53,648 nt of DNA from Escherichia virus TH29. The translations under genes and the position numbers were made by a program. Location of the stretch: the sequence record MT446403.1. One strand, given 5' to 3'. How positions within the stretch are numbered: the first letter of the stretch is position 1; each line of letters begins with the position of its first letter. Below are positions 1-53,648 of this stretch, one piece after another. The notes under the pieces were generated by a model, which made no database searches, was not told where the DNA came from, and saw nothing but the letters and a program-made list of their open reading frames with translations.

Positions 1-17
1 TCAATTCCAACTAATGT
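1..17 (-). promoter_or_regulatory. Conserved motif copy tcaattCCAACTAATGT at the repeat boundary
   Basis: Member of a motif family with at least 9 copies; this one sits exactly at the first base of the terminal repeat. Confidence 0.4.
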
Positions 18-187
18 CGAATACTCTTCTTGCAAACAGGACAAGTGATGAATCTGTATGCAAAGTATCCTCGGTCATTCTTTCCTGTGTACATCTTTAA
101 GTCAGAGAACACGTAAGATATTGCAGAGAAACATACCCACACTGGCGTGTGAATGTTACGTTATCCTTTTCCAAAACTTTTATCATT

Positions 188-204
188 TCAATTCCAACTA
201 ATGT
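188..204 (-). promoter_or_regulatory. Conserved motif copy tcaattCCAACTAATGT
   Basis: Identical 17-mer to positions 1-17, 187 bp further in. Confidence 0.4.
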
Positions 205-274
205 TTCAGAATTATTCCAATATTCCAAACAAAAAGAATAATAAGAATAAATTAAAAATAAATGAAGAAAGTTC

Positions 275-304
275 TTGACACCCATTTGGCGATAGGTGTA
301 TAAT
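275..304 (+). promoter_or_regulatory. Consensus sigma70-type promoter (TTGACA, 18-bp spacer, TATAAT) with AT-rich upstream tract
   Basis: Perfect -35 TTGACA at 275-280 and perfect -10 TATAAT at 299-304; AT-rich 240-270 resembles an UP element. Points opposite to all genes. Confidence 0.6.
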
Positions 305-330
305 GCCTTTCTTCCCTAAGAGGTCAGAAT

Positions 331-346
331 CAAATCCCACTAATGT
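331..346 (-). promoter_or_regulatory. Conserved motif copy caaatCCCACTAATGT (variant)
   Basis: Third motif copy inside the terminal repeat, one mismatch to the core. Confidence 0.35.
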
Positions 347-414
347 TTCAGACGAAGTGCCGAAGGCGAATCCTCTCCCAAACCCGCTTGGAACAAGATG
401 CCTCCGGCCTGGAA

Positions 415-651
415 CTATACTGCTTTCCAATCTGAATCAAACAGTTCCTTTGGTCTTGAATAAATTATCGAATTAATTCCCAAGAAAGTGTGATTTCCAT
501 ACTTCTTAACTTCCTGGTAAGCAAATCCATCTACCCAATTACCGCAGTGGGTTTTAATCTTTGTAGCAAACAGAATTCGGTAGTAGTGACCACGTGGCTG
601 GTGGAAGAGAATATCTTCTGGCTTGATTGAGTTGATATTTAAATCAGACAT
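415..651 (-). CDS. Hypothetical small protein, lies inside the terminal repeat so it is present twice
   Basis: 78-aa ORF (MSDLNINSIKPEDILFH...); identical copy at 53338-53574. Confidence 0.5.
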   Translation of the reverse strand: MSDLNINSIKPEDILFHQPRGHYYRILFATKIKTHCGNWVDGFAYQEVKKYGNHTFLGINSIIYSRPKELFDSDWKAV

Positions 652-1192
652 TTAAGAACAATACCCCTTCGGAGAAGATGTAGTCACTGCCGTAATCTTT
701 GGTGATTGCATCCCAATCAATATATGGCGCAAGGCGGTCTGGAATATCCAGTGCTTCACTTTGCTTCAAATATTCTGCAATTGAGTCGCAACGTGTGATG
801 AACATGTCGTTCAAACTATCCACGGTGAAAATATCAATCTCACCACTACGGAATGCCGCAAGAATTACAAACAAATCAGTGTCATTTAAAAGTTCATTGA
901 ATTTGTCATACTTGCGTAGGCTGAATAGGCCATCAACAAAGCAAACTTCTGTAACATCCTCATCTCTTGATTCGAGAATGTCATAAGTCCCTGTTTCTGG
1001 GTACTCGATGCCATATTCTTCGTGTAAATATTCTGACATGTTGAAGCCATAGAGCCGCCATGCCAGACCATCAATCCAAGCATCTTCATACTCGGAATTG
1101 TTTTCGCCTGTGTAGAAACGAACCAATAAGGTTTCATCTCTACGCCAGGACTTAAGCTGTTCTACTGCTTGAGTAATGTTATCGTTTTGCAT
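644..1192 (-). CDS. Hypothetical protein
   Basis: ORF 644-1246; likely start at MQNDNIT. Acidic protein with no recognised motif. Confidence 0.5.
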   Translation of the reverse strand: MQNDNITQAVEQLKSWRRDETLLVRFYTGENNSEYEDAWIDGLAWRLYGFNMSEYLHEEYGIEYPETGTYDILESRDEDVTEVCFVDGLFSLRKYDKFNELLNDTDLFVILAAFRSGEIDIFTVDSLNDMFITRCDSIAEYLKQSEALDIPDRLAPYIDWDAITKDYGSDYIFSEGVLFLNV

Positions 1193-1469
1193 TGAGTTTC
1201 TCCCACATACCTTGAAGTTCCATGTTAAGGATTTTGAGCTGTTCAATTCGCTCTTTCCCGCCCTTGACCATTATACTTAGGATGGCGGCCTTCTCTTCAT
1301 ATGTTACTAGATAACAGCATCTGCCAACCTCAATTTCGTGTCTCAGACTACGGGAATCTTGCACATGATTTGACAAATGTTGGTGGAGTTCTGCCTCTGC
1401 ACGAGACGTACGCTCCTGCATACGCTCTAATTCTTTCGGTATTTCCTGATATTCCATCGGATGCTCCAT
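1179..1469 (-). CDS. Hypothetical protein (charged, coiled-coil-like)
   Basis: 96-aa ORF immediately downstream of the M15 peptidase gene. Confidence 0.45.
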   Translation of the reverse strand: MEHPMEYQEIPKELERMQERTSRAEAELHQHLSNHVQDSRSLRHEIEVGRCCYLVTYEEKAAILSIMVKGGKERIEQLKILNMELQGMWEKLNAKR

Positions 1470-1477
1470 TGATGAAG

Positions 1478-1873
1478 TTATGCTGGAAGTTCGAAGTGCG
1501 GTGCGTCGAGGAATTTAGCCCATTTCACTGGCTTAGTGAAGGTTCGTTCCCATGTTCCGCCCCAACGAATTACAACTCCAAGCTCTTTTGCAGCTTTGAA
1601 CATGTGTTCAGCCACAATTTGGAATCGTTCGAGGTCATTCCAGTCAATTGGATATGGTGCAATATCCAAAGCATTGCCTGACATATGTCGGCTAATAGAT
1701 ACTTTGGTTGCACCCTGCTTTAAAAGCTCTTGTTGACGTTCATAAGAGCGTAAACCTTCCAAAACAGTTACGTCAAAAGGCATGGTTTCACATGCCCGTT
1801 TGAAAACTGCAACTAATGAAGGATTTACTCCCTTAAGTCGGTCTAAAGAACGTTGACCGAGCTTAACATTCAT
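1478..1873 (-). CDS. Endolysin, L-alanyl-D-glutamate peptidase (M15 family, T5 Lys-like)
   Basis: 131 aa with SRHMSGNALDIAPY, WGGTW and DAPHFEL, matching zinc-dependent M15 phage peptidases. Confidence 0.8.
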   Translation of the reverse strand: MNVKLGQRSLDRLKGVNPSLVAVFKRACETMPFDVTVLEGLRSYERQQELLKQGATKVSISRHMSGNALDIAPYPIDWNDLERFQIVAEHMFKAAKELGVVIRWGGTWERTFTKPVKWAKFLDAPHFELPA

Positions 1874-2148
1874 TATTTACCCTTTAACGCATCGTTTAAA
1901 GTATTGTTTAACAGTGTGTTGAGGTTATCAAGTTCATTAAATGCCGCCTGGGCCTTGGTAACTTCATCAACAAGTAATGCTCGAAGGACTGTATGCTCAA
2001 CAAGAACCCATCCGTCAATACAGTCGATGAAAACTTTAACTTTATCGACTGGAGCATTTAAATCAAAGGCAGATAAGTCAGATTTGGCATTGTCCAACTT
2101 GCCTTTTGCCTTACTCAGTTCAACTGGAACTTGGTCAATTGAAATCAT
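1873..2148 (-). CDS. Hypothetical protein
   Basis: 91-aa ORF in a tight same-strand array with overlapping stop/start. Confidence 0.45.
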   Translation of the reverse strand: MISIDQVPVELSKAKGKLDNAKSDLSAFDLNAPVDKVKVFIDCIDGWVLVEHTVLRALLVDEVTKAQAAFNELDNLNTLLNNTLNDALKGK

Positions 2149-2501
2149 TTAATTAGAAATGCCTTAATAGTTGCCGCAGATGGCATAGCTACTTCACCCA
2201 TGCCGCCAATAGGCTTCTCAACACCTTCAAGTGCCTGATTAACAGCCGCTTGACCCGCAGTATGAGCAGCAGAAAGTTGACCGTGAAAGGTCATTTGAGA
2301 CAACAGAATATTCTGTTGAATTTGCCAATATTCCTGTAAAGGAACGTAGGTCCATTCGTCATTTGTCTGGTCATAGAGTTTAATTTCTCTGGCACCAGAC
2401 TCAAACATTGCTGTCAGACGTGCTACATATTCTTGTTGACGTCCTACAGACGTTTCAACCGATTTTGCATATGCAGGCAAATCTTTAATATCAATATTCA
2501 T
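2145..2501 (-). CDS. Hypothetical protein
   Basis: 118-aa ORF with 4-nt overlaps to both neighbours. Confidence 0.5.
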   Translation of the reverse strand: MNIDIKDLPAYAKSVETSVGRQQEYVARLTAMFESGAREIKLYDQTNDEWTYVPLQEYWQIQQNILLSQMTFHGQLSAAHTAGQAAVNQALEGVEKPIGGMGEVAMPSAATIKAFLIK

Positions 2502-2731
2502 TGAAATTTATTCCCACTTGGGTGGATGGTTAATTTGAAGGATGCTAACTCCTTATTGATTGAGGTTGTTCCAATAACTGTTGCCTCAAACAACATAGAT
2601 TTAGCAGTTTCCTTCCCCACACGTTCCAAGTATTTTACAACTCGGTCGTGAATTACTGCCCATTGGCGATATTCGCAATCGGATTCCAGCAGGTATTGAA
2701 CTCCATCAATGATAAATTCGGATGACGTCAT
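2498..2731 (-). CDS. Hypothetical protein
   Basis: 77-aa ORF, translationally coupled to neighbours. Confidence 0.45.
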   Translation of the reverse strand: MTSSEFIIDGVQYLLESDCEYRQWAVIHDRVVKYLERVGKETAKSMLFEATVIGTTSINKELASFKLTIHPSGNKFQ

Positions 2732-3078
2732 TTAACTTCCTTACAATAGGTTGATAACAATGGAAATTTGGCATGAAAGAAGTCAATGTCACGGTAAATC
2801 TGTAGCACCAAACGTTCCTCAGCGTCAACACCAACTAAGGCCAGCTTACTGCTCTGTGTATTGTAGAACACTGTTGACATTGGGTTAGGATTTCCATTGT
2901 CTGGAATCTCAATCCATGTACCTTCGTGCAAAGAAATTGTTACAATGAGTGGCTGGCTCATTGTGATTGTTTCAACAGACATTTTGTATCCGCCACACTG
3001 GAAGCTGCGAACAGATGCTTCTGATTTGAATGCGAATACTCCAAACAAAATTGTGAGTGCAATATATAAAGTTTTCAT
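2728..3078 (-). CDS. Putative secreted/periplasmic protein
   Basis: 116 aa; N-terminus MKTLYIALTILFGVFAFKSEA looks like a cleavable signal peptide. Confidence 0.5.
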   Translation of the reverse strand: MKTLYIALTILFGVFAFKSEASVRSFQCGGYKMSVETITMSQPLIVTISLHEGTWIEIPDNGNPNPMSTVFYNTQSSKLALVGVDAEERLVLQIYRDIDFFHAKFPLLSTYCKEVK

Positions 3079-3080
3079 GA

Positions 3081-3302
3081 CTACTTCGTTACAAGTGGAT
3101 TTCTATATGCCCAAGGTCTGGATAAGAGTTCTATTTTAAATCCCTCGTATCCACTCTCTTTTGAAAGACTTTCTCTAGCAACTGAAATGGCATTTTGCAA
3201 AGTCAGTCTTCCGTCGATAGCAATATTTCCAAAGCTACCACAAGCATCACTCAACTCACCTTTCAAGTCTCGTGTAAGCATTGTTGCATAATAACTTGCC
3301 AT
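3081..3302 (-). CDS. Hypothetical protein
   Basis: 73-aa ORF; GGAGG Shine-Dalgarno just upstream of the ATG. Confidence 0.5.
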   Translation of the reverse strand: MASYYATMLTRDLKGELSDACGSFGNIAIDGRLTLQNAISVARESLSKESGYEGFKIELLSRPWAYRNPLVTK

Positions 3303-3329
3303 AATTCCTCCTAATAATAATAATTAATC

Positions 3330-3355
3330 GAGGCCACTCGAAGTGGAATGGCCTC
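3330..3355 (-). terminator. Intergenic hairpin, possible terminator or processing site
   Basis: GAGGCCA...TGGCCTC 7-bp inverted repeat followed on the minus strand by a U/A-rich tract and the next gene's RBS. Confidence 0.3.
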
Positions 3356-3361
3356 TGTTAA

Positions 3362-4051
3362 TTACAGCTTCTTAATAAGCTCTGCGGATTTGCTTGCGGC
3401 AACTTTCATTTCACCCCGTGCGGCTTTAACGATTGATGCCTTGTCCACGCGAATGTTGCAGTTGCCGATTGCAATCTTGCCATCTGCTGTTGGTGCAAGT
3501 TGCTGTAAGTCAAGCATTTGCTCCAGCTTTTGCAGAAGAATATGTTGTGCTTCGATTGCATTTTGGATATTTAAAGTTTCCATTGTTGCTCTTACCTTTC
3601 TTGAATAAGTTCCGCTTAACGTTAGGCGTACTTGCAAACCTTTTACACCATCATGGTCAATATTGACTTTATTGTATGGTGAGTATGGATGCTTGTACGC
3701 ATTTGTAACAGTTGCCCAATTGCCCTTGTACCAAATAATATCACCAACTTCTACATCAGCGCCTTTAACATCCTCTTCATCTGAGAATGGTTTCACTGCT
3801 TCACCATAAGGGAGAAACACTGGTGTTATCTGTGTGCTGAATGTCGCTGTTGGAGTTCCCAAAGCTGGTGGCCTGTCGAGCACTTTGACTATGCGGCCAA
3901 ATTCAAAATTGTAGTACCCACCAGAATATTGCAACTGAACTGCATCACTAAACCGGAGGATGTTTTCAATCCGGTATTCCCTGTTGCCGTAAACCAATAC
4001 ATCACCAGGCTTTACCAAATTGGCAGGTATTTCGACAAATTTATTTGCCAT
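3362..4051 (-). CDS. Hypothetical protein
   Basis: ORF 3362-4063; probable start at MANKFVEIP. Confidence 0.55.
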   Translation of the reverse strand: MANKFVEIPANLVKPGDVLVYGNREYRIENILRFSDAVQLQYSGGYYNFEFGRIVKVLDRPPALGTPTATFSTQITPVFLPYGEAVKPFSDEEDVKGADVEVGDIIWYKGNWATVTNAYKHPYSPYNKVNIDHDGVKGLQVRLTLSGTYSRKVRATMETLNIQNAIEAQHILLQKLEQMLDLQQLAPTADGKIAIGNCNIRVDKASIVKAARGEMKVAASKSAELIKKL

Positions 4052-4156
4052 GATATTCCTCACGCATTTCTGAACAATGTTTGCAAAACCAAATGGTTAC
4101 ATAATCGTTTTCGTGTGAAATTTCCCAATTATGTAGCCCTATAAAACATAGAATTT

Positions 4157-4552
4157 TCATCGATTAAGTCCCTCTCCGTTTTCGGCATGCCACTCATTAT
4201 GGTGGCGAGGACACAACCAGCGAACATCAAGTGGTTTGTTGTAATCATCATGGTGAGCATGAGTTATTTCACAGCCACATACTTGACAGGGTTTTACTTG
4301 TAATCGTCCACTCCTAATGGCAAGATTCACCTTATTTTGTGCCTTGTATTGATTAGGATACTTCTTCCTGGCATCATTAAGGCCATTACCGTGATAACCC
4401 CGTTTGCGGTCATAGTTTCGGTAATAGTCAATCTTCTCTGCACGGTTTGCCCGTACCTTAGCACATCTGCAAACTTTACATGTCTTGTCATTGGCGTAGA
4501 AGTCTGTAGGAGCTTTTAAACTCCCGCAGATTTTACATTGCTTATCCATCAA
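4157..4552 (-). CDS. HNH endonuclease
   Basis: 131 aa with Cys pairs (CKICG, CKVCRC, CQVCGC) and HAHHDDYNKPLDVRWLCPRHHNEWH HNH motif. Confidence 0.75.
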   Translation of the reverse strand: MMDKQCKICGSLKAPTDFYANDKTCKVCRCAKVRANRAEKIDYYRNYDRKRGYHGNGLNDARKKYPNQYKAQNKVNLAIRSGRLQVKPCQVCGCEITHAHHDDYNKPLDVRWLCPRHHNEWHAENGEGLNR

Positions 4553-4929
4553 AATGGAATTTCAGAGTCAAAGCCCTGCGGCTCATTTGGGTTGTATCCA
4601 GATGACTGCGGAGCTTGTTGCTGAACAGGCGCTTGCTGTTGCTGTGCAGCAGAAGGTTGCTGACGTTGCTGTTGAGCGGCAGCTTGAGGTTGAGCTTTGG
4701 CTTTAGCTTTCTCTTCACGCTTACGCATCATTTCATCAACTTGTTCTTGGGTCATGATGGTCAGTGCCAGCGAGGTAAATTCATTACCATTGGCTTGCTT
4801 GTTCCAACCAGACACCCAATACCAGATTCCGTCAACGTTAATACGTCCACGAACGTCAGGATGTTTTGGGTCTTTCTTGAAGCCATTGGAGCCGATGATG
4901 CCAGTGTTTACGTCTGAATATTGTGCCAT
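4549..4929 (-). CDS. Small protein with SSB-like disordered linker and acidic C-terminal tip (DSEIPF)
   Basis: 126 aa; Q/A/P-rich linker ending GFDSEIPF, closely resembling the E. coli SSB C-terminal DDDIPF tip; N-terminal domain only about 70 aa. Confidence 0.55.
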   Translation of the reverse strand: MAQYSDVNTGIIGSNGFKKDPKHPDVRGRINVDGIWYWVSGWNKQANGNEFTSLALTIMTQEQVDEMMRKREEKAKAKAQPQAAAQQQRQQPSAAQQQQAPVQQQAPQSSGYNPNEPQGFDSEIPF

Positions 4930-5002
4930 GATTAAGATTCTCTTAAGTTAATTTACGGTTTAAGTTTCAGCGACATTGCTAACCACGGAATAGCTTTGTC
5001 TC

Positions 5003-5019
5003 TCACATCCAACTAATGT
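5003..5019 (-). promoter_or_regulatory. Conserved motif copy tcacatCCAACTAATGT
   Basis: About 75 bp upstream of the start of gene 4549-4929. Confidence 0.45.
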
Positions 5020-5059
5020 TGAATTAATCAGGAACACTCAATGAATGCTCCTTGTTAAT

Positions 5060-5281
5060 TTAACAGGATTTACAATCGTTTATAAACTTTCTGCGCAATT
5101 TGCGCACTTGCTTTTTGGTCGGCTTCGCTGGAAAGAATTTGCATTCAACGTTGTGCCAAGGACTGCATTCTTCACCGACAAACCATAAAGTCCATCCAGC
5201 AAAGATGTTCATAGGACTGTGGCTTTTGTGGCTGTACAAATGTGTATTTACACGCATTTCATTCTCCAAGTACTTTATCAA
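5060..5281 (-). CDS. Hypothetical protein
   Basis: 73-aa basic ORF. Confidence 0.4.
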   Translation of the reverse strand: MIKYLENEMRVNTHLYSHKSHSPMNIFAGWTLWFVGEECSPWHNVECKFFPAKPTKKQVRKLRRKFINDCKSC

Positions 5282-5492
5282 AGTACCACATATTTTTGGT
5301 TATCCATTCGCCACTTTTGGATTTGACGTAGCAGGAACCATTGATAGTGTATTTGAATTCAGTTTGTTGCAATTCTGCAAAGGTTTTACACTCATACTGG
5401 TAAACAAAGTATGTAGGCACACCAATGACAACCAGAACAGACAACAACATTAGTACGAAAGGTATTACAACATCTCTCATAACCCAATTCAT
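5259..5492 (-). CDS. Small membrane protein
   Basis: 77 aa with hydrophobic N-terminal segment VIPFVLMLLSVLVVIGV. Confidence 0.45.
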   Translation of the reverse strand: MNWVMRDVVIPFVLMLLSVLVVIGVPTYFVYQYECKTFAELQQTEFKYTINGSCYVKSKSGEWITKNMWYFDKVLGE

Positions 5493-5779
5493 TACATCAC
5501 CTTTGAGATTGGGATTGGGTCGATGTTTGATTCAGGTTTATACCAGCTTACATCACCTGAATCTTTCACAAGCTCCCACAAATTGGAGAATGTACGATAA
5601 GATAAATTGCGGTTATCATCATTAACGACAAAACCCAAAGGAGATTGAATATACGCACCGAGTGTACCGTTGTTGCGAGGAACTCCGTCACCACGACCTG
5701 CGACGATTTTGTATTTCTTACCTTTGGTGAAGTTGTAATTAGTTTCACCAACATAACGTAAAATCGAATTCTTGTTCAT
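5492..5779 (-). CDS. Hypothetical protein
   Basis: 95-aa ORF with stop/start overlap to neighbours. Confidence 0.5.
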   Translation of the reverse strand: MNKNSILRYVGETNYNFTKGKKYKIVAGRGDGVPRNNGTLGAYIQSPLGFVVNDDNRNLSYRTFSNLWELVKDSGDVSWYKPESNIDPIPISKVM

Positions 5780-6006
5780 GACTTTAATTTCTCTAAAGTT
5801 GCCATAACTACCTCTTCTGTACCTTCAATAACCAAAGTGTTCAAAGGTGTGTTTACAGAAAAGAATGTGAATTTCCAAATGAATATACTCCGTCGGAATA
5901 CTCTCATGTCACCTGCCTCTACCCTCTGGTTAATTCCAGATAGAAGCATTGTCTCACCGCCAACTTTCAAATCTCGAAACTCACTTACCAATTCGTCAAG
6001 ATTCAT
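5776..6006 (-). CDS. Hypothetical protein
   Basis: 76-aa ORF. Confidence 0.4.
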   Translation of the reverse strand: MNLDELVSEFRDLKVGGETMLLSGINQRVEAGDMRVFRRSIFIWKFTFFSVNTPLNTLVIEGTEEVVMATLEKLKS

Positions 6007-6044
6007 TTCTCCACCTTCTCCAAAGTTCTCTTCAAGGTTTCTAT

Positions 6045-6356
6045 TTATAAGAAGTCGAAATCTTTAACCTTCTTATGAAATTTCTCCCATTTGGATAGGC
6101 CACCTTCAAGGCTAAAGATTCGGTTACAGCCAGATTCATCTTTAATGACAAATTGAGTTCCTGTCAGTTGAATTGGCTCAAGTGCGCCAAACAACACTTT
6201 AGGTTTTGACAAGCTGGTGGCAAGAACCACATAAACTTTGCTTGGGCAAATATCAAAAGCAAAGTCACGAGTGTAAACTAAGTCACCAACTTTCAAATAT
6301 GCTGGCAACAGGCGACCTGTGGCTGGGTCACGTTGTAAACAAGTACGTTGTTTCAT
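6045..6356 (-). CDS. Hypothetical protein
   Basis: 103-aa ORF. Confidence 0.5.
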   Translation of the reverse strand: MKQRTCLQRDPATGRLLPAYLKVGDLVYTRDFAFDICPSKVYVVLATSLSKPKVLFGALEPIQLTGTQFVIKDESGCNRIFSLEGGLSKWEKFHKKVKDFDFL

Positions 6357-6419
6357 AAATGCTCCAAGTTAATTAATAATATTCAGCAACCACTCTCATT
6401 ATAAGAATGGTTGAGGAAA

Positions 6420-6647
6420 TTATTGAAGTACACCTTGTTCACAAATGTCTGCAAACTCTGCACGATGGTCACGCTGCCATGCCCAGAATGCACCATTCAT
6501 AGGAACGACAGCACCTTTACGGAATGCTGGAGAAATGCTTTCAGCAGACTTAGTTACTTTAAATTCCAAAGGTGAAACAGCTTCACCCTCAATGATTAGG
6601 CCAACTGGAACGTAGTCTTTGGTTGAAGCAACACATTTAAATTTCAT
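6420..6647 (-). CDS. Hypothetical protein
   Basis: 75-aa ORF. Confidence 0.45.
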   Translation of the reverse strand: MKFKCVASTKDYVPVGLIIEGEAVSPLEFKVTKSAESISPAFRKGAVVPMNGAFWAWQRDHRAEFADICEQGVLQ

Positions 6648-6900
6648 GGTACAAAACCCCTAATTCAGATTCTAATTTAAATTCACGGAAGAAATCCATT
6701 GTTACAAATCGGACTTTACCTTCGTCATCAACTACGTTACAGGAAATGTCGGAGTGGACCATCCTGCCTAGCTTCAAAGCAACTTCTGAAAGATTCGCTT
6801 CGCCAGTCCCTGAGATTACACGGTAGATGCGATATGGTGTAAAGCCGCTTAAAGAGTTATTACGGCTTGGGACAATCATCATGCCTGTTCTAGTAGCCAT
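6637..6900 (-). CDS. Hypothetical protein
   Basis: ORF 6637-6951; probable start at MATRTGMM. Confidence 0.45.
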   Translation of the reverse strand: MATRTGMMIVPSRNNSLSGFTPYRIYRVISGTGEANLSEVALKLGRMVHSDISCNVVDDEGKVRFVTMDFFREFKLESELGVLYHEI

Positions 6901-6996
6901 AATAACTCCAATATTAAAAGTACATGAATGCGCCAATAGTAAGTAGCACAAGTGGAAACATCAGAATACAGAATACTAATTTCTTTACGATATCCA

Positions 6997-7170
6997 TTAT
7001 TTCACCAGGAAGTAGAGAACAAGGGCAACACCAACACATGCAATGATTGTTGGCATATAATTATCAATTTTACGATATTTACGTTCGACTGGCTTCTTGC
7101 CTTCGATGGCATTCATCAGTTCTTGATGATTAATCTGCTGCATTAATGTGTTGAATTGCTGGTCGTTCAT
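6997..7170 (-). CDS. Small tail-anchored membrane protein (57 aa, absent from the ORF track)
   Basis: Hand translation MNDQQFNTLMQQ...MPTIIACVGVALVLYFLVK; ATG at 7168-7170 preceded by GGAGG. Confidence 0.45.
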   Translation of the reverse strand: MNDQQFNTLMQQINHQELMNAIEGKKPVERKYRKIDNYMPTIIACVGVALVLYFLVK

Positions 7171-7355
7171 TTAGCCTCCAGAATTTGGTTTAAAGAGCTG
7201 AACACGATTTCCTCATGTTCGTCAGGTGTACATGCATTGATGTATTCAAAGTCATAACCAACAAACTTCTCCGCCCACTGTTGTAAACGAAGTAAAGAAT
7301 TGAAGTACAAACGTTGCTCTACACCATTTAATTTAAAGTAGACGATGAAGTCCAT
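7167..7355 (-). CDS. Hypothetical protein
   Basis: 62-aa ORF. Confidence 0.45.
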   Translation of the reverse strand: MDFIVYFKLNGVEQRLYFNSLLRLQQWAEKFVGYDFEYINACTPDEHEEIVFSSLNQILEAK

Positions 7356-7356
7356 G

Positions 7357-7599
7357 TTAACCTCTTACTTTCAGGAAATCTGGATGTGCGGCAGTTGCCA
7401 CAACTTTGTGATGTTTATCATTCTGGATTGCTTGCCAAACGTATTCAGGATACGCTGCATTCTTCCACACCAGCTTGTTTTCGTAAATTGATGTACCAGA
7501 CATTAAGTCTGCTAACATTATTGCTCTGGTTTTAATATTAACCAAAGCATGAGAAACAACACCATCACGATTGATATATTGATACAGTGCATAATTCAT
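7357..7599 (-). CDS. Hypothetical protein
   Basis: ORF 7357-7659; likely start ATG at 7597-7599 (MNYALYQ) with AAGGA RBS, adjacent to the upstream stop. Confidence 0.5.
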   Translation of the reverse strand: MNYALYQYINRDGVVSHALVNIKTRAIMLADLMSGTSIYENKLVWKNAAYPEYVWQAIQNDKHHKVVATAAHPDFLKVRG

Positions 7600-7600
7600 T

Positions 7601-7849
7601 TCAGAATCCTTTAGTGTACCCAACAGTTTTGCGCAGAATGATTTCATCATTTGAATCATCTGGCTCTAATTCGATTTCAATATTGACAACAATATTGTCG
7701 CTAAAAGTACATGCCTTACTTGAATCAAAGAACTTTACAGCATTATACTTATCTGACTCATTTACTTTAATCCACTTCACAGAACGAACAGTAAAGATTT
7801 GTCCATCTTGCAGGTCTTTAAAGTAAGCCGCTTTAGTAACAGTATCCAT
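7601..7849 (-). CDS. Hypothetical protein
   Basis: 82-aa ORF with AGGAGA RBS; first gene downstream of the 7.86-9.1 kb non-coding region. Confidence 0.55.
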   Translation of the reverse strand: MDTVTKAAYFKDLQDGQIFTVRSVKWIKVNESDKYNAVKFFDSSKACTFSDNIVVNIEIELEPDDSNDEIILRKTVGYTKGF

Positions 7850-8133
7850 TTTATTCTCCTAAGTTAAAAGAAAACTCCCGTCATAACGATTGTGGAGGTC
7901 TTGTGTTACCTTAATCCACCTTAAAGAATCAGGGAGTTACATATTAGTCTGTGTGTGCTGCTCTCGGTTACTTCCTAGTATTGCGAAGCTCTTGCATTCC
8001 CGCAAACCACACCTTTTGCACAGACCGTATGTGACACAACAAGTGCCGAAAACTACAATGATTAGCTTGGAGACATAATCTCTCTAAAATCTGTCACACA
8101 ATTTCAGCAGAATTTACAGAGATTTGGTCTTAT

Positions 8134-8149
8134 TCACATGCAACTAATG
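8134..8149 (-). promoter_or_regulatory. Conserved motif copy tcacatgCAACTAATGa (variant)
   Basis: Inside the 7.86-9.1 kb non-coding control region. Confidence 0.35.
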
Positions 8150-8342
8150 ATAAATGGACATGCTTAATTGCAACCAATTCATCTGCCAAATAGACGAATT
8201 TAGTCACAATCAAACATGCATCATTAATTACAGGTTTGCTCCTATCTTGGAATGTATTTGGCACATCAAGAAGTGGCGCAACAGGTACGGAAAACCGACC
8301 ATGTACAGCATAATAAAACTAATTAAATAAAGGGTTTTATCC

Positions 8343-8360
8343 CAATATTGTCACAATATT
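8343..8360. repeat. Tandem palindrome CAATATTG-tca-CAATATT, operator-like
   Basis: CAATATTG is self-complementary; the same 18-mer recurs at 8592-8609 with degenerate copies nearby and at 11383-11601; often followed by ACATGC. Confidence 0.5.
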
Positions 8361-8591
8361 TACATGCGATGATAAAGCCTTCGCTTGGCTGGAAGCCAGT
8401 ATTCATGCGGGTTGCAAGAATATTGGGTCAATACTGATATAGCTATTACATGCGAAATTGGCACAAATACTGTTACAAAATTAACATGCCGGATTGGTAG
8501 ACAATTGTATCTTCGAGGTGATTAGTCCTCTAACAATTCTGCCACATTCTAACATGCCAATTTGTAGCAATATTTACATGCCATACTATGA

Positions 8592-8609
8592 CAATATTGT
8601 CACAATATT
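8592..8609. repeat. Second exact copy of CAATATTG-tca-CAATATT
   Basis: Identical 18-mer to 8343-8360. Confidence 0.5.
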
Positions 8610-8983
8610 TGTTGCTCAAATTCGGGTGCGGCTACGAGACTAATCTCGATGCTTTGCTCCGACTCTTCTCTTCTTTCGAATTCTGATTGAAAGAAAGAAG
8701 CATGTCCAAAAGTTCCAGTCTTGCCAAAGTTATCTCCCGGCTTGTGGGTGGGCCTTGATAATAGGAGAATACAATATTGGAACAATTGGTCATGCTTGTA
8801 TTGAAGAACAGTTTCGAATGATAATCCTACTTCACACATGGTTGTTGGAGCTTTGTCTGGCCAAAGACAGGGAGTTCAATGATTGCCACATCATTACAAC
8901 ACTGTGTGTTTAGTTGACATGCTGAAATGTTTCTAGAATGATTTCAACATGACATGCGGAATACTTCTCCGTATTCTGTTACT

Positions 8984-9000
8984 TCACATCCAACTAATGT
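8984..9000 (-). promoter_or_regulatory. Conserved motif copy tcacatCCAACTAATGT
   Basis: Just downstream (minus sense) of the RNAP terminator and upstream of the repeat-rich region. Confidence 0.45.
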
Positions 9001-9062
9001 CGAATATTGAAACAATATTACATGCAGCAATATTGCTTGAATATTGGGAATTAAAGGATTTA

Positions 9063-9109
9063 ATTAATAAAGAATAAAGAAAGGGCCATCACCTTTCGAT
9101 GACAGCCCT
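9063..9109 (-). terminator. Rho-independent terminator after the RNA polymerase gene
   Basis: Hairpin AGGGC/GCCCT plus CATC/GATG at 9082-9109, followed on the minus strand by UUCUUUAUUCUUUAUU, directly after the stop at 9117-9119. Confidence 0.6.
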
Positions 9110-9116
9110 AGGTCTA

Positions 9117-11057
9117 TTACTGGCAGAAGTAGTAAGCGTGTTCGCTCATAAGCAGCTCTTCAGTAACAATGTTCTCGTGGTACATGTTGATGCCACCAAG
9201 TTGCTTAGACAGAGATTCAAACTGGTTATTATGAACAAAGATTTCAATATAAGCAGAACGAATAACTTCCATCATTTTAGGAGCATCAGCCAAGCAGCAA
9301 CGGAAACAATCGTGAATTGAAGTAAAGCCACGAAGACCAGCTTCTTTAGCTTTGACTGCAACAGTACGAGCAACCAATGCGTCAATACCTTGAATGTAGT
9401 TAACAACGAAGGTACGCTTGAATTCTTCTTTAGTTGGATTGGACTCACGAATGGTCCAAGGCTTATTCTCCTGAATCTGACCAAAGATGACACGAGTTTG
9501 ACTATCAACACGAATGCTGAATGCATCACAAACATCACGAGATGGGAAGCAAGGCTTCATTACAACTTGACCATCAGTGTGCTTATAGGTGATGTACTCT
9601 TTGTTGAGTTCAACACAACGAGCAAATGCAGCATCAGCAGCTTTCTCAATGAACATGTTAATCTTAGCACCCAATGCGTTATGGATTGCTTCTACACACA
9701 GTTCAGCAAATGCCTCAGCTTTCTCCATAGGAATCTGGAGCGCTTCTGTCATGTATGCAATGAAGTCAGAAGAACCAGTTAATGCAGCTTTACCACCACC
9801 ATATTGGATAGCCATGTATGGAGTTTTGATAAACTTACGACCAGCTTTCGGATTCAAGAATTCATCCATAATTTCAGCGGATGGTTTCATTGAAGAACGG
9901 TCTAATAACTTCAACAGTTCACGGAGAGATAACTGGTATGGGTCAGATGCTTTAGTCTCAGAATCAACCAGACCTGTAGCACGAGCCATTTCCATGTTAC
10001 CAGCAATGAATGCCAGATATTGAGTACCAGAACATTTAGCATCTAAGCCAAAGCCTACACGAGAATCACACTCACCTGTAGTCTCAAACTTGAACCAATC
10101 CAGAGCCAGACGAACATAAGTGAATGGCTTAGAAGGACGCTCACCTTTAGGCATGTTCAGCATACGAGCCAAAGAACCAGCAGGATTCTGTGCAACATAG
10201 GTTAAACGTTTTGCAGAAGTCCAGTCTCCACCAGCAATATCTTCCAGCTCAAGCATGAACATGTTGTATGCCAGAGTTGTTGAACCATCAGCATTAAACT
10301 TGCTCACAGTGTTCTCAACATTGTGGGAATACAGGCAACGAGCAAAGTCAGATGATTGTGGGTTAGGACCAGCACATGCTACATGATACAAACGACCACG
10401 GTTATCAGCAAAGTAGTCAGAGAACAGAGTGTCCTGACCAACCATTGCTACAGCATTGTTCCAAACATGGAGTTCAGTCTGGATTGCTTCTGGCATCTGT
10501 AAGCCACCAAATGTACGTTGTTCTAACATGGAAGAGATAACCCTAACCATTGTTGCATCAACGTGATATTCAGTATCTTGCAGGAATTCGATTGCAGCTT
10601 TCAGAGTTTTGGATGGCTTAACTTTGCCACCTTTAACGAAAGGCTTGCGACGAGATTCAGTTGTTACCTTCTCAGTGAATGGAACTGAGGTATCTTTGGT
10701 TGTAACCAGTTCAACCCATGCATCAGTCATCTGGAACGATTTGTCCTCGTTCATGGTGATGAAACCGAAGTGTTTAGCCAGACCAATCAGGTTGATAGCT
10801 GGGTCAACATAGTGCATTGACTTTAAGTCGTTGTTGTAACGGTTGGCATCAGCAATGGAAGCAGAAGCCAGTTCAACCATCGAGATAGCTGGAATAACGT
10901 CATCACGCGTGAAAGACGTCATCATCTTGAATATGGCTAAGGCAGCAATAGCACAAGTCTGAGGCTGCATATAGTTCTGCTTCTCTTTGGCACGGTATAC
11001 CAGAGCGGTGATAGCAGGGACAACAGATTTGATAGTTTGAGTAGTGATAGTAGTCAT
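9117..11057 (-). CDS. Single-subunit (T7-like) DNA-dependent RNA polymerase, compact form of about 646 aa
   Basis: Motifs align to T7 RNAP: DNRGRLYHV, LDAKCSGTQYLA (motif A), RKFIKTPYMAIQYGGG (motif B), IHDCFRCCLAD (motif C). Start set at MTTITTQ (ATG 11055-11057, GGAGA RBS), not the ORF-track TTG at 11144. Confidence 0.85.
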   Translation of the reverse strand: MTTITTQTIKSVVPAITALVYRAKEKQNYMQPQTCAIAALAIFKMMTSFTRDDVIPAISMVELASASIADANRYNNDLKSMHYVDPAINLIGLAKHFGFITMNEDKSFQMTDAWVELVTTKDTSVPFTEKVTTESRRKPFVKGGKVKPSKTLKAAIEFLQDTEYHVDATMVRVISSMLEQRTFGGLQMPEAIQTELHVWNNAVAMVGQDTLFSDYFADNRGRLYHVACAGPNPQSSDFARCLYSHNVENTVSKFNADGSTTLAYNMFMLELEDIAGGDWTSAKRLTYVAQNPAGSLARMLNMPKGERPSKPFTYVRLALDWFKFETTGECDSRVGFGLDAKCSGTQYLAFIAGNMEMARATGLVDSETKASDPYQLSLRELLKLLDRSSMKPSAEIMDEFLNPKAGRKFIKTPYMAIQYGGGKAALTGSSDFIAYMTEALQIPMEKAEAFAELCVEAIHNALGAKINMFIEKAADAAFARCVELNKEYITYKHTDGQVVMKPCFPSRDVCDAFSIRVDSQTRVIFGQIQENKPWTIRESNPTKEEFKRTFVVNYIQGIDALVARTVAVKAKEAGLRGFTSIHDCFRCCLADAPKMMEVIRSAYIEIFVHNNQFESLSKQLGGINMYHENIVTEELLMSEHAYYFCQ

Positions 11058-11124
11058 TTGTAAGTCTCCAAGATTGTGTATGATTTGAATGAAACGGATT
11101 ATAATAGCGTAGCCATTACACAAT

Positions 11125-11140
11125 TCACGTCCAACTAATA
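11125..11140 (-). promoter_or_regulatory. Conserved motif copy tcacgtCCAACTAATa
   Basis: About 70 bp upstream of the RNAP start codon. Confidence 0.45.
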
Positions 11141-11326
11141 TCACAAACCTGTGCCATTGTTAGCACAGCACAGGGACTTTGACCTTGACTCATAAGCGAA
11201 GCGCCTAACTTGGTGTTGTTTGAAAGCCGATAGGCTGCAGGAAAAAGTTGGGGCAGGGACCGTATTTAAGTCCGATAGGACGTTGGGCTTCCCCTCCCCG
11301 CCACCTCAAAAATAAAAATAATATCG

Positions 11327-11401
11327 CCACAATTCTAGTCTCGTCAATATCGTTACAATTCTAGTCTCATTAATATTGTAGCAATTCGAGTCTCATTAAT
11401 T
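11327..11401. repeat. Three tandem 24-25 bp direct repeats (iteron-like)
   Basis: ccacaattctagtctcgtcaatat / gttacaattctagtctcattaatat / gtagcaattcgagtctcattaatt, head to tail. Confidence 0.6.
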
Positions 11402-11452
11402 CCGTAACAATATTTAAATTAAAAAAAATTATATAAAAATTTTTTATAACAT
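11402..11452. promoter_or_regulatory. Strongly AT-rich tract next to the iterons, possible DNA unwinding element
   Basis: ccgtaacaatatttaaattaaaaaaaattatataaaaattttttataac is nearly pure A/T. Confidence 0.4.
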
Positions 11453-11717
11453 AGTCGGACTTCTGTTCGAACAAATTTCGGCTAGATACAGCTGACCGAT
11501 TGTGAACGAATCTATGTCTAGGTACAGTTGACCGACCATGTACCATTTGGTTTTGAATTTTACGCATTCCTAATATTACTCTTAATATTGTAGCAATATT
11601 GGGAATAAATAAATATTTAACTTACTTATTTTATTCTAGCTCAAAGAGAAACGACGCTAACGCATCGAATCTCTTCTCACATATTAACTGACAAACGTCA
11701 GCCTTCACCATATCCAA

Positions 11718-12836
11718 TCATAATTCAAATCCACCGAGTGCATTAGTATCAACTTCAGAGTCAATTTGCCCAACCAGGTAGGAACTAATCTCAGTCTCCT
11801 GTGGAGCAACCTGTACAGCATCCGAATTCAACCATGCATTAATCCACGGAATAGGATTCGTAGCATCCTTAAATGGAGCATCTAATCCAACTGCTTGCAT
11901 ACGAATATTCGTGATATATTCCACATATCCACACAGAATTTGCTTGTTTAAGCCTATCATTGAGCCATCTTTGAACAGATAATCGGCCCAATCTTTCTCT
12001 TGTTGAGCAGCATCTTCGAACAATTTCTGGCATTCTTCACGACATTCTTGAGCAATTTCGCCCATTTCTGGGTCATCTTTTCCACTCGCCAGAATATTCA
12101 ACATGTGCTGAGTTCCGGTCAAATGGAGTGCTTCATCTCGTGCAATCAGTCGAATAATCTTGGCATTTCCTTCCATTAGCTTACGTTCAGCGAAGGCAAA
12201 TGAGCAAGCAAAGCTAACATAGAAGCGAATTGCTTCCAGTGCGTTGATAGACATGAGGCATAAATAGAGCTTCTTCTTCAACTCACGAAGACTAATTTCA
12301 TGACCGACATGATTCCCTTCCCCAAACAACTGCCATAATGCAGTAAGTTGTTGGAGTTCGTCGTAATATTGGGAGATGCCAATTGCCCGTGCTTTGATAT
12401 GTTCGTTAGTTACGATTTCATCAAAGATTACGCTTGGGTCTGTAACGATGTTACGGATAATGTGAGTGTAAGAACGTGAATGGATAGTCTCGGAGAAGGA
12501 CCAAGTTTCAATCCAAGTTTCAAGCTCAGGAATGCTAACGATTGGAAGCAAAACTGTGTTAGGCCCACGTCCCTGAATGGAGTCCAGAAGGATTTGATAG
12601 CGCAAATTACTGGTGAAAATGTGCTGCTCATTTGGTGGGAGCTTCTGATAATCAATACGGTCTTGTGAAACATCCACCTCTTCTGGTCGCCAGAAGAATG
12701 ACAATTGTTTCTCAATCAACTTCTCGAATATGCCATACTTCTGCTGGTCATAGCGAGCAACGTTGACGTTCTGACCAAAGAACATTGGTTCTAATAGTTG
12801 GTTATTCTTGGTTTGTGAAAAGGTAGTGTAAGACAT
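11718..12836 (-). CDS. nrdB: Class Ia ribonucleotide reductase small subunit (NrdB), very close to enterobacterial NrdB
   Basis: 372 aa; N-terminus [22 protein letters not shown] and internal [29 protein letters not shown] are near-identical to E. coli NrdB as recalled from memory (roughly 80 percent, not computed). Confidence 0.9.
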
Positions 12837-12838
12837 TA

Positions 12839-13399
12839 TTATTTATTTCCTAAATACTTATAAAATTTGTGTCCACCGTAGACTCCTCTTCCAGCAACTC
12901 TTTTGAAATTGCATTTCTCTGTAGCTGTGCAGAAGTGGGTGGCATCGGTTGCATCTGGAGCATCCAACAATGCGAAGTTAATTGCTACATTCATGGTGTC
13001 CCAAACCTGTTTTGATTCAGTCTTCCAATTTGTTTTAACTATGTTCTTCCATTGAGCATTCTTCTTCTTTGCTTCTCTTGTCCAAGCAAACTGGTTGCGT
13101 TGATAAACTACATCGCAAACGGTGTTAGCGAATGGCTTCCCGAATTTGACTCGATTACGGACGACATTAGCTACCAGAATCTTTCCATGTTTGCTTTCTC
13201 CACGAGCTTCAAACCAAATTACTTTGGCATAGCATTCTATATCTTTGCGTTGAGAAATAGATAGTTTCGGATTTCCATTTAAATAGGATTGACTTGCAAA
13301 TTCTGTAATAGTGGCGTTCACTGCCCCAGCCGAAGCTGGGACATTTGCGTGAAACAGACTCACCAACAGAAATGCAAGAACTTGTGCTGAGGGCATCAT
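12839..13399 (-). CDS. SleB-like cell-wall hydrolase with N-terminal signal peptide, probable endolysin
   Basis: 186 aa; signal-like [24 protein letters not shown] and [29 protein letters not shown] typical of the SleB/Hydrolase_2 family. Confidence 0.7.
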
Positions 13400-13414
13400 A
13401 GTTCCTTGTTTGCA

Positions 13415-13756
13415 TTATTTGGCCTTCTTAAACCAATTGAGTGGGTTGAGTTGTTTGATTGCAGCAGTGAAGCAATCTCGAATTGTGGTAATGATTAGGT
13501 TAGCCCCAATCAAACCAATCACCATTGCAGCGATTGTGGCATAGCGCGGTTCATCTTTGAATATGTCCACGAAGCCGGGGAGGGAGAAAACGAACGTACC
13601 AATGACCACACAAAGCAGAGCATCGAGAATAGCTTTCAGCAAGCCTTCCTTTTCATATGCCCCACGAATGAGTGCAGTCAATCCAGCCAGGAGTCCATGA
13701 AGAACTCCATACTGGTGCATTGCTTCCCAAACCATTTGGAAAGTTTGTCTATCCAT
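13415..13756 (-). CDS. Holin-like membrane protein
   Basis: 113 aa with three hydrophobic segments and a basic C-terminus (KKAK), immediately upstream of the SleB-like hydrolase. Confidence 0.55.
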   Translation of the reverse strand: MDRQTFQMVWEAMHQYGVLHGLLAGLTALIRGAYEKEGLLKAILDALLCVVIGTFVFSLPGFVDIFKDEPRYATIAAMVIGLIGANLIITTIRDCFTAAIKQLNPLNWFKKAK

Positions 13757-14298
13757 TAGAATTCTTTCCAGTCGATTGTTTTAGTTAAGTCGAGTTGAGA
13801 AAGTTTGATACGCTTCTTCTTAAGTTCAATCAACATTTCGTTGTCAGACTTCTTAGCCATACCAAGCTCAACCATGTCAGTGAGAATACCGATTTCTTCG
13901 GTCAGTGGTGCGAGTTTCTTCTTACGCATAAACTCGTTATATTTCACACGGTTTTCTTTGTGCTCAACAAACTTCTCACCATCAAACTTCCAGAAGTGTC
14001 TGTTTTCTTCAACACCATCTGGCAGTGATTCCAGCTCAACTATGTTTCCACCGAGCGGTGTAGCCACAGTATCACCAGGACCAAAGTCAATGTGTCGGAT
14101 AGAGCCATCATTTTCGTACACAACTTTGGCTGTACCGTCTTTTAAAGATTTACGAATCTCGTACCAACATGTTCCATTCTTATCGCATCCGAATAGAATC
14201 TTGTGCTCGTCCCTGAGCACTTGTTGGCTTTCAGTCAGGTTCGTATTCTCAACAAACCCTTCATACTTACACAGAATAGCTGTCATACCATGTTCCAT
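13756..14298 (-). CDS. Hypothetical protein, possibly tail fibre assembly chaperone
   Basis: 180-aa ORF directly downstream of the distal tail-fibre gene; call is positional only. Confidence 0.35.
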   Translation of the reverse strand: MEHGMTAILCKYEGFVENTNLTESQQVLRDEHKILFGCDKNGTCWYEIRKSLKDGTAKVVYENDGSIRHIDFGPGDTVATPLGGNIVELESLPDGVEENRHFWKFDGEKFVEHKENRVKYNEFMRKKKLAPLTEEIGILTDMVELGMAKKSDNEMLIELKKKRIKLSQLDLTKTIDWKEF

Positions 14299-15619
14299 TC
14301 ATATATTTCTGGAGTTTACGACGACCAACGTAGTCGATGAATTCGTCAGCAGTTTGGTTGATTACAGCAGTGATTACCCAACCAGATTCATCTCGATACC
14401 CGTAGCCACGCCATGTGGTAGTCTCTTGGTAGGAGGCCAGGCGAATATCGCTCATGAAAGAAGCGTTTACCCAATTCTCTCGTGCAAAACGGAATGGACC
14501 ACCATTGCCAGTGTAGTCAATGTTGCCGTCATTCTGGAATGTCCAGTTGTGTACAGCACCATTATCACCACGTCGTGAGATTACAGGATTTGAGAAATCA
14601 TTATTTCTGCTGTACGCACCAAACGAAATATGGGTTCCATACCCTTGACCAGATGTTACAGTTTGGAGTGTCAAGATTGGGACCCAGGCATCTGGACCAA
14701 CTTCACAGTTGTACACTCCATAAGGGACGTGCCCATCTGTCTCTTGACCCCAACCACGGCCCCAAGTTACGCCGCGATACTGCCCATTCAGGAACAGCTT
14801 GAAGTCTGTGCCAGTTCCACGTAAAGCTAACTGATTGTATCCTTCTGCGATAATACGTGCAGTGTAGTCTAAACCAGAGTTTGCATAGTGGAAGTCGATG
14901 TATGGAATATCGTTATACAACTCTATTGCACCAACTTCTGTGATGCGGTCGCGCTGATTTACTCGTGCAAGCTCTCTCCAATCGGCCCAATTCTGCGAGG
15001 AATCAAGCGTACGACTACGAACCCAAACGTTACCATATATGGATGTATAGCGTTGCTGTACACCATATGCAGTTGGCAAAACTTCCAGTGTGCCAGCATG
15101 TGCTGCTGGATAGCCACCAGCAGAGCCAGCAACAGCATCAGACTCTTGATAATAAACACCAACATCTGACGCACCTGTAAACAGGTTAATGTTCGCGCTT
15201 CCGGCATCCTTGCAAGACATTAGGGGTTGCGCTGTGTACGACCTGCTACCAGACGGTCCGCGAGAATAGTACATGATTGGAGGTCGCGCTGCCTCACCAT
15301 GTGTTACGAGGATGGAGGCATTGCTGTTATCAGAAATTCCAAGCACAGTTATAATTACATATGCCCCACTGAACTTCCCAAGGTCCCACTTCTGTAACTC
15401 TGGTGGAACGTTTACAGCAGAGTTCATCTCAACATATAGAACTTCACCATTGGTGAATGTGTATGTATTGAAATTGAAGTTTGTTACAAATGCTGTGGTT
15501 GGAATCTGGGCATTCTTTTGTCCAACAGTGATTACTTCACCACGAGCAGTACCTGCATTTAAGAATGCAGCAGACTTTAAGGCGGCAATTAAGCCGCCAA
15601 ATGACCAACCTTTAGCCAT
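14267..15619 (-). CDS. Tail fibre / receptor-binding protein
   Basis: 450 aa, Gly/Ser/Thr/Asn/Tyr-rich, following two tail-fibre genes. Confidence 0.55.
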   Translation of the reverse strand: MAKGWSFGGLIAALKSAAFLNAGTARGEVITVGQKNAQIPTTAFVTNFNFNTYTFTNGEVLYVEMNSAVNVPPELQKWDLGKFSGAYVIITVLGISDNSNASILVTHGEAARPPIMYYSRGPSGSRSYTAQPLMSCKDAGSANINLFTGASDVGVYYQESDAVAGSAGGYPAAHAGTLEVLPTAYGVQQRYTSIYGNVWVRSRTLDSSQNWADWRELARVNQRDRITEVGAIELYNDIPYIDFHYANSGLDYTARIIAEGYNQLALRGTGTDFKLFLNGQYRGVTWGRGWGQETDGHVPYGVYNCEVGPDAWVPILTLQTVTSGQGYGTHISFGAYSRNNDFSNPVISRRGDNGAVHNWTFQNDGNIDYTGNGGPFRFARENWVNASFMSDIRLASYQETTTWRGYGYRDESGWVITAVINQTADEFIDYVGRRKLQKYMNGTWYDSYSV

Positions 15620-15629
15620 TACATTACCT

Positions 15630-17021
15630 TTATAAAGTAGAGATTTGGTTTGGTGTCATTTTGAAATCCCAAACTCGGAAGTTGCGAACAGCATAGTTTC
15701 TTGATGTTGGCTGGAAATGAATCTGAGGATACCTGCCAACACATGCAGCCGCACCATTCTGCGAGGTATTAGCAGCTACACGAACACCATCAACGTATAT
15801 TTCAAGTCCAGCGGTTGTGCTTAGGGTTGCAGCAATACGATACCAGCGATTCACTTGGTTAGGGAGGTTATAGTAAATCCAGTCACTAGCACCAGAGGCA
15901 TTTCGGTTAAGGTTAAGCTGCCCCTTGTTCTGCAAATAGAAGTCTATGTTCTCCCCATTCAATCCATTTAAGGAGAAGAATACGCCAACAGAGTCGTCAC
16001 TGCTTGGCGCACGAGGTGAGTTGGAAAGAATATCCACACAGATTGTGCAGTCTGTAAATCCGTATCCAGTACCTTCGTAAAGAGTCTCTCGAACATCCTG
16101 CCCAGCAGTTCTGTACAGGGCGCCACCATAATCGTTGTTAAAATACAGACTATCTGAGGCATTGATTGCACCCTTACCAGAGTTGATATTAAAATCGCCA
16201 ATCAAGTGCTGACAGAAATTTGGTGTAGGTACTGCATACTTTGGTTCTTCTCGCGCCTTAACTTCTGCAAATGTTGCATCAGTAATAATTCGGGAGTTGG
16301 TGTTTGTTGATACCTTGCCAACAACCGGAACACCACTGGCATCCAGCCCAATACGTTCGTCACCTGACTGCATATAAAGGCCAGCAGGACCAAACGACAA
16401 CTTAGAAGTTCCGCTTACATCGAACAGCATACCTTGCTGGAATGTAACAGGTCCGGTGTAAGTACCTCCAGCGACAGGAACAGCACCTGCCTGGGCAGCA
16501 GTTACTTTGTGAGGATTGTTCCGGTCATTGGCATGACTTGCAACAAGGGCATTATATTGAGAAATCAGCGAATCAATCTGTGCTTTGTTGTATGCACCAA
16601 TCATGTTGGCTGTCAGTCGATGTGGGTTGGAAGTGGTATCTGCGATGTGTGCAGAAATCTTGCTAACAATATCATCGTAGTCGTAACGAGATACTTGAAT
16701 AGCACTTGCAGCCCACTGCCCCAAGTTCTCACTAGGACGTAAAGTACGGCTAGGAGAACCAACAGTTGCAACATAAACAGTTCGAGTCGCATCATCCCAT
16801 ACGAGTGAACCAAGTCCATACTGAACATCGGTTCCCCATTCGAAGACACCACGCTCAGCCAGTGCTAGGAGAGTAGTGTCAGCCTTATACTGCAAATAGT
16901 TAAGAACCTGGAAGGTTGGGATTTCTGCAATCCACCCTTGAAGATACTTGGCATCCCCAGGGTCACGCCGTAGGTTGGCATTGTTTGAAGTCCAGACTCT
17001 ATTAAGTTTTGGTCTTAACAT
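15630..17021 (-). CDS. Tail fibre protein
   Basis: 463 aa with NPH-type motifs (SNPHRLTA, NNPHKVTAAQAG) and GGTYTGPVTFQ; shares motifs with 17021-18220. Confidence 0.6.
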   Translation of the reverse strand: MLRPKLNRVWTSNNANLRRDPGDAKYLQGWIAEIPTFQVLNYLQYKADTTLLALAERGVFEWGTDVQYGLGSLVWDDATRTVYVATVGSPSRTLRPSENLGQWAASAIQVSRYDYDDIVSKISAHIADTTSNPHRLTANMIGAYNKAQIDSLISQYNALVASHANDRNNPHKVTAAQAGAVPVAGGTYTGPVTFQQGMLFDVSGTSKLSFGPAGLYMQSGDERIGLDASGVPVVGKVSTNTNSRIITDATFAEVKAREEPKYAVPTPNFCQHLIGDFNINSGKGAINASDSLYFNNDYGGALYRTAGQDVRETLYEGTGYGFTDCTICVDILSNSPRAPSSDDSVGVFFSLNGLNGENIDFYLQNKGQLNLNRNASGASDWIYYNLPNQVNRWYRIAATLSTTAGLEIYVDGVRVAANTSQNGAAACVGRYPQIHFQPTSRNYAVRNFRVWDFKMTPNQISTL

Positions 17022-18220
17022 TATCGTCTCGCAAGCATAGAGATTTGGTTAGCAGAAAGTCTTGGATATACCTCAAAGAATCTTAGAGCCATTACATCCT
17101 TATCTGCAAAGAGTTTGTTATCAATGTAGTCTTTCAGGTCAAGTCCGTCTGGAAAACTGAAAGAATCTTCATTAGAAGTTCGCATAACTACATCAACTTC
17201 ATCGGTAGTAACTACAACAACAACTGTGGTTGGGATATTAAAGGTTGGTCCAAAGAACTTCAACCCATTGTTGGAGATGTTAAATCCACCATACCAAAAT
17301 TCTGGGGAAGCGGTTGTCTCAACAGTCCATAAACCAACAGACTCCGCATCATTAATGTCTTCATGAAAGTCAGCACGAAGCATTGGCACAGGGAGTGCAA
17401 ACTGGTTTCCGTACTTAATGTTGAACTTGTTGTAGTTTGCTTCTGTAATGATTTCAAAAGCACCAGCGGAGTTGATGAACCACGCATGACCACTGCTGTC
17501 CACACCAATTGCAGTGGTCCCATTAACCAATTCGAATATGCCAGTCGAATCATTTCGGTGTACATATTGTGAAACACCGCCACCAGCATATGCTTCTTCG
17601 GTGGAAGTTATCGGTCCTGTGAAAGTCCCACCAGATGTTGGAAGTGTTCCAAGCTGTTCTGGAGTTACCCTGTGGACAGATGCGCCGGTTCTGGAGATGT
17701 GGTATGGGATTGTTGTAACTCGTTCGTCGCTGGCAAATCTGTCGTACACATATTCTTGAAGGTATGTCCCATCAACAATTGTGTCTACAGAATCTTTGTG
17801 AGGGTTCTGTTCTGCCATATGAGCATTGAACACATTCTTGAGATATTGAACCTTTTCATTAAACTTAACAAGGTCGGTCTCAAGAACTTCTTGCCAACCA
17901 CTTCCAGAAGTTGGAGGATTTATATTGCCAGGAACTTCTTCCCGCTTCTGATAAATCTTACCATCAACTATTGCAAAAGCGCCGAGTGAATATGTTACAG
18001 TATCGCACCATTGTAGTATGCCACCAATTAACATATCACGAATCTTAACGTCAGTAATTTGAGTTAAGAAGTTTTGCCATTGTTCGGGAGGCTTTTCAGC
18101 TTCCCAGCCGACATTTTCGTATCGGTCTGGGATATAGGATGGTGCAGCCGTATCCAAATCGGGGTCAAGTGCTTCGCCATCCTGCGCCCAATATTCTGGG
18201 TAATTCAAACGATTTGTCAT
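17021..18220 (-). CDS. Tail fibre protein
   Basis: 399 aa with QNPHKD and GGTFTGPITS motifs. Confidence 0.6.
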   Translation of the reverse strand: MTNRLNYPEYWAQDGEALDPDLDTAAPSYIPDRYENVGWEAEKPPEQWQNFLTQITDVKIRDMLIGGILQWCDTVTYSLGAFAIVDGKIYQKREEVPGNINPPTSGSGWQEVLETDLVKFNEKVQYLKNVFNAHMAEQNPHKDSVDTIVDGTYLQEYVYDRFASDERVTTIPYHISRTGASVHRVTPEQLGTLPTSGGTFTGPITSTEEAYAGGGVSQYVHRNDSTGIFELVNGTTAIGVDSSGHAWFINSAGAFEIITEANYNKFNIKYGNQFALPVPMLRADFHEDINDAESVGLWTVETTASPEFWYGGFNISNNGLKFFGPTFNIPTTVVVVVTTDEVDVVMRTSNEDSFSFPDGLDLKDYIDNKLFADKDVMALRFFEVYPRLSANQISMLARR

Positions 18221-18861
18221 CGGTTCTCCGGTGGATAAACTTTAGAAACATATGGGAGTTCAATAGCACCACCATTGTCCGAAAGAGTTATGGAGATGCC
18301 AACAGGCTTAAAGTCTGGAAGCATGTAAGCCAACAACACTTTCTCTGCAACTGACAGTGTGTTATGCACTTGGTAATGCAAGGTCTGAAATCCTTCAATG
18401 ATTTCAAGATTCAGGCTACGACCAAGAACAAGGTCCACATAAACAATCAGTTCTTCGATTGTGCAGCTTCCTACAACCTTGCGGATACGTGCACGTATTG
18501 CATCTTTAAGTTGAGTGTCAGTACGAACAAAATCGCCAGAGTCTCGGTCACCATCTGACTTCAAGACACCACCAACGCCAGGATTATTGTCATCTCCAGC
18601 AGGGAATGCACTTGGGTCAGAATAGAAACCGAAGTACCCAAGTGGTGCAGCACCATAAATAGTACGGCTGGCACCAATGAGATATGCAATATCATCAACC
18701 ATGACGCCGAATGAATCAGCAAGGTAGCGATATTTAACAGACTCTTCTTGAGCATTTTGAACAAGTTTTAACTCGTCCAAGAAAATCTGGATGTATGCAC
18801 GTAAGTTTGGAGAATCGCTATACTGCATTAGCAGCATATCTAAACCAGATTTACCAGCCAT
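18217..18861 (-). CDS. Baseplate protein (P2 gpI-like by position)
   Basis: 214-aa ORF between the baseplate J-like gene and the tail fibres. Confidence 0.45.
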   Translation of the reverse strand: MAGKSGLDMLLMQYSDSPNLRAYIQIFLDELKLVQNAQEESVKYRYLADSFGVMVDDIAYLIGASRTIYGAAPLGYFGFYSDPSAFPAGDDNNPGVGGVLKSDGDRDSGDFVRTDTQLKDAIRARIRKVVGSCTIEELIVYVDLVLGRSLNLEIIEGFQTLHYQVHNTLSVAEKVLLAYMLPDFKPVGISITLSDNGGAIELPYVSKVYPPENR

Positions 18862-18869
18862 GATTAACC

Positions 18870-20024
18870 TTATGGTGTTTCAGTGAAAACTACAGACGCA
18901 GATGTGGCTACAGCCTTCTTGTCAATGTCCAGTTCGATTGTAGCAATTCCAGTTGGGCTTGCAGAAGTACCAATGAATAATGAATCAACCTGAACACCAT
19001 TAGTAGCGTCCATAATAGGCTTGAAACATTCTGACCAGATAACAGAATCACCTGGGTTCAGGGAGTTGATATACTTCATCATAGCCGTTTGCAACTGGCG
19101 TGCCGCATCGTTGGAACTAATATTAGAACCAGGGCGACGCTTGAATGTACCAGTTACATAAATGGTTGCATCTTCTGGACGACTGAACTTAATTTCGTGC
19201 GGATAGCCTTTACTATCGTAGATAGATACGGATGTAGTACCATGGGTAGGAACACCACCTGTTTTGGAGGAATAAATTCGACGAGCAATTTCGTCTTCTG
19301 TTCCACCCTCTACGACAACAAATACTGTACCCGAAGGCTGAGTCCCAATAGGAGCGCCGGTATCATTATCACGAATACGAATGTAAGAAAGATTAAGGTC
19401 AGCGAGTGCAGCGTAAATAGCTTCAACAAATGCTGAGCCGCTGTGCGCAGTAGTTCTGTCACGGCGGATACGAAGTGCTGGGTCAGACTCATAATCCACA
19501 CCTGTTTGCCCAACCTCTGGGTTGTTAACTGATTCCCAACCTGCGACTGTGGTAACAATTTTATTAACAGTGTTAGCAGCAATGTAATATTCGCCAGACT
19601 CAGTTGCTACTGCCGTAACAGTTCCTGGAATAATACAATCATACTGTGTTTTGAAATTCATTGTCCCGTCACTGACAATAGAGCCAGCAGGGACAAGAGT
19701 GCCAGCCTGACCAGCACAACGAACACCAACACGAGATGGCCAATTGACCAACCTCTTTGTGAAGGTTAGTTCGCAGATGTTGTCCAGACCAACCTTCTGC
19801 ATTGCACCAGGGCGATAGGCATTGAACACCATTTCAGCCTGTTGCCAACACTTAGAGATTTCTTCTGAAATAATTCCAATAACCTGCCCATCTGGGCCTT
19901 CTGGACTAATGTCGAAGTTGGCACCGAACACGCTACGGAATCTGCTATTAATGTGCGACACGATTTCTTGAACAGGCTTCTGTACGAACCCGTTTTCAGT
20001 CACGCCGTACTGGATTGTTGCCAT
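18870..20024 (-). CDS. Baseplate protein J-like
   Basis: 384-aa ORF downstream of a gpW/gp25-like gene, typical baseplate wedge order. Confidence 0.5.
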   Translation of the reverse strand: MATIQYGVTENGFVQKPVQEIVSHINSRFRSVFGANFDISPEGPDGQVIGIISEEISKCWQQAEMVFNAYRPGAMQKVGLDNICELTFTKRLVNWPSRVGVRCAGQAGTLVPAGSIVSDGTMNFKTQYDCIIPGTVTAVATESGEYYIAANTVNKIVTTVAGWESVNNPEVGQTGVDYESDPALRIRRDRTTAHSGSAFVEAIYAALADLNLSYIRIRDNDTGAPIGTQPSGTVFVVVEGGTEDEIARRIYSSKTGGVPTHGTTSVSIYDSKGYPHEIKFSRPEDATIYVTGTFKRRPGSNISSNDAARQLQTAMMKYINSLNPGDSVIWSECFKPIMDATNGVQVDSLFIGTSASPTGIATIELDIDKKAVATSASVVFTETP

Positions 20025-20371
20025 GTTAAGTAATCCTCAAGACTTCCATAATCTGAGATAGCAATGAATGAAACTCTTACTTCACGCTCACGAAAGTCAG
20101 CATCAATATTTATAGAGATAAGTTGTTGAACACCTGGGGTGCTCCGAATGACGTTGGCGATGGCTGCTTCAATATCAGCAGTTCTGACAGTCTTAGTGAA
20201 GATTCCCTCGAACCAAGGGAGGCCAGTGGTCGTGTCATGTTTCCATTCTCCGAACACTGTTAATAATCTACACTTAACTATTTGAGCAACCTCTTCTACA
20301 CCACCGACTCTGGTTGCACCACGACCAATAATAATATCGTGGTTAGAATCTAACAGTAAGTTTCCAGCCAT
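20000..20371 (-). CDS. Baseplate wedge protein (gpW / gp25-like)
   Basis: 123 aa, size and position typical of gp25/gpW. Confidence 0.45.
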   Translation of the reverse strand: MAGNLLLDSNHDIIIGRGATRVGGVEEVAQIVKCRLLTVFGEWKHDTTTGLPWFEGIFTKTVRTADIEAAIANVIRSTPGVQQLISINIDADFREREVRVSFIAISDYGSLEDYLTWQQSSTA

Positions 20372-21162
20372 TATTTCATCGGCCCTACATCGCCGCCTTC
20401 TGGGTTAGTGTGGGTGTGTTCGTTAACCGTGACTCCGTTAATGGTGAACGTACCCTGTTGAACCATGTTACCTGTGATGGACATTGTTCCACCACTACCA
20501 CCGGACACGGACATTCCACCAAGTACGGTGAGTGATTTGGTAACTGTTGTGTCGCCATCCAAAAGGATTTGCGGCGAGATAACAGACGCTTTCTCTGTCG
20601 CTTCAATTACTATCTCCGAATCTTTCGTGATTGTAATCTTTGCAGCACCAGTAATAAGTTCTACCTTTCCGTCACCATGGAGTGTTAGACGTTGGTCACG
20701 ACTTGCATTTCGGAGTTCGGTAACTCCTGCATTAAATCCTGGTATTGCACCTGGAATTGGTTGTGTCCCAATAATGCACACAGCAGAATTGTGAGAGAAC
20801 AATTGGCTGAATGCTGGGGCAGGTCTTCCACCAATCATGCCAGCAGAGTCTTTATTCTCTGCCAGCCAATGTTCGATTCCACGTTGAGCAAAATGAACAT
20901 AGCAAGGAGTACCATCTGGGACTGGATGCGTTAAACTCCAGCCACCACCCTGAATGAATTGTACGGGAACATTTCTGAGCCGCTTCTTCTTCTCCAGGGT
21001 GTAGGCATTGGTGTAACCTGTGAATAGGTTTTCGATTGCAAGCTGCACCTCACATGTTTGAGTTACAGCATCGAAGTTGTAAATATGGCCTGGGTATCCT
21101 GTGTTAACAGTTGCAGACTTTACATCGTTGTTATGACTCGCCACGTTCAAGTACACTCGCAT
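20371..21162 (-). CDS. Baseplate central spike (gpV-like)
   Basis: 263 aa; Gly-rich beta-strand C-terminal region ending VNEHTHTNPEGGDVGPMK. Confidence 0.5.
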   Translation of the reverse strand: MRVYLNVASHNNDVKSATVNTGYPGHIYNFDAVTQTCEVQLAIENLFTGYTNAYTLEKKKRLRNVPVQFIQGGGWSLTHPVPDGTPCYVHFAQRGIEHWLAENKDSAGMIGGRPAPAFSQLFSHNSAVCIIGTQPIPGAIPGFNAGVTELRNASRDQRLTLHGDGKVELITGAAKITITKDSEIVIEATEKASVISPQILLDGDTTVTKSLTVLGGMSVSGGSGGTMSITGNMVQQGTFTINGVTVNEHTHTNPEGGDVGPMK

Positions 21163-21493
21163 CTACGATGAAGAGAAACATTTGTCGCCAAGTGTAAATC
21201 TCTTCTCCTGGGCTTACAGTATTCGTAACGTACATGTTCGGCAGTGGTGTACTGTATTGTTTAAGAATATCAATACCACCACGAATAGGGATTCCATAAA
21301 TCTTTTCGGATGAACCCCAAGCAAGGTCAAACATATAACAGTTCAAATACTCGTTTAAATACAATGCAGACATTTTGACTGTGATTCCACGGAACTCAAA
21401 AGATACATCCTTTGAGATATCGTATGGAACAGTCTTCACATATCCCGGTGGGAGTAGTGATAATATTTCTTGCAGTGCTTGTTGTTCTGTCAT
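21131..21493 (-). CDS. Hypothetical baseplate assembly protein
   Basis: 120-aa ORF within the baseplate cluster. Confidence 0.45.
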   Translation of the reverse strand: MTEQQALQEILSLLPPGYVKTVPYDISKDVSFEFRGITVKMSALYLNEYLNCYMFDLAWGSSEKIYGIPIRGGIDILKQYSTPLPNMYVTNTVSPGEEIYTWRQMFLFIVDASVLERGES

Positions 21494-22392
21494 TTGAACA
21501 GCCTTCCTTTAACCGAAGACAGTGGGGATTCAAGTTTGGCAAGTTTATCTTTCAACGTACCAAGTTGACTCACTGCCGTAGCACCAACTGCACCCAGACC
21601 TGGGAGAGTTATACCAGCACCACCGAGAGCACCTATTCCAGCACTTTGAGCAATCTTCCCAAACTCTGAATAGTCTGTCATGGACTGCATTGCTTTACGG
21701 GCTTCGATTGCCAGAACATCTTCACCGATAACTTGCAACTCTTCCAGTGTGATTTCAACAGCCAGGATTGCAGAAGTCATCTTGTCGGTCTTTGTTCGAA
21801 TGCCTGTTACTACGCAATTCAAATAAGGCCCAATGATAGTGGAGATGTACAGCTTGGTTCCGGTCGAACGGAAGTTGTTGAACAAATCATAAGTGGACTG
21901 GATTCGGTTGCTTGTTTCAAATGCAGAAGCAACAGCACCAGCAGCAGCACCAATGATTGGGATGATTGGGTTATTAAAGATTGCACCAGTGGCAACAGAT
22001 AAACCCTGAACAGAAGCAGTCCACATTGCAGCGTTCTGCATGTTTGTTGCAACAGCAGTTAACTTTAAGATTCGGTTCTGTTTGATGATGTGGTCACTTA
22101 CCATGAAGCCCGAACTTACAGGGAACTTGGTAACGATTGATTGAGCATCGTGCTCTTCACTAACCATTGCATCAAACTTGAAAGAGTTGAAGCTCTCTGG
22201 AACCGAAGAAACGACAAGAGATTCCATTGTCTTGGCAATGCCTCCAAAGGCTTTACCAAACAATCCTTCATCTTCTTTCTGTACCGATGGGCCATTTGAC
22301 CACATGATTACAGATGGGTTATGCCCATAGCTAAATGCTTTTGACAGGGATGATAATCCATCCCCGATAAGACTTGTATCAATTAATGCCAT
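21490..22392 (-). CDS. Baseplate / tail structural protein
   Basis: ORF 21490-22440; start likely at MALIDTSLIGDG, overlapping the upstream stop by 1 nt. Confidence 0.5.
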   Translation of the reverse strand: MALIDTSLIGDGLSSLSKAFSYGHNPSVIMWSNGPSVQKEDEGLFGKAFGGIAKTMESLVVSSVPESFNSFKFDAMVSEEHDAQSIVTKFPVSSGFMVSDHIIKQNRILKLTAVATNMQNAAMWTASVQGLSVATGAIFNNPIIPIIGAAAGAVASAFETSNRIQSTYDLFNNFRSTGTKLYISTIIGPYLNCVVTGIRTKTDKMTSAILAVEITLEELQVIGEDVLAIEARKAMQSMTDYSEFGKIAQSAGIGALGGAGITLPGLGAVGATAVSQLGTLKDKLAKLESPLSSVKGRLFK

Positions 22393-23498
22393 TAGAAAGA
22401 CTCCATAGCCATTCCACTGTTTAAGTAGGCTTGCTGCCAAGCCGCTTCTTTACCGCCCATTGCAGTATTGCCACCAAGCATTGCAGTGATGGTTGTTTGG
22501 AAAACAGTTTCATGGGTTGAGCCATGGTGGACAACTTCTGTGATGAAGTATTTATCTTCCATCGCCCAACGGAACACGCTTTGGTCTGTGTTAAGAACAA
22601 CACCCTTTCCAGTTACAGAAGTAACACCATTCGCCAGCAATTGTTCTCCCAGCAAAGGAGATACATCCAGAATCATCCCTGGTTGATAACTGGCATTCAG
22701 AAATGTATTCAAGGAGTATGTTGCAATTCCAGCAATAGGGTTTCCAATAACCTGGTTGGCATCCAGCTTGATTGGTTCACGGTCTTTTGACATTCTATCT
22801 ACAGCATCTTTGTTGCCGTAGGTATCTGGGAAGATTTGAATCTCACCAGTGGTTACAGAGAATAGTAAATTGTATTCTCCAAGCAGGGTTCGGAACTCTT
22901 CCAAGAATGTGTCATGGAATACTCGACCCAACTTCAACTGAGATTTGAATACAGATTCTTCAACACCAAAAGATGAAATGGTGGAGAAGCCATAGTCTGC
23001 ACACATAGAACGAATGGCGTCTTCCAAAGTTGCACCATTTGGAATATCTTTCATCTGAGTAAATTCAGTAGATGCACCGTAGGCTTTGGAGATACAAAAC
23101 AATTGTGTTACGTGTTCTGGAGGACGTCTGAATCCAACTGCGTTTGTTACTATGCCAGAGAAGATTGTTGGCAGGACTTGGCCAATTTCAATCCTTACTT
23201 CCGAATCAGCCTGGCTTGGGCTTTGATACTTACTATGACCAGCATTAACAATACGCTCGTCTTCATAGTATCCTGCACGAATTTCAATATACATATCACC
23301 ATAAGACTTGTCTTGAAGGAATTTAACTTCATCGACGCCCAGGTTGTATAGAGTAATATCGGCAGTATCTGCTGGCCAACCAACAGTTGACCGGATGGTG
23401 AAATCAATCTTGTGCGCTTTAAACACAGACTTGGTTTCTGGGTCATCCTTTCTTGAGACAACTATCTCTATACCACGCATCCACGGCATGTTATACAC
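22392..23498 (-). CDS. Tail / baseplate hub protein
   Basis: 368-aa ORF immediately downstream of the tape measure gene. Confidence 0.5.
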   Translation of the reverse strand: MYNMPWMRGIEIVVSRKDDPETKSVFKAHKIDFTIRSTVGWPADTADITLYNLGVDEVKFLQDKSYGDMYIEIRAGYYEDERIVNAGHSKYQSPSQADSEVRIEIGQVLPTIFSGIVTNAVGFRRPPEHVTQLFCISKAYGASTEFTQMKDIPNGATLEDAIRSMCADYGFSTISSFGVEESVFKSQLKLGRVFHDTFLEEFRTLLGEYNLLFSVTTGEIQIFPDTYGNKDAVDRMSKDREPIKLDANQVIGNPIAGIATYSLNTFLNASYQPGMILDVSPLLGEQLLANGVTSVTGKGVVLNTDQSVFRWAMEDKYFITEVVHHGSTHETVFQTTITAMLGGNTAMGGKEAAWQQAYLNSGMAMESF

Positions 23499-23520
23499 CT
23501 ATTGAAATTAATACATATTC

Positions 23521-23559
23521 AAATAATATTAAAGAAGAATGCCGAGACGAATCCCGGCA
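23521..23559 (-). terminator. Rho-independent terminator after the tape measure gene
   Basis: Minus-strand RNA forms UGCCGGGA-UUCG-UCUCGGCA (8 bp with one G-U, UUCG tetraloop) followed by UUCUUCUUUAAUAUUAUUU; stem is perfect only on the minus strand. Confidence 0.55.
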
Positions 23560-23564
23560 CTTTC

Positions 23565-26500
23565 TTATCTACGTTCCATTGCACCATTACCCATGTTGAT
23601 TGTTTGGGTAACAGTTTGACCGTTCGGAGTTGACACGGTTGCAGACGCTTGCTTATTGTTCACAGTAGCTTTGACTTCAACGTTAACTACAGTGGCCTGT
23701 GTCTGACCATAAGACAGTCCATTTCTGGTGAAGCCAGTTGCACCTTCTGCAATAGAATCGCCCTGAGAAGCCCATTCACGGTACTTCTTGACGCGGTTCT
23801 GTGCCTGTAGAGGAACAGCATTGAGCCAGTCGGTTCCGTGTTTGTTGATAGCATCATCAACAGTTCCAGCACCATCCGTATACGCCGCCATAGCCTTCTC
23901 AGCGTCACCATTATAACGCTTGAGCATTGCATCATAGTAGTCACGACCAACGCGAGCACGCTCTTCCAGCGAGTTATCACGGGCAGGTTTAACACCAAAT
24001 CCTGGGTCACGGGAAGTTGAATCAAGAACCTGCATACGACCTTTAGCACCAGTCGGAGATGTAACCACCGAACCATCTGCGTTCAAATCGCGGTTCCCTG
24101 ACTCCTCTCCTGCGATAAAGTCATATACCGTTCTGGTAGTATCAGCTAAACCATTTGACGCTGTACGCGCTACTCTGGCTGCATCTCCACCTGCTTCGAT
24201 AAATGAACTCCCGTAGGATATTGCAGCTTGCGGAACTGCGTATCCTGGCAGCACCCCAGCACGCTCCGTCTGCGCTATTCCTAGCTGTGCAACGCCATCG
24301 GCATACTGTGAGTTGGCTCCACGGCTTACGTTCTCCTGAGCCTCGTTCACGCTGTAATCTGTACGGTCATAGGCGCGAGCCATGCCATCCAGACCTGCCA
24401 TCTCCATAGCCCCAGCGATACGAGCCTGACTCCAGCCCCGCTCCTGACCACGTTCACGCATTACCCGCGCTAAGGCCACAGGGTCGCCCTGTGCCGCACG
24501 AATGTCGCCAATAGTGATAAGACCACGGGTTCCCTGAACGATGTTGACAGCGCCGCTGGGGTCGCCATTCAGGAGGGTGTTATAGGCACTATGTGTGGTT
24601 CGATTGAGTCGGCCAGCTTGTTGCTGATTAAGCCCCAACATTTCCAAGCCCTGCGACATGGAAGAATACTCATTAGGGTTATTGACACCAGCGTCTAAAG
24701 AGTTTCCGTAGAAATCGTTCAGACCTTCGAGCGCCTCGTTACCAATCTGGGTAGCACCAATAGCCATACCCGCCACACGACCCCACGGAGTCATCATGAG
24801 AGCATTCATCGCACCATTGGATAGTGAGCCTATACTACCGCCAGCCACGCCAGCAGCCAATGCGCCACCAGCACGACCGAAGTCATCTGAGAAGCTGCCG
24901 CCAGTGTTCCAACCACGACCACCGCCGCCACCGGAACCACCTCCACCAATGCCATAACTACTAGCATCGAAGGTGTCCCAGAAGCCGCCACCACCGCCAC
25001 GACCACCATTGTCCCCGAAGTCGGCATCTTGTCCACGCAGCTTGTTTTCTTCCTGAGCAGCGAGGATACCTTTCTTGACAGATACTGCCATCAGGTCATT
25101 ACCAGTTGTGCTGTCAGAGCCTACGGCAGAGGCTGTGGCTTCACCAACTCCAGCACTGGTACGGTTGCCTATGAATGGGTCATCGGCTGTACCAGCAGCG
25201 GCAGAGTAGCCACGCGTTGACTTCTGCTTAACATCCTTCCAGATGCCATCGCCAGTCATTGCAGCACGAGCACCTTTGATTAAATCATCATTGGACAAGT
25301 CTGAATTAGCTTCAACAAACTCTCGACCAGCATTAAGACGACCAATAGTAGAATCAATCTTATCTTTGTTGCGTTCGTACCATCCCTCGTCTTTCTCAAT
25401 CCATTCCGATACCGTCTTGTCTCCGATTGTCTGAGAGAACAATGCACGACTACGGCCAGATACAAGCATACCAAATTGAATTTGGTCGAGGTAATCCTTA
25501 TGCTCACCAGCAGATAGGTTAGAAAACTTCTTAGCCCTTTCAGGGTTCTTGTGTTCCCAAATCGCGTCATCACCGATAAGGCCATCTGGGGAATACATGA
25601 ACGACGGATAATTGTCATTTGTTATTGCGCCAGCTTGCTCAATGTCGAATCCAAACTCTTTGGCGACACGGTTACGAGCAACTTCTTCCGTCCGATGACC
25701 TGCTTCGAACATTCGTTGGGTAAATTCACTTGGCCCCTTTCCGCGTTGTAGGCCAATTTTATCAACCATTGCAGCCCAAGGTCGAGTATATTCATTGTTA
25801 CCAAGAAATGAACCGACAGTTGAGCCAGTAATGTCATATTGCTTGCGGAAGTCTAACCATTCCTGAGTGCCCTGTTCCATGTTGTGATAACGGATTGGAC
25901 CTTCTTGCGGAGCTGGTTGTGGAGCAGAGTCCAAATTAGATATAGCAATGCTCTCGCGACGGGCGCGAGCAGAGTTCCAACTTGTTGGAGAATCAAGTTG
26001 TGCAAGAAACTCTGTAGAGGGACTCAGTTCTACAGGTCCAGTATTCCTTAAACGTTCAGCAGGGTCGAATGTTCGAGCGACTTCTGCCTCATTATATTGA
26101 TGAGCATTCTCAAGAACGCCACGAATAGATGAACCAGAGTAACGAGGGTCGTCACCAATATCTTTCTTAAGGTTATCGTAACCGGAACGAACATCTGCAA
26201 TGTCTGCGTAACGAGAAGCAGAGTCCAGAATTAAATCTCTGTCAGAAGATTGAGTGCGATATGCATTCATTCCTCTTTCAGCACCACCAGAATAAACCTT
26301 TGCCGCAGATTTAACTACGCCAGAAACATCTTGGTAGAGCGTTTTGCTTGCATCAGACCAACCTGGAGAACCAGACAAGGATGCAGATAAAGAATATTCA
26401 GCCTTAATGCCACCACCAAACGAACCAAGAGGTAAACCAGATGCGTTAAGAGGCTGTCGAGGATGCTGAATATCACCGACAATAGATTCGGAGCCAAGTT

Positions 26501-27242
26501 GTGGCAATGAATCCATGTATGAAAGTTTTGGCCCCGACTTATTTCCTACATTCATTGCAGATACGGCAGCAACTTCTCGGAAGTTTTGCGGTAATTCTGA
26601 TTCTAAACGTTTGGCTACACGATAAACATCTCGTGCATAGCGGTCTGGGTTGTCGTATTGTTCACGGTCAACATACATGTGAGCAAGATAACCAAATGAC
26701 TTGGCAATATCTCCACGGTTTGTGGAATATTCATCCATAATATTACCGGTGTAGTGTCCGGCAAGTTCAGGCATTATATCTTGATGACCTGCAAGAGTAT
26801 CTCGCATGTACGAGTTAAGCATTCCCCAATGACCTTCCGGCTTGTTGGGGTTGGCTTTAGGCATGTGCATCCAAACATCATCAGTGGATACACCAAGTTG
26901 TTCCATGTATGCGTGAACTGCTTCTACATGGTGTCCTGGTCCGTTCATTGCAGCATGGAATGTTTCAGTCAGCCCAGCACCAGAAATCATCTGTGCTACA
27001 TGTGCTGCATCTGAAATCATATCAGAAGTCCCGTATGAAGTTTCATCCTCATACATCTGGGAATCTGGTTCGCCCAAAAGCTGTGAATTTGTTTCCATCC
27101 AACCTGACGCAGCACTTGATTCAAGTTGCTGGGCCATATCTCGTTTGCGCATACCAGGATTGAAGGACAGACCGTACTGAGCACCCATGCCGATTAGTTC
27201 GGCCTCGGATAGCTTCATTAAATCTTTTAAGTTCTTAGCCAT
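23565..27242 (-). CDS. Tail tape measure protein with C-terminal lytic transglycosylase (SLT) domain
   Basis: 1225 aa; Gly-rich central tract (GGGGGFWDTF..., GGGGSGGGGGRGW); C-terminal ESGNRDLNADG...GAKGRMQVLDSTSRD...AYTDGAG matches SLT motifs. Confidence 0.8.
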   Translation of the reverse strand: MAKNLKDLMKLSEAELIGMGAQYGLSFNPGMRKRDMAQQLESSAASGWMETNSQLLGEPDSQMYEDETSYGTSDMISDAAHVAQMISGAGLTETFHAAMNGPGHHVEAVHAYMEQLGVSTDDVWMHMPKANPNKPEGHWGMLNSYMRDTLAGHQDIMPELAGHYTGNIMDEYSTNRGDIAKSFGYLAHMYVDREQYDNPDRYARDVYRVAKRLESELPQNFREVAAVSAMNVGNKSGPKLSYMDSLPQLGSESIVGDIQHPRQPLNASGLPLGSFGGGIKAEYSLSASLSGSPGWSDASKTLYQDVSGVVKSAAKVYSGGAERGMNAYRTQSSDRDLILDSASRYADIADVRSGYDNLKKDIGDDPRYSGSSIRGVLENAHQYNEAEVARTFDPAERLRNTGPVELSPSTEFLAQLDSPTSWNSARARRESIAISNLDSAPQPAPQEGPIRYHNMEQGTQEWLDFRKQYDITGSTVGSFLGNNEYTRPWAAMVDKIGLQRGKGPSEFTQRMFEAGHRTEEVARNRVAKEFGFDIEQAGAITNDNYPSFMYSPDGLIGDDAIWEHKNPERAKKFSNLSAGEHKDYLDQIQFGMLVSGRSRALFSQTIGDKTVSEWIEKDEGWYERNKDKIDSTIGRLNAGREFVEANSDLSNDDLIKGARAAMTGDGIWKDVKQKSTRGYSAAAGTADDPFIGNRTSAGVGEATASAVGSDSTTGNDLMAVSVKKGILAAQEENKLRGQDADFGDNGGRGGGGGFWDTFDASSYGIGGGGSGGGGGRGWNTGGSFSDDFGRAGGALAAGVAGGSIGSLSNGAMNALMMTPWGRVAGMAIGATQIGNEALEGLNDFYGNSLDAGVNNPNEYSSMSQGLEMLGLNQQQAGRLNRTTHSAYNTLLNGDPSGAVNIVQGTRGLITIGDIRAAQGDPVALARVMRERGQERGWSQARIAGAMEMAGLDGMARAYDRTDYSVNEAQENVSRGANSQYADGVAQLGIAQTERAGVLPGYAVPQAAISYGSSFIEAGGDAARVARTASNGLADTTRTVYDFIAGEESGNRDLNADGSVVTSPTGAKGRMQVLDSTSRDPGFGVKPARDNSLEERARVGRDYYDAMLKRYNGDAEKAMAAYTDGAGTVDDAINKHGTDWLNAVPLQAQNRVKKYREWASQGDSIAEGATGFTRNGLSYGQTQATVVNVEVKATVNNKQASATVSTPNGQTVTQTINMGNGAMERR

Positions 27243-27869
27243 TGTCTTCTTCTTTAGGTTTTAGTTCATTACGCAAATCAAGTATTGCGTGGAAAGTTAA
27301 CAAATCCATAATAGAGTAGGTCCCGTCCGAGAGTTCTTTAAGAGAACAGAGAGAACTGTCCTCTATTACAGGACGGTGCAGGAAGTATTTTATTTCCGGG
27401 AACTTCTGAGTTAAATCGTTTCCGGACTCGAATTCTTCTGCTCGGCCATTTTGGATGCTTCCACCGCCTCCAATTGTCTGCGTTCGTTGAGTTCGAGCCC
27501 TTGCTTGAAAAAATCAAGGAAGTTCGATTCAAGAACAAATGCAAACACATGGTGCATGAGCATTAAATTGCCGTTGTACTTCATCTGCATAGTGCGTGGA
27601 TTAACTTCGACACCATCAATGGTCGCCATACACACTACACGTTTAATTAATTCTGTTACTTCCGTATGAGTTCCACCCTGCTGCATCAAATGAATAATGT
27701 CTGCAAAGTTATATTTGTTCTCAACGAATGGGAATATCGAAATACCGAGTTTCTGAACAAGCTCGACTTGGAGGTCAAGAGCTTGGCTGGCACCGAGTTG
27801 TCGCGTACCAACCAAGACTGTCTCACCAGAGTCGGCTTGTAACTCGCGTTGGCGAAGTTCACAAGCCAT
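27235..27869 (-). CDS. Predicted -1 frameshift product of the tail assembly chaperone (G/GT-like)
   Basis: Slippery heptamer U_UUU_UUC at 27507-27513 in the zero frame; the -1 frame is open for 88 codons and stops at 27235-27237, overlapping the tape measure ATG. Confidence 0.5.
27411..27869 (-). CDS. Tail assembly chaperone (zero-frame product)
   Basis: 152-aa ORF between the tail tube and tape measure genes, the canonical chaperone position. Confidence 0.55.
   Translation of the reverse strand: MACELRQRELQADSGETVLVGTRQLGASQALDLQVELVQKLGISIFPFVENKYNFADIIHLMQQGGTHTEVTELIKRVVCMATIDGVEVNPRTMQMKYNGNLMLMHHVFAFVLESNFLDFFKQGLELNERRQLEAVEASKMAEQKNSSPETI
27507..27513 (-). other. -1 programmed frameshift slippery site UUUUUUC
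   Basis: Zero-frame codons GAU UUU UUC fit X_XXY_YYZ. Confidence 0.5.
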
Positions 27870-27885
27870 TCTCTTTTACCTTATA

Positions 27886-28341
27886 TTAGACGCCGATTTC
27901 TGGATACTGGCCAGTTACGATGGTAAGGCGTTCTACAAACACAGCCCACATATTCGAAGTGAAAGTTACACCACGAACGATTGCTGGCTGTTGCAGAATT
28001 GCACCATTGACACCGTTAACCAGAACATCACCCATCTTGTCAACCAACTGCAACTGCAAAGGTTCCCAGAGAGATTTGTTACCAGACAAACCAGTTGCAC
28101 GAGTAAGCTGTGCACGTTGGTAAAGGATTTCGTTCCAGTCTGCCGTTTGCAGCAGTGGGAAAGTGATAACCCCAGACTGGTCAGCAGTGGTTGCTACAGC
28201 AAGTTTGCCGTATGCATCCATGACAGGAACATGCTGTGGCACGTTGTATCGTGCCGTAATTACAGATTGCCCTGCCTGAAAACCGTCTACACGAGCACCG
28301 TCAATCAGGAGGTCTGTATTATAAAACGAATATTGCTTCAC
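27886..28341 (-). CDS. Tail tube protein
   Basis: 151-aa ORF directly downstream of the sheath gene. Confidence 0.6.
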   Translation of the reverse strand: MKQYSFYNTDLLIDGARVDGFQAGQSVITARYNVPQHVPVMDAYGKLAVATTADQSGVITFPLLQTADWNEILYQRAQLTRATGLSGNKSLWEPLQLQLVDKMGDVLVNGVNGAILQQPAIVRGVTFTSNMWAVFVERLTIVTGQYPEIGV

Positions 28342-28350
28342 TGTTCACCC

Positions 28351-29799
28351 TTACTGAATGAAGTTGCCAGAGATTACAGCACCCTGGATTGCACCGGAAC
28401 CGATAGCAATAAAGGAAGTACCTTCCCAAATACGTTCGCCCTTCTGCGACTGCAAGAGTTCTAACGGAGTAGAGATAACTTTGTAGCCTTCTGGATAGAA
28501 GACACCTTCGTTATCAAAGCCAGGGGCAATGAGGCCGTTAGTCTTAGCGAGTTCGAGCGCCAGGGTTACTTGCTGGTTAACCATTGCTACACCAGTGTCC
28601 GTCCAAGGAATCTTGGTAGTGGAAGTGTAGAACAAGTTGAACACGTTCAGTCGAACTTTCTGAGTCAGCCATTCAACACCCTGTACGGAGTCGAACCACG
28701 TCCCATCAGCCATACGACCGTTGAAGAACATTACGTTGCCAGCAACAGAAATGAATGCGTTACCACCACAAGCCAGCAGTGCGCTTACCTGACCAGAAGA
28801 CAAGTCAGCAGTGGAAATACCTGGACCTTTCTTGTATGCCAGAATAAGAACAGAGTTTGCAACGTTGAAGTTAACAGTTGATGCACGGCCCAGAATAGAA
28901 ATTTCTGGATATTCATCACCGTTTGCGGAAGCATCGTAAACACACAGAGTGTTACGCAGGTTCTGGTTCTTAGCACGACGGAAGCTGTTATCAGTGCCGT
29001 TGATAAGAATGTTCTTGTCGTTATCACCCCAACCAAATACTTTGCTGGATGCTTCACACCACTTCGCCACAGACATTTGGTTGTCTACTGGAGAGGTTTT
29101 GCCACGATACTGGCGGTCAAGGCCTACATAGAAGAAGTTGAATGGAGCATCTGCAATATTAGACAAGTCGGAAGAGATGGATAGCTCGTTCTTACCAGCA
29201 ACAATAACTGCACTGACAGAAGATTGCAGCTTCAACACTTCACCAACTTTACCACCAACGTTGCTGATAGTTGCGTTGATGCCAGTTGCAGAAGTGGTCA
29301 GCTTGAACTTGCCAGCTTCCTGGGTAACAGTTACGCCAGCACCAACAGAAGATAGTGCAGTAGTTACCAAATTTGCAACTTCGTCGAAGTCGGCAGCAGA
29401 AGAGAAATCAATCGGGTCAGTAACGTACTGAACGCCGCTAACACTTAACTGCATGGTTGCAGCAGTTTCCAGCTTAATGGTTGCCAGTACAGCAGCAGTT
29501 GCAGCAGTAACAGTGGCAGGAGTTGCTGGAGTCAGAGTATCGTACTTGATAGCGCCGACCAGGAAAGTCTTCGGAGTTGGCTTTTGCGAGTACCAAGAGG
29601 TAGCAGCTTTAGCAATCTCACCACCAGGGAAGTCTGCGAGAACTTCTTTCAAACTGGTATACGAGCGAACCGGATATACATCAACGGTTGGTACAAACTC
29701 TTTGCTCAGGAAGAGCAACGGCCCAAAACCATCAGTCGCAATGGCGTTCGGGGAGATTGCGATATCAACCTGAACTAAGTCAGAAATTGGGATTGACAT
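28351..29799 (-). CDS. Contractile tail sheath protein
   Basis: 482-aa ORF upstream of the tube gene; size and order typical of myovirus sheaths. Confidence 0.65.
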   Translation of the reverse strand: MSIPISDLVQVDIAISPNAIATDGFGPLLFLSKEFVPTVDVYPVRSYTSLKEVLADFPGGEIAKAATSWYSQKPTPKTFLVGAIKYDTLTPATPATVTAATAAVLATIKLETAATMQLSVSGVQYVTDPIDFSSAADFDEVANLVTTALSSVGAGVTVTQEAGKFKLTTSATGINATISNVGGKVGEVLKLQSSVSAVIVAGKNELSISSDLSNIADAPFNFFYVGLDRQYRGKTSPVDNQMSVAKWCEASSKVFGWGDNDKNILINGTDNSFRRAKNQNLRNTLCVYDASANGDEYPEISILGRASTVNFNVANSVLILAYKKGPGISTADLSSGQVSALLACGGNAFISVAGNVMFFNGRMADGTWFDSVQGVEWLTQKVRLNVFNLFYTSTTKIPWTDTGVAMVNQQVTLALELAKTNGLIAPGFDNEGVFYPEGYKVISTPLELLQSQKGERIWEGTSFIAIGSGAIQGAVISGNFIQ

Positions 29800-29801
29800 T
29801 A

Positions 29802-30320
29802 TTAAACCTTTTTGGTTGTGATAAGTGTATTACCATCATAGAAGTTGCCACCAACATATGCACCAGACATGACTCCTATAGGACTCAAATCTTCACGAAT
29901 AATATTGAATTGCATTTTAACCGCTTGGCGAACTTCCCAATTGGTTTCCATTTGTATGGTGGCAAGATTTAAAGGTTCTTTACCAAGAGCAGCAAACTTC
30001 TCCTGCTTCAATTTGGCTTGAACATCGGGACGGTAAAACGAATTATCAAACTTGATAAATTCATCACCCTCACGAGAAAACAATATTGCAAATGTCAGAA
30101 TACGAACACCACGAGTACGGAACATTTCTTCACCATCAATGGTTACTATCCTGTTCTCGTCAAAACCTGGGTTGGTGCTTGATAAACATTTGATTGCAGC
30201 ATACTCACCATGGGGTCGGGGAGCGTTAATCTGCATGTTGTATGTAAATTGTGGGATGCCCACACATACATCTACAATCTCTTTCATGGATTGTAGTTCT
30301 TCGAGTCGAATATCCATCAC
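29802..30320 (-). CDS. Tail completion / neck protein (hypothetical)
   Basis: 172-aa ORF between head and tail genes. Confidence 0.4.
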   Translation of the reverse strand: MMDIRLEELQSMKEIVDVCVGIPQFTYNMQINAPRPHGEYAAIKCLSSTNPGFDENRIVTIDGEEMFRTRGVRILTFAILFSREGDEFIKFDNSFYRPDVQAKLKQEKFAALGKEPLNLATIQMETNWEVRQAVKMQFNIIREDLSPIGVMSGAYVGGNFYDGNTLITTKKV

Positions 30321-30682
30321 TTCTCCAGTACACGAGCGGCAATTACAGAGAAGAATCCGGCATCTTCATAATCGTTTATTGCTATAACTTTATACTGAAT
30401 GCCATAAACAGTGATGATTGATTTCATCGGCATCTCAGTACGACTATGAATCTTCATGAATGATGGTTGACGTTCTCCAACATCCGTTGCTTTAAGCTGT
30501 TGACCAGCTACACCCGAATCCCTGTCACCATATGCAATAGGAGTACAGCGGAACTTCTTCGGAGGTTTCCAGGAATCTTCCACCCAATTATTAAGATTGT
30601 CGTAATGACCTTCTACATATACTGCAAGGGTAGGACGACCAGTGGTTGTGTATTTGTTGAAAGCTAAGCGTTGATTAATCAA
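30317..30682 (-). CDS. Head-tail joining protein (hypothetical)
   Basis: 121-aa ORF, positional. Confidence 0.4.
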   Translation of the reverse strand: MINQRLAFNKYTTTGRPTLAVYVEGHYDNLNNWVEDSWKPPKKFRCTPIAYGDRDSGVAGQQLKATDVGERQPSFMKIHSRTEMPMKSIITVYGIQYKVIAINDYEDAGFFSVIAARVLEK

Positions 30683-31067
30683 ACTGGAACCCAGGACTTA
30701 CCCTCGGCCCAGCAAATGCCATGCGCCGCCATTGCAAATAACGTTGACCGTATACGGTTGACATGAAATCAGCTTCGATATATGGAATAGTCGAAATGAT
30801 TCGGTCGCTGAACTCTACCTGTACATCGTCCACATCGGTACGACTTACAGGCATAGCTGGCATTGCGGCATCACCAGGCATTATGTCGTCAATTGTTGAA
30901 GACCAATGCGCGACAAGTGATGCCATAGCTGGGTCATAAAACCCACACCAACGCGATTCGATTGTACCCATCACAAGTTTTGCATCTTCAACTAAGATAT
31001 CAAAACGGCCTTGGGTCATGTCAGCCATAGCCGGATAACGTTTCACCAAATCGGTCAGTGTAATCAT
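30675..31067 (-). CDS. Head-tail adaptor (hypothetical)
   Basis: 130-aa ORF, positional. Confidence 0.4.
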   Translation of the reverse strand: MITLTDLVKRYPAMADMTQGRFDILVEDAKLVMGTIESRWCGFYDPAMASLVAHWSSTIDDIMPGDAAMPAMPVSRTDVDDVQVEFSDRIISTIPYIEADFMSTVYGQRYLQWRRMAFAGPRVSPGFQFD

Positions 31068-31507
31068 TATGCCAACTTATCGTAGAGGGCCAGTTTAGCT
31101 TCTTCCGGCATATCTTTGATGTTCACACCATTAGCAACCAACACTTTATCAATGTCAGGCATACCAACTTTCACGCGTTCAACAATAGATAGACTGCCAG
31201 CTTTGATAGCTTCTTTGACCAGGTTTACTTTACGAGTTTTACCCGTGGTGTAATATTCCTTAATCACGAGTGCTTCTTTGCCAGACTTAACGTCAGCACC
31301 GATGTTGGAGTCGTCCAGCTTAACTACTTCTTCACGCATCACTTCAACTTCAGTGACAGAAGAGGTAATTGCTTTATACACTTCATCATCAATTTCAACA
31401 GTTGCACCGCCAGGAATATGTACAAAATCCAGCACAGGTTTGCCAGATTTATCCTTCTTGTAGAAGAAGAATTGGAGGTTGCGAGTTTCGTTGTTCTTAA
31501 GCTGCAT
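31067..31507 (-). CDS. Head completion protein (hypothetical)
   Basis: 146-aa ORF immediately downstream of the major capsid gene. Confidence 0.4.
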   Translation of the reverse strand: MQLKNNETRNLQFFFYKKDKSGKPVLDFVHIPGGATVEIDDEVYKAITSSVTEVEVMREEVVKLDDSNIGADVKSGKEALVIKEYYTTGKTRKVNLVKEAIKAGSLSIVERVKVGMPDIDKVLVANGVNIKDMPEEAKLALYDKLA

Positions 31508-31525
31508 TACATTTCTCTTAAATTA

Positions 31526-31543
31526 GGCGAGATTTCTCCCGCC
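31526..31543 (-). terminator. Stable hairpin directly after the major capsid gene
   Basis: Minus-strand GGCGGGA-GAAA-UCUCGCC (7 bp, GAAA tetraloop) between the capsid stop (31551) and the next start (31507). Confidence 0.45.
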
Positions 31544-31550
31544 ATCGGGA

Positions 31551-32558
31551 TTAAATACCGGAGTTGATGGAGATTGCTGCCGGATACATTGCCTGGAAGC
31601 CAGCGAAACGGCCACGGCCAGGTACTTCATAAACCAGACCATGCAGCTGAACTGGTTGCCAAGTTAACGGCAGCGGTTCACGCAGACGGAAGGTACGGTT
31701 GCCCATAGCTTCACGGCACACAACTACGAAGCAATCTGCACCAGAAGCACCGTGACCTTTGATTGCGTTCAGACCCTTGATTTTGTCGCGGGAGTTGATG
31801 AATTGGTTGTTGTCAATGAAGAACTGACCAATAGTCTTGTCAGACTGCTCAGAACGTGCGGTGTTGAAGATGTACTGCTCATGCTCAACAGGCATCCAGA
31901 TTTCAGAAGGACGCATGATTTTCAGAGTAGATGCGTACATTGCAGACACAGCAGTGGTCAGGTCAGCGATAACTTCGGTCGGAGTCTTCTCGTTCCACTT
32001 AGTAGAGCTGCCAGCGCCCTGAGCAACAGTTGCTTTGGTAACGTCTGGGTTTTCGAAGAAGCCAACGAAGCCGTTAGCCTGGTCGCCGTACCATGCAGCG
32101 GAGTTTACATACTGCTCGTAACCACGAATCGCAGCATTTGCTTTACGAGTTTCCAGCGGCAGACCGGTTACAGCAGCAGATGCAACTTCGTCAATATCAT
32201 AGTCGAATGCAGTACCAACAGACTTAACTGTTACGCTGTATTCTTTGCCAGAAATGCTGGACTTCGGCAGGTCGGTTGCACGGGCGTTAATTACCTGAGC
32301 TTTACCAACATGGTTGTAAGAACGGTAGGTCAGCGTGTTAACACCAGCGCCGCCAGTAGTATCAACACCGAAAGCAGCACGAGCTTCCAGTTCAGGATAC
32401 AGGGTGTCGTAAGTTTGAGCTTCAATGAACTCAAGCTGACGTTGAAAGAACACTGCGTCGTCGTCATTCAAAACAACGGTGCCAGAGTCCTGGATACGGG
32501 TGATGGCATCATTCAGTTCAAATTCAGAACCGTCGGCCAGTTTAATCATCTTTGGCAT
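31551..32558 (-). CDS. Major capsid protein
   Basis: 335-aa ORF after portal, protease/scaffold and head-protein genes; followed by a strong hairpin. Confidence 0.65.
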   Translation of the reverse strand: MPKMIKLADGSEFELNDAITRIQDSGTVVLNDDDAVFFQRQLEFIEAQTYDTLYPELEARAAFGVDTTGGAGVNTLTYRSYNHVGKAQVINARATDLPKSSISGKEYSVTVKSVGTAFDYDIDEVASAAVTGLPLETRKANAAIRGYEQYVNSAAWYGDQANGFVGFFENPDVTKATVAQGAGSSTKWNEKTPTEVIADLTTAVSAMYASTLKIMRPSEIWMPVEHEQYIFNTARSEQSDKTIGQFFIDNNQFINSRDKIKGLNAIKGHGASGADCFVVVCREAMGNRTFRLREPLPLTWQPVQLHGLVYEVPGRGRFAGFQAMYPAAISINSGI

Positions 32559-32602
32559 TAAATTTATTCCATTAGGCGCAGATTATTCTACGCCAATTAA
32601 AC

Positions 32603-32898
32603 TTAAGGATGCGTAATGGTGATTGCTTTAGTAGCAGTTACACCAGGAGCAGTCTTATGGGTTGCTTTGATTGTTGCAGAAGTCGCAGTACCAATCGTCG
32701 CAGTTGCAACAGTTACAGTACCATTGGCCGCCACAGTTACTCCAGTGACCGCTGGGTCAACAGTGAAGTTGTAGTCACTTGCAACAGAGTTTGCAAACGT
32801 AAACAGTTTATCAACAGTTACGGTAGCATTTACAGTTGAAGCATCAGCAGTCACAGCTGCCGCTACCGCAGTAACGGTCGGTGCTGGAGGTGGCGTTA
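32603..32898 (-). CDS. Ig-like domain extension reached only by -1 frameshift from the upstream head protein
   Basis: Open -1 frame (RSPKVVTPPPAPTVTAVAAAVTADASTVNATVTVDK...ITITHP) with Thr/Val/Ala-rich repeats; no ATG or RBS of its own (ORF track starts it on GTG). Confidence 0.5.
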
Positions 32899-33369
32899 CG
32901 ACTTTGGGACTACGTTAATCATGACCGGAACAACATCACCAGCAGCAGCCGGATAGCGAAGTGCAGTCAGGTTGGTTGCCTTAGTATAGCCAGCGCCAAC
33001 ACCACCAAATTGACCAGTGGCAGATACGCCAATGTCTTTATCGGTGATTGCAGTAACCAGTTTAACCATGATTGGGCCAGACAGCATAACGCCCAGAGGC
33101 CAGCCAGCTTTGATTGCAACAGTGCCGTCACCAGGACGAGTTGCGGATTCGATGTTAATCTGGCGCATAGTAATGCCCAGAACAGTGCCGTCGGCTTCAA
33201 TACCAGGCTTAACCTGATTGGAAGCAGTACCCTGAACAACAGCTAAACCAAAGTTAGCCATTTCAGTTTCAGCATTGAAAGTCAGGCGCTGAGAGTTAGT
33301 GGTAGCCAGGCCATATTGCTCACCCGCATATGCTGCACCAGTATTAATAGACCAATCTTGCTTTGGCAT
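32896..33369 (-). CDS. Head protein (decoration-like by position), zero-frame product
   Basis: 157-aa ORF between the protease/scaffold gene and the major capsid gene, the lambda D position. Confidence 0.45.
   Translation of the reverse strand: MPKQDWSINTGAAYAGEQYGLATTNSQRLTFNAETEMANFGLAVVQGTASNQVKPGIEADGTVLGITMRQINIESATRPGDGTVAIKAGWPLGVMLSGPIMVKLVTAITDKDIGVSATGQFGGVGAGYTKATNLTALRYPAAAGDVVPVMINVVPKS
32902..32908 (-). other. -1 programmed frameshift slippery site CCCAAAG
   Basis: Zero-frame GUC CCA AAG UCG UAA: heptamer C_CCA_AAG one codon before the stop; -1 slip gives CCC AAA then the open Ig-like frame. Confidence 0.5.
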
Positions 33370-33378
33370 TGTCTTACC

Positions 33379-34443
33379 TTATAAAGAGTTGAAGCGTTCT
33401 AAACGACGTTTGTTAGCTTCTTCGGAAATAGAAACTTTAGGCTTGCGAGCTTCTGAATCTTTCTTAGCAGTGAATTGCATAGATTGGTTCAGGGCATCAC
33501 CCAAAGTAATGGAATCACAATCTTCAAGTGCTGCATCGAAACGAGCGGAGATGTAATCTTCACTCTTATCGCTGAAATCCTTGTCATGCAATTTATTAAC
33601 TACAGCCAACTTAACTTCCGAATCGGACTTGCCGGAGAAATCAAGACTGGAGAACTCGTCGCCAAGACGGGCCACATCAATGAGAAGTGCTGTACGAGCA
33701 ACAACACGTTTGTCTACCTCAGCCTGAATGGCTTCATCGGATAGTCGTGCAGTTTCTGCATCAGCAAGTTTCTGCTCAAGGGTGCTAATCTTGTCAAGCG
33801 CCGCATCACGCTCTGCTTCAACAACATCAAAGGTTGCCTTATCGACAATGGAAATCTCTTCACCAGAGTCACCAATGCGAGTAGTCTGAGCACGACCACG
33901 AACAACAATTGCAGCATGGTTAGGGATAATACGAACTTTGTCGAAGTCTGCATCGGCATCTTCTGCAACAGCCAGTTCTGCATTATGGCCCAGGGAGATT
34001 TGGTCAACACCAGAATCAACTAATCGGATAGCTTGCTCGTCATTCAAAACGATTGATGCAGCCAAGAAAGAACCGTCTGCAATTGGACGACCTTCGATGA
34101 ACCCTTTCTGGAGTTCTTTGTTGTTCTTGATATTGACGTCATCTTTTGGATGACCGATAGTAACCGGAATTGAACGACAACCTTCAATGGTTGCCTCATC
34201 AAATAATACTTCCGGCTTGGTGCGAACACGGCAAATAGATTCTGGGTCTAGATGTTTTGCAATCTCACCAAGTTCTTTCGCTTTGTACAGCATAATGCCA
34301 GTACGAGCAATGGTGCATTCTGCAATCATTTCGCCAGAGTCGCGTAAACGACGGGTCGTCAGAGTGGCCTTGTCGGTTAACAAAACTACTTCATTCACGG
34401 TATCTTCGTCGTTAAGCTGAACCAGGTTTTGGCTTTGCTTCAC
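33379..34443 (-). CDS. Head morphogenesis protein (putative prohead protease/scaffold)
   Basis: ORF 33379-34617 overlaps the portal gene, so the real start is internal (GTG at 34441-34443 or ATG at 34327-34329); C-terminal half is coiled-coil-like. Confidence 0.4.
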   Translation of the reverse strand: MKQSQNLVQLNDEDTVNEVVLLTDKATLTTRRLRDSGEMIAECTIARTGIMLYKAKELGEIAKHLDPESICRVRTKPEVLFDEATIEGCRSIPVTIGHPKDDVNIKNNKELQKGFIEGRPIADGSFLAASIVLNDEQAIRLVDSGVDQISLGHNAELAVAEDADADFDKVRIIPNHAAIVVRGRAQTTRIGDSGEEISIVDKATFDVVEAERDAALDKISTLEQKLADAETARLSDEAIQAEVDKRVVARTALLIDVARLGDEFSSLDFSGKSDSEVKLAVVNKLHDKDFSDKSEDYISARFDAALEDCDSITLGDALNQSMQFTAKKDSEARKPKVSISEEANKRRLERFNSL

Positions 34444-35728
34444 TTGCGTTACCCTTTTGGATGTTAGGAGGTTTAGGATTTGGCTTGCCCAGGTCGCAAG
34501 TTCCGAACACGCCCGAATGGAACATGACTTCGTTTGCAACTTCTGTAGTAATGGTTCCATTGTTAACCAGCAGGTCAACTGCGAATGCCAAATCTTTAGC
34601 TCGCTTCGCTTTCTCAACGTTGGATTCAGGGAAGATATCTAACCATTCATAGTCATATTCTTCAATGCCAAAGTGCGCCTGGACAATCTTATCTACCACA
34701 TCTAAACGTGGGTCAAAGACAGAAGTCTGCAAGCCTGTCAACAAGTCGATATAGTTTACGAGGTCAGATTCGCCCGTAGCGTTCATACCGTCTGGAGATG
34801 CAGAAAGGAAACGTGTAGCCGGAATACCAACTGCGGCAGCAACTATCTTTAAGTATTCCCAAATCAAATCTTTCACACCAGATAGTGCAATTGACTTGGT
34901 GTCATACTTCTCAGTGTTGTCGAGAATTAGGACATTATAAATACTCTTTGCCAGCTTCATGAGTTTGAAGCGCTTCATCACAGCAGCTTCACCTTCAGGT
35001 GATGTAAGCAGAGATTGTAAGCCTTCAACAGTTACCACATCAATTGTGGCTTCTTGAGCAAGGCTGGCAGCAGCAGCAGCGGTTGTATAAAATTGGTCAA
35101 TCGTTTTCAGCAGTGGAATAAGTACCGAATCAGAATACCACATGTTACGTTGGAATTCGAACAGTGGAAGTTCAGTACCCTCGAACCGAAGGAAACGAGT
35201 GTAATGGATATAGCCGGGATACCCCGCCAAAGTGTAAAACTCTGGCAAACCATAATGAGGACTCAAAGGGTCCAGCACCATAGTTCCTGCGGCAAATAAG
35301 CGTGAGCGGTCAATAACTCTCATGGATTTAATACATCCAGTCTTCAAGTTATCCAGACGCAATGGTGTATCAAGTTTACCCGTCCCTTTCAGGTCGAGTA
35401 ATACAAATGAAGTCCCATACAGTCTGGCCCATTGATATGCTTCACGGAACAGTTTGCGGATACGAAGTTTCTTATCAGCTTTGCGCCCTTCTTCACTATC
35501 AATATGTCGCCACTTACGCGTCATGTCTTGAGGAATAACGGTACACACTTTCTGTGATACCCAATCCTCACGGAAGCGGTTCATCAGTTCGCGATAGTTC
35601 GCGTTCTTGTTGGAGAAAGACCACTGGTTAAAAGTAGACTTATCTGCCTGACCGCCCAACCCTGTTACAAGGTTTTCTAACCCATCTGCAACTTTAACAG
35701 AGAGATTGTTTTTCTTTTTGGAAGTCAT
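34412..35728 (-). CDS. Portal protein
   Basis: 438-aa ORF immediately after the large terminase region. Confidence 0.6.
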   Translation of the reverse strand: MTSKKKNNLSVKVADGLENLVTGLGGQADKSTFNQWSFSNKNANYRELMNRFREDWVSQKVCTVIPQDMTRKWRHIDSEEGRKADKKLRIRKLFREAYQWARLYGTSFVLLDLKGTGKLDTPLRLDNLKTGCIKSMRVIDRSRLFAAGTMVLDPLSPHYGLPEFYTLAGYPGYIHYTRFLRFEGTELPLFEFQRNMWYSDSVLIPLLKTIDQFYTTAAAAASLAQEATIDVVTVEGLQSLLTSPEGEAAVMKRFKLMKLAKSIYNVLILDNTEKYDTKSIALSGVKDLIWEYLKIVAAAVGIPATRFLSASPDGMNATGESDLVNYIDLLTGLQTSVFDPRLDVVDKIVQAHFGIEEYDYEWLDIFPESNVEKAKRAKDLAFAVDLLVNNGTITTEVANEVMFHSGVFGTCDLGKPNPKPPNIQKGNASEAKPKPGSA

Positions 35729-35952
35729 TATTTCTTCCTTAGAACAGTTCCATTACCTTTAACAATTTGAATGTTGTCGGAGGTGTGGAGTCGCAGATTT
35801 GACTCGTGTTTTAATTTAACACAGTCACTCTCTGTGGTAGAAACTGCCTCAATCACACACAAAATGTTCCCTTCCAAATCTTGAATCTGGAGGGAGTTGT
35901 TCTTGCGTGAGCGGGCATCTAAGCGAGTGATAACCGCCATATTTACATCCAT
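35728..35952 (-). CDS. Hypothetical protein
   Basis: 74-aa ORF between terminase and portal genes. Confidence 0.4.
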   Translation of the reverse strand: MDVNMAVITRLDARSRKNNSLQIQDLEGNILCVIEAVSTTESDCVKLKHESNLRLHTSDNIQIVKGNGTVLRKK

Positions 35953-37988
35953 GCCGAGTAGTTGGCACTTGGGCCGGAGAATTCGATTGCAACCATATCT
36001 GAAACGTTATCGACACAATCGTCGTGTCCAGTACCACTACCCAAAGAAGTGAATCCAAGTATTTCACGTCTAACGTGGTCAATGTGTTCATGACCAGCAG
36101 GGAAGAATATCCTCTTTTGGGAGAAATATGGGATTGCGTTAAGGAATCGAGTTACCTTGTCATTACCGTTAATGCCATCACGAGGCAGTGGTAAAACTCG
36201 GACACTCCCATCTCTAATAAATTGTTGGTTCAAGAACTGTCCAGCAGACTTATCTTCCATGTACAAAGCACGAGGAATGCAGCCTACATATTTCAAATCC
36301 AACTTATTGCATTTATTCCAGAAGTCGATAATAGCAGTCTTGAGTTCTGGAGTTTCAAACTTACCGAGCATGATATCTAAACAATAAACATCCCGCTCTT
36401 TAGTCACGCCCCAATGCTTAAGGACCGAATAGTCAGAATAAGACTTGGCAGTTGATGCCGTATCAGCAGTGATGAAACTTCTAACTATACGACTTCTGTC
36501 GAAAGCGTCTGGCTCATACTCTTGCCACCAGTCTTCTTTAACAAGGCCATGACCTTGAGCAGACGGGTCGCCAGCATACTGTGAGTTGTATGTGTATGGG
36601 TTGGACTCCTTCATTGCCTCCAAAGATTCTAAACTCTTACGTGAAGGCCACAATGCAGACTTCTCTTCTTTCCTGTTCAAATCATAGAGAATAGGGATAG
36701 CATGAGTGTAGTTCTGCTTCTTAATTAATTTGTCGTACCACTGAGCACTGCCAACACCTTTCTCAATAATCGCTGGGATATTGAGATAGTGGTATTTATC
36801 AGAGGAGCCACCACGGAGTATATAACCAACTAAATCTTGGTCATGAACTCGCTGCATGATGATAACCATCGGAGTACGTGAACACTTAATTTGGTTTCCA
36901 CGTGAATCTGTTATGCACCCATCATTGGCAAGACGGGACATAAAGGTGTTATCAAATCGGTCGTTGATTTCTGCTCGAACAGTGTCAGAGTAGGCATCCT
37001 TCGGTTTGATAACGTCATCCACCACAAAGCAACCGGAGTAGTTTGCGACAAGAAGTCCAGCACCTTTGCCAGTTAGCTTACCACCAGTAGGTACTGCGTG
37101 CATAACTCCAGCTTTGGTCGTACCCCAGCGTTCAAGTGAACGTTTGTTAGGGTCGATTCTCACCTTCGGGAATATGCGTTGGAACAGCGGGTCCAACATT
37201 ACTGCACGGATGTAGCCACTAGATTCCAATACAACGTCTTCTGCATAGGAGGTGATGATGTTGTGGCTTGATTCATTGTGGCAGAATGAATACAGCGGCA
37301 ATGCAATACTCATAAGCTGAGTTTTGGAGTGTCGTGGTGGAATGGTGACAATTAGTCGGTCAATCTCACCGTCAACAACTTTCTGCCCTACTTTGAATAT
37401 TACATCGTGAAAGTCTTGAGACTGGAATGGGAATCCCATCTGAATGTGGAACTGCCATTTACCAAATGCCTCAAAACTCTTCATCAAAATTTTACGGACT
37501 TGTTCTGCAACCTTGGCTGGGATTACAGTTGGGTCAACGTTATGCGGGTCATAAAGGATTTTATCAACAAGCTCTTGTGTATTGTCGTGTTCAGAAGTTG
37601 GCTCTTCTAAAGTCGAACCAGCTACACGGTCTGTTACACCAGCTTGGATTCCTTTCTTCAACTCGTCGGCATACGCAGTTGAATCTTTCTTATCGCCAGA
37701 GCGAAGGCGCTCAAGTTGTGCTCGGAAAACGGAACGCAATACAGCATCGTTTTCAAGACCCTGGCCTTCTAACTCTGCTTGAATTTGTTCTTCATAGCTG
37801 TCAACTATCGCAGTATTTTCTGAAATATATCGACGGAGCAATGGCAAAGATAGAATGCAGAATCTTTCTCTTGAGACTTTTAATACGTCACCGTAGTGTT
37901 TGGCAAGATACGAGGCTACTGTATCATTAAACTCCGGTCCGAGGTCATCAGTCTTTGACATTGATTCGTTCTCTTTGGTTTTAATCAC
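35943..37988 (-). CDS. Terminase large subunit
   Basis: 681 aa; N-terminal ATPase region (VTIPPRHSKTQL, VVDDVIKPKD) and C-terminal nuclease-like acidic motifs (GHDDCVDNVSD). Confidence 0.8.
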   Translation of the reverse strand: MIKTKENESMSKTDDLGPEFNDTVASYLAKHYGDVLKVSRERFCILSLPLLRRYISENTAIVDSYEEQIQAELEGQGLENDAVLRSVFRAQLERLRSGDKKDSTAYADELKKGIQAGVTDRVAGSTLEEPTSEHDNTQELVDKILYDPHNVDPTVIPAKVAEQVRKILMKSFEAFGKWQFHIQMGFPFQSQDFHDVIFKVGQKVVDGEIDRLIVTIPPRHSKTQLMSIALPLYSFCHNESSHNIITSYAEDVVLESSGYIRAVMLDPLFQRIFPKVRIDPNKRSLERWGTTKAGVMHAVPTGGKLTGKGAGLLVANYSGCFVVDDVIKPKDAYSDTVRAEINDRFDNTFMSRLANDGCITDSRGNQIKCSRTPMVIIMQRVHDQDLVGYILRGGSSDKYHYLNIPAIIEKGVGSAQWYDKLIKKQNYTHAIPILYDLNRKEEKSALWPSRKSLESLEAMKESNPYTYNSQYAGDPSAQGHGLVKEDWWQEYEPDAFDRSRIVRSFITADTASTAKSYSDYSVLKHWGVTKERDVYCLDIMLGKFETPELKTAIIDFWNKCNKLDLKYVGCIPRALYMEDKSAGQFLNQQFIRDGSVRVLPLPRDGINGNDKVTRFLNAIPYFSQKRIFFPAGHEHIDHVRREILGFTSLGSGTGHDDCVDNVSDMVAIEFSGPSANYSAWM

Positions 37989-38166
37989 AATCCACTAATG
38001 GCGGAGTTTGCACGGGATTGATGCGAATGATATTGCCCAAACTAGAATCAGCTTTTAAAATGAGCCGATTTAGTGGCATGAATGAATCACAGATAGGACA
38101 TTGTTGGACGATGAAATCATCCTCTGCCACTTCGTAATGGCAGTTACTACATTGAATTGTGCGCAT
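37981..38166 (-). CDS. Zinc-ribbon protein
   Basis: 61 aa with CSNCHY...CPICD Cys pairs; directly upstream of the terminase gene. Confidence 0.5.
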   Translation of the reverse strand: MRTIQCSNCHYEVAEDDFIVQQCPICDSFMPLNRLILKADSSLGNIIRINPVQTPPLVDCD

Positions 38167-38169
38167 AAG

Positions 38170-38204
38170 CGACTCCGAATAAGATAGGAGGCTAGATAGC
38201 CTCC
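38170..38204 (-). terminator. Hairpin between the replication/nucleotide module and the packaging module
   Basis: GGAGGCU-AUCU-AGCCUCC (7 bp) followed by UAUCUUAUUCGG on the minus strand. Confidence 0.45.
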
Positions 38205-38220
38205 CTATTATGCGTGCCGC

Positions 38221-38550
38221 TTAATATTTAATATCGCTCCAATCCATATCTTTAAAGAAATCTTCAAGATATTGTTGGGTAGAACCAACAACCACCACAA
38301 TCTTAAATGGCAGTATCAGCGGCTTTACAGCCGACATTAAATCTTCGCGCCCACGCTTGATACGTTCGACGTTCTTGATTGTATTTTCACCACGAGGAAG
38401 CATGAAAACGATAACATCCGCACCTGTTTCATTGCGCGTTGCAAGTGCACGGGTGAGATAAGTACCACCGCCAGTTGAAGTGACGGTGGATTTCAAATAT
38501 GCAAACTTGACTTTGCGATTATTTACAACAACAGGTGAGGACAGTTTCAT
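38221..38550 (-). CDS. Hypothetical protein
   Basis: 109-aa ORF. Confidence 0.5.
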   Translation of the reverse strand: MKLSSPVVVNNRKVKFAYLKSTVTSTGGGTYLTRALATRNETGADVIVFMLPRGENTIKNVERIKRGREDLMSAVKPLILPFKIVVVVGSTQQYLEDFFKDMDWSDIKY

Positions 38551-38579
38551 TCAGATAGGTTCCAAATAGTTACTAATTA

Positions 38580-39032
38580 CTAAACTCGTCCAGTTGAACC
38601 AAACCCACCTTCACCACGAACAGTAGAATTTAAGTGGTCAACTTCAACGAAATGGTGTTGAGTAGCTTTACTAACTTGCACTTGACAAACACGTTCGCCT
38701 GGTTGAATAACAAAGGCTGTGTCCGAGTCGTTGTGCAGCTTAACCATAAGATTACCGCGATAGTCGGAATCCAGAATGCCTGTGCAATTTGCAAGGCGAA
38801 TACCAGACTTAAAGCCGTGACCAGAACGGCTATGCACTTTGAGTTCGTATCCAATTGGTACTTCGAACTGGAGGCCAGTATCGACAACAACAGAAGAGCC
38901 GGGATTGATAACAACAGTGGTATCGGATACAGTACAAACATCAGCAGCAGCAGCGCCAGCTGTAGCGTACACAGGTAATTTCGCATTAGGATGTACTCGC
39001 TTAACTGCAACAACTTGGGTAATACAGGACAT
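38580..39032 (-). CDS. dut: dUTP diphosphatase (dUTPase)
   Basis: 150 aa with GILDSDYRG and C-terminal RGEGGFGSTG motifs. Confidence 0.85.
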   Translation of the reverse strand: MSCITQVVAVKRVHPNAKLPVYATAGAAAADVCTVSDTTVVINPGSSVVVDTGLQFEVPIGYELKVHSRSGHGFKSGIRLANCTGILDSDYRGNLMVKLHNDSDTAFVIQPGERVCQVQVSKATQHHFVEVDHLNSTVRGEGGFGSTGRV

Positions 39033-39033
39033 A

Positions 39034-39762
39034 TTATTTCTCTGCTTGATAGGTTATGCGTTCAATCCAGTTGAACACTTTGAATACGGAATCACCCACT
39101 TTACCATCAATTAGATGTTCATCCACTGTTACGCGGGTAGGTGTGTCTGGGAGGTTGATGTATCTGCGAGAATCGCCCGTGAAATCAAAACCATCACGAT
39201 GCAAACGCACAATGATGACGAAATCGTAAGCAGACTCAACGGCAACGACTTCATCGCCAAAACCGCCATCGGGATAAATGACATTAATAACGCCACCCAT
39301 ACGCCCCGCGAGTTCTTTAACACGAGCAGCTTCAACATTGCCGAAGTAGTCCTGTCCGTGACGAGGTTTATAGATGTTTTCACTAACATGAATAAGAGCT
39401 TGGCGAGGTGTTCTGCCACCCAGACCTGCAAGGGAGATAGAGTCTTTGAGGTCACGGTCCGAAGCGTAGTGAATAAACTTGTCCACATCAACTTGAAAGT
39501 GTTTGGCAGTATGCTCATACAGTGCATCCTTAAACTGGTGTTTAGTGAATCGGCGCTTGCCGAGAAAGTAAGGTTCCTCGGCAGCAACTATCCTGTTGGC
39601 AATTGTGTCTTTACCACAGCCAGGAGGTCCGTTAAGAATAACGGCTAATTTCTTAATCAAAACTTTCCTCACTCTTGTCTGCGCGAAGTCGAACCAAAGA
39701 AGGGAAGCGGAATTTACCAGCCTCAGTCTTCTCACGATACCGGACTTGCATAATCGAACCAA
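39034..39762 (-). CDS. P-loop nucleotide kinase (putative dNMP kinase)
   Basis: Walker A ILNGPPGCGKDT; ORF-track start is TTG and overlaps the ligase gene, so the true start is probably internal (GTG 39672 or TTG 39660). Confidence 0.55.
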   Translation of the reverse strand: MVRLCKSGIVRRLRLVNSASLLWFDFAQTRVRKVLIKKLAVILNGPPGCGKDTIANRIVAAEEPYFLGKRRFTKHQFKDALYEHTAKHFQVDVDKFIHYASDRDLKDSISLAGLGGRTPRQALIHVSENIYKPRHGQDYFGNVEAARVKELAGRMGGVINVIYPDGGFGDEVVAVESAYDFVIIVRLHRDGFDFTGDSRRYINLPDTPTRVTVDEHLIDGKVGDSVFKVFNWIERITYQAEK

Positions 39763-40408
39763 CTAGCTCGTTACGGTGTTCCCACAACCACTTGCGGATT
39801 TCAGTGTTTGATTCTGGAATACCGTGGTCTGCCAGACAGTCTTTCACCATCGAGCCAGCACTGCCGTAGTTAGAAGAGATAGAACCACACATACCCTTAA
39901 GAGCACCAGTACCTTCTTTCATACCAGTAATCTTCACATCGGCGTATTTGTATGGTACAATCTTCCACCACTTACCTTTTGCATCGCGGACGATAATACC
40001 CTCATGACCAAGCGCCAGATATTTATCCATCAATGCCTTAAGGTTTTCATTGCTTGGGTCCTTGCACCAGCCGATGTACAGGCGTGGGTCAACAGCACCA
40101 TCACTCAACTCATACACGTTTTCTTGAGTTAGTGCGACCGTAGGCGGGTCAATACGACCGAGGATGCTAGAAGTCTCATTCCAACTATTACGGAATATCT
40201 CAGCATCTCTGAACTCCAGGTGCGATAAATGAGGTAAGGGTTTGGAATTACGACTCCAGACACCACCTGCTTTATTACGGATAGCTCGAATTCCGTCAAT
40301 CTTGATGAAGAGTTCGCAGCGTCCTTTGATTTGGCAGTCTGGGTCTTCCCAATCATGAGCATGGGCCTTCGTATATTTTGTACCATCATCGAGAAGCTTA
40401 ATAGTCAT
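39653..40408 (-). CDS. ATP-dependent DNA ligase
   Basis: 251 aa with adenylation motif KIDGIR (in ELFIKIDGIRAIR). Confidence 0.75.
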   Translation of the reverse strand: MTIKLLDDGTKYTKAHAHDWEDPDCQIKGRCELFIKIDGIRAIRNKAGGVWSRNSKPLPHLSHLEFRDAEIFRNSWNETSSILGRIDPPTVALTQENVYELSDGAVDPRLYIGWCKDPSNENLKALMDKYLALGHEGIIVRDAKGKWWKIVPYKYADVKITGMKEGTGALKGMCGSISSNYGSAGSMVKDCLADHGIPESNTEIRKWLWEHRNELVGSIMQVRYREKTEAGKFRFPSLVRLRADKSEESFD

Positions 40409-40922
40409 TAAGATTCAGTCTCAAGTATTCTCGGACAGCACTCTTACGTCCGATTTTGGTTTTAGGGATTGGGTCAATCTTGGCGAGTTTGCACTTAGCA
40501 ATTTGCTCGTCATCTTTCAATTTGGCGAATGCAATACACTTCTTCTCTATGACTGCATCTCGGCGAGATACTCCATATCGTTCCATGTATGTGATGATGC
40601 CATGACAATCATGACACAACAGTTCCAAATCTTCTGGCTGAACCAATAAAAGGTTGTCCACAAAACGGTGAAGGTCTTCCAACTTAAGGAGTCCTCCAAC
40701 CTGCTTCTTGTGGTTTACTTCAATCTCTTTTAACTTATACAGTTTCTTACAGTGATAGCACTGAATGTGGAATATTGGTTTGTTGGATGTACCAACTTTC
40801 AACGCCACACGTCGAGCCTGGATAAGAGATAGCTTGCTTGGGTGTTTAGACCAAACACTGCGAATAGCAGACTGGAGCCAAGAAACAAACTTGGCTTCCG
40901 TACCACAATAACCGTAAGCCAT
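40398..40922 (-). CDS. HNH / endonuclease VII-like nuclease (putative)
   Basis: 174 aa with CYHCKK...EVNHKK...CHDCHG Cys/His arrangement. Confidence 0.45.
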   Translation of the reverse strand: MAYGYCGTEAKFVSWLQSAIRSVWSKHPSKLSLIQARRVALKVGTSNKPIFHIQCYHCKKLYKLKEIEVNHKKQVGGLLKLEDLHRFVDNLLLVQPEDLELLCHDCHGIITYMERYGVSRRDAVIEKKCIAFAKLKDDEQIAKCKLAKIDPIPKTKIGRKSAVREYLRLNLNDY

Positions 40923-40933
40923 TTCAACTCCAA

Positions 40934-41995
40934 TTATTTCTGGAGATACTCTGCATGAGGGATTATACGGTTCTCTTTAAGATGGAATCGGTCAATGACA
41001 CCTTTGTAGTGCCACAAGCGAACGAGGTTTCCATCATCAATTTGGTGATGCATGTACACGAGTCGACCAACTTTGAGGAGTTCTTCTTCCCAACCGTCTC
41101 CGAATCGCATGATAAATGCACCAATAACTTTCTTCAAACCTTCTGCATAAGTAGTGGTCTTATCCAAAAGTTCGAAAGATTCGACAGCACCGACACCACT
41201 TCGACGGAAATATGTTTCTCCAGCCTTGGCACCAGTCTTGTAAATCTTCTCTTCCAGAACACCGCAACCCATAACGTTATCCGTTGAGTCGCCTATAAGT
41301 AGTTGATGCAAGAAGAATTTAGGGCCACAGCCTTTAACTTCTTTCTTCTTAGATTTACCGTTGTCTTTGATAATTAATTTGAGTTCACCATAATCCTTCG
41401 GGATTACAATCTTCTCACCAATACCCTGGGATTCACGCTCCCATTGGTAATGTTTGATTACTGGACCAGTGCCACCGAATTGTCCGATTTGGCGCAAGTC
41501 TTTGTCAAGCGACGCAATCCAAACTTCATCATATGTGCACGGACCAATACGCGTGAGGCTTTTAATCTCATTACGTTTACCCATTGTTGCTTCGTATTCA
41601 TGGCGAGCGAATACAGCCAGAAGGTCATCTGCTTCCAGACCCTTCATCCACATTCCGTTCCATGCAACCATGAGATGTGCTTTCGCATTCTTAAGGTTTT
41701 CTGGACGCCATACGCCATCACGGTTGCCCTTATAGTCAGGAGCAAATTCGTTGCGCATTGTTTTGGATGGGGAGATGAAAGTAATTACTTCCGTGGCACC
41801 AGCACGTTTGGCGAGGAATTCCATTTTAGAATCCATCGACATTTGAATCTTAGCAAAGTTAATATCTTCGGGGTCTTTGCCGTACTCTTCAGCAGCACAG
41901 TGGCTGAATGCAACCATGTCGCCGTCTACCAGCAACAATACTCGTTTCTTACTCACTTTGGTAAGCTCCAAATTAAAGGCTCCCGAAGGAGCCAA
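40934..41995 (-). CDS. 5'-3' exonuclease / flap endonuclease
   Basis: 353 aa with LLLVDGDMVAF, GLEADDLLAV and GDSTDNVMGCGV, the conserved acidic clusters of Pol I 5'-nuclease / T4 RNase H family. Confidence 0.8.
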   Translation of the reverse strand: MAPSGAFNLELTKVSKKRVLLLVDGDMVAFSHCAAEEYGKDPEDINFAKIQMSMDSKMEFLAKRAGATEVITFISPSKTMRNEFAPDYKGNRDGVWRPENLKNAKAHLMVAWNGMWMKGLEADDLLAVFARHEYEATMGKRNEIKSLTRIGPCTYDEVWIASLDKDLRQIGQFGGTGPVIKHYQWERESQGIGEKIVIPKDYGELKLIIKDNGKSKKKEVKGCGPKFFLHQLLIGDSTDNVMGCGVLEEKIYKTGAKAGETYFRRSGVGAVESFELLDKTTTYAEGLKKVIGAFIMRFGDGWEEELLKVGRLVYMHHQIDDGNLVRLWHYKGVIDRFHLKENRIIPHAEYLQK

Positions 41996-42001
41996 TTACA
42001 A

Positions 42002-42865
42002 TTAGAACGGCATTCCAGTGCCGCCAGCAGCACCACCTTCCGCTTCACGCTGTGCTTTTGCAGCAGCTTGAGCTTCCAGTTCAGCTTTCATTGCTGCATC
42101 AACTTCTTCATCAGAAGCCTGATTCGGAACAGAATCATCAGCAGGTTTACCGCCCAGCAGAACAGACAGTTTGGTTTTGTAGAAGTCAACACCAGCAGTG
42201 ATGCGGTTCTTGATTGCGTAAGGAGAATCACCACCAGGCAGTTTGTTGAACACTTCCAGGTCTGGTTCAGACATGTCGAAGAACACAGTCGGGTTAACCA
42301 GAGCTTTGGCTTCTTTCTTCTCTTTGGACTTCATTGGGGAGAAGGTAGCAACCTTGTTCGCAACCTGACCAGCGTTCTTGCCAGACTGTTTGGTGTATTG
42401 AACAATGCCAACAACCAGAGGTTCGCTCAGCCAATCTGGCAGGTTCTTAGCAGGGTGGCCCTGAATACCTTGTTCCAGATTCTGCTTAACTTCCAGAGCA
42501 TCAATCGCCTTAGCGAATTTGTAGATGTGGGAGTTGTCACCCATGAAGCCGTCAGCGTTGTAGGTAAACTCAAAGTCAAACCAACGCGGCTTGTCTTCAA
42601 GATTCTTCGCCATCATTACGCCGTCATCTTCGTCCGGGTCTTGGACCATGACCATGGCACCATTGCCATCAACTTCTTTCATGTACTCGTCGAGCAGCTC
42701 GAAAGTGACCAGAAGTTTCAGAGATGGGTTTGGATATTTAGCAGAGCCTGGCTGTAAGCCCAGGTCGATAATACGGCAGACACGAGCAGGATAACCACCC
42801 GCTTCCAGTAATGGTGCAGCAGAAGGAGTCTTGTTCGAGGCCAAAGTAGGAGCAGCAAATGCCAT
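42002..42865 (-). CDS. Putative ssDNA-binding protein (T7 gp2.5-like by position and C-terminus)
   Basis: 287 aa between exonuclease and polymerase genes; ends with a charged/Ala/Gly-rich tail and C-terminal Phe. Confidence 0.3.
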   Translation of the reverse strand: MAFAAPTLASNKTPSAAPLLEAGGYPARVCRIIDLGLQPGSAKYPNPSLKLLVTFELLDEYMKEVDGNGAMVMVQDPDEDDGVMMAKNLEDKPRWFDFEFTYNADGFMGDNSHIYKFAKAIDALEVKQNLEQGIQGHPAKNLPDWLSEPLVVGIVQYTKQSGKNAGQVANKVATFSPMKSKEKKEAKALVNPTVFFDMSEPDLEVFNKLPGGDSPYAIKNRITAGVDFYKTKLSVLLGGKPADDSVPNQASDEEVDAAMKAELEAQAAAKAQREAEGGAAGGTGMPF

Positions 42866-42876
42866 TTTGAGTACCT

Positions 42877-43122
42877 TTAAATTTCAATAATGTGAGAGTC
42901 AATGTCCAGGTCGGACAGGATAGATTGTGTTACTGCGAAATCTTCCGATTCCTTTAATGCTTTCAGGGCACTTTCGTAGGTGATATCGCCCTGATAATCA
43001 CTTCCAAATAATGCCGAGGCGTGCATCTCAATTGCAGACACCGCCAGTTGTGTGGCCGGAATATCTCCAGCCGCTTGATGGAGTTCCATCTGTTGTTTGT
43101 CGTACAAGGCTAAAACACGCAT
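42877..43122 (-). CDS. Small acidic protein
   Basis: 81 aa with about 14 Asp/Glu versus 4 Lys/Arg. Confidence 0.45.
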   Translation of the reverse strand: MRVLALYDKQQMELHQAAGDIPATQLAVSAIEMHASALFGSDYQGDITYESALKALKESEDFAVTQSILSDLDIDSHIIEI

Positions 43123-45056
43123 TAGTGAATCTCCGCGTAGTTATCACCGAACTGTACATCACATGCACAATCACGGTTAAGTTTAAGTTCTTTGTTGGTA
43201 CGTTCCATTGCTTCATTAAGCAAGTCCGTCCACAAATCACGGAAACCTTTCTTAACTTGGAGAATCAATTCATCGTGGAATTGTCCAGACAGAAGCGGGT
43301 CACAGCCCCAACGTTCGTTGCAAATTGCAATAATGTTGTTACACCAGATATCAAACACATATGCACCAGTACCCTGACACAGTGTTGAGAAGCGGTCTTT
43401 CTCTGTACGCAGAGAATACCAGAATTTGTTTACTGGATTCTGTTGCCACATCTGACCATCAACTGTGATGACTTTAGTGTTAGCAGCAATCTCTTTGATT
43501 GACCAGTTCAGGTCCCAATATGCTTTATGCAGACGTGCAGCCGTTGATTGGTCACAGTCAGCAGAACGAGCAACAGTTGGAATACCAGCACCATACTGAC
43601 AAGCATAGTTAGTGGTCTTAAACATTGGACGTTGCTTACATTTCTGTATGCCATCCTTGTGGTCCTGAGATTCTTTCTCAGTGATGAACCCACCGATTAC
43701 GCCGATTGCAAGGTGAGCATCATAGTCTGGTGCCAACTGCTTCTTAACATATTCAGGGTCATACATCCATTGGAAGTGGTGCTTACAGCGGTCTTCCAGT
43801 GAACACAAGTCAGAGCCTAACTGTTCGTAGTCTTCGCGCCACGCTTCCAGCAATGAACGGAGTTCTTCACCGCCAAATACACGAATAGAAGGGAGGTTAA
43901 CAAGTTCGCGGTGTTTAAGACGTAGAGTATTGGTAAGGCCACCGCATCGCGCAGTAAGGAATCCATCTTCATCGACGTCGCGAAGGAAGCCGTTAACAAC
44001 AGACAGACGGTGTTTATACACGCCCAACCCAATAAGATGTTGAATACCAGAGTCGGGGTTTCTTTCTGCCAGCTTATGCAAGCTCGGACAGATTTCAGGA
44101 TTGCCATCTTCATCCTTAACTGTGATTTGAGGAATCTGGCGAGTCTCGCCCGTCTCCTTGTTACGGTCAAACTTAAAGGTTTCTGGAACCCAGCCAAGGC
44201 TGAATAACCAATCTTTGATTTGTACGTGTGAACCAGCGTTAGGTTCTTTGTAACCCTTGAGCACCTTAATGTGTAAGTCTGGGTCTTTCCAGTCCAAACC
44301 GTTTGCATCACAGACAGCCTTCCACTTAATACCAGTTGCAGACAATTGTCCGTTCATTTTGTGGCATTTAGCTGGACGGGCCTTGATTGCATATTCTGGA
44401 ACACGAGGCATTGACGCTTCCAACGCATCCGTCTTCTCTTTAATCATTGGTTCAAGTTTGGCCTTAAATGCCAATGCTTTCTCAATGTTCAGCTTCCAGC
44501 GAGTGCGTTGTTGAATAACTTGTTGACGAGCTTTGGTCATAAGGTATTCCACGAAGCGACGAACTTCGCCAGGAGTTTTGTAAATCTTAAGCAACTGCAT
44601 GAACTGCTGTTCCCACAAGAGGTGTTGAATCTTGCAGTCTTCCAGTACACGGTTGTTATAATCTGCTTGAGTTTGATTTTCCCAATCTTCAATGACTGGT
44701 TTCGGCACACCAAACTCTTCCCCATAACCTTCCAAACCGTGCTTAACACGACGAGGTTGGAGATACCAACTGATAAACAAAGTATCAATTAGCAGAACTT
44801 TTGAAACGTCGTAACCAAGAAACTTAAGAGCTTCCATATCAAAGGTTGCGCCGTTATGCATAATCATTGTTGGACCGGAGTCCAGAAATGCTTGAATGGA
44901 TTTACGGTCAGTCCATTCGATGACTTTCTCTTCACGAGTCAGTACATCAATAAAGCCAATGTTGTGAAGACGTGGGGCAGCTTGTTTCTTCATCTGCTCC
45001 AACAGGCCAGTTGTTTCAATGTCACTGGCATACATATTTTCCCAAGGATACAACAC
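43122..45056 (-). CDS. DNA polymerase, family A, with 3'-5' exonuclease domain
   Basis: Exo motifs YASDIETTGL and HNGATFD; polymerase motif B RPMFKTTNYACQYGAG and motif C QFHDELILQV. True start may be the Met at about 45035. Confidence 0.85.
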   Translation of the reverse strand: MLYPWENMYASDIETTGLLEQMKKQAAPRLHNIGFIDVLTREEKVIEWTDRKSIQAFLDSGPTMIMHNGATFDMEALKFLGYDVSKVLLIDTLFISWYLQPRRVKHGLEGYGEEFGVPKPVIEDWENQTQADYNNRVLEDCKIQHLLWEQQFMQLLKIYKTPGEVRRFVEYLMTKARQQVIQQRTRWKLNIEKALAFKAKLEPMIKEKTDALEASMPRVPEYAIKARPAKCHKMNGQLSATGIKWKAVCDANGLDWKDPDLHIKVLKGYKEPNAGSHVQIKDWLFSLGWVPETFKFDRNKETGETRQIPQITVKDEDGNPEICPSLHKLAERNPDSGIQHLIGLGVYKHRLSVVNGFLRDVDEDGFLTARCGGLTNTLRLKHRELVNLPSIRVFGGEELRSLLEAWREDYEQLGSDLCSLEDRCKHHFQWMYDPEYVKKQLAPDYDAHLAIGVIGGFITEKESQDHKDGIQKCKQRPMFKTTNYACQYGAGIPTVARSADCDQSTAARLHKAYWDLNWSIKEIAANTKVITVDGQMWQQNPVNKFWYSLRTEKDRFSTLCQGTGAYVFDIWCNNIIAICNERWGCDPLLSGQFHDELILQVKKGFRDLWTDLLNEAMERTNKELKLNRDCACDVQFGDNYAEIH

Positions 45057-45122
45057 AGTATGGCTCCAATGGATTTGGTGAGGTCTACGCTGGTGGGCGA
45101 ACCATGCAGCGTAGAAGCTCTG

Positions 45123-46886
45123 TTATTGATGCGGACCGTTCTTCTTAGTAAGTTGAACAATCTCTTTGGTTTCGAACAAGGAGTCGTCCCAAGAACGTTG
45201 AATGATTCGACCAGAGTCTGAGTCATAATACGTCTTGAAGCCTTCTGTCTTACCACTCTTACGGGCTTTGATAGAACGAATGATTGAACAGTTTGGGTCT
45301 ACTGCCTGACTATTACGCTCGAAGCCAAACATACCATGAGAATATTTAGCAGCAGCACGAGAGCCAGTAAAGTCTGACTTCTTGATTCGTCCACCATCTT
45401 CATGAGGTCGCTGACCTTTTGCCACAGGGTTAAGGTGCGACAAGATATTGACGTGGAACTGGTATTGGTCTGCCAGCTTAGTAATGTCTGCATACAGCTT
45501 GCCTAAGAAGTCGTTCTTCTCTGAGGCAGAAATCCCTTCCGATAAGTAGGTTAAGTTATCTAGAACAAACATATCAATGTCTGGACCAATCTGACGAAGA
45601 ATCGTCTTTAACCCATCCCAAGTTTCATAAGGGTCTTCTCCAGCTTGCTTTCGGTCCCAAATCTCCATGTTACGAAGCATCTTCGCAGCAGTTTGACGGA
45701 ACTTCGCTTCATCGTATCGAGGGTCTTCACGAGTAAACGCAGGTTCCCAATACGGCAAGTTGTCATTGAGGCCAGCCATGCGGCGCAATGTTTCCGCAGG
45801 AGTTTCCTCCATGTATGCAGTAAACACTCCCCAATCATGCTGAATGATATTGTGATGCACAATCTGTCGGGACAGTGTAGTCTTACCACCGCCTTCTGCA
45901 CCACCGATTGAGATAACTTCGGCACGACGCTGACCAAACATTAAGTCGGTTAGTTTAGTCCAGGGATAATCTACACCCTGTTCAACTTCGTCATCAAGCT
46001 CTTCCATAAGAAGTTCTTTATTGACAAGAGCTGTGGGCAGAGGACGAGCAGCACGGAATACAACAGCAGATTGAGTAGCTTTCAACAAGCCACGTTTCAA
46101 ACAGTCGTTGGCATCGTTGGCAGGAAGTGTGGCAATCATCGCACCAGGCAACAAACGACATGCTTCTTTGGCAGCTTTACGACCAGGTTCATCATCATCA
46201 AATACGATAACAACCTGCTCCCAACGTTGCTTAATTTCTTCTGCAACACGAGAAAGACATTTATGCACAGAGCTACTGCCATCACTTAAGCTAATAACAG
46301 CAAAGTCGAGGTCTTCATAAGCACTGCCACGATTCATTGTTTTAAGGATTTGACGAATAGCAATACAATCTTCTTCGCCTTCGGTAATGAATAATGTCTT
46401 ACCGCCAATGGCCTTTGCAGCCATAAAGTTATATGGGTCATTATCTTGAGTATCCCCAACTGACCACATAACCTTCTTATTTAGTAATTTGATTTTCCAA
46501 CGTACAAGTTTACCATTCTTGGTATACCCGTGAGCCAATGCGTTGGGCGTTTTCCCGTCGTATTCAGAATACAACAGTCTCACACCAGCAGCCTTCCAAA
46601 ACTCAGGCTCTATGCTTCTGTGGTCCAAATCAAATGGAGGGCAAGATGTTATTTCATCCACCTCTGCCTGAATCTCTTCTGGCGTCTTGATATGGACTTC
46701 GGGAAACTTCTCTGCATCTGTTCCATATGGATTTGGAACAAGAACACCACATGCAAAGCAAAATCCAGAATATGATGTGTTTCCAGATTCGTCCGTATTA
46801 ATCCAAACTTGCAAGGATTTTCCAGACGTAGATTTACAACCAGGTACATCGTGCTTTATCTTCGCGACGCATTGCTTAATATTCAT
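45123..46886 (-). CDS. Primase-helicase (T7 gp4-like)
   Basis: 587 aa; N-terminal zinc-binding region (PGCKS...FCFACG) and DnaB-type Walker A GGAEGGGKTT. Confidence 0.85.
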   Translation of the reverse strand: MNIKQCVAKIKHDVPGCKSTSGKSLQVWINTDESGNTSYSGFCFACGVLVPNPYGTDAEKFPEVHIKTPEEIQAEVDEITSCPPFDLDHRSIEPEFWKAAGVRLLYSEYDGKTPNALAHGYTKNGKLVRWKIKLLNKKVMWSVGDTQDNDPYNFMAAKAIGGKTLFITEGEEDCIAIRQILKTMNRGSAYEDLDFAVISLSDGSSSVHKCLSRVAEEIKQRWEQVVIVFDDDEPGRKAAKEACRLLPGAMIATLPANDANDCLKRGLLKATQSAVVFRAARPLPTALVNKELLMEELDDEVEQGVDYPWTKLTDLMFGQRRAEVISIGGAEGGGKTTLSRQIVHHNIIQHDWGVFTAYMEETPAETLRRMAGLNDNLPYWEPAFTREDPRYDEAKFRQTAAKMLRNMEIWDRKQAGEDPYETWDGLKTILRQIGPDIDMFVLDNLTYLSEGISASEKNDFLGKLYADITKLADQYQFHVNILSHLNPVAKGQRPHEDGGRIKKSDFTGSRAAAKYSHGMFGFERNSQAVDPNCSIIRSIKARKSGKTEGFKTYYDSDSGRIIQRSWDDSLFETKEIVQLTKKNGPHQ

Positions 46887-47329
46887 TAGATTTTACCTTC
46901 GTTGGCGAACTCCTTGTGCAGAGATTGCCTTATTCTTTTGGACATAACTTGAGCCTCTTCCAATGAAGAAGCCCTCATATACGTTGTCTTACCGTTGTGG
47001 CAGACCCTTACCTGGTAAGAGTTACCTACCTTACGGACGCCTTTTACACCGAGAGCGTTATTAGAGAACACTTTCCTGTTGCTGCAATTTTGCGAGCGAG
47101 TAGAGTCTCTGAGGTTGCTCGGTTCATTATTCAATGTGTTGCCATCAATGTGGTCAACCTCTTCTGGAACGTATCCATTATGAATAAAGAATACTAGGAC
47201 ATGTTTATAAATAGTATATTTATGATTATTATGCCGCATGGTTGCAGACAAATAACCTTTACCATTGAGGGTCCAAGTAAGTGTTCGGGTGCTGGCGACC
47301 TTATATATATAGCTTTTGGCTAGCTTCAT
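46886..47329 (-). CDS. HNH homing endonuclease with AP2-like DNA-binding domain
   Basis: HNH core VDHIDGNTLNNEPSNLRDSTRSQN and AP2-like GVKGVRKVGNSYQVRVCHNGKTTYMRASSLEEA; ORF 46886-47380, likely start MKLAKSY. Confidence 0.7.
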   Translation of the reverse strand: MKLAKSYIYKVASTRTLTWTLNGKGYLSATMRHNNHKYTIYKHVLVFFIHNGYVPEEVDHIDGNTLNNEPSNLRDSTRSQNCSNRKVFSNNALGVKGVRKVGNSYQVRVCHNGKTTYMRASSLEEAQVMSKRIRQSLHKEFANEGKI

Positions 47330-47349
47330 CGCCAGACCTCCTTCAACTA

Positions 47350-48000
47350 TTATTCCTGATTGGTCAGAGCCTTCCAGCAAATTGGGAATAGTTCTGACAT
47401 AATTTTATTCACTTCTTCCGCAAACAAGCGAACTTCATACTGCGCATGTTCGGAGGAACGTTGATTATACATGGATGCCCAGCCATAAAGAGAGCCAGTC
47501 CAAACCCATTCAGTCATCATGGATTGTGGCAACACCATGCGAGCTTGCTCTGGAGCAATCCCCAAACCAATTAACGTTTCATATTCTGCAATGCAAGCCT
47601 TGTTATGGCTTTCCATGCGATAATGAATATCGTCAGCAAAATCTTGTGGCAACGATTGTGCAGTCTGAGTCATCAACTTCTCAGGACGACCGAGTACAAC
47701 ATCTGGTACAAAGCATTCAATCGAGATTGCTTCACCATCTTTGTAACGACGGCTAACTTCATTCCAGCTAAAGCCAGTTTGGTGTTTGCCAAGCTGACGT
47801 GCAATGAAGAGTGGAGCTTTGCAACGCAGGGTTACTTGTGCATGACGGAATGGCGTAATGTGCTTATGCTTTGCAAGAAACTCAATCAGCTTCTCGTCAC
47901 GTAAAGATATTTCATGCGACTCTGCACCATAAGAAACTCGTGCAGCATTAACAGTTGTAAGGTCGCTGCCCATGTGGTCAACGAGTGTGGCAGTAATCAT
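47350..48000 (-). CDS. ThyX-like flavin-dependent thymidylate synthase homologue with divergent active-site motif
   Basis: 216 aa; AARVSYG, KAPLFIARQ and the overall pattern match ThyX, but the RHR(x7)S signature reads KHQTGFSWNEVS. Confidence 0.65.
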   Translation of the reverse strand: MITATLVDHMGSDLTTVNAARVSYGAESHEISLRDEKLIEFLAKHKHITPFRHAQVTLRCKAPLFIARQLGKHQTGFSWNEVSRRYKDGEAISIECFVPDVVLGRPEKLMTQTAQSLPQDFADDIHYRMESHNKACIAEYETLIGLGIAPEQARMVLPQSMMTEWVWTGSLYGWASMYNQRSSEHAQYEVRLFAEEVNKIMSELFPICWKALTNQE

Positions 48001-48056
48001 TTGCTCTCCGGTTCATATGGTGGGAGATTAATTAGCTCCGCACCATAACAATGGTA

Positions 48057-48278
48057 TTATTTTAATGACGCCTGTAGCGACGCATTTAGTACAGAACGCT
48101 TTTCATATTCGCGCTGGTTGTACGTGTTTGTCAGTGCTTCCGCAGCTTCTATTGACAAGATTGCAAAACCACCAAAGGCATTGCGAACTTCTTCAATATC
48201 CATGTGCAGGACTTCACTTGTAATTTGGCTGGCTATTACAGCCTTGTAAATCTCTTCGGCAATTTCAGCAGTTTTCAT
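48057..48278 (-). CDS. Hypothetical small acidic protein
   Basis: 73-aa ORF. Confidence 0.45.
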   Translation of the reverse strand: MKTAEIAEEIYKAVIASQITSEVLHMDIEEVRNAFGGFAILSIEAAEALTNTYNQREYEKRSVLNASLQASLK

Positions 48279-49131
48279 GTTTCTCTCCAGTTAAATTTAA
48301 GTAAGTGCCCTGACGTGGACTATTACGAACATGACAATATATTGGCTTAAATGATGTTTCCACTGCGGCCAAGACACTTATTAAATTTGATTCGAACCGC
48401 CCAAGTGAATCAGCCTTGTTTATGGGGACCATCGGGGAAAAGTATAAACCCGCTTAATACCTATGTCAGATATTAAGAACCCTGGCTTGCATATTTCATG
48501 TGAATAGGAACATAGTCTGGATTTTGAATCCAGCTAACTTCGAGAAGAGGAGTAGCTCAAACGAAAGCCTGAACTTTCTTTCGACACATCACAATCAGCG
48601 CAACTGAGCCGTATCGCTACGGTATGCCAGACGCTAACTTGAGCCTTTTGAACAGAGGCATAACTGTTTGGAAAGTGGTGGATTCGGTGAACTCCGCGTT
48701 CACAATTACACAGTCGGCCTCGGATGCTACATCCCTATCCCATCGTGCAGGTTTCATTAACTCTACGAATCCATTGAATTTGGTGACCAGTACGTTGGTC
48801 AGACGCTGTGGCCTTTACGCGGCCAACGTGCCATTAATGCTGGCAAGACAGAGCTAACGTTCTCAAGCACTTTTGTCTAGGTCTGTTCCCGGCCACTGTT
48901 CTAGGAAGTGACTACCTGAATTTCACGCATTCAATACGGGGCTTCCGTCCTCGGAGGCAGCAATTTCAATTGTTATGCCCAGAGCAATTTGCAGGAATTA
49001 CACCTGCCATACTACAAGTAGCTAGAGTCTCGTTATTTAAAGTCGCACACTCCCTCGACTATAGTATACGTGTATTTAAAGTCCCGTACCGGACTGCCAA
49101 ATGAAATGCGATGGCGAGCATTTTGTTCAAC

Positions 49132-49341
49132 TCACTGTCGGGTAAGTTTCGAACACTTTTGTGACCACGTTTCATTGTGGACTAAAATCTGGGTTTTGGT
49201 TTCGCGTGATAAAACTTTCACTTCTGCAACATCCAAATAGATTGGTTGTGCAATCAAGCAATAATCACTTACGAACCCACTTTGAGAGCAACTCACTATC
49301 GACATTGCTATCAGAACTGCTAGACACTTCTTTCTGAACAT
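49132..49341 (-). CDS. Putative small lipoprotein overlapping the upstream membrane-protein gene
   Basis: Internal start MFRKKCLAVLIAMSIVSC has a basic n-region, hydrophobic core and lipobox-like IVSC; weak RBS. Confidence 0.3.
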   Translation of the reverse strand: MFRKKCLAVLIAMSIVSCSQSGFVSDYCLIAQPIYLDVAEVKVLSRETKTQILVHNETWSQKCSKLTRQ

Positions 49342-49501
49342 GCGATTTAATCTCGATAGATTCCTTAATAGAATCGAATTGCTTCTCTTTGGCTTCCTGA
49401 CGCTCCTCGGCTTTGCCTGAGCTTCTGCCTTTGAGGAACACTGCAAAGAGAATTCCCAATGCAGTCAAGACGCCAAGAAATATTGCCTTAAGCTGTTGCA
49501 T
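49265..49501 (-). CDS. Small membrane protein with N-terminal TM helix and charged C-terminal region
   Basis: 78 aa; TM segment AIFLGVLTALGILFAVFL; ATG at 49499-49501 with GGTGA RBS. Confidence 0.5.
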   Translation of the reverse strand: MQQLKAIFLGVLTALGILFAVFLKGRSSGKAEERQEAKEKQFDSIKESIEIKSHVQKEVSSSSDSNVDSELLSKWVRK

Positions 49502-49509
49502 GAATCACC

Positions 49510-49650
49510 TTAGATGGCACACGCACCACTTGAGCAGTCGTTATCACCAGCACCAGGGACGATTGCTTCTTCGTCCTGCTTCTTCTTGAGTTCTTCAATT
49601 GCTTCTTCGGCAGCACCGAAGTCTAAGTTATCAAGTGCATCAAAATCCAT
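49510..49650 (-). CDS. Small acidic protein (46 aa, absent from the ORF track)
   Basis: Hand translation MDFDALDNLDFGAAEEAIEELKKKQDEEAIVPGAGDNDCSSGACAI; GGAG 7 nt upstream of the ATG. Confidence 0.35.
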   Translation of the reverse strand: MDFDALDNLDFGAAEEAIEELKKKQDEEAIVPGAGDNDCSSGACAI

Positions 49651-49674
49651 GAGGACTCCATGTTTGTTGTTGAG

Positions 49675-49769
49675 GGTGGACGAGGTTGGGTTCGAACCAA
49701 CGACACATCTGTTCGACAGATTGCTCTACCTGACTAAGCTCTGGAGCAGACCTTCTGAGCTACTCGTCC
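49675..49769 (-). ncRNA. tRNA-like element (possible pseudo-tRNA or non-canonical tRNA, anticodon region CGA)
   Basis: Minus strand has a perfect 7-bp acceptor-like stem (GGACGAG/CUCGUCC), T-arm GUUGG-UUCGAAC-CCAAC, D-arm-like GCUU-AGUCAGGUA-GAGC and a 4-5 bp anticodon-like stem with loop GUCGAAC, but about 21 extra nt 5' of the D-arm. Confidence 0.3.
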
Positions 49770-50569
49770 AAAATTGGGTGGGTTTTGGTAACGCAGGTTT
49801 TCCCGAACTGCGAGGCTTGTAGAATCTGTGAGTCGCCTACTGTGTTTTGACATAACATGGGATTGATGGTCCCGACTCACTTCATCTCAGGTACGAGGCA
49901 CTACTTTGCGAGTGCAAGCAGGTGTTGAACCCAAGTACCAACAGGCAACCTAATTTATTCCACCGTTGTGGAAACCATTGGTTAGAGCAGTTTATTTCCA
50001 TGCTCCGGGCAATTCACTTTAAATGAATTAAGTTTGTACTCTGTCACATCCCTACGCGCACTGAGGGACTTAAGTCTGCATTACATCGCAGAATACAAAT
50101 TAATTAATGCTCCGATTTATTAATCACATCTCGAAGCCACAATGCGCCAAATTTGGTTACGTGGGGTTGGAAGACCACGGAGAGAACTTAAATTTAATTA
50201 AGCTGCAACTCGCATTTCAGAATCATTTGCATTTATTTTAAATGAATAAAACAGTCGCAATAACTCCAGGCAGTTTAGGCCCGTCGTAAGACTCAGAAAA
50301 CTACTTCAATTTGCACACAACAAATTTCCCAACATTGCCTTCCGTCGAAGGCTCATGCAATGGTGTTTGAATTATGTACAAATTGAAGCAACTTCAATGA
50401 ACACTCTTGTCTGGGCCACGAGCTTGGGCATCGACCTACCTCCCAACTCTAATCACAAGAATGCTCATTGAAGCCCACTCACTCTGGAATGGGTTCAAGG
50501 CAGCACCGGACAACTTCCAGTGCATGCCAGATCGATTTAGCTTAGCTTCTCAAGTTTGCTCTTGGCAAC

Positions 50570-50908
50570 TTAGAATACCGGAGCTTCTTCTACAGCAGCT
50601 TCTGCTACTGCAACAGCGGCTTCTTCTTCGACCTTAACTTCTTTCACGGTGTCGAACACAGTGCGTTCAACTTCCGGACAACCAGCTTCAACCCACGGCA
50701 GGTAGAATGCCAGGAATGCAGCAGCGGTGTTGGTCTGCATTGAGCGAGAACGGTCAATCAGTTTGTTGGTGTTTGCGAACGCTTCAACAGCAGCTTCAAT
50801 TTTAGCGCCGTTTTCCAGTTTAAAATCGTGTGCGTTACACTCAGCTTCGCTCAGGAACAGGGAACCATCGTTAGCTTCGTACTGAGTTACGGTTACAATC
50901 TTAGCCAT
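50570..50908 (-). CDS. Hypothetical early protein with acidic Ala/Glu-rich C-terminus
   Basis: ORF 50570-50995; likely start MAKIVTVTQ at 50908; motif copy about 80 bp upstream. Confidence 0.5.
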   Translation of the reverse strand: MAKIVTVTQYEANDGSLFLSEAECNAHDFKLENGAKIEAAVEAFANTNKLIDRSRSMQTNTAAAFLAFYLPWVEAGCPEVERTVFDTVKEVKVEEEAAVAVAEAAVEEAPVF

Positions 50909-50985
50909 TTGTATATACCTTATATTAAATAGTTTTGCACGCCACGGTGACGTGACTGTAGATAGATTAAAGAGCCTTTCTCTTT

Positions 50986-51002
50986 TCACATCCAATTAAT
51001 GT
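50986..51002 (-). promoter_or_regulatory. Conserved motif copy tcacatCCAAtTAATGT
   Basis: One mismatch to the core; upstream of gene 50570-50908. Confidence 0.45.
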
Positions 51003-51031
51003 GTCAGGACTGCTCTGATTTAACAAACAAC

Positions 51032-51706
51032 TCAATACATATTGAATCGTTCGATTGTTTTGATTACCAAATCCTTTGTCTCAGCGACAGTGAGTTCAGT
51101 GATGATTGATTCGTCATAACCCTCAATCTGGATTGCTACAAAACGCCCAACTCCTGTTACGGTAAGTCGGTTAGTTCTGTCACGAACAACTACACCAGCT
51201 TCTTGCGCGACTGCTCGCAACAATTTCCAGCGTAAAGTTCGGTTTGGTACAGCAAAGCCCTTTGTCAAGAACAACTCTTTCATGAGTTCCCCAAGGCAAA
51301 CAGCTTCAATGTTTTGTCCTCTTCCAACTAATTCTTGCAACAGGCACAACGTCAACATTTCTAAATTGTTGAAGTGACCAGCGCGCTCCAAGTTAAAGAA
51401 CTCTGGAGGAACAGTCGAACGAGATTTAACAGCTTGCTTATATGCACGTTCTTCTTCCTGTGCAGCAAGCATCAGCATCTCTGGCTTAATGTACTTCATA
51501 GCAGAGAAGCCAGCGCGGGTGGCTTTAATTATGCGACAAGCCTCTTTCATCTTGTAGCGTTGCCACTCACCGCGCTTCGATTCTGGATTAAAATGGACCC
51601 ACATAATGATGACATCTTCCTTGGCAAGATAGACGGCATCATTATCATTGAGCCATTGCTTGCACGTTGATAGTGCAATCTCTTTGTCATCATCATGATA
51701 AGACAT
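51032..51706 (-). CDS. Hypothetical early protein
   Basis: ORF 51032-51763; likely start MSYHDDDK at 51706. Confidence 0.5.
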   Translation of the reverse strand: MSYHDDDKEIALSTCKQWLNDNDAVYLAKEDVIIMWVHFNPESKRGEWQRYKMKEACRIIKATRAGFSAMKYIKPEMLMLAAQEEERAYKQAVKSRSTVPPEFFNLERAGHFNNLEMLTLCLLQELVGRGQNIEAVCLGELMKELFLTKGFAVPNRTLRWKLLRAVAQEAGVVVRDRTNRLTVTGVGRFVAIQIEGYDESIITELTVAETKDLVIKTIERFNMY

Positions 51707-51707
51707 T

Positions 51708-52085
51708 TTAGTGGCCTTGTAGGATACGTTTGTTCGCAGTTTCTGCGTCGATTCCCAAATCAACTAATGTAACCAAGCACTGTGAAATCCGCTCTTGCGC
51801 AGCTTTCTCCAGAATTTGGTATTTTTCGTCGTTAACGCCTAACACATTCTTGGCATGAATGAGTGTAGCCATTAGGCCATGCCCCAAAGCAACTGCTTGC
51901 ATTGCCTGGAGTTCAAAGTTGATTGTGATACCAGCGAGTTCATGCTCTTTCTGGATAATCTCAATCAACTCTTCTTTCGATTTGTCTTGTAAGTTCAAAA
52001 TGGAACTCCGTACATTGGCTGGTCTGTTGTCCAGCTGTAAATGAAAGATTTGGACAGAAGATGCTCGACTGGCTTGCCGAAGCAA
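51708..52085 (-). CDS. Hypothetical early protein
   Basis: 125-aa ORF; N-terminal extent uncertain because it overlaps the upstream ORF. Confidence 0.45.
   Translation of the reverse strand: MLRQASRASSVQIFHLQLDNRPANVRSSILNLQDKSKEELIEIIQKEHELAGITINFELQAMQAVALGHGLMATLIHAKNVLGVNDEKYQILEKAAQERISQCLVTLVDLGIDAETANKRILQGH
51755..51770 (-). promoter_or_regulatory. Conserved motif copy ccaaatCAACTAATGT (variant)
   Basis: About 55 bp upstream of the MSYHDDDK start, inside the 3' end of the upstream gene. Confidence 0.35.
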
Positions 52086-52285
52086 TATTCCATGAAGGAT
52101 GGGTTGTAGGTTGCATTGTTTAACAATTCTTTAATCGAATACTTATTCATAAAGAATGCAAACTTTGAGTCGCTTCCTTCCCAACCAAATATATAAAACT
52201 TTCCACCCAAGAAAGCAAATGCTTCCATCTCTCCTGTGTGAATATTACGGGCCTTAATGACCCGGATAGAATGTTTGCGAATCAT
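51995..52285 (-). CDS. Hypothetical protein, first gene after the right-hand non-coding region
   Basis: 96-aa ORF; ATG at 52283-52285 with GGAGAG RBS. Confidence 0.5.
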   Translation of the reverse strand: MIRKHSIRVIKARNIHTGEMEAFAFLGGKFYIFGWEGSDSKFAFFMNKYSIKELLNNATYNPSFMEYCFGKPVEHLLSKSFIYSWTTDQPMYGVPF

Positions 52286-52923
52286 AGGAACTCTCCAATT
52301 TTCGATTCGATGTTTGTGACGCTTCTCTCATCTTTTGGCCTTGTGGAAACAGCCACAGGGTAGCGCAGGAAGCCCGATTTCCGGGCCGTAGCCTACCGTT
52401 TGTGTCAATTCTGGATAACTGCATTGGCGAAGGGTTACTCCCGTTAGGGTGCGATACGCTAATCACATGAGTGTCGTCGCCTTACGGCTCAGGCGTGTCA
52501 CAGAGGCTTTGCAACCCTTCCCAATACATTCACCCAAATACCAGCTTTGGCGTAGCTGGTGGCTCTGTTTTGTGCGGATTATGCCACTCTAAGCCCTGTT
52601 TGTCCGACTTCCTCGGAGCACCAGCGGCTTGTGGCACAAACCTATTTTAGAATGACTAACATAAGCATGAGGCATAACCCTCTAATTATTCAGCCCTAAC
52701 AGCTTGCTTATTCAGTACCAATTCAACCCAATACATACACAACTATATACAATAGCGAACTATCTGCGAAAACTATCCGGCCCTATGGCCTAAGTTAAAG
52801 TTAATAGTGTGTGATGGAAACATTCCATCGAAAATAACTTTGCAGAATGAGTCGAACATTCTCACACGTCTAGCGGCCGCAACGGTCTACCGAGTTACAA
52901 AGTTATTATCTGATGTTGTTTCT

Positions 52924-53648
52924 TCAATTCCAACTAATGTCGAATACTCTTCTTGCAAACAGGACAAGTGATGAATCTGTATGCAAAGTATCCTCGGTCA
53001 TTCTTTCCTGTGTACATCTTTAAGTCAGAGAACACGTAAGATATTGCAGAGAAACATACCCACACTGGCGTGTGAATGTTACGTTATCCTTTTCCAAAAC
53101 TTTTATCATTTCAATTCCAACTAATGTTTCAGAATTATTCCAATATTCCAAACAAAAAGAATAATAAGAATAAATTAAAAATAAATGAAGAAAGTTCTTG
53201 ACACCCATTTGGCGATAGGTGTATAATGCCTTTCTTCCCTAAGAGGTCAGAATCAAATCCCACTAATGTTTCAGACGAAGTGCCGAAGGCGAATCCTCTC
53301 CCAAACCCGCTTGGAACAAGATGCCTCCGGCCTGGAACTATACTGCTTTCCAATCTGAATCAAACAGTTCCTTTGGTCTTGAATAAATTATCGAATTAAT
53401 TCCCAAGAAAGTGTGATTTCCATACTTCTTAACTTCCTGGTAAGCAAATCCATCTACCCAATTACCGCAGTGGGTTTTAATCTTTGTAGCAAACAGAATT
53501 CGGTAGTAGTGACCACGTGGCTGGTGGAAGAGAATATCTTCTGGCTTGATTGAGTTGATATTTAAATCAGACATTTAAGAACAATACCCCTTCGGAGAAG
53601 ATGTAGTCACTGCCGTAATCTTTGGTGATTGCATCCCAATCAATATAT
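52924..53648. repeat. Right copy of direct terminal repeat (identical to 1-725)
   Basis: Exact repeat of the left end, including the three motif copies, the sigma70 promoter (53198-53227) and the 78-aa ORF (53338-53574). Confidence 0.9.

Follow-up and report, generated by a model that had tools for sequence, protein, structure and literature searches.

An orphan class Ia nrdB long fixed in the phage genus Carltongylesvirus and its probable pairing with host NrdA

Most chordopoxviruses encode only R2, the small subunit of ribonucleotide reductase (RNR), and that of vaccinia joins host R1 via its C-terminus in functional hybrids, which support poxvirus DNA synthesis (PMC2900304). The phage nrdB described here resembles the chordopoxvirus R2 (vaccinia F4) in that a small subunit alone is present, which is similar to that of the host and conserves a C-terminal motif for binding of the large subunit. 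It differs in that the poxvirus system is eukaryotic and hybrid formation was shown there by experiment, whereas pairing of the phage NrdB is predicted from its sequence. In addition, the usual rationale for the poxvirus R2, the cell-cycle restriction of host R2, has no obvious counterpart in bacteria.

Class Ia beta subunits that serve phage dNTP supply are also encoded by T4 (NrdAB) and the Grimontviridae (nrdA-nrdB), but there the phage's own alpha gene adjoins the beta gene, and T4-type NrdBs are ~47-52% identical to the protein studied here, compared with 80% for E. coli NrdB. The same gene at the same last-gene position is found in phiEcoM-GJ1 (gp75, 97.6% amino acid and 91% nucleotide identity) and in ST32 (gp79, 90.6% and 84%), so the copies have diverged at strain level only. 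Dwivedi et al. (2013) include phiEcoM-GJ1 with nrdB alone in their Table S1, and the last ORF of ST32 was described as an RNR beta subunit (PMC6266442). An nrdB-only gene set in close relatives was already on record in 2013 and is not new, and whether incomplete RNR gene sets function was stated as unanswered (Dwivedi et al., 2013). Outside the genus, the unrelated nucleus-forming jumbo phage Kc263 encodes a NrdB that is 78.7% identical to that of E. coli and 76.5% identical to the one studied here, without a supported joint clade in neighbor-joining (NJ) analysis and without NrdA in its whole 253,740-bp genome. OBP carries nrdB and a yfaE-like ferredoxin gene with no nrdA within 3.5 kb and is possibly a further orphan, as is possibly the host-like nrdB of Agricanvirus; among these comparison phages, the whole genome was checked for NrdA in Kc263 only.

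An intact small-subunit gene at the end of a complete genome

The analysed DNA (the window) is a stretch of 53,648 nucleotides from Escherichia virus TH29 (MT446403.1). Bases 1-725 are identical to bases 52924-53648, as expected for a closed assembly of a 52,923-bp unit, i.e. a circularly permuted complete genome, which is collinear with the 52,975-bp genome of phiEcoM-GJ1. By its capsid protein (92-100% identity), the phage belongs to Carltongylesvirus, and the window is the genome of a phiEcoM-GJ1-like phage of this genus (Chaseviridae). The following features are relevant to nrdB:

9117 to 11144, minus strand: RNA polymerase gene (PF00940), first gene of the genome
11318 to 11420, minus strand: three tandem ~33-bp repeats with sigma-70-like hexamers (e.g. 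TTGACG-18-TATTAT), upstream of the phage RNA polymerase gene
11417 to 12837, minus strand: genus-specific segment of ~1.4 kb containing nrdB and ~300 bp downstream (blastn against sister genera; boundaries approximate)
11642 to 11667, minus strand: terminator-like hairpin, CGATGCGTTAGCGTCG then TTTCTCTTTG, ~50 nt 3' of the nrdB stop (consensus scan and sequence)
11718 to 12836, minus strand: nrdB, an ORF of exactly this extent from ATG to TGA (372 aa), class Ia ribonucleotide reductase beta subunit, orthologue of phiEcoM-GJ1 gp75 and ST32 gp79 (ORF, PF00268, NF006576)
12839 to 13399, minus strand: endolysin (cell-wall hydrolase, PF07486), annotated as endolysin in phiEcoM-GJ1 and ST32, directly upstream of nrdB
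12846 to 12851, minus strand: Shine-Dalgarno-like AGGAAA, 9 nt 5' of the nrdB ATG, within the last endolysin codons (direct sequence reading)
13415 to 13756, minus strand: holin (PF05106), annotated as holin in relatives
38580 to 39032, minus strand: dUTPase (PF00692, E 3.7e-24), a dNTP-supply gene common to sister genera, with one in PM1
47350 to 48000, minus strand: ThyX-type thymidylate synthase (PF02511, E 6.5e-43), a dNTP-supply gene common to sister genera, with one in PM1

The sequence-only reading had recognized a host-like nrdB, and its identity as a host-type class Ia nrdB was confirmed by the ORF, by the Pfam profile PF00268 (E 2e-50, 172 bits, cut-off 33.6), by the NCBIfam class Ia NrdB equivalog NF006576, whose positions 1-376 align with residues 1-372 at 718.6 bits (cut-off 346), and by the match to E. 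coli R2 structures (E 8e-205). In a pairwise alignment, 300 of 376 positions are identical to E. coli NrdB (79.8%), and the two proteins are colinear over their full length with a single 4-residue deletion. The description of the protein as nearly identical to enterobacterial NrdB over long stretches is borne out by the longest identical runs (28, 22 and 21 residues) but is overstated for the whole protein. All six di-iron ligands (D84, E115, H118, E204, E238 and H241 in E. coli numbering) are identical and invariant in the phage clade. The radical-bearing Y122 is kept as Tyr at phage residue 123, where class Ic has Phe, and W48 and Y356 of the radical-transfer pathway are conserved together with E52, D237 and R236; the count for metal, radical and PCET residues was 10/10. 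Judged from its sequence by profile, metal-ligand, Y122, radical-transfer and tail criteria, the phage protein is a class Ia NrdB, and it is best explained as a catalytically competent diferric-tyrosyl-radical protein. The missing nrdA does not affect this family membership, because the presence of nrdA is a feature of the operon and not of the protein. Compared with E. coli class Ia NrdB (PDB 7AI8, 1MXR, 6W4X chain C), the likeness lies in full-length colinearity, catalytic residues and type of tail, whereas the phage gene lacks an adjacent nrdA or yfaE, has the 4-residue deletion in a hairpin, is changed at 12 otherwise invariant sites and uses phage-like codons. The gene is correctly called in the GenBank records of Carltongylesvirus, and its annotation is routine.

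That no ORF of the window resembles NrdA, as had been noted from the letters, was supported by tblastn in six frames with E. coli NrdA and a phage NrdA (best E = 0.2), and since the window is a closed assembly, the absence holds for the complete genome. The complete viral genome encodes the small subunit only, as in the orphan R2 of the poxvirus F4 type. No YfaE homologue was detected in the window by tblastn with E. coli YfaE, and no remnants of the host operon (nrdA, yfaE) were found by tblastn beside nrdB, the flanks being phage sequence. For TrxA, GrxA and NrdH-like redoxins, a weak search with approximate query sequences gave no phage match with E below 0.4. Nine of the ten ORFs of at least 438 aa have another Pfam assignment or are NrdB itself, namely NrdB, RNA polymerase, a YqaJ/SLT-domain virion protein, terminase, DNA polymerase, primase-helicase, a DUF3383 protein, a Laminin_G_3-domain tail fibre and the portal. 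The DUF3383 protein is annotated as tail sheath in phiEcoM-GJ1. The tenth (14267-15619) has no Pfam match and is collinear with an annotated phiEcoM-GJ1 tail-fibre gene.

As the RNA polymerase gene is the first gene of the genome, nrdB is the last. The endolysin stop (12839-12841) lies 2 nt from the nrdB start, and endolysin and nrdB are probably co-transcribed; an AGGAAAT motif like that in front of nrdB is listed for ST32 gp79 (PMC6266442). The late transcript likely ends at the hairpin downstream of nrdB. Between ~22391 and nrdB, no copy of the phiEcoM-GJ1 promoter consensus (CATTAGTTGG) is present, and a dedicated phage promoter for nrdB was rejected because this consensus is absent just upstream. 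A sigma-70 scan of the nrdB region remained at shuffle level (8 found, 8.3 expected). The tandem repeats downstream make up the early host-promoter region and bound the nrdB insertion on that side, and a host sigma-70 promoter is annotated at the equivalent site in phiEcoM-GJ1. Homology to PM1 and Faunus in blastn extends to window position 12838 and restarts at ~11416-11334, and both NrdB and NrdA are absent from PM1 (whole genome) and Faunus (10-kb stretch from endolysin to RNA polymerase). The ~1.4-kb nrdB segment, which sister Chaseviridae genera lack, is a genus-specific insertion with the endolysin stop on one side and the early-promoter/genome-end region on the other. For a nucleotide-metabolism gene, a place last in a late lysis operon is unusual, and this was counted against the main explanation given below.

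Conservation of NrdB and proposed pairing with the host large subunit

nrdB is present at full length in 45/45 Carltongylesvirus records with 90-99% amino acid identity, and the order holin, endolysin, nrdB, genome end, RNA polymerase is the same in phiEcoM-GJ1 and ST32. With at least 90% amino acid identity and conserved synteny, the gene belongs to the gp75 orthologue group. The phage nrdB is under strong purifying selection: dN/dS among genus members is 0.026-0.065 while dS reaches 0.5-1.0, a constraint comparable to that between E. coli and Klebsiella nrdB (dN/dS 0.028). Among 241 alignment columns that are invariant across the sampled gammaproteobacteria, 12 are changed in phage NrdB (H68N, K78R, T81I, S90G, V93T, A94V, N131T, D139E, I161Q, V200I, Q306G and N343A). 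A surface hairpin (E. coli residues ~176-184) that is intact in all sampled bacteria is 4 residues shorter in GJ1-type copies and ~11 residues shorter in ST32-type copies, the latter having 366 aa.

The residues of beta that contact alpha were taken from the E. coli alpha2beta2 cryo-EM structure (tables S9-S12; PMC11482829). Identity was found at 29 of the 32 residues in direct contact and at 14 of the 15 water-bridged ones. N131T, N343A and D368N are the contact residues that differ, and two of these three positions are invariant in the sampled bacteria. The C-terminal tail (D342-L375) is identical to that of E. coli NrdB at 26 of 34 positions and keeps L370, F373 and L375, and its directly alpha-contacting residues are unchanged except for N343A and D368N. 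Within the clade the tail is almost invariant, and several of its substitutions occur in natural bacterial tails. Contact residues are 91% identical compared with 79% elsewhere, a difference that is not significant (one-sided Fisher p = 0.08). Phages with their own NrdA conserve these residues just as well, so that such conservation does not single out host pairing, and for both reasons enrichment of identity at alpha contacts was rejected as discriminating evidence.

Taken together, it is probable that the gene encodes a functional class Ia beta subunit, a core auxiliary gene of the genus, which would work with host NrdA to sustain ribonucleotide reduction. Because the phage has no alpha subunit, phage beta2 would most likely dock on host NrdA (alpha2) via the conserved C-terminal tail. 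The earlier expectation that the product, if functional, must rely on the host alpha is upheld by the complete genome without nrdA. In the hybrid enzyme, the radical would pass along the conserved Y122-W48-Y356 pathway, and phage beta2 with host alpha2 would keep ribonucleotide reduction going during phage replication. nrdB closes the late lysis operon and has a ribosome-binding site of its own as well as a terminator-like hairpin, an arrangement that suggests late co-transcription; as a guess, newly assembled, radical-loaded beta2 might be replenished after host shut-off.

A different benefit of the hybrid, which we regard as unlikely, would lie in deregulation and not only in dosage, if the lineage-specific changes of phage beta2 altered the control of the host enzyme. 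For example, a weaker dATP-induced inactive alpha4beta4 ring or a stabilised radical might allow dNTP synthesis to escape feedback. In line with this, the phage-specific D302Q and Q306G adjoin the beta surface in contact with the alpha cone domain, where they flank the alpha contacts N300 and Y307 as well as I297, which lies packed against alpha I47 when the ring is inhibited by dATP (PMC11447812). Moreover, N131T and N343A are contact residues themselves, and the shortened hairpin sets the phage copies apart from all sampled bacteria. However, I297 and N300 are conserved, and neutral drift along a long branch could account for the changes. The simple form of this idea, escape from dATP inhibition by loss of I297, was rejected, as I297 is retained. 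A variant of still lower probability was kept, in which the hybrids would be less prone to alpha4beta4 inactivation by dATP or better at keeping the radical, and in which the recurrence of the nrdB-only state in Carltongylesvirus and Kc263 would mark beta as a general viral control point.

It appears very unlikely that NrdB does not serve as a reductase subunit and is instead a relic in decay, a di-iron protein with a moonlighting function or a dominant-negative binder by which host RNR would be turned off. Such a role would fit the lack of a cognate alpha and the placement among lysis and not replication genes, and betaherpesviruses provide a precedent for orphan RNR subunits with non-RNR roles. 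A relic is excluded by dN/dS values of 0.03-0.07. A pure binder or inhibitor would have no need for Y122, the six metal ligands and the PCET pathway, yet all of these are invariant across the clade, and the phage ThyX and dUTPase point to boosting and not blocking of dNTP supply.

Age and origin of nrdB and the missing partner

The sequence-only reading proposed a recent acquisition from an Enterobacteriaceae host. That nrdB was captured recently from a current host and has neither diverged nor been lost yet is highly improbable, and this reading is already refuted by identity, codon, tree and genus-distribution evidence. The closest bacterial NrdBs are indeed marginally those of Escherichia and Klebsiella (79-80%, compared with 76-78% for others). 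Whether the nearest relatives are phage or host proteins depends on the scale: within the genus these are the 45 phage records, whereas outside it bacterial NrdBs (at most 80%) are closer than those of other phages (at most 76.5%), as a recent capture would suggest. At the nucleotide level, however, identity to E. coli nrdB is 70-71% (best E. coli match 70.9%), and synonymous sites are saturated (pS 0.86-0.96 against E. coli and Klebsiella, 0.86 against E. coli). The comparison of GC3 and codon usage also speaks against a recent capture, as both are fully ameliorated. GC3 of phage nrdB is 0.41, with a phage mean of 0.40 +/- 0.04 (z-score +0.23) and a value of 0.65 for E. coli nrdB, and its RSCU correlates at 0.79 with the phage (other phage genes 0.56-0.93) and at 0.21 with E. 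coli nrdB.

On the protein level, E. coli NrdB is 94-99% identical to that of other Enterobacteriaceae, 85% to that of Pasteurellaceae and only 80% to phage NrdB, which is thus farther from E. coli NrdB than the Pasteurellaceae protein is. Phage NrdB in turn is 76-80% identical to all NrdBs from Escherichia to Pasteurellaceae and Vibrio. The suggestion that the gene points to the host range stood insofar as the closest relatives do infect Enterobacterales (E. coli, Shigella, Yersinia), but with such a flat range up to Vibrio NrdB identity is a blunt indicator. NJ analysis with 200 bootstraps placed the phage clade (100% support) outside Enterobacterales and Pasteurellales, at an exact position that is weakly supported (40-53%) and may reflect long-branch attraction. 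The clade is not nested within Enterobacteriaceae. Signature sites for an Enterobacteriaceae origin are split into 3 derived and 4 ancestral, too few informative sites for this test to discriminate. Against a recent capture stand further the presence of nrdB in all records of the genus, the internal dS of up to 1.0 and the lack of nrdA/yfaE remnants in the flanks. None of the marks of a recently transferred gene, near-identical donor DNA, atypical composition or nesting in a donor clade, was found. nrdB is a long-fixed core auxiliary metabolic gene of Carltongylesvirus, and its acquisition is old and not recent.

Two groups of matches were set aside. The 494-aa 'NrdB' match P0004 is a chimera in which an Erwinia protein is joined to a sequencing adapter. 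The matches on E. coli plasmids are SSU5-like phage-plasmids of ~110 kb with a 59% identical nrdB, which are probably not orphans because related SSU5-type phage records carry nrdA.

A divergent, split or hidden large subunit encoded by the phage is hardly credible: many phage ORFs are without assigned function, but the genome is complete, its largest ORFs are accounted for by Pfam assignment or tail-fibre collinearity, both NrdA queries yielded chance matches only, and a beta subunit that is 80% identical and has a host-type tail would be expected to come with an equally host-like, easily detected alpha.

Implications for dNTP supply in infected bacteria

The high identity of the phage NrdB to the host enzyme reflects extreme constraint and not recent transfer, and identity alone is for this reason unfit to date acquisitions or to predict hosts. 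Should the phage NrdB work with host NrdA, the poxvirus R2/host R1 hybrid would have its counterpart in bacteria. This would suggest that in infected bacteria dNTP supply is limited by, or vulnerable at, the radical-generating subunit, and it would bear on the counting of auxiliary metabolic genes in viromes as well as on phage therapy candidates of the genus, with regard to hydroxyurea or iron sensitivity.

An nrdB gene without nrdA

Two features of the gene are referred to throughout, with residues numbered as in E. coli NrdB:
11718-12836, (-) strand: nrdB, class Ia ribonucleotide reductase (RNR) beta subunit, 372 aa, predicted from an ORF running from ATG to TGA
about 12290-12310, (-) strand: shortened NrdB surface hairpin, phage protein residues about 176-181, corresponding to E. 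coli G179-V182 and neighbours

The predicted product is a class Ia beta subunit. In profile searches it was matched by Pfam PF00268, and the NCBIfam equivalog for class Ia NrdB (NF006576) covered it end to end with 718.6 bits (cut-off 346 bits), while comparison with solved E. coli R2 structures gave an E value of 8e-205. Pairwise alignment with E. coli NrdB revealed 300/376 identical residues (79.8%), the longest identical stretches spanning 28, 22 and 21 residues and the sole gap being a 4-residue deletion in the surface hairpin. All six iron ligands as well as Y122, W48, Y356, E52, D237 and R236 are present.

The sequence-only reading held that the gene stands without nrdA, and this was borne out. 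No NrdA was detected in the window by tblastn with NrdA of E. coli and of Cronobacter phage vB_CsaP_009 (best E = 0.2), and a homologue of YfaE, the radical-maintenance ferredoxin, was likewise absent from the window. Of the ten ORFs of at least 438 aa, nine were assigned to other Pfam families; the tenth (14267-15619) matches no Pfam family and is collinear with an annotated tail-fibre gene of phiEcoM-GJ1. The first 725 bp of the window (1-725) are repeated exactly at 52924-53648, so the window represents a closed and circularly permuted assembly of a 52,923 bp genome. It is collinear, in reversed orientation, with Escherichia phage phiEcoM-GJ1 (Chaseviridae, Carltongylesvirus), and the capsid protein shares 92-100% identity with those of 45 Carltongylesvirus records. 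No further RNR gene is listed in the annotations of phiEcoM-GJ1 and ST32. For this phage lineage the nrdB-only state has been published before: Dwivedi et al. (2013; PMC3653736), who note that "two phages only contain nrdB", name phiEcoM-GJ1 and Campylobacter phage CPt10 in their Table S1 and describe it as unknown whether such incomplete RNR sets function.

At the DNA level, 45 of the 47 phage records that matched nrdB share 84-95% identity with it (hosts E. coli, Shigella and Yersinia pseudotuberculosis). A 53,660 bp record labelled "Staphylococcus phage Pel53" (PP952070.1; labelled host Staphylococcus hyicus) has an nrdB 92.5% identical to that of the window, adjoining a lytic transglycosylase gene; judged by its sequence it is a Carltongylesvirus, which makes the host label look wrong. 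In the window, a 1,225 aa virion protein (23565-27242, (-) strand) has a YqaJ-like recombinase/exonuclease domain at residues 461-597 and, at its C-terminus, an SLT transglycosylase domain; the GC maximum lies at 24001-25000 (0.557 vs about 0.44 overall).

Age and site of the acquisition

A recent acquisition from an Enterobacteriaceae host had also been proposed, and this part of the sequence-only reading proved wrong. Among all 5,426 complete E. coli genomes, nucleotide identity of nrdB to the window gene did not exceed 70.9%, and the proportion of synonymous differences to E. coli nrdB (0.86) was saturated. The gene is not atypical for the phage in codon usage or GC content: GC3 is 0.41, compared with 0.65 in E. 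coli nrdB and a mean of 0.40 +/- 0.04 over 52 other phage genes, and its RSCU correlates at 0.79 with the rest of the phage (range among other phage genes 0.56-0.93) and at 0.21 with E. coli nrdB. Within Carltongylesvirus, nrdB is retained in 45/45 records with dS values of 0.5-1.0. These values argue that the acquisition is old, not recent.

NrdB is an extremely constrained protein. Identity to E. coli NrdB is 94-99% in Enterobacteriaceae, 88-92% in other Enterobacterales and about 85% in Pasteurellaceae, so the phage protein, at 80%, is further from E. coli than the Pasteurellaceae proteins are. With one GTDB genome per species, the closest bacterial NrdBs were those of Escherichia and Klebsiella (79-80%), the remaining matches listed, from Enterobacterales and Pasteurellaceae, reached 76-79%, and Vibrio NrdB 76-77%. 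In a bootstrapped neighbour-joining tree rooted on Vibrio, the Carltongylesvirus clade (100% support) was placed outside Enterobacterales and Pasteurellales, loosely with other phage NrdBs (40-53% support; long-branch attraction possible). A three-point calculation on dN attached the phage about 0.044 from E. coli along the E. coli-Haemophilus path, with a phage branch of about 0.115; on these dN values the attachment depth would roughly correspond to the E. coli-Proteus split. Signature sites were uninformative (3 Enterobacteriaceae-derived vs 4 ancestral), and 15 of the 24 states separating Enterobacterales and Pasteurellales from Vibrio are present in the phage protein.

The surroundings of nrdB comprise:
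13415-13756: holin gene, upstream of the endolysin gene
12839-13399: endolysin gene, directly before nrdB
about 570 bp: non-coding DNA between nrdB and the RNA polymerase gene
11318-11420, (-) strand: tandem array of three repeats, each about 33 bp (GAGACTnGAATTG...ATATT), with sigma-70-like hexamers, lying upstream of the phage RNA polymerase gene
from 11144 downwards: phage RNA polymerase gene

This order matches that of phiEcoM-GJ1 and ST32, in which holin, endolysin and finally the nrdB orthologue (gp75 and gp79, respectively) stand last and a T7-like RNA polymerase first. In the sister genera, the whole 55,098 bp genome of Pectobacterium phage PM1 (Suwonvirus) contains no NrdB, NrdA or YfaE, and in Erwinia phage Faunus the endolysin is followed by about 340 bp with a small ORF and then by the RNA polymerase gene. 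DNA homology of the window to both phages reaches the endolysin stop (12838) and restarts at about 11416-11334, in the early-promoter region. This gap indicates an insertion in Carltongylesvirus of roughly 1.4 kb (nrdB plus about 300 bp), located at the far right end of the unique genome. The PM1 terminal repeat (2,665 bp) starts 427 bp past the endolysin stop, where Carltongylesvirus has nrdB; a terminal repeat of about 2.3 kb was described for the genus member PYps23T (PMC8762354). This direct repeat is formed by a 2,665 bp exact copy of the left end, located in the final 3 kb of the PM1 record (52008-55098), which carry no annotation. Since ThyX and dUTPase are common to the window phage and PM1, nrdB was a later addition to an older dNTP-supply set.

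The nrdB ATG lies 2 nt beyond the endolysin stop and has its own ribosome-binding site (AGGAAA), a terminator-like hairpin follows about 50 nt 3' of the gene, and no copy of the phage promoter consensus was found from about 22391 to nrdB. The simplest reading is that nrdB would be transcribed by read-through from the late tail and lysis genes. The repeats at 11318-11420 probably serve as a tandem set of early host promoters like that of T7.

Host-like nrdB in other phages and plasmids

The phage collection holds 64-74 records with an NrdB 60-80% identical to that of the window and only 41 with an NrdA 60-80% identical to E. coli NrdA, none of which is a jumbo Erwinia, Kosakonia or Pseudomonas phage with host-like NrdB. 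Kosakonia phage Kc263 (NC_071015.1) encodes an NrdB 78.7% identical to that of E. coli (8047-9177), and no NrdA was found in its whole genome of 253,740 bp (best E = 0.06). Kc263 is thus another lineage, unrelated to the first, in which a host-like nrdB stands alone, and this state is therefore not unique to Carltongylesvirus. It is a nucleus-forming jumbo phage with annotated nuclear shell protein and PhuZ tubulin. In Pseudomonas phage OBP (3492-4879) the gene next after nrdB encodes a ferredoxin that shares 62% identity with E. coli YfaE, and nrdA does not occur within 3.5 kb of nrdB; a 711 aa protein without Pfam match is encoded downstream. A 494 aa database "NrdB" was rejected as an assembly artefact, an Erwinia NrdB broken up by repeated PVSYTHLDVYKRQ, which we take to be translated transposase sequencing adapter. 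Grimontviridae, unlike Carltongylesvirus, carry nrdA and nrdB side by side, and the RNR entry listed for Agrican357virus is the beta subunit only (PMC6690015).

An nrdB at about 59% identity occurs on non-mobilizable plasmids (about 106-117 kb) of Klebsiella, E. coli, Salmonella and Enterobacter, and SSU5-type phage records of like size encode an NrdA about 63% identical to that of E. coli. These plasmids look like SSU5-like phage-plasmids, which would account for 203 E. coli plasmid matches to nrdB.

Function and partner subunit

A decaying relic is excluded by low dN/dS within the genus (0.026-0.065, the same as for cellular nrdB; E. coli vs Klebsiella 0.028) and by change at only 12 of 241 columns invariant among the sampled bacteria. 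Contacts to the large subunit (alpha) were taken from the 2.6 A cryo-EM structure of active E. coli alpha2beta2 (Tables S9-S12; PMC11482829). Identical in the phage protein are 29 of 32 direct contacts (exceptions N131T, N343A and D368N), 14 of 15 water-bridged contacts and 10/10 metal, radical and radical-transfer residues. The beta tail (D342-L375) accounts for 26 direct contacts and thus dominates the interface (PMC11482829); it is nearly invariant in the phage clade, and several of its substitutions are also seen in natural bacterial tails. Enrichment of conservation at contact residues was not significant (p = 0.08), and the same residues are equally conserved in phages with their own NrdA. 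The conservation fits docking on an E. coli-type alpha subunit and is not proof of it.

Pairing of phage beta2 with host NrdA (alpha2) is the best available mechanism, and we consider it probable. Eukaryotic viruses supply the best precedent: in most chordopoxviruses R2 is the only RNR subunit encoded, and vaccinia R2 assembles with host R1 into functional hybrids in a C-terminus-dependent manner (PMC2900304).

It seems unlikely that clade-specific beta changes alter allosteric control of such a hybrid enzyme. Several of them, at otherwise (near-)invariant positions, border the beta surface facing the alpha cone domain; D302Q and Q306G adjoin the alpha contacts N300 and Y307 and also I297, whose packing partner in the dATP-inhibited alpha4beta4 ring is alpha I47 (PMC11447812). 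The surface hairpin, full-length in 34/34 bacterial NrdBs of the alignment, has been trimmed stepwise, by 4 residues in copies of the phiEcoM-GJ1 type and by about 11 in those of the ST32 type. However, I297 and N300 themselves are conserved in the phage protein. Pairing with host NrdA remains the preferred reading.

Follow-up and report, generated by a model that had tools for sequence, protein, structure and literature searches.

The window (the whole stretch of 53,648 bp analysed here) comes from a Chaseviridae (phiEcoM-GJ1-like) myovirus. Part of its tail module lies on the minus strand in the order tube (27886-28341), chaperone (27411-27869), -1 frame (27235-27513) and tape measure (23565-27242). 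Two overlapping frames thus sit between the tube and tape measure genes, as the definition of a G/GT-type arrangement asks (Xu, Hendrix & Duda 2004). The same gene order is found in 23 annotated relatives, and the synteny runs sheath, tube, chaperone, tape measure. The genes at the locus are as follows.

27886..28341, minus strand: tail tube protein gene (151 aa), next to the chaperone gene on its upstream side; phrog_280 match at 2.4e-29
27411..27869, minus strand: tail assembly chaperone ORF ('G' or TAC-N product; 152 aa, 17.2 kDa), stop TAA at 27413-27411
23565..27242, minus strand: tape measure protein gene (1225 aa); phrog_19855 match, annotated as tape measure protein in relatives

Homologues of the tube gene are labelled tail tube protein in PYps23T, 4HA13, PP101 and Mangalitsa. 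The chaperone ORF passes the gathering threshold of Pfam Phage_TAC_15 (PF21822) with 54.1 bits (cutoff 22, E 2.8e-14, residues 23-126), and PF21822 is present in 26/26 of its database homologues. An earlier note, made from the sequence of the window, had placed a chaperone ORF between the tail tube and tape measure genes; the Phage_TAC_15 and PHROG matches agree with it. The presumed client of the chaperone is the tape measure protein, in which YqaJ and SLT domains are also found. Elsewhere in the window, at 9117-11144, the phage encodes its own single-subunit RNA polymerase.

Comparisons were made with 92 related loci, down to 23% identity, which comprise 75 distinct alleles and 19 clusters below 50% identity. 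Representatives were also taken from 37 clusters at 70% identity.

A slippery heptamer in register

The chaperone ORF contains a candidate slip site, bounded on its 5' side by a -1-frame stop codon.

27514..27516, minus strand: -1-frame TGA directly 5' of the heptamer, the upstream limit for a productive -1 shift
27507..27513, minus strand: slippery heptamer T_TTT_TTC (mRNA U_UUU_UUC) in X_XXY_YYZ register, covering Phe120-Phe121 and the third base of Asp119

The 0-frame codons at this site are GAT (27515-13), TTT (27512-10), TTC (27509-07) and AAG; reading the codons on the minus strand therefore gives the same heptamer, in the same register, as the earlier note had reported. In-register X_XXY_YYZ heptamers occur at a rate of 38 per 16,282 codons in the minus-strand ORFs of the window, and about 0.08 would be expected in the 34-codon overlap. 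No second in-register heptamer exists in the 100-nt overlap, and alternative slip sites there were rejected on that ground. By efficiency, the class H_HH.U_UU.Y ranks in the top group of -1 motifs in E. coli, where U_UU.U_UU.C gives more than 0.1% frameshifting even when no stimulator accompanies it (PMC4066793).

The heptamer is also rare. TTTTTTC has one copy on both strands of the 53,648-bp window, against 19 +/- 4 expected from dinucleotide shuffles, and is the sole homopolymer run of at least 6 within a long ORF; the only two further such runs, both at 11421-11445, fall in the gap between one long ORF ending at 11144 and the next starting at 11718. This strong avoidance of homopolymer runs in the rest of the genome could also be taken as a sign of transcriptional slippage, in which host or phage RNA polymerase (9117-11144) would add one U on the T6 run, so that a fraction of mRNAs would encode the 211-aa long form in one frame. 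The slip site is indeed a homopolymer run, one inserted U would put CAA GCA... in frame and yield the same protein, and the phage has a single-subunit RNA polymerase gene that could act on it. Avoidance of AAAAAAA and UUUUUUU in E. coli genes has been put down partly to this process (PMC4066793). The length of the run is nevertheless against it, with only 6 T here, 5 in phage Faunus and at most 7 in other relatives. Efficient transcriptional slippage usually needs A/T runs of about 8-9 nt or more and does not depend on their reading-frame register.

The -1 frame and the predicted long product

Downstream of the heptamer, the chaperone ORF and the -1 frame share sequence up to the 0-frame stop, after which the -1 frame continues alone into the start of the tape measure gene.

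27411..27506, minus strand: dual-coding overlap, read as the G-only tail KQGLELNERRQLEAVEASKMAEQKNSSPETI in the 0 frame and as the GT linker QARARTQRTQTIGGGGSIQNGRAEEFESGND in the -1 frame
27235..27410, minus strand: -1 extension past the 0-frame stop ('T' or TAC-C domain), LTQKFPEIKYFLHRPVIEDSSLCSLKELSDGTYSIMDLLTFHAILDLRNELKPKEEDNG, ending at TAA 27237-27235
27235..27242, minus strand: overlap of tape measure start and -1-frame stop, ATGGCTAA, with ATG at 27242-27240 and TAA at 27237-27235

The -1 frame is open from the heptamer to TAA 27237-27235. It holds 90 sense codons after the slip (92 with the two re-read TTT codons), a count that replaces the 88 given previously. A fusion would have 121 + 90 = 211 aa and a mass of about 23.8 kDa. 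The -1 stop was correctly located by the earlier note at 27235-27237, but it does not overlap the tape measure ATG itself: the TAA falls in tape measure codons 2-3, and the two ORFs overlap by 8 nt. An identical ATGGCTAA is found in many relatives.

The 'T' domain (27235..27410) matches phrog_4364 at 9e-17. Against Pfam DUF6889 (PF21829) the extension in the window reaches 13.3 bits, below the gathering cutoff of 23.9 (E 0.071), and 21/37 homologous extensions match this family (best 1.8e-9). The analysis suggests that DUF6889 and phrog_4364 both represent the C-terminal domain of a long chaperone form. The two forms would be told apart by the following predicted peptides.

Junction peptide of the 211-aa fusion: YNGNLMLMHHVFAFVLESNFLDFFQAR
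T-specific peptides: YFLHRPVIEDSSLCSLK, ELSDGTYSIMDLLTFHAILDLR, AEEFESGNDLTQK
G-specific peptides: YNGNLMLMHHVFAFVLESNFLDFFK, QGLELNER, QLEAVEASK

In several relatives the downstream domain is annotated as an ORF of 37-73 aa (GenBank examples are phiEcoM-GJ1 gp61, PM1_050, Myduc_065 and pAh6-C gp9), and it is these ORFs that form phrog_4364. The domain might accordingly be a separate small protein with its own start codon. Against this, the first ATG/GTG/TTG of the -1 frame in the window lies 66 codons past the slip, leaves 24 aa (MDLL...) and cuts the conserved domain. The earlier note's remark that the -1 frame has no start codon of its own thus holds for the window, and likewise for 30/37 representatives, in which ATG, GTG and TTG are missing ahead of the 'T' domain; elsewhere, start positions are inconsistent. 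A separate protein would also leave unexplained the synonymous fixation of the heptamer and the onset of dual coding at it (both described below). Independent initiation of the T ORF was rejected, and we consider a separate small protein extremely improbable.

Conservation of the slip site and the -1 frame

The motif T_TTT_TTY is present in register at all related loci except that of phage Faunus (G_TTT_TTC). Among the 19 clusters, which are not strictly independent, 19/19 have T immediately ahead of the Phe-Phe pair (expected 0.60 each, P 3e-5) and 19/19 use TTT for the first Phe (expected 0.53, P 5e-7); the neighbouring Phe/Tyr codon varies freely across clusters. The fixed T before Phe-Phe holds though its codon encodes D, S or A. 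Since Phe-Phe and Gly124 are invariant at the protein level too, part of the nucleotide conservation of the heptamer is due to the protein.

At the heptamer, synonymous diversity in the chaperone 0 frame (29 alleles) declines from about 0.5 to values of 0.04-0.08. This tenfold drop occurs exactly at codons 118-120, and low values (0.04-0.2) persist from codon ~118 to the stop; in other words, a dual-coding signature begins at the heptamer. Across the family the 0-frame stop lies 11-46 codons after the heptamer. The -1 frame is open up to the tape measure start in 92/92 loci, running 43-89 codons beyond the 0-frame stop, and the 'T' domain protein is conserved across the family. Differences in the -1 extension are distributed over codon positions as 0.31/0.16/0.64 (position 3 > position 1 > position 2): it evolves as protein-coding sequence. 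Taken together, the alignments of these diverged relatives indicate that the slip site and the open -1 frame are conserved beyond the needs of the encoded protein.

The same comparison bears on two further readings, in which the partner of the chaperone frame would be the +1 ORF at 27338-27550 (reached by a +1 or -2 shift), or else no recoding would occur and 168 nt of untranslated spacer would separate the genes. A 70-aa ATG ORF is present in the +1 frame, and database records annotate no recoding at the locus. The earlier note had assigned 27338-27550 to the +1 frame, which is borne out by the arithmetic (27869-27550 = 319 = 3x106+1), and had denied that it is the frameshift product. The relatives side with that denial: their +1 frame is unconserved, closes 1-25 codons past the 0-frame stop in most cases and never reaches the tape measure gene, and the +1 ORF was rejected as the frameshift partner. 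A spacer, for its part, should neither show protein-type conservation in the -1 frame (0.31/0.16/0.64) nor lack a -1-frame stop in 92/92 loci. Jointly, these two readings are scarcely credible.

In favour of transcriptional slippage, 6/37 of the 70%-identity cluster representatives have T7 (TTTTTTT) in place of T6C. On the other hand, 31/37 retain C as the seventh base, though a T there would be silent and would make the run longer, and Faunus keeps the arrangement with 5 T (G_TTT_TTC), on which A-site slippage is still allowed. The run always stands in the exact X_XXY_YYZ register, an argument confounded by the conserved Phe-Phe. Weighing these points, we regard transcriptional slippage as very unlikely.

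The frameshift reading of the chaperone ORF put forward in the earlier note is therefore upheld by the register, the conservation of the heptamer, the coding -1 frame and the dual-coding signature. On this comparative evidence, -1 programmed ribosomal frameshifting in the tail assembly chaperone gene of this Chaseviridae myovirus is highly probable.

Search for stimulatory elements

Sites of the dnaX, IS911 and IS3 type are stimulated by a downstream stem-loop or pseudoknot at a distance of 5-9 nt from the heptamer, by a Shine-Dalgarno-like sequence lying 10-14 nt upstream, or by both. No Shine-Dalgarno-like sequence was found upstream of the heptamer in the window. Folding of the 50 nt downstream does not surpass that of shuffles (z +0.77), the family mean folding z equals that of the control (-0.67 vs -0.66), and an Rfam search returned nothing. 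One pairing was followed across relatives.

27424..27500, minus strand: candidate long-range helix of 9 bp, in which GGGCUCGAA (27500-27492) pairs with UUCGAGUCC (27432-27424), starting 6 nt 3' of the heptamer

This candidate helix belongs to the minimum-free-energy fold, but the z-score of +0.34 is not significant. In 11 Cleopatravirinae sequences, 80.6% of cells pair with only 2 double changes; by pair counting, covariation is weak and comes from one sequence. The helix is absent from Nefertitivirinae. Overall, single-sequence folds, RNAalifold (run on both subfamilies, Cleopatravirinae and Nefertitivirinae), family z-scores, pair counting and Rfam yielded nothing convincing as a conserved stimulatory RNA structure. 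The term 'canonical', which the earlier note had used for this frameshift, hence fits the heptamer alone, because no stimulatory element was found.

The stretch of 12 codons that follows the heptamer is almost invariant; within it, an AGGG 5 nt downstream is fixed in 21/21 Chaseviridae sequences. It is unlikely, even taking the two possibilities together, that an unrecognised stimulator hidden in those 12 codons drives the ribosomal shift or that transcriptional slippage by the phage polymerase takes its place. The proposed chaperone shift of Chaseviridae apparently needs no RNA stimulator.

Comparison with known frameshift systems

The closest parallel is gpE/gpE+E' of phage P2 (FETUD tail operon). 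Both phages have a contractile tail, a chaperone gene that immediately precedes the tape measure gene and an all-T in-register heptamer (T_TTT_TTG at P2 19684-19690), and in both the -1 stop overlaps tape measure codons 2-3 (ATGAGTAA in P2, ATGGCTAA here). The seventh base of the heptamer is G in P2, in a Leu codon, and C here, in a Phe codon. P2 E is 91 aa long, with the slip about 7 codons ahead of its stop; the chaperone here is 152 aa long and the slip lies 32 codons before the stop, which leaves a G-only tail of 31 aa and a dual-coding overlap of 100 nt. Alignment with hhalign detected no sequence similarity to P2 E and E' in either part, nor to lambda T. Homology to lambda G/T or P2 E/E' is not required by the G/GT definition, and these chaperones are notoriously diverse.

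Lambda gpG/gpGT (G_GGA_AAG) has been the subject of work by Levin in 1993 and by Xu, Hendrix and Duda in 2004, 2013 and 2014 (reviewed in PMC5009743). It shares with the present locus the order of major tail protein, chaperone, -1 extension and tape measure, as well as a -1 extension that has no start codon of its own. It differs in that lambda is a siphovirus, its heptamer is read by Gly/Lys tRNAs rather than Phe/Phe, and its T part (144 aa) far exceeds the ~59-aa domain of this phage in size. In the lambda model, a low-level shift gives a fixed G:GT ratio and neither product ends up in the virion (PMC5009743). By analogy, we infer that this model may apply here.

A TAC-N/TAC-NC frameshift with a conserved GTTTTT motif has been proposed for Vandenendeviridae (Pakpunavirus) and Andersonviridae (PMC12846349). 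As here, these are virulent myoviruses whose annotations routinely treat the downstream ORF as a hypothetical protein of its own; every genome has an open -1 frame, slipping would take place on a poly-T, and the evidence is comparative alone (PMC12846349). The Faunus heptamer G_TTT_TTC contains this GTTTTT motif. Beyond belonging to another phage family, their sites differ in position: GTTTTT is reported near the 3' end of TAC-N (PMC12846349), compared with a full T_TTT_TTY heptamer 11-46 codons before the stop here. Finally, bacterial IS elements use the identical U_UU.U_UU.C heptamer, which belongs to the top class H_HH.U_UU.Y and is shift-prone in E. coli experiments (PMC4066793); the IS sites usually come with downstream structure or an upstream Shine-Dalgarno-like sequence, neither of which is demonstrated here.

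The shift proposed here would thus be of the ordinary lambda G/GT or P2 E/E+E' kind, by a mechanism that is itself already known.

Proposed mechanism

The majority of ribosomes would make the 152-aa chaperone (17.2 kDa) and stop at 27413-27411. On U_UUU_UUC, a minority would slip back one base with a single tRNA-Phe species bound at UUU in the P site and at UUC in the A site. The tRNAs would re-pair with UUU-UUU and reading would resume at CAA GCA AGG... for 90 codons, terminating inside the tape measure start ATGGCTAA. The predicted 211-aa product consists of chaperone residues 1-121, a 31-aa linker from the overlap and the conserved ~59-aa C-terminal domain. If the two forms act like lambda gpG/gpGT and P2 gpE/gpE+E', the N-terminal part common to both would form a coat on the tape measure protein and the extra domain would recruit tube protein, with a fixed low GT:G ratio. 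As in lambda and P2, neither chaperone form would be expected to end up in the virion.

Among 5.8 billion predicted proteins there was no natural single-frame G-T fusion and no annotated fusion protein; only ~151-aa chaperone ORFs were returned. Sequence profiles built from the G and T alignments had no match in the PDB.

Annotation and significance

None of the 23 GenBank records inspected carries a frameshift annotation (0/23), and none joins the two frames. Our search of the literature on Chaseviridae and phiEcoM-GJ1-like phages found no description of a chaperone frameshift and no proteomic report. In roughly 100 sequenced genomes of Chaseviridae and related phages the chaperone ORF is listed by itself or, in some, is followed by an arbitrary small 'hypothetical protein'.

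The frameshift would leave our understanding of the mechanism unchanged, and its main value is for annotation. The correction would follow a family-wide rule: place the slip at T_TTT_TTY, where the conserved motif N[F/Y]x[D/S/A]FF is encoded, and continue reading to the tape measure start. Biologically, conserved tail chaperone frameshifting would be extended to another family of myoviruses.

Tail genes and the proposed frameshift site

The phage is a Chaseviridae (phiEcoM-GJ1-like) myovirus. Its chaperone region shares 98.8% identity (range 98-99%) with Escherichia viruses TH23, TH28 and TH33, and 97.8-98.1% with Yersinia phage PYps23T and Escherichia phage MLP1. The tail assembly chaperone ORF is preceded by the sheath and tube genes and followed by the tape measure gene:

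28351-29799, minus strand, sheath gene (482 aa; DUF3383, phrog_205)
27886-28341, minus strand, tube gene (151 aa; phrog_280)
27869-27411, minus strand, tail assembly chaperone ORF (152 aa)
23565-27242, minus strand, tape measure gene (1225 aa; phrog_19855)

The tape measure protein (23565-27242, minus strand) contains a YqaJ-like exonuclease/recombinase domain (aa 461-597, Pfam E 4.7e-12), which also matches RecE-like PHROGs, and an SLT lytic transglycosylase domain in its C-terminal part (aa 1060-1136). A nuclease-like domain within a tape measure is unusual, and the annotation of one relative names this gene 'exonuclease'.

The sequence of the chaperone gene points very strongly to a -1 programmed ribosomal frameshift. 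Its codons read GAT TTT TTC AAG and the first TTT begins at 27512 (minus strand), so the heptamer TTTTTTC (27513-27507) stands in the X_XXY_YYZ register, as an earlier note on this DNA had read it. A TGA closes the -1 frame directly 5' of the heptamer (27516-27514). From the heptamer onwards this frame has no stop codon until the TAA at 27237-27235, within the tape measure start ATGGCTAA; the earlier note had placed this end correctly and counted 88 codons, where there are 90 sense codons after the slip. Its observation is confirmed with the counting slightly corrected. The predicted fusion has 211 aa (about 23.8 kDa) and the short form 17.2 kDa. Within the 100-nt overlap the heptamer is the sole in-register X_XXY_YYZ, where about 0.08 are expected from the window's own rate (38 per 16,282 codons).

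The genome is also strongly poor in homopolymer runs. TTTTTTC/GAAAAAA occurs once on both strands of the 53.6-kb window (19 +/- 4 in shuffles), and of just three runs of at least six nucleotides only that of the heptamer (27508-27513) lies inside a long ORF. The remaining two, A7 and T6 (11421-11427 and 11440-11445), are about 20 nt apart, between an RNA polymerase ORF (ending at 11144) and a ribonucleotide reductase ORF (starting at 11718).

Conservation of the heptamer among relatives

We compared 23 annotated GenBank relatives (Cleopatravirinae, Nefertitivirinae and Shantouvirus) and 69 IMG/VR loci, down to 23% identity; the IMG/VR scan demanded Phe-Phe at the protein level and left codon choice unconstrained. 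T_TTT_TTC or T_TTT_TTT is found in register, on a conserved N[F/Y]x[D/S/A]FF motif, in all loci except Faunus, a relative present as two copies of one genome, which has G_TTT_TTC. Synonymous positions were evaluated in 19 clusters with less than 50% mutual identity, taking the expectation from local codon usage. The base preceding the Phe-Phe pair, supplied by a codon for Asp, Ser or Ala, is T in 19/19 (expected 0.60 each, P 3e-5), and the first Phe codon is likewise always TTT (19/19; expected 0.53, P 5e-7). At the Phe/Tyr codon three positions upstream, both synonymous forms occur.

Slippage of RNA polymerase on the T6 tract would result in the same protein, and the phage encodes its own RNA polymerase (9117-11144). 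We consider this origin very improbable: the T6 run is short, the seventh position stays C in 31/37 clusters even though a T there would leave the amino acid unchanged, and Faunus has just five Ts.

The -1 frame continues for 43-89 codons beyond the 0-frame stop in all loci, and the +1 frame is mostly closed within 25 codons. This conservation contradicts both a frameshift into the ORF at 27338-27550 and the absence of any recoding; that ORF is in the +1 frame and is not the frameshift product, in agreement with the earlier note.

A conserved domain in the -1 frame

Beyond the 0-frame stop, the extension is conserved as a domain with the pattern ...L(C)xLxEL...(Y/W)S(I/L)xD(L/V)...LD(L/M)...; its pairwise differences by codon position (0.31/0.16/0.64) are those typical of a frame that is translated. 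We calculated 0-frame synonymous diversity from 29 alleles belonging to the window's own cluster. Along the chaperone gene it is 0.4-0.65, at codons 118-133 it drops to 0.04-0.08, and from there to the stop it is 0.1-0.2; therefore, dual coding starts at the heptamer.

Several GenBank records imply that the domain is made as a small, independently initiated protein. As the earlier note had it for the window, no ATG, GTG or TTG precedes the conserved domain in the -1 frame, and the same is true of 30/37 representatives, the window included. Because of this survey, independent initiation is excluded in the window and unlikely in general. The domain matches phrog_4364 ('unknown function') in the window (9e-17; 27238-27410, minus strand) and Pfam DUF6889 ('unknown function') in 21/37 relatives (best 1.8e-9; the window is below threshold). 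Both families probably represent the C-terminal portion of the frameshifted chaperone, wrongly annotated as small ORFs in their own right.

The motif AGGG (27498-27501, minus strand), 5 nt 3' of the heptamer, is invariant in 21/21 Chaseviridae sequences compared (L001-L023). In the 0 frame its A belongs to a codon for Q, E, S or L, and in the -1 frame its AGG is read as Arg. Nowhere in the gene is synonymous diversity lower than in the 12 codons after the heptamer (0.04-0.05). These constraints could reflect dual coding or an unrecognised signal.

Mechanism and possible stimulators

In the proposed frameshift, two tRNA-Phe would slip -1 in tandem on U_UUU_UUC, and the -1 frame would then be read up to the tape measure start. 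Heptamers of the H_HH.U_UU.Y class rank with the most efficient ones in E. coli, and U_UU.U_UU.C, used by IS elements, shifts at >0.1% without any stimulator (PMC4066793). We found no Shine-Dalgarno-like sequence upstream of the heptamer and no match in Rfam. The 50 nt 3' of it in the window fold no better than shuffles (z +0.77), and family-wide downstream folding equals the control (mean z -0.67 vs -0.66).

A candidate 9-bp helix, GGGCUCGAA (27500-27492) with UUCGAGUCC (27432-27424), minus strand, starts 6 nt 3' of the heptamer and has 59 nt between its two arms. Among 11 Cleopatravirinae sequences 80.6% of cells pair, with covariation from one sequence; the helix is not present in the other subfamily. 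Distant relatives (IMG/VR contigs L060-L092, 23-30% identity) share GGCGGTATTGG about 4-6 nt 3' of the heptamer, read as Gly-Gly-Ile-Gly (0 frame) and Arg-Tyr-Trp (-1 frame), and at this position several have a local hairpin of significant stability (z -4.7 in L075, -4.3 in L079, -3.4 in L091). The window has neither.

The -1 extension contains a hairpin resembling a terminator, GTCCTGTAATAGAGGAC with a T-rich tail after it (27358-27374, minus strand), located 3' of the chaperone stop and 5' of the tape measure start. It is a consensus match only, one of 2 such sites in the region vs 1.2 expected.

Relation to known systems

The arrangement works like G/GT of lambda, the type proposed in the earlier note, and most closely resembles E/E+E' of P2, also a myovirus. 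P2 slips on T_TTT_TTG whereas the window has T_TTT_TTC, and the stop of the P2 extension overlaps codons 2-3 of the P2 tape measure gene (ATGAGTAA). Using hhalign, we found no sequence similarity to lambda T, P2 E or P2 E', as is usual among tail assembly chaperones. According to the lambda model, the tape measure is bound by the part common to both forms, the tube protein is recruited by the additional domain, and the proportion of the two forms is important (PMC5009743); by analogy, the two forms may have similar roles here.

For two other families, Vandenendeviridae and Andersonviridae, the same kind of comparative case has been made, there with the motif GTTTTT (2025; PMC12846349). A joined CDS is annotated in 0/23 Chaseviridae-type GenBank records inspected, our literature search found no paper on a frameshift in Chaseviridae or phiEcoM-GJ1-like phages, and among 5.8 billion predicted proteins searched we recovered just the short form of about 151 aa. 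Altogether, the frameshift interpretation is supported. The recoding signal is of an ordinary, well-understood kind and this case was previously unannotated; its chief value is for genome annotation.

Follow-up and report, generated by a model that had tools for sequence, protein, structure and literature searches.

Ig-like domains that are added to phage virion proteins by frameshifting form an established class (Fraser et al., 2006; PMC5009743), in which T3 gene 10 (10A/10B) and the major head protein of Lactobacillus phage A2 (gp5A/5B) each gain a C-terminal Ig-like domain through a –1 frameshift (PMC5009743). In T7 gene 10A/10B, –1 frameshifting near the gene's 3' end likewise produces a minor longer capsid subunit, which is widely exploited for low-copy display (PMC13370021), while the T7 slip site is of the G_GUU_UUC type and the 10B extension is not Ig-like (PMC5009743).

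Two further groups of systems are relevant for comparison. In Hoc (T4), pb10 (T5) and gp17 of N4, a capsid-binding module is tethered to one or several outward Ig-like domains, and these proteins are dispensable for assembly and are proposed adhesins; however, their Ig domains are fused in frame and hence present on every copy, and their capsid-binding modules occupy hexamer centres and are unrelated to PF22758, the family of the protein described below. The G/GT tail assembly chaperone of lambda (G_GGA_AAG) is not known to have a strong stimulator; its two products are made in a low fixed ratio, and the recoding site persists in relatives whose sequences have diverged. What it makes, however, is a chaperone for assembly that virions do not contain, rather than a structural protein bearing a surface domain. 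The stretch of DNA analyzed here in full (the window, 53,648 nt of Escherichia virus TH29, MT446403.1), a nearly complete genome of a Chaseviridae (Cleopatravirinae) coliphage, holds its own candidate tail-chaperone frameshift site at 27513..27507.

The locus under study is a gene on the minus strand (32896..33369), identified from the list of ORFs and their translations, whose 0-frame product has 157 aa and ends at the UAA codon at 32898..32896. The product matches the Pfam family PF22758 (Phage_cement) with E=1.1e-16 and 61.7 bits, the cut-off being 27, and is assigned to PHROG 563, head and packaging. A PDB sequence search with this protein yielded zero matches, and a fold search was required: with the AF2 model (pLDDT 86.5) as the query, Foldseek ranks gp6, the cement protein of Pam3, first (8hdt_G, TM 0.69), followed by the decoration proteins of T1, XM1 and E217 (gp24). 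Both by sequence and by predicted fold the protein belongs with Pam3 gp6, E217 gp24 and XM1 gp53 (PF22758, PF23982). The gene is flanked by genes encoding a DUF2213 head protease/scaffold and the major capsid protein (31551..32558, PF09950), the latter being the next gene after it. The match above the curated threshold, together with the matching modelled fold, identifies the 157-aa product as a beta-tulip capsid cement protein, and the head protein next to the major capsid gene, as it was described in the original prediction, is thus more precisely a capsid cement (decoration) protein. Pam3, whose 54.5-kb genome is similar in size to that of TH29, has a T=7 head with 140 cement trimers (PMC9942802), and by analogy with Pam3 and E217 the cement trimers of TH29 would sit at the icosahedral and quasi-threefold axes, their C-termini pointing outward. 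The accessible parts of the papers on Pam3 and E217 speak of no frameshift and no Ig appendage.

The 3' end of the cement gene reads ...GUC CCA AAG UCG UAA, so that the heptamer C_CCA_AAG (32902..32908, minus strand) lies in phase one codon before the stop, exactly as had been predicted; tandem –1 slippage on it would re-pair the P site from CCA to CCC and the A site from AAG to AAA. This heptamer is among the most shift-prone ones in E. coli (PMC4066793; PMC5009743), and is of the same class, XXXAAAG, as the lambda G/GT site. The minus strand of the window has no other CCCAAAG. A scan of the window for ORFs of at least 70 aa having an in-phase X_XXY_YYZ heptamer at most 120 nt from the stop and at least 40 further codons in the –1 frame returned just two, the cement gene and the tail-chaperone gene, while only 186 out of 20000 shuffles of the 297 nt of the extension stay free of stops. 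These three observations speak against a chance occurrence.

After the slip, the reading would be CCC AAA GUC GUA ACG CCA..., in a frame running from 32914 to 32603 and closed by UAA at 32605..32603. The approximately 99 open codons foreseen for this frame are indeed there, 99 following the Lys codon (VVTPPPAPTV...ITITHP). They comprise a Pro-rich linker, VVTPPPAP, that is seen in the translation, is conserved in relatives and would be translated only after slippage (32879..32902, minus strand), and a domain predicted to be Ig-like with a Big_2-type fold (extension residues 9–99; 32606..32878, minus strand). The predicted products are thus 16.1 kDa in the 0 frame and 25.7 kDa (255 aa) for the fusion. 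Stop-codon readthrough is ruled out as a source of such a fusion, since the extension lies in the –1 frame and many stops interrupt the 0 frame, and so is the +1 frame, where only 17 codons are open beyond the stop.

The cement part and the extension were modelled separately by AF2. The Ig-like domain is modelled confidently, with mean pLDDT 93, pTM 0.81 and nine beta strands. Its PDB matches in Foldseek include the T5 tail-tube protein pb6, the phi29 capsid protein gp8, invasin and Rib domains, the matches presumably falling on the Ig-like domains of these proteins, and BFVD returns, among others, BIG2-domain proteins, major tail proteins and the major capsid proteins of phages Paul and 7-11. 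In sequence searches, the extension of TH29 reaches the threshold of none of the Pfam Ig families, and only weakly matches PHROG 13745 ("Ig domain containing protein"). The fold prediction suggested for this domain agrees, both in model confidence and in Ig-type matches, with the Ig-like character proposed from the letters alone.

With its structural carrier and its modelled Ig-like extension, the predicted cement-Ig protein of TH29 fits the class of Fraser et al. (2006). It resembles T3 gene 10 and A2 in having a –1 site near the end of a head-protein gene, an assembly body shared by both forms, and a longer minor form bearing an Ig-like domain, while the carrier is the HK97-fold major capsid protein in those phages and an accessory beta-tulip cement protein of threefold sites in TH29. 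As the recoded gene is that of the cement protein, and the major capsid gene, where the T7 and T3 frameshifts occur, is here the next gene, the locus is an analogue of T7/T3 10A/10B rather than a member of that system. Of the proposed analogy with T7 10A/10B, the –1 frameshift in a capsid gene holds and the Ig-like extension does not; T3 gene 10 and A2 are closer.

For the comparative analysis, 43 distinct cement loci were collected from relatives and metagenomes; the metagenome scan added only a few new loci. Each locus was scored for an in-phase NNNAAAR heptamer 0–5 codons before the stop (within the last eight codons) and for an extension of 92 or more codons in the –1 frame. Both features are present in 27 loci, both are absent in 14, and the heptamer occurs alone in two (Fisher p = 1.5e-9). 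The extension-bearing loci come from phages of Escherichia, Yersinia, Erwinia, Pantoea, Pectobacterium, Proteus and Aeromonas, as well as from metagenomes. The identical frame relation in 27 independently assembled distinct loci rules out a sequencing error or a pseudogene.

The slip site itself is conserved in the same set. CCCAAAG is found in phase in 19 of the 27 extension-bearing loci, and the other eight have CCCAAAA, GGGAAAG, GGGAAAA, GGUAAAG, GUUAAAG or GGCAAAG. In relatives with the C_CCA site, the Pro codon is always CCA and the Lys codon is AAG or AAA. Depending on the lineage, the preceding codon is GUC, AUC, CUC, GCC, GGC, UCC or UUC, that is, the amino acid varies and the third base is always C; given the codon usage of the window and assuming independence, the joint chance of this for the first six contexts, with UUC left out, is about 3e-5. 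The heptamer is therefore conserved across genera beyond the needs of the 0-frame protein, down to a synonymous C.

The extension could also be a separate small gene encoding the Ig-like domain and having its own start, at GTG 32854 or at some other GTG or TTG, with the heptamer being incidental. GTG 32854, the first one in the extension, would yield an 83-aa ORF, and separate genes are indeed annotated in ST32 (gp56), Y2 (gp67), SSEM1 (gp73) and BSBP01 ("Ig protein"). Moreover, the near-identical metagenomic variant L040 has ATG at the position of GTG 32854, so that independent initiation is possible there, and the missing Shine–Dalgarno sequence of the Ig ORF is not decisive, as such sequences are generally weak in this phage. 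Still, the initiation site is not conserved: the distance from the stop to the first GTG or TTG ranges among relatives from 23 to 167 nt, a spread of 144 nt, most loci have no ATG in the –1 frame, and gene callers choose at least six different and mutually conflicting "starts". The claim that the extension has no start codon of its own was correct as regards ATG, absent from the TH29 extension, but GTG and other near-cognate codons do occur in it, none of them conserved. By contrast, the Ig frame is always –1 relative to the cement gene and always open back to the heptamer, which is itself constrained at synonymous sites, and the linker K(V/A)VTPPPAP is conserved. In addition, an Ig domain made on its own, at about 8 kDa, would lack obvious means of virion attachment. 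Independent translation from GTG 32854, named in advance as an outcome that would speak against frameshifting, is contradicted by this pattern of heptamer, start and linker conservation, and we regard a separate gene as very unlikely.

Codon-position differences lead in the same direction. Between the extensions of TH29 and phiEcoM-GJ1 there are 15, 12 and 46 differences at the first, second and third codon positions, respectively. For the first 16 extension codons, all of them upstream of GTG 32854, the numbers are 63, 82 and 240, so that 240 of 385 pairwise differences fall at third positions of the –1 frame, a bias which, like the conserved VTPPPAP in the same codons, would not be expected upstream of a separate gene. 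Judged from these substitutions, purifying selection acts on the extension right from the codon that follows the slip site.

These data also bear on the possibility that what remains here is a formerly in-frame or separate domain in decay, with the extension not expressed to a meaningful degree, and that the heptamer and the open frame are accidental. Domain loss does occur in the family: one of the two heptamer-only loci, L045, is a deletion remnant that retains the heptamer, the linker and 11 codons, and the whole subfamily Nefertitivirinae has no extension domain; a stimulator was not found, and frameshifting on a heptamer alone can be under 1%. Decay is hardly compatible with a frame that 27 distinct loci, from phages of many host genera and from metagenomes, keep open under purifying selection, with a confidently predicted Ig fold, and with cargo that has been replaced and duplicated with the frame kept, and of all the alternatives to frameshifting on the heptamer we consider this one the least probable.

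A fusion might, in addition, be made otherwise than by tandem slippage, either by transcriptional slippage at the short C3 and A3 runs or by slippage of the A-site tRNA only, at A_AAG, aided by the nearby stop. Transcriptional slippage needs homopolymer runs much longer than CCC or AAA. In favor of A-site slippage, the heptamer of several relatives is such that only the A-site tRNA re-pairs well (G_GCA_AAG in Myduc, and also G_GUA_AAG and G_UUA_AAG), and roughly one third of lineages have the stop directly after AAG, which creates the "shifty stop" context reportedly described by Weiss and coauthors in 1987. On the other hand, the stop of TH29 is one codon away from the heptamer and not adjacent to it, and the full X_XXY_YYZ is present in TH29 and most relatives with the first C constrained; the constraint on this base matters only if the P-site tRNA re-pairs too, and thus counts against slippage in the A site only. 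Such routes to the fusion appear highly improbable, even more so than a separate gene.

Tandem –1 slippage on the heptamer, which remains our preferred reading, would in TH29 operate with little visible assistance. Downstream RNA folds of 52 and 89 nt, computed for the TH29 sequence alone, are no better than those of shuffles (z about –1), and in 15 relatives the folds of 40 and 60 nt are variable, with no common hairpin found at the spacing of 5–9 nt. RNAalifold applied to 13 relatives identifies a 5-bp hairpin, ACCGU-UACU-GCGGU, at 32865..32878 (minus strand), 23 nt 3' of the heptamer, with a consensus energy of –4.9 kcal/mol and one pair showing AU/CG/GU/UG variation; its significance is doubtful, and as a classical stimulator it is rejected, being too distant from the heptamer and too weak. 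Inspection by eye of the 30 nt preceding the heptamer revealed no Shine–Dalgarno-like motif. For A2, a stimulatory stem-loop has reportedly been described. In stimulator-free reporter constructs, heptamers yield 2–10 times the background of about 0.055% (PMC4066793), and by analogy the yield of the frameshift product could be low, perhaps well below 1%.

Overall, the site is very probably a real, functional –1 programmed frameshift, as the predictions that this reading makes at the level of sequence have all held: the phase is conserved, the extension is always in the –1 frame, there is no conserved start, selection is purifying, and the encoded fold is predicted to be Ig-like. The best explanation, and in our opinion a highly likely one, is that –1 slippage on the cement gene yields a minor cement-Ig fusion displayed on the head. 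Most ribosomes would stop at UAA and release the 16-kDa cement form, while a minority would slip on C_CCA_AAG, with tRNA-Pro and tRNA-Lys re-pairing in the –1 frame, and continue through the Pro-rich linker and the Ig-like domain of about 90 residues to give the 255-aa fusion. As both forms hold the entire capsid-binding body, they are expected to co-assemble as cement trimers at the threefold and quasi-threefold sites of the capsid of this myophage, from which substoichiometric Ig-like domains would project outward. To judge from Hoc, pb10 and other Ig-like domains of phages, they would probably provide weak adhesion to carbohydrate-rich surfaces.

In the accessible literature on Chaseviridae we found no proteomic, SDS-PAGE or cryo-EM report of a 26-kDa form, nor any reporter-assay or Ribo-seq data showing the trans-frame protein, and the words "frameshift" and "mass spectrometry" are both absent from the published ST32 paper. 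Trypsin cleaves exactly at the proposed junction (PK|VV), and therefore the junction peptide suggested for virion proteomics requires another protease. The Asp-N peptide across the proposed junction is DVVPVMINVVPKVVTPPPAPTVTAVAAAVTA. The tryptic linker peptide is VVTPPPAPTVTAVAAAVTADASTVNATVTVDK, and its N-terminal 16 residues precede every candidate start.

The cargo behind the linker differs among relatives. Loci L025–28 and L054–56 encode classical Ig_2/Ig_3/I-set domains, Ig_2 scoring above its Pfam cut-off, and Ig_3 and I-set below theirs; L029, L030, L035 and Myduc have other beta domains; and flopper L021, L043, L057 and L060 have two tandem domains. The cargo of L025 and Myduc matches Hoc-like PHROGs. 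Replaced or duplicated cargo is always in the –1 frame and behind a Pro-rich linker, and no in-frame cement-Ig fusion was found in approximately 145 protein clusters: all 95 clusters at 90% identity have lengths of 145–177 aa, and among the 50 representatives at 50% identity, 48 have 124–187 aa, the other two (834 and 1407 aa) giving only short, weak local matches. This may indicate that the slip site and the Pro-rich linker constitute a conserved "display port", with Ig-like cassettes swapped, duplicated and deleted, and that selection keeps the display substoichiometric, as would be implied by the cassettes being always in the –1 frame and by the lack of in-frame fusions; we put this forward tentatively, holding it slightly less probable than its opposite. 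A possible reason for the low copy number is that assembly does not tolerate a trimer with three Ig domains, or 420 copies per head. In the literature, the frame of frameshift-added Ig domains has been explained as a matter of chance (PMC5009743); if the "display port" reading is true, it is not.

None of the 16 annotated Chaseviridae GenBank records inspected gives this site as a frameshift. Instead, they either leave about 300 nt unannotated or have a short ORF, named "Ig domain containing protein" or hypothetical, with an arbitrary GTG or TTG start, while the product to be annotated is probably the 255-aa cement-Ig fusion. Addition of an Ig domain by frameshifting is a known trick, and its place in the Chaseviridae cement gene is new to the records inspected. 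The beta-tulip cement protein would be the third kind of carrier for frameshift-added Ig-like domains, beside major capsid and major tail proteins. Several Chaseviridae phages are in biocontrol development, among them Erwinia phage Y2, Pectobacterium phage PM1 and E. coli phage ST32, and a natural site of low-copy capsid display could serve engineering, similar to T7 10B. Moreover, the family constitutes a natural experiment, in which the same recoding site precedes five or more unrelated cargo domains and the cargo occurs once, occurs twice or is deleted. It could address why low-copy display is selected, as well as phage adhesion to mucus, plant or bacterial surfaces.

The window is essentially the whole genome of a coliphage of the Chaseviridae (subfamily Cleopatravirinae). 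Over 951 nt around the feature, identity is 98.9% to the unannotated Escherichia viruses TH23, TH28 and TH33, 97% to Yersinia phage PYps16N and 86% to phiEcoM-GJ1. The head genes are arranged on the minus strand in the order portal (34412-35728), DUF2213 head protease/scaffold (33379-34617), a 157-aa gene (32896-33369) and, after a gap of 337 nt, the major capsid protein (31551-32558; PF09950). The longest ORF of the DUF2213 gene has 412 aa, with a TTG start and an overlap of ~200 nt with the portal gene on the minus strand; as its annotated length in relatives differs, from 355 aa (phiEcoM-GJ1, ST32) up to 413 aa (PYps16N), the TTG is only a candidate start. No tRNA or tmRNA genes were identified by ARAGORN in the whole 53.6-kb window.

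The product of the 157-aa gene had been described as a head protein, which agrees with its location, and can be assigned more specifically. It matches the Pfam family PF22758, structural cement protein (E217 gp24/Pam3 gp6), with 61.7 bits at a cut-off of 27, and the best structural match of its AlphaFold model (pLDDT 86.5) is the Pam3 cement protein (8hdt_G, TM 0.69), followed by decoration proteins of T1, HFTV1, XM1 and E217. Hence, it is a beta-tulip cement/decoration protein.

The cement gene ends with ...AUU AAC GUA GUC CCA AAG UCG UAA on the minus strand, with the heptamer CCCAAAG at 32908..32902 in the phase C_CCA_AAG and the stop one codon further on, exactly as noted in the original prediction; this heptamer is unique on the minus strand of the window. 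The –1 frame (CCC AAA GUC GUA ACG CCA CCU CCA...) is open for 99 codons past the Lys codon, the length originally estimated, and encodes VVTPPPAPTVTAVAAAVTADAS...KAITITHP up to the stop codon at 32605..32603; only 0.9% of shuffles of these 297 nt stay open. The +1 frame is closed after 17 codons. The predicted products are 16.1 kDa (0 frame) and 25.7 kDa (–1 fusion).

Homologous loci were collected from 16 GenBank phages, IMG/VR contigs, metagenome contigs and contigs with divergent homologues, 43 distinct loci (numbered with L) being left after removal of duplicates. In 27 of them, an in-phase NNNAAAR within the last eight cement codons is accompanied by a –1 extension (92-193 codons), while 14 have neither heptamer nor extension, yielding a strong association of the two features (Fisher p = 1.5e-9). 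The latter 14 are Nefertitivirinae of Aeromonas, Shewanella and Vibrio together with some metagenomic lineages whose C-terminus differs; for two of the 14, the –1 frame is nothing but the capsid gene, starting 14-59 nt downstream. The remaining two loci have a heptamer and no domain. That of L031, AGCAAAA, is probably fortuitous, while L045 (OGVK01000246.1, locus ~1765-1820) retains CCCAAAG and the Pro-rich linker (KAVTPPAPAPTICS*), with only 11 open –1 codons before a stop, the capsid gene lying 42 nt past the cement stop; here the Ig domain is cleanly deleted.

CCCAAAG is found in 19 of the 27 positive loci, and the others have CCCAAAA, GGGAAAG, GGGAAAA, GGUAAAG, GUUAAAG or GGCAAAG, all permitting re-pairing of at least the A-site Lys tRNA; several are non-canonical X_XX forms, known in T7 gene 10 and equine arteritis virus (PMC5009743). 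The codon preceding CCA encodes Val, Ile, Leu, Ala, Gly, Ser or Phe, depending on the lineage, and its third base is always C (GUC, AUC, CUC, GCC, GGC, UCC, UUC). These C-ending codons constitute only 9-36% of their synonymous families in the structural genes of the window, and the joint chance of C in the first six contexts (excluding UUC) is ~3e-5 by our own arithmetic, assuming independence. Only a need for the P-site tRNA to re-pair on CCC makes sense of this constraint.

No ATG occurs in the –1 frame, in accordance with the predicted lack of an own start; the first GTG is found at 32854. Initiation at this GTG would make the extension an independent gene, and in L040 (OERV01001402.1), whose cement protein is 97% identical, ATG indeed replaces the equivalent GTG (V to M), so this metagenomic variant might initiate independently. 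Still, substitutions in the –1 frame accumulate at third codon positions (15/12/46 compared to phiEcoM-GJ1, 12/7/44 compared to 4HA13), and the same bias is seen in the first 16 extension codons, upstream of 32854 (63/82/240 pairwise differences by codon position), where the peptide K(V/A)VTPPPAP is conserved among relatives. Moreover, the first in-frame GTG/TTG is located from +23 to +167 nt after the stop, depending on the phage, and gene callers and annotators therefore disagree: 12 database ORFs for the extension start at at least six different positions, and GenBank records contain an ORF of 138, 213, 252 or 273 nt, or none. A join of the two frames is present in none of the 16 annotated GenBank records inspected. 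Given the variable start-like codon and the coding signal upstream of it, initiation at 32854, the rival considered in the original prediction, is not supported.

The predicted Ig-like nature of the extension is borne out by fold prediction: the AlphaFold model (shallow alignment; pLDDT 93, pTM 0.81) is a nine-strand beta sandwich following an extended Pro-rich segment. Foldseek matches in PDB include pb6 of the T5 tail tube, phi29 capsid protein gp8, invasin and Rib domains, the matched regions presumably being their Ig-like domains, and BFVD matches (25-35% identity) include several major tail proteins, proteins with BIG2 domains, and the phage Paul and 7-11 major capsid proteins. By sequence, no Pfam Ig family is reached, and there is only a weak match to PHROG 13745, "Ig domain containing protein". 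The domains vary among loci: classical Ig_2/Ig_3/I-set domains, also matching Hoc-like and major-tail PHROGs, are found in L025-28 and L054-56, other beta domains in Myduc, L029, L030 and L035, and two tandem Ig-like domains (extension of 191-193 codons) in Escherichia phage flopper (L021), L043, L057 and L060, those of flopper and L043 being the window-type domain duplicated along with the PAPTVSAV linker. All of these domains are read in the –1 frame, after a Pro-rich linker. No in-frame Ig fusion to a PF22758-type cement protein is observed among 95 clusters at 90% identity (all 145-177 aa, about three quarters ending with PK or PKx) or 50 representatives at 50% identity (exhaustive phmmer); 48 of the latter have 124-187 aa, and two (834 and 1407 aa) are short weak local matches only.

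In E. coli, –1 slippage is most efficient on C_CCA_AAG, G_GGA_AAG and A_AAA_AAG, the first of which attains up to 54% if a strong pseudoknot is present (PMC4066793, PMC5009743). No convincing stimulator was found in the folds or upstream: downstream 52- and 89-nt folds are no better than shuffles, no hairpin at the canonical spacing of 5-9 nt is common to the folds of 15 relatives, the alignment fold contains just one hairpin of 5 bp, located 23 nt beyond the heptamer, with one covarying pair, and by eye no SD-like motif is seen in the 30 nt upstream of the heptamer. As heptamers without stimulators yield only 2-10 times the background of ~0.055% in reporters (PMC4066793), slippage efficiency here may be low. 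About 14 nt immediately 3' of the heptamer (within 32880-32901, minus strand; GUAACGCCACCUCC) are nearly invariant across genera as (U/C)CGUAACGCCACCUCC (alignment A4), including synonymous positions of the –1 frame, which is explained only in part by the embedded 0-frame UAA. CACCUCC in this region corresponds in sense to the 16S rRNA 3' tail, rather than to its complement, and hence is no SD-like element. In lambda G/GT, a similar bare heptamer yields a few percent.

A second candidate –1 frameshift lies in the tail region of the minus strand. The heptamer T_TTT_TTC (27513..27507) is in phase within a 152-aa ORF (27411..27869) between the tail tube (27886..28341) and sheath (28351..29799) genes, both assigned by position and size, and the 1225-aa tape-measure gene (23565..27242). 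Beyond the stop, 58 further codons are open in the –1 frame, which terminates at 27237, just where the tape-measure gene begins. This arrangement (27237-27869) is of the classic tail-assembly-chaperone G/GT type.

Frameshift-added C-terminal Ig-like domains on phage structural proteins, invoked in the original prediction, are an established class in the material reviewed in PMC5009743, with T3 gene 10, Lactobacillus phage A2, and +1 or –1 shifts in coat and tail genes of Listeria phages as examples (Fraser et al., cited therein). Carriers in that class are major capsid or tail proteins, whereas here it is a cement protein. The proposed analogy with T7 10A/10B holds for the logic, but not for the domain, as the T7 10B extension is not Ig-like. 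No paper or annotation describing this frameshift in Chaseviridae was found in the open-access literature. On comparative grounds, the original interpretation is supported with high confidence, and the cement–Ig frameshift is very probably real.

The Pam3 report describes a 54.5-kb genome and a T=7 head with 140 cement trimers (PMC9942802). By analogy, ~420 cement subunits per head would be expected here, and slippage of 1-5% would result in display of roughly 4-20 Ig domains per virion, possibly with an adhesive role. The occurrence of frameshifted versus in-frame Ig domains has been attributed to chance landing of mobile domains (PMC5009743). The conserved slip site and linker, the exchange of domains behind them and the absence of in-frame versions point to selection for low-copy display; that such selection, rather than chance, keeps the domains in the –1 frame is a tentative suggestion. 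A recoding specialist is unlikely to be surprised by this frameshift; it is useful for re-annotation of a whole phage family and is usable as a natural display system.

Follow-up and report, generated by a model that had tools for sequence, protein, structure and literature searches.

The Locus and Its Host Phage

The window, a stretch of 53,648 nucleotides recorded as Escherichia virus TH29 (MT446403.1), is the genome of a Carltongylesvirus, a phiEcoM-GJ1-like phage of the Chaseviridae, and it contains on its minus (gene) strand an ORF-free gap of 853 nt (48279–49131). The gap is bordered by the stop codon of an o-spanin-like ORF at 49132 and by the ATG, at 48278, of a gene of 73 amino acids (48057–48278, minus strand) that matches phrog_32967 (E = 3e-48) and lies directly 3′ of the RNA described below, outside it. 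Along the gene strand, the nearest phage-promoter motifs come before the gap, and the DNA-metabolism module (ThyX, HNH, primase/helicase) comes just after it. A gap of 0.65–1.2 kb occupies the same position in every Cleopatravirinae genus examined, a subfamily of phages of E. coli, Erwinia and Pectobacterium; its sequence is 85–97% conserved within Carltongylesvirus and is recognizable as colinear blocks in five other lineages. In the Nefertitivirinae phage pAh6.2TG neither the gap nor the RNA motif was found.

The original prediction, made from the sequence of the window, described positions 48290–49130 as free of ORFs of 60 amino acids or more on the coding strand, visibly GC-richer than their surroundings and dense in short inverted repeats. 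The first of these observations holds for the whole of 48279–49131, while the other two do not survive: the GC content of the gap (0.451, versus 0.439 for the whole window) falls at the 67th percentile of segments of the same size, with only 48600–49100 being raised (0.483), and the inverted repeats, with five pairs of 10 nt or longer, are no more than chance would provide in a single sequence. Searches within the gap for repeats, promoters and terminators likewise returned only chance-level matches.

Non-coding Character and Conservation

The short ORFs that the gap does contain (55, 46 and 38 amino acids on the minus strand, 77 and 44 on the plus strand) belong to no Pfam family at the curated cut-off and to no PHROG family below E = 0.085; the 77-residue ORF gave two weak Pfam matches only (E = 0.02–0.03). 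When the variable sites of the gap are sorted by position modulo three, the counts are 64, 55 and 60 (p = 0.71), so codon periodicity is absent, whereas the neighbouring ThyX gene gives 54, 40 and 142 (p = 1e-17), and 17 of the 68 indels in the gap are multiples of three. The absent periodicity, the indel lengths and the lack of a Pfam or PHROG family rule out a protein-coding gene.

The original prediction was staked on conservation in related phages, and the gap turned out to be conserved beyond the neighbouring ThyX, with 21% of its sites variable compared with 36%. The gap is non-coding and under purifying selection, and the whole of 48279–49131 (minus strand) is regarded here as the locus of one large non-coding RNA comprising a 5′ domain, a linker and a 3′ core. 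The notion that it is the remnant of a decayed gene, or a neutral spacer with chance hairpins, could appeal to its ordinary GC content and to a folding z-score that is not significant for a single sequence, but it is effectively refuted by a conservation better than that of ThyX, by the lack of codon periodicity, by many compensatory changes, and by the persistence of the region in genera that share only ~75–80% identity at the protein level.

Architecture of the RNA

Single-sequence thermodynamics is uninformative at this locus. The z-score of the minimum free energy is −2.2 for the whole gap (20 shuffles) and, for 289 nt of the core, −1.0 on the minus strand and −0.9 on the plus strand (200 shuffles); with values between −1.0 and −2.2, the telling signal comes from the relatives. 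Covariation in related phages, which had been proposed as a check, was found in the core, in the 5′ domain and in a tRNA-like element between them, and it strongly supports, across genera, the structured non-coding RNA that the original prediction listed among its candidates. The comparative evidence shows that the transcribed strand folds into a conserved structure of several domains, and the cross-genus alignments give its layout as a modular and variable 5′ domain, a linker into which elements can be inserted, and a universal 3′ core of ~370 nt.

The universal 3′ core (48302–48667, minus strand) is described by a model of 75 pairs in 16 helices, which was evaluated on 12 sequences aligned with MAFFT and not fitted to the model. 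In this alignment 93.5% of the cells are paired, compared with 32–46% in slid controls, and compensatory double changes affect 31 of the 75 pairs, compared with 3–9 in the controls; none of 500 shuffles reached these values. The excess of G-U over A-C combinations (59 versus 9) indicates a strand-specific RNA signal, and the same core architecture was recovered independently in lineage 2.

At its 5′ edge the core opens with a predicted pseudoknot of the H type (PK, 48643–48667), formed by S1 (ACAG/CUGU), L1 (UUAU), S2 (GCCU/AGGC) and L3 (UCAAA). Its eight pairs can all form in 19 of the 22 genomes compared and seven of the eight in the remainder, despite seven distinct S1 and six distinct S2 sequences, and its geometry arises in 1.1% of shuffled segments. 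Next comes the long-range helix P3, in which UCUGGCAUA (48623–48631) pairs with UAUGCAAG (48486–48493); it encloses P4–P7, contains UGAAAUAUGCAAGNCAGGGUU, the best-conserved stretch of the whole molecule, and is unchanged in most genomes, while L021 and phiA050 carry a compensatory pair of changes (C to U with G to A). Within it the core model places the GNRA hairpin P4 (48609–48622), the joiner UUGCGCUGAUUG (48592–48603), P5 (48589–48593 with 48499–48503), P5a (48563–48578), the hairpin P6 (48539–48561) and P7 (48517–48533). Further along lie P8 (5′ strand within 48477–48483, 3′ strand within 48418–48428), P9 (48453–48477), P10 (48433–48452), P11 (48389–48411), P12 (48373–48380 with 48302–48309) and P13 (48313–48332), and the core also holds a T-loop-like loop. 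Since P3 (~140 nt) and P12 (~70 nt) span these distances with compensatory changes, the core, of at least ~370 nt, is considered a single folding unit.

Hairpin P6 combines a covarying stem (GAG/CUC, GGG/CCC, UGUGU/ACACA, CUGG/CCAG) with a pyrimidine loop, (U)ACUCCUC(A), that is kept in all lineages, the version in L022 being UUACCUCCUGU. In sequence, this loop resembles the anti-Shine-Dalgarno end of 16S rRNA. Together with the loop of module C in the 5′ domain it is complementary to GGAG, which gives the RNA two anti-SD-like loops. Pairing of an anti-SD-like loop with the downstream SD, with the loop of the tRNA-like element or with the loop of module A was considered and rejected, as there is no covariation and the partners are not conserved.

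The position of the core invites the idea that the RNA is a cis-acting leader, that is, a 5′ untranslated platform for processing, stability or translation control of the DNA-metabolism operon. The RNA always directly precedes the replication module, neither a terminator nor a promoter separating the two, a location that it shares with the long leaders of bacteria (riboswitches, T-boxes and ribosomal-protein leaders); moreover, in the window a mere ~14 nt separate the end of P12 from the SD, and the P6 and module C loops could pair with an SD through their complementarity to GGAG. On the other hand, at 650–1200 nt and with more than 20 helices the RNA is several times larger than known bacterial leaders, and no known aptamer was detected in it with Rfam. 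The gene that follows is also variable: most lineages have a homologue of the 73-residue gene there, while 3 of ~12 have a different one. Among the genes in this place are a gp32-like gene, ThyX (L019), an HNH-like ORF (L022) and an ORF of 199 amino acids (L098), and the spacing from conserved motif to start codon ranges from 177 to 318 nt. The conserved fold ends at least 14 nt before the SD, none of the conserved helices takes in the SD, and variants of the SD (e.g., that of Mangalitsa) are not accompanied by matching changes in the loop. Because the downstream gene varies and the fold stops at least 14 nt short of the SD, a dedicated leader that sequesters the ribosome-binding site is argued against, and the embedded tRNA or tRNA-like element and the modular 5′ domain would be left unexplained; overall, we consider a cis-acting leader rather unlikely. 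The invariant position of the RNA, delimited by neither terminator nor promoter, is nevertheless an observation that counts against the trans-acting RNA preferred below and fits a leader too.

The linker contains, in the window, a tRNA-like element (TLE, 48676–48772, minus strand), modelled with RNAalifold on eight sequences from four lineages. It is built from an acceptor stem of 7 bp (GGAUUCG/CGAAUCC) with a T-arm-like hairpin stacked on it, the conserved segment UAGAGUUAAUGAAACC, a long variable arm and a 3′ ACCA. The consensus has 19 pairs, nine of them with compensatory changes; one acceptor pair, U-A, is replaced by G-C in three relatives (L098, L020 and L100), and the 3′ end is conserved as ACCA or GCCA throughout the eight sequences. 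The acceptor/T minihelix and the NCCA end by which tRNA-like structures are recognized are both present. The stem of 7 bp and the hairpin in the T position are shared with tRNA, with viral tRNA-like structures and with the tRNA-like domain of tmRNA, and the likeness extends to a discriminator base, an encoded CCA and a conserved segment resembling the D region. In contrast with a tRNA, the TLE has no anticodon loop, its long central arm ending in a triloop or in a variable hairpin, and the copy in the window lacks the T-loop consensus. ARAGORN finds no tRNA genes in the window, and the Rfam tRNA model (RF00005) has no match to the element at E ≤ 10.

Across the relatives, the linker may hold a TLE, a true tRNA-Cys or a hairpin, or it may be empty: PM1 and L018 have a genuine tRNA-Cys in the slot of the TLE, which is absent from PYps23T, L015 and L019. 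A cluster of degenerate tRNA-like elements, as once proposed for the gap, is partly borne out, in that there is one conserved, NCCA-ended element, replaced by tRNA-Cys in relatives. Decayed tRNA genes had been suspected from GGTTCGAAT at 48390, but this stretch proved to belong to hairpin P11, of which it forms the loop and the 3′ strand, and not to a T-arm.

The 5′ domain (48806–49096, minus strand) was delineated by block alignments with covarying stems, and RNAalifold gives it 40 pairs, 10 of which show compensatory changes. From its 5′ end it consists of module A′ (49072–49096), the module A hairpin with its tail UUUAAAUAACGAG (49025–49060), the hairpins A2 (49012–49021) and A3 (48992–49006), module B (48954–48989), module C with the loop CACUUCCUAGAAC (48893–48920), C2 (48851–48870), the hairpin GCCAGCAUUAAUGGC (48830–48844) and hairpin H (48806–48824). 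Both the order and the presence of the modules vary by genus: Loessnervirus has no B, and in Faunus, L018 and L021 B precedes A. A T7-type promoter was entertained for module A and discarded, because the module is unlike the promoter consensus of the phage itself.

This variability bears on whether the gap encodes one RNA or a series of separate small RNAs and tRNA-like decoys, which might, for example, serve as substrates or decoys for host defence nucleases that target tRNA, or as processing marks. Modules A, B and C and the TLE occur in differing order and copy number across genera, tRNA-Cys genes appear in the same gap, and tRNA-like and tmRNA-like genes occupy the neighbouring one. However, the long-range helices P3 and P12 hold at least ~370 nt together, and the order A, C, H is retained in most genomes. 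In the three lineages without a TLE (PYps23T, L015 and L019) the 5′ domain abuts the core, with ~10 nt between them, and because of this contiguity the two can be one molecule. We regard such a series as quite unlikely. The re-ordering of the 5′ modules and the TLE between genera still stands as an observation that counts against a single RNA, since it could mean several.

Searches for Known Families and Other Carriers

Rfam, at its gathering scores, gave no match in the gap and no GOLLD or ROOL match in the window or in loci L001–L006. In the permissive mode the gap again had no match, and GOLLD and ROOL had none at E ≤ 10 in the region 48000–50300, nor at E ≤ 5 in seven relatives from other genera. 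Rfam and ARAGORN, both among the scans that had been suggested for the gap, were thus negative, and its RNA belongs to none of the known families. The three tmRNA models (RF00023, RF01849 and RF04321) have no match inside 48279–49131, and group I and group II introns were dismissed, as Rfam returns none and the gap is intergenic, with an intact ORF on either side.

The only covariance model built for the new RNA, R1, is a sub-model of 91 positions of the core. It finds one match in each Cleopatravirinae-type genome, on the gene strand and with 48–88 bits; unrelated loci of phages (464 kb) yielded none, nor did 70 unrelated ThyX loci. A conserved 21-mer has no match in 185,579 species genomes, and blastn gave none in 5,426 E. 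coli genomes, so that an origin in the host, or mimicry of it, was rejected for the genomes searched. Four metagenome loci were matched: one is the contig of L020 itself, two (L112 and L113) are without the core motifs, and L111 scores 24 bits with R1. No account of the RNA was found in the literature on Chaseviridae, Carltongylesvirus, phiEcoM-GJ1 and structured RNAs of phages, and the structured RNA candidates in the accessible part of Fremin et al. (2023) are of at most 151 nt.

Resemblance to Other Large RNAs

To our knowledge, few RNAs of bacteria and phages exceed 500 nt and have elaborate conserved folds, among them the rRNAs, RNase P, group I and II introns, tmRNA, OLE, GOLLD and ROOL. 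GOLLD is said to go back to Weinberg et al. in 2009. It is encoded by phages, measures ~800 nt or more and consists of a variable 5′ domain, a linker with tRNA and a conserved 3′ domain (PMC12286853); with its many helices and pseudoknots (Rfam RF01998), it has been visualized by cryo-electron microscopy (Kretsch et al., 2025; PMC12286853). The gap RNA has the corresponding size (853 nt here, 0.65–1.2 kb in relatives), the conserved 3′ part and the variable, re-ordered 5′ part; it too is phage-encoded, with a TLE in its linker or, in PM1 and L018, tRNA-Cys, and many helices and pseudoknots are predicted as on the GOLLD side. ROOL (RF03087), likewise large and ornate, occurs in phages and prophages, in many cases close to tRNA islands, and is believed to need no protein partners for its action (PMC12286853); the gap RNA resembles it as a large ornate phage RNA near tRNA-like genes.

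Homology to GOLLD or ROOL was rejected, there being no covariance-model match and no motifs in common: the conserved motifs of the gap RNA are absent from both published alignments, and ROOL is unrelated to it in sequence and in fold. Since similarity is lacking at both levels, the analogy is architectural only. The homo-oligomeric nanocage is a trait of GOLLD. The contexts differ, those of GOLLD being mostly prophage, Lactobacillales, Mycobacterium or marine, and those of the gap RNA lytic phages of Enterobacterales and Aeromonas with a T7-like RNA polymerase. We read this RNA as a new and uncatalogued family of large “ornate” phage RNA whose layout is GOLLD-like.

Transcription and Possible Mode of Action

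The phage-promoter motif ATTAGTTGGA is absent inside the gap and just upstream of it, the nearest copies being located near 51000 and 51332. Because of this absence the probable source of the RNA is a long transcript of the phage RNA polymerase, which would run from ~51000/51332 into the replication genes. Host RNases would then cut the RNA out of the transcript, and the TLE or tRNA may serve as a site for RNase P or for 3′ processing.

The same data bear on a replication-origin element, acting either through its transcript or as DNA, for example as a structured pre-primer comparable to RNA II of ColE1 or as a T7-like origin. The primary origin of T7 depends on promoters and lies upstream of the replication genes, and the gap directly precedes the module for primase/helicase and DNA polymerase in a phage with a T7-like RNA polymerase. 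However, besides having no phage-promoter motif in or beside it, the gap shows no AT-rich tract, no direct-repeat array and no inflection of the GC skew; the predominance of G-U over A-C and the GNRA, pseudoknot and T-loop-type motifs indicate a folded RNA, and the Nefertitivirinae relative has a homologous primase/helicase and DNA polymerase without the element. An origin is, in our opinion, very unlikely.

Other RNA genes surround the locus. The neighbouring gap (50143–50391) has weak tmRNA matches and a conserved tag ORF, and a further, odd tRNA-like gene is also found upstream of the gap RNA. From this island of tmRNA-like and tRNA-like genes, and from the two anti-SD-like loops, a link to translation is guessed. 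We infer with moderate confidence that the RNA would be stable, abundant and trans-acting, an ornate RNA of the GOLLD/ROOL kind, and it might engage host translation (the ribosome, a ribosomal protein or SD-bearing mRNAs), and possibly self-assemble, instead of only controlling the gene that follows.

Taken as a whole, the comparative data point to 48279–49131 as encoding a large and structured RNA, non-coding, absent from the catalogues and specific to Cleopatravirinae, most likely stable, trans-acting and linked to translation, a reading whose probability we place at about one half. A bolder version, drawn by analogy, is tentative and on the doubtful side: the RNA would be the third independent family of giant ornate phage RNAs, after GOLLD and ROOL, this one carried by lytic phages that are easily cultured on E. 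coli K-12, and the centrepiece of an island (a tmRNA-like gene, tRNA-like elements and the large RNA) that reprograms or shields host translation, possibly as a self-assembled particle, which would display tRNA-like ends and anti-SD-like loops.

Implications

Current annotations are wrong at this locus, where ~1 kb is left blank in some genomes and spurious “hypothetical proteins” are entered in others. The published characterization of GOLLD and ROOL concerns Lactobacillales strains and environmental sequences, and both RNAs are enigmatic (PMC12286853). The phiEcoM-GJ1-like phages, for their part, plate on E. coli, have genomes of 52 kb and encode a T7-like RNA polymerase, and the phage flopper was isolated on E. 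coli K-12 MG1655; in such phages deletion, compensatory mutagenesis, RNA-seq, pull-downs and cryo-electron microscopy are routine. If the interpretation is correct, they would make the function of ornate RNAs directly testable, and the finding suggests that they carry a whole island of RNA genes related to translation.

A conserved non-coding interval

On the minus strand, which carries every gene in this part of the window, positions 48279-49131 (853 nt) are bounded by the stop codon of an o-spanin-like ORF and the start codon (ATG) of a 73-aa gene and hold no ORF of 60 aa or more, in agreement with the original prediction. No convincing Pfam or PHROG match was found for the short ORFs of this gap. 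In nine Carltongylesvirus genomes its variable sites fall into the three phases as 64/55/60 (p = 0.71), and those of the adjacent ThyX gene as 54/40/142 (p = 1e-17); indel runs in the gap are multiples of three in only 17 of 68 cases, and the share of variable sites is lower in the gap (21%) than in ThyX (36%). The gap is non-coding DNA, under a nucleotide-level constraint stronger than that in the neighbouring enzyme gene.

The place was right and the reasons partly wrong. The GC enrichment on which the prediction drew is weak: at 0.451 against 0.439 for the window, the gap stands at the 67th percentile of same-size windows, and only 48600-49100 reaches 0.483. The many inverted repeats that were also claimed are, in a single sequence, indistinguishable from chance (five inverted pairs of at least 10 nt), and MFE z-scores are modest, at -2.2 for the entire gap (20 shuffles) and -1.0 for the 289-nt core versus -0.9 for its complement. 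The scans suggested along with it came back empty: ARAGORN, run on the window, gave neither a tRNA nor a tmRNA, and Rfam gave zero matches at gathering score and none credible within the gap at E<=10. Among the candidates offered, the structured non-coding RNA is borne out by covarying stems conserved across Cleopatravirinae genera, and the cluster of degenerate tRNA-like elements shrinks to a single one.

Over 1.5 kb around the gap, identity is 92-97% with Escherichia phages MLP1, TH24, phiEcoM-GJ1 (GJ1), Mangalitsa and many more, which GenBank taxonomy places in Carltongylesvirus (Cleopatravirinae, Chaseviridae), myoviruses with a T7-like RNA polymerase. One record, PP952070.1 ('Staphylococcus phage Pel53', host Staphylococcus hyicus), has approximately 93% identity to this E. 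coli Carltongylesvirus region and a primase/helicase protein that is 95% identical; a misassigned host or contamination seems likely.

Every Cleopatravirinae genus examined has a gap of 0.85-1.2 kb without credible genes at the same site, flanked by the spanin-like pair and by the small gene that precedes ThyX, although some annotations fill it with short or opposite-strand "hypothetical proteins". The genomes checked were phiEcoM-GJ1, SA91KD, Mangalitsa, ST32 and DE15 (Carltongylesvirus), PYps23T (a close relative of these, whose record gives no genus), 4HA13 (Sabourvirus), PM1 (Suwonvirus), Faunus (Faunusvirus), and Aioli and Fifi44 (Loessnervirus). Related loci from uncultured lineages (L018-L022, L098) came from IMG/VR, as did L100, the cultured Pantoea phage vB_PagM_SSEM1, and Aeromonas phage phiA050 came from a phage collection. 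In sensitive blastn comparisons the conserved blocks are colinear, with variable sequence in between, and the 21-mer UGAAAUAUGCAAGGCAGGGUU is identical across four genera. Conservation in related phages, which had been set as part of the test, is thus found: blocks are kept across the genera examined, and the gap varies less than ThyX. In Pahsextavirus pAh6.2TG (Nefertitivirinae) the motifs are absent and coding upstream of the primase gene is dense. The 21-mer was not found in 185,579 bacterial and archaeal species (one genome each), nor did the entire gap have any match in 5,426 complete E. coli genomes, and therefore the element belongs to this phage lineage.

Fold of the 3' core

Block alignments of the 3' core (48667 to 48302, minus strand) reveal stems whose sequence changes while pairing is kept. 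The core opens with an H-type pseudoknot at 48643-48667 (S1 ACAG/CUGU, L1 UUAU, S2 GCCU/AGGC, L3 UCAAA), in which 19 of 22 genomes form the full set of eight pairs and the others form seven, with seven sequence variants of S1 and six of S2; its geometry recurs in 1.1% of shuffled segments. P3 is a long-range helix that joins UCUGGCAUA with UAUGCAAG, approximately 140 nt downstream, and is invariant except in L021 and phiA050, both with compensatory C->U / G->A changes. Inside P3 lie a conserved joiner, the GNRA hairpin P4 (CCGUA-GCGA-UACGG; GUGUA/UACAC in 4HA13) and P5 (UGUGA/UCACA; UGUGU/ACACA in GJ1, UAAAUG/CAUUUA in L019 and 6-8 bp of unrelated sequence in lineage 2), which in turn encloses hairpins P5a, P6 and P7. 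The P6 loop, (U)ACUCCUC(A), is kept in all lineages on a covarying stem, and it resembles the anti-Shine-Dalgarno end of 16S rRNA. Located 3' of P3 are P8 and the variable P9 (with a UUCG loop in L022), followed by P10 (CGGG/CCCG or CAGG/CCUG), P11 with loop ACUUGGGCGGUUC, and P12 (UAAGUGUC/GGCACUUA; UGAGCAUC/GGUGCUCA in Faunus and phiA050; an unrelated 9-14 bp in lineage 2).

A model of 75 pairs in 16 helices was counted on 12 lineage-1 sequences aligned with plain MAFFT. Paired cells make up 93.5%, versus 32-46% with partners slid by 1-3 columns, and 31 pairs are changed on both sides versus 3-9 in the slid controls, values that none of 500 shuffles reached. G-U cells outnumber A-C cells (59 vs 9), and therefore the fold is specific to the transcribed strand, that is, to RNA. 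Lineage 2 (eight sequences, RNAalifold) independently gives the same architecture, with 43 pairs, 19 of them compensatory. A 91-position covariance model of the P8-P10 segment (R1) has exactly one match per Cleopatravirinae-type locus, on the gene strand, at 48-88 bits, and none in 70 unrelated ThyX-bearing phage loci (464 kb) or in pAh6.2TG. It is highly probable that this is a real, conserved and structured RNA element.

Linker and 5' domain

The linker differs widely among these phages. In PYps23T, L015 and L019, hairpin H (GGCCGCGUAAAGGCC-ACAG) is followed by approximately 10 nt and the pseudoknot. At this junction the window has a 97-nt inserted element (48676-48772), GJ1 and ST32 have that element plus extra sequence, phiA050 a mini tRNA-like element, 4HA13 a long hairpin and L021 approximately 215 nt; in PM1 and L018 the corresponding interval, from the 5' modules to the core, contains a genuine tRNA-Cys. 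The 97-nt element is tRNA-like, with a 7-bp acceptor stem, a conserved UAGAGUUAAUGAAACC, a long arm, a 3' ACCA and a hairpin that stacks on the acceptor stem in the fashion of a T-arm. Nine of its 19 pairs are compensatory, and homologues with compensatory changes occupy other positions in the gap in L098, L020 and L100. A true tRNA is ruled out, given that it has no anticodon loop and is called by neither ARAGORN nor Rfam.

The 5' domain (49096 to 48806, minus strand) comprises conserved modules A, B, C and C2 and several hairpins, whose order and presence vary among genera. Covariation is partial, with compensatory changes in 10 of 40 pairs, and a second pyrimidine loop, CACUUCCUAGAAC, is exposed by module C. 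The sequence GACUUUAAAUA forms an exact direct repeat at 49034-49044 and 49073-49083 (minus strand), in both cases after a short hairpin (modules A' and A), which suggests a duplication of module A in this phage. That the 5' domain, linker and core form one molecule is held with moderate confidence.

In the published description of the phage-borne RNA GOLLD (PMC12286853), the 5' domain varies, the 3' domain is conserved and the linker between them can accommodate a tRNA. The present RNA, also from phages, shares this plan, with a universally conserved 3' domain. No similarity to GOLLD or ROOL, another large ornate phage RNA, was found by covariance model or motif, and the likeness, drawn by analogy, is one of kind, not of family.

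Neighbouring RNA-like elements

A second long stretch, 49502-50569 (minus strand, 1068 nt), also has no gene-strand ORF of at least 60 aa. It contains a tmRNA-like element, an aberrant tRNA-like gene, a 46-aa acidic ORF (49510-49650) and a conserved block (49781-49819) that is found within the main gap in Loessnervirus. This stretch and the main gap make up an RNA-gene island of approximately 2.3 kb, interrupted by the spanin-like pair. The pair (49132-49501, minus strand) consists of an i-spanin-like gene, encoding 78 aa with a transmembrane segment at the N-terminus, and an overlapping o-spanin-like frame in which IVSC looks like a lipobox; it sits in the early/middle region, far from the usual location of lysis genes, and relatives label its genes Rz-like spanin, endolysin or hypothetical protein.

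The tmRNA-like element (50143-50391, minus strand) has weak Rfam matches to alpha_tmRNA (E=0.0015) and tmRNA_permuted, under the gathering score, and ARAGORN gives no call. Its tag-like frame (50198-50230, minus strand; GCA AAU GAU UCU GAA AUG CGA GUU GCA GCU UAA, ANDSEMRVAA*) is conserved across lineages with synonymous changes, as ANDSEIRVAA, ANDSEMRMVA, ANDNEMRAAA (L020) and ANDNYALAAA (L019), the last to be compared with ANDENYALAA of E. coli. It may be that these phages have a tmRNA gene of their own, possibly a permuted one.

The aberrant tRNA-like gene (49685-49780, minus strand) has a good acceptor stem and T-arm, a D-loop insertion of 18-23 nt and a shortened anticodon loop. The phiEcoM-GJ1 annotation reads 'tRNA-Arg, may contain an intron'; the ARAGORN call is Leu(cag) in GJ1 and Ser(gct) in SA91KD, with no call in the window, and the Rfam tRNA score is 42-46 bits in relatives and only 24 bits in the window.

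Two more gene-strand stretches without an ORF of at least 60 aa are 7850-8599 (750 nt) and 52467-53019 (553 nt), both on the minus strand; the former could hide another RNA or small genes, and the latter carries phage-promoter motifs. The site of an HNH homing-endonuclease gene (46886-47380, minus strand) changes from phage to phage. The window and GJ1 have it between ThyX and the primase gene, SA91KD between ThyX and the small gene, DE15 next to the spanin-like genes and L022 immediately 3' of the RNA; such shifts around the RNA locus are typical mobile behaviour.

Expression and proposed roles

The phage-promoter motif (consensus around ATTAGTTGGA; at most one mismatch) occurs 16 times on the minus strand and once on the plus strand, three of these being counted twice. 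The ends of the window, 1-725 and 52924-53648, are identical over 725 bp and contain these three motifs; the window is therefore one 52,923-bp genome plus a terminal overlap. Either this is a terminal repeat, or a circularly permuted genome was assembled with overlapping ends. No promoter motif was found in the gap or just upstream, the closest upstream being at approximately 51000 and 51332, nor any terminator-like site delimiting the RNA. The RNA would therefore be transcribed together with the RNA genes upstream of it and the replication genes downstream, and then processed.

Such a position, invariably upstream of the replication module, keeps alive the idea that the RNA acts in cis as the leader of that module. 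However, the next gene 3' of the RNA changes: it is mostly a gp32-like small gene, but L019 has ThyX there, L022 an HNH-like ORF and L098 a 199-aa ORF. The start codon lies at a distance that varies from 177 to 318 nt, the Shine-Dalgarno sequence is outside the conserved fold, and the RNA is large and complex. These points would favour a stable trans-acting RNA over a dedicated leader.

No description of this RNA was found in Rfam 15 or the searchable literature, and the most fitting description is a new family within a known kind, the large ornate phage RNA. Given the tmRNA-like element and aberrant tRNA-like gene nearby, as well as its two anti-SD-like loops, our guess, held with weak confidence, is that the function of this RNA in these phages may be linked to translation.

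Follow-up and report, generated by a model that had tools for sequence, protein, structure and literature searches.

A tRNA-shaped gene with a D-loop insert and a variable anticodon in Carltongylesvirus phages

The usual explanation for tRNA genes in phages is codon supplementation; a more recent one is that they replace tRNAs cleaved by host defences. Both presuppose a fixed anticodon and a canonical shape, and the element described here has neither. The window analysed was the whole 53,648-nt sequence MT446403.1 of Escherichia virus TH29, the complete genome of a phiEcoM-GJ1-like coliphage (Chaseviridae, Carltongylesvirus). A preliminary description of this DNA had noticed a tRNA-like element with an inserted D-region on the minus strand, and had proposed a decaying tRNA, a non-canonical tRNA, or a tRNA-like processing signal or mimic. 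If the RNA is made and stable, it would either still decode, as a tRNA of odd geometry, or be a natural mimic of tRNA without a decoding role; the first, if true, would be relevant to tRNA engineering and to the blind spots of annotation tools.

Architecture of the element and its known relatives

Read along the minus strand from 49769 to 49675, the element is GGACGAG-UA-GCUC-AG-AAGGUCUGCUCCAGAGCUUAG-UCAGGUA-GAGC-A-AUCUG-UCGAA-CAGAU-GUGUC-GUUGG-UUCGAAC-CCAAC-CUCGUCC-A-CC (Table 1). The perfect acceptor-like helix claimed earlier was found, GGACGAG pairing with CTCGTCC (49684-49678) at 7/7 Watson-Crick positions, and the same pair was also detected as an inverted repeat. The canonical T-arm and the D-arm-like hairpin with the conserved GG were likewise present, the latter as GCTC...GAGC carrying AGTCAGGTA (G18G19). 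The 7-bp acceptor stem, the discriminator, the CCA-type 3' end and the T-arm (5-bp stem, 7-nt loop, UUCRANY consensus) all agree with canonical tRNA. The base after C75 is C in the window and A in several relatives, where CCA is thus encoded. The D-arm has the 3-4-bp stem and G18G19 of canonical tRNA, but its loop is 30 nt long instead of about 7-11 nt, and the anticodon arm is 15 nt instead of 17 nt (5 bp plus 7 nt). The predicted fold of the 95-nt RNA (-30.5 kcal/mol, z=-2.0 against shuffles) contains the acceptor stem, the D-stem, a small insert hairpin, an anticodon hairpin of 6 bp with a 3-nt loop, and the T-arm.

Table 1. Coordinates of the element, its parts and the neighbouring tag frame in the window
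Feature	Position	Strand	Remarks
Non-canonical tRNA gene, entire	49675..49769	-	93 nt up to discriminator, plus encoded C74 C75
5' leader abutting G1	49770..49779	-	Hypervariable in sequence and length; alignment columns 63-77
Acceptor 5' strand GGACGAG (nt 1-7), preceded by U(-1)	49763..49769	-	Invariant in 26 phages
U8 A9, D-stem 5' strand GCUC (10-13), A14 G15	49755..49762	-	Invariant
21-nt insert AAGGUCUGCUCCAGAGCUUAG, inside D-loop	49734..49754	-	6/21 columns variable
Remaining D-loop UCAGGUA (G18 G19 U20 A21) and D-stem 3' strand GAGC	49723..49733	-	Invariant apart from 6-nt deletion in SA91KD
Anticodon arm AUCUG-UCGAA-CAGAU, 15 nt	49707..49721	-	Stem invariant
Anticodon-position triplet CGA	49713..49715	-	Reverse complement of UCG in 22/28 relatives
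Variable loop GUGUC	49702..49706	-	Short, class I; also in KNP2 tRNA-Phe
T-arm GUUGG-UUCGAAC-CCAAC	49685..49701	-	Sole variable position is 60 (C/U)
Acceptor 3' strand CUCGUCC, discriminator A73 (49677), C74 C75 (49676-49675)	49675..49684	-	
10-codon tag frame ANDSEMRVAA-stop	50230-50198	-	AUAAAU precedes

It had been predicted that a standard scan would reject this gene, and it does: with the insert intact, ARAGORN at default settings gave 0 tRNA genes in the window, and Rfam at its gathering threshold gave 0 matches. A permissive Infernal search of 451 nt with the Rfam tRNA model (RF00005), which had been proposed as a check, returned a match above chance at 49685-49740 (24.1 bits, E=0.0096), which falls below the gathering threshold of 29 bits, spans model positions 9-63 only, and has an anticodon loop 2 nt short. 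When the insert was deleted in silico, ARAGORN at default called a tRNA, Ser-cga in the window and Arg-tcg in the relatives, with a structure that requires an A.G mismatch and has no nt 26. On phiEcoM-GJ1 itself ARAGORN reports a 'tRNA-Leu(cag)' with a long variable arm; this class-II reading works only with the GJ1-type insert, requires a 2-bp D-stem and fails in the window, and it was rejected.

The locus is already known, because the element is the window's copy of the sole tRNA-type gene of Carltongylesvirus phages. A 1-kb query around it matched 74 phage records, in 43 of which the match spanned 80% or more of the query, and a 146-nt search gave 85-97% identity to annotated relatives. Its orthologue in phiEcoM-GJ1, gt01 (95 nt), is annotated as 'tRNA-Arg, may contain an intron', and the label tRNA-Arg at this locus is also found in ST32 and PYps23T/16N. 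The paper on ST32 gives a 95-bp tRNA-Arg 'without an intron' (PMC6266442), and that on the Yersinia phages 'a tRNA for arginine or leucine' (PMC8762354). Database naming varies by tool between tRNA-Arg, tRNA-Leu and none; in Pel53 and Ecp_YSF a 71-nt tRNAscan 'tRNA-Arg' begins within the insert, with a poor acceptor stem, and in some records spurious protein genes are laid across the element on the opposite strand. Compared with the MLP1/PYps23T allele, the 93-nt element of the window differs only at three inverted loop bases, and compared with gt01 at about a dozen positions, mostly within the insert. Since the inverted loop reads CGA and not UCG, the name Arg given to the relatives is inapplicable to the window, and the annotated name is wrong for at least six phages, the window included.

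The gene is accessory. PYps3T, 4T and 16T 'lack exactly the tRNA gene' (PMC8762354), and we confirmed the deletion in PYps3T, where the conserved upstream block is joined almost directly to the downstream ribosome-binding region; it is a clean loss in three viable Yersinia phages, and the element is kept in 28 of the 31 genomes examined. As far as could be found, neither the duplication in the D-loop nor the 15-nt arm nor the polymorphic anticodon has been described before, published accounts stopping at 'arginine or leucine' (PMC8762354), and the architecture and the pattern of selection are likewise new. Our literature search found neither expression data for this phage family nor a description of the architecture.

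About 21 extra nucleotides had been noticed between the acceptor strand and the D-arm; they exist, but they are best placed inside the D-loop. U8-A9 and the first GCUC strand of the D-stem directly follow the acceptor, and the insert follows A14-G15. In SA91KD the UAGUCA of the second copy is absent, so only the first GCUC strand is usable there, which puts the insert within the loop. Two versions were found, AAGGUCUGCUCCAGAGCUUAG in most phages and AAGGUUUGCAUUGUGCUCAG in the GJ1 group. The GJ1 insert is flanked by an exact GCUCAG direct repeat with a period of 20 nt, and in the window the insert with the preceding AGCUCAG forms an imperfect tandem repeat, AGCUCAG-AAGGU / AGCUUAG-UCAGGU. By its sequence, then, the 20-21-nt insert apparently arose when the 5' half of the D-arm was duplicated in tandem. 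A possible insert hairpin (AAG.UCUG-CUC-CAGA.CUU) was considered as a conserved structure and set aside, for it is only 92.5% paired and is broken in the GJ1-type version, where no change in register compensates for the loss. The phage, viral (IMG/VR), metagenome and bacterial (GTDB) collections yielded no copy free of the insert.

Klebsiella phage KNP2 has the nearest canonical tRNA, a tRNA-Phe(GAA) that is 81% identical over 65 nt. The two have in common the D-arm UAGCUCAGUC-GGUAGAGCA, GUGUC, the T-arm GGUUCGAAUCC and a 7-bp acceptor stem, whereas the KNP2 gene has no insert, has a 5-bp/7-nt (17-nt) anticodon arm, and is accepted by both ARAGORN and Rfam. Judged by this likeness the element descends from an ordinary class-I tRNA. 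We also considered a host origin, or an attP copy of the 3' end of a host tRNA, and rejected it: among 5,426 E. coli genomes there was no significant match, the best being a plasmid tRNA-Asn (77%, E=0.6). Likewise, no match to the element was found in 185,579 species genomes.

Constrained body and unconstrained loop

For comparison we used 28 Carltongylesvirus genomes or contigs, that is 26 phages, which carry 12 alleles, and 2 metagenomic contigs. Identity among them is about 85% or more in the 146 nt around the element. The boundaries of conservation coincide with the tRNA ends, G1 and N73-CC; the leader is hypervariable and the trailer variable. The discriminator is A or G; CC comes next in 26/26 phage copies, and one metagenomic copy has CU there. 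Each of the four cloverleaf helices is fully (100%) paired in 12/12 alleles, and the sole helix change is G5-C68 to G-U. The preliminary description had named loss of the paired stems in related phages as evidence against its proposal; the stems are conserved, and the 28 relatives have exact tRNA boundaries. Divergence is too low for compensatory change in the four tRNA helices, and therefore the argument must rest on conservation.

As neutral yardstick we took the four-fold synonymous sites of two downstream genes in the same phages, of which 11/39 (28%) are variable. In the tRNA body, defined as 68 columns without the insert and positions 34-37, only 3/68 columns vary (binomial P=5.6e-7), namely T-loop position 60, position 68 and position 73. 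The lower half of the molecule has 0/33 variable positions. Constraint thus reaches the lower half no less than the top, which suggests that the complete L-shape matters, beyond a minihelix for RNase P. The scarcity of changes means that the body, comprising acceptor, D-arm, anticodon stem, variable loop and T-arm, is under purifying selection.

The anticodon columns behave differently. Columns 34-37 are variable in 4/4 cases, and three states occur at two of these columns (P about 0.006-0.011). Among the 28 phages the loop is UUCGA in 22, UAAGA in three, UUAGG in two and UCGAA in the window only, giving the anticodon triplets UCG, AAG, UAG and CGA, respectively, so that anticodon conservation, expected of a canonical tRNA, fails among the orthologues. 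U33 and a purine at 37 are retained in all four alleles; the change from A37 to G37 accompanies UAG, and the UAAGA loop always occurs together with G73. On a tree of the flanks the loop alleles, insert versions and discriminators are scattered across backgrounds, which indicates recombination, so independent origins can be counted only approximately. For this reason parsimony event counts on the flank tree were dropped and counts of variable and invariant columns used instead. A conservative event count for the loop is one inversion and two double substitutions; by this count the excess of loop variability over neutrality is modest, with a rate at or somewhat above neutral. That the loop is unconstrained and the body constrained is robust.

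The anticodon CGA had been read from the window. It is formally right for this genome, but misleading, because it is a private inverted allele. The anticodon arm is a perfect palindrome, AUCUGU-CGA-ACAGAU, and reverse-complementing the common 15-mer AUCUGUUCGACAGAU gives exactly the AUCUGUCGAACAGAU of the window. What look like three substitutions are therefore a single event, in which the 3-nt loop was inverted between its 6-bp inverted repeats. Thus the window CGA arose from UCG by inversion of the palindrome loop. An anticodon stem of 4-5 bp with the 7-nt loop GUCGAAC had also been described. That sequence is present, and we refine the description to a 15-nt arm which can be read as 5 bp with 5 nt, 4 bp with 7 nt, or 6 bp with 3 nt. 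The last of these was considered as evidence against decoding and dropped, since a canonical tRNA-Phe arm zips identically in silico.

Possible functions of the RNA

The element lies in about 920 nt without a conserved ORF, between the stop of the upstream gene (50570) and the start of a 46-codon gene downstream (49650), and the next ribosome-binding site is 25-35 nt downstream of the element. No phage-type promoter was found on the minus strand at 50570-49770, the nearest on that strand being at 51004 and 51336, and the scan for sigma-70 promoters and terminators gave background level only. The element would thus be transcribed within a long polycistronic transcript of the phage RNA polymerase. 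RNase P would excise it at U(-1)/G1, and 3' trimming with CCA repair would act at A73-CC, to give a mature RNA of about 93-96 nt in which the insert would be retained as an extra hairpin off the D-loop. The phage-type promoter motif also occurs at both ends of the window, at 206/348 and 53129/53271; its recurrence there indicates terminal repeats.

No part is less constrained than the anticodon, so selection is unlikely to act on the decoding of a single codon. We consider that the gene probably encodes, on the evidence of its sequence, a non-canonical tRNA-shaped RNA kept for its shape, accessory, and with the anticodon free; selection would act for a full L-shaped tRNA look-alike and not for the reader of one codon. 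Of the earlier proposals, the non-canonical tRNA is thus supported, by class-I descent and helices fully paired in all alleles, and the processing signal or mimic gains weight, as the anticodon alone is unconserved. For the window allele a cognate role can be judged from identity elements. ArgRS of E. coli recognises A20, C35 and U/G36; SerRS needs a long variable arm, AlaRS uses G3-U70 and LeuRS needs A73. The D-loop of the element reads G18 G19 U20 A21 and the window anticodon C34 G35 A36, without C35, and the tRNA body has no A20, no long variable arm and no G3-U70. Lacking both C35 and the long variable arm, the window CGA allele is very unlikely to be a cognate decoder. The majority UCG allele has C35 and G36, yet U20, and some reading of CGA by it is conceivable.

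One alternative is a working decoder, its anticodon switched by positive selection. It would serve the pairs Arg-UCG/CGA, Leu-UAG/CUA, Leu-AAG/CUU and Ser-CGA/UCG, supplying rare codons or replacing host tRNAs lost to tRNA-targeting defences, and the odd D-loop and short arm would be tolerated or would be a shield against host nucleases. CGA and CUA are classic slow or rare codons of E. coli; CGA is used at 7.0 per 1000 codons in the window, about twice the E. coli value, and together with UCG in 22/28 copies this fits codon supplementation. The retention of U33 and a purine at 37, with G37 beside UAG, is likewise what one would look for in a real decoder, and the conserved L-shape, anticodon stem included, the encoded CC(A) and the clustering of changes in the anticodon with the body spared also speak for it. 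Two papers present phage tRNAs as a counter to tRNA-cleaving defences (PMC10264068, PMC11555353). However, according to a review the known active tRNAs 'consistently' have an anticodon stem of 5 bp and a loop of 7 nt (PMC7609411), and the arm here is 15 nt, with G32/C38 and U33/A37 complementary within the loop. With U20 instead of A20, no long variable arm, and G73 together with AAG, one body cannot be correctly charged with Arg, Leu and Ser; a single mechanical inversion is enough for the window CGA, and the gene is dispensable. We therefore regard a decoder as unlikely. The other side of the same pattern, a conserved body with a variable loop, might suggest a non-decoding decoy or pseudo-substrate which blocks a host factor reading tRNA shape and anticodon loop, for example an anticodon nuclease. 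An arms race would then drive the evolution of the loop, and the short arm together with the insert would bar the RNA from translation. The accessory nature of the gene with loss in some hosts, the horizontal exchange of alleles between backgrounds, and a geometry unlike that of a decoder would agree with this. But the loop excess over neutrality is modest, neither a linked protein nor a host-range correlation supports it, and the literature search found no RNA decoy of an anticodon nuclease. To our knowledge E. coli also has no tRNA-Arg(UCG) or tRNA-Leu(AAG) to imitate, and such a decoy appears quite doubtful.

Two further readings are a spliced tRNA and a pseudogene. The GenBank note on phiEcoM-GJ1 suggests an intron-containing tRNA whose 20-21-nt insert is removed to canonical length, which would agree with the acceptance of the insert-deleted form by ARAGORN, with the direct repeat that brackets the insert, and with an insert interior more variable than the exons. 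Group I introns are about 200 nt or more and in bacteria and phages lie in the anticodon loop, so 21 nt in the D-loop is far too short and at the wrong site, and the element had no intron match in Rfam. A bulge-helix-bulge motif has two 3-nt bulges with 4 bp between; none can be drawn at the junctions, the predicted fold having single strands of 2 nt and 9 nt between D-stem and insert helix, and bacteria, as far as we know, have no archaeal splicing endonuclease. After removal the anticodon arm would still be 2 nt short, and the ST32 authors deny an intron (PMC6266442), so this reading is very improbable. Equally little can be said for a decaying tRNA pseudogene, or a functionless leftover of recombination. 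The non-canonical features, the rejection by standard scanners, dispensability in three phages and the 6-nt D-loop deletion of SA91KD might point that way, but the body is far less variable than synonymous sites with its helices intact, none of the 33 lower-half positions varies although the leader is hypervariable and the trailer variable, and retention is the rule among the genomes examined. These data contradict the decay proposed earlier, which we consider hardly probable.

Beyond the preferred reading of an RNA kept for its shape, one may speculate on a translation-incompetent, anticodon-variable tRNA mimic which would titrate or block tRNA-targeting defence nucleases or another reader of tRNA shape. 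Its D-loop hairpin and short anticodon arm would exclude it from synthetases and ribosomes, its loop would be diversifying and swapped between phages, and it might act with the neighbouring tag RNA in a 'translation-interference' RNA cluster; we hold this to be rather improbable.

The upstream tag module and comparison with known systems

A tmRNA-like tag module lies 340 nt upstream of the element and occurs also in unrelated phages. It belongs to a conserved block at about 50304-50108 on the minus strand, with similarity at the DNA level in Erwinia Chaseviridae, Ackermannviridae (PH4, Magnus), 48-kb Klebsiella siphoviruses and Vibrio phages, and it is unannotated in the records examined. Against tmRNA families the block gave weak sub-threshold matches (19-27 bits, E 5e-4 to 0.05). 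Thirty-seven tag loci passed the motif filter, and an Erwinia locus without the exact 16-mer was added. The tags in other phages are ANDSEMRVDA, ANDSEVLMAA, ANDDVVLMAA, ANEEVYLAVA, ANEEMYLAVA, ANDDQFLAVA, ANDEQFLAVA and ANDTEFKAAA, with synonymous differences between them. Hairpins and a pseudoknot 3' of the tag are 92.9% paired in a 12-sequence alignment, and 11 pairs show compensatory changes (30 cells), a level reached by 0/500 shuffles, with all slid controls far lower. A relaxed ARAGORN tmRNA search gave mostly false positives and recovered the same tag. Outside Chaseviridae the block stands amid repeated long-stem cassettes, upstream of canonical tRNA genes. No domain resembling a tRNA was found to enclose the tag, and the literature search found no paper describing the module. 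It may deserve more attention than the element itself.

At the place of the element, an Erwinia relative has three tRNA-like elements downstream of the block, with canonical acceptor and T-arm and deviant lower halves, which ARAGORN and Rfam reject. A direct connection between element and module was considered and, by the tests run, rejected. The tRNA-like domain of tmRNA has G3-U70, no anticodon arm, and a helix 2 continuous with the tag region; the element has an A3-U70 pair, its own closed acceptor stem and an anticodon-like hairpin, and so is not such a domain. As a base-pairing partner of the block it does no better than shuffled controls, which pair equally well or better. PYps3T, moreover, has the tag block without the element.

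Among known non-canonical tRNAs, tRNA-Sec, tRNA-Pyl, allo-tRNAs and mitochondrial tRNAs have arm lengths off 7/4/5/5, as the element does, but they have no D-loop hairpin, no anticodon arm 2 nt short, and a conserved anticodon (PMC7609411). The tRNA-like domain of tmRNA, bacterial YrlA, the stable RNAs C and D of T4 and viral tRNA-like structures keep a tRNA shape with the 'anticodon' region free, as here, and these domains also sit within a longer transcript beside other structured RNAs. Unlike them, the element has a complete cloverleaf, a closed acceptor stem and an anticodon-like hairpin, with no G3-U70 and no Ro-binding stem.

The tmRNA-like tag module

The window carries a module that resembles the "mRNA-like domain" of a tmRNA and has a tag of 10 codons; the handles below denote the phage loci compared with the window. 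The module was also found at L033-L037, L043, L048, L051, L054, L055, L063, L065, L072, L080, L088 and L091. Unrelated phage families keep it at the DNA level, with eight other tag variants. The tag is followed on its 3' side by a hairpin and a pseudoknot and then by a terminal hairpin, and covariation backs these post-tag structures (11 pairs with changes on both sides; 0 of 500 shuffles). In the members outside Chaseviridae, the stop codon of the tag lies in a hairpin loop. ARAGORN made no call on the module, its Rfam scores were below the thresholds, and a tRNA-like domain sought around it was not found. No paper on the module was found in a literature search.

The tag block, canonical tRNA genes and repeated cassettes are interleaved. 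The cassettes flank the tag block and are bounded by a conserved long stem (...ACAACAGGUAAGAGCAUUG / CAGUGCUCUUUCCGUUGUG...), as seen at L035, L036, L043, L054, L055, L063, L065, L080, L088 and L091. They carry variable inserts of 40-110 nt, some of which contain T-arm-like GGUUCGAAUCC motifs. In five of the siphovirus-type loci (L036, L037, L048, L051 and L065), a promoter TTGACA-17-TAGATT precedes the tag block by about 25 nt.

Positions of the features in the window and in the Erwinia phage locus L033
Feature	Location	Strand	Remarks
Nearly invariant block, ~43 nt	window 49780-49822	-	directly upstream of the tRNA-like element
Indel hot spot	window ~50022-50034	-	
Indel hot spot	window 50387-50467		
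tmRNA-like "mRNA-like domain" module	window 50108-50304	-	10-codon tag; DNA-level conservation; covariation
Tag frame ANDSEMRVAA*	window 50198-50230	-	10 codons; AUAAAU just before
Promoter consensus copies, paired at genome ends	window 206/348 and 53129/53271	-	
Promoter consensus copies, other	window 51004, 51336, 5021, 8152, 9002, 11143		
Three tRNA-like elements	L033 (Erwinia phage pEa_SNUABM_27) ~1759-1832, 1905-1989, 2040-2130		downstream of the tag block

Upstream block, indels and genome ends

The block directly upstream of the tRNA-like element reads CUACAAGCCUCGCAGUUCGGGAAAACCUGCGUUAYCAAAACCC, includes a hairpin CGCAG-N11-CUGCG, and is kept in 26 of 26 phages. Yersinia phage PYps3T, without the element, still has it. 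The block did not match the phage-RNA-polymerase promoter consensus, CAUUAGUUGGAWGUGRA. Both ends carry a pair of copies of this consensus, which marks the window as a complete genome bearing direct terminal repeats.

At the indel hot spot, phiEcoM-GJ1 (GJ1), MLP1 and Mangalitsa have an extra segment of 172-273 nt, which overlaps GJ1 gp30 and the Mangalitsa "superinfection immunity" ORF. This segment is missing from the window, Pel53 and SA91KD. About 80 nt of the window is absent from GJ1 there.

One database oddity is "Staphylococcus phage Pel53" (L002, PP952070.1; stated host S. hyicus), which showed 94% identity to phiEcoM-GJ1-like coliphages over the 1-kb locus.

Non-canonical tRNA-like elements

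In the common allele of the element (anticodon UCG), a G-C pair closes the "anticodon" pentaloop, whose sequence UUCGA recurs as the first five T-loop bases of the same molecule, and GUUCGA is repeated 20-21 nt apart (window 49707-49721 and 49685-49701, minus strand). This identity may be a simple consequence of U33 + UCG + A37.

Two further records are odd: opposite-strand hypothetical proteins are annotated across the whole element in FXie-2024a (L018, PP107930.1) and EcoM1 (L020, PQ818760.1).

The three elements of L033 have a good acceptor stem and T-arm, with aberrant D and anticodon regions. ARAGORN called 0 of 3, in Rfam the tRNA-Sec model scored them at only 17-24 bits, and one of them is annotated as tRNA-Ser(gga). 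Chaseviridae may have non-canonical tRNA-like elements as a trait of the family.
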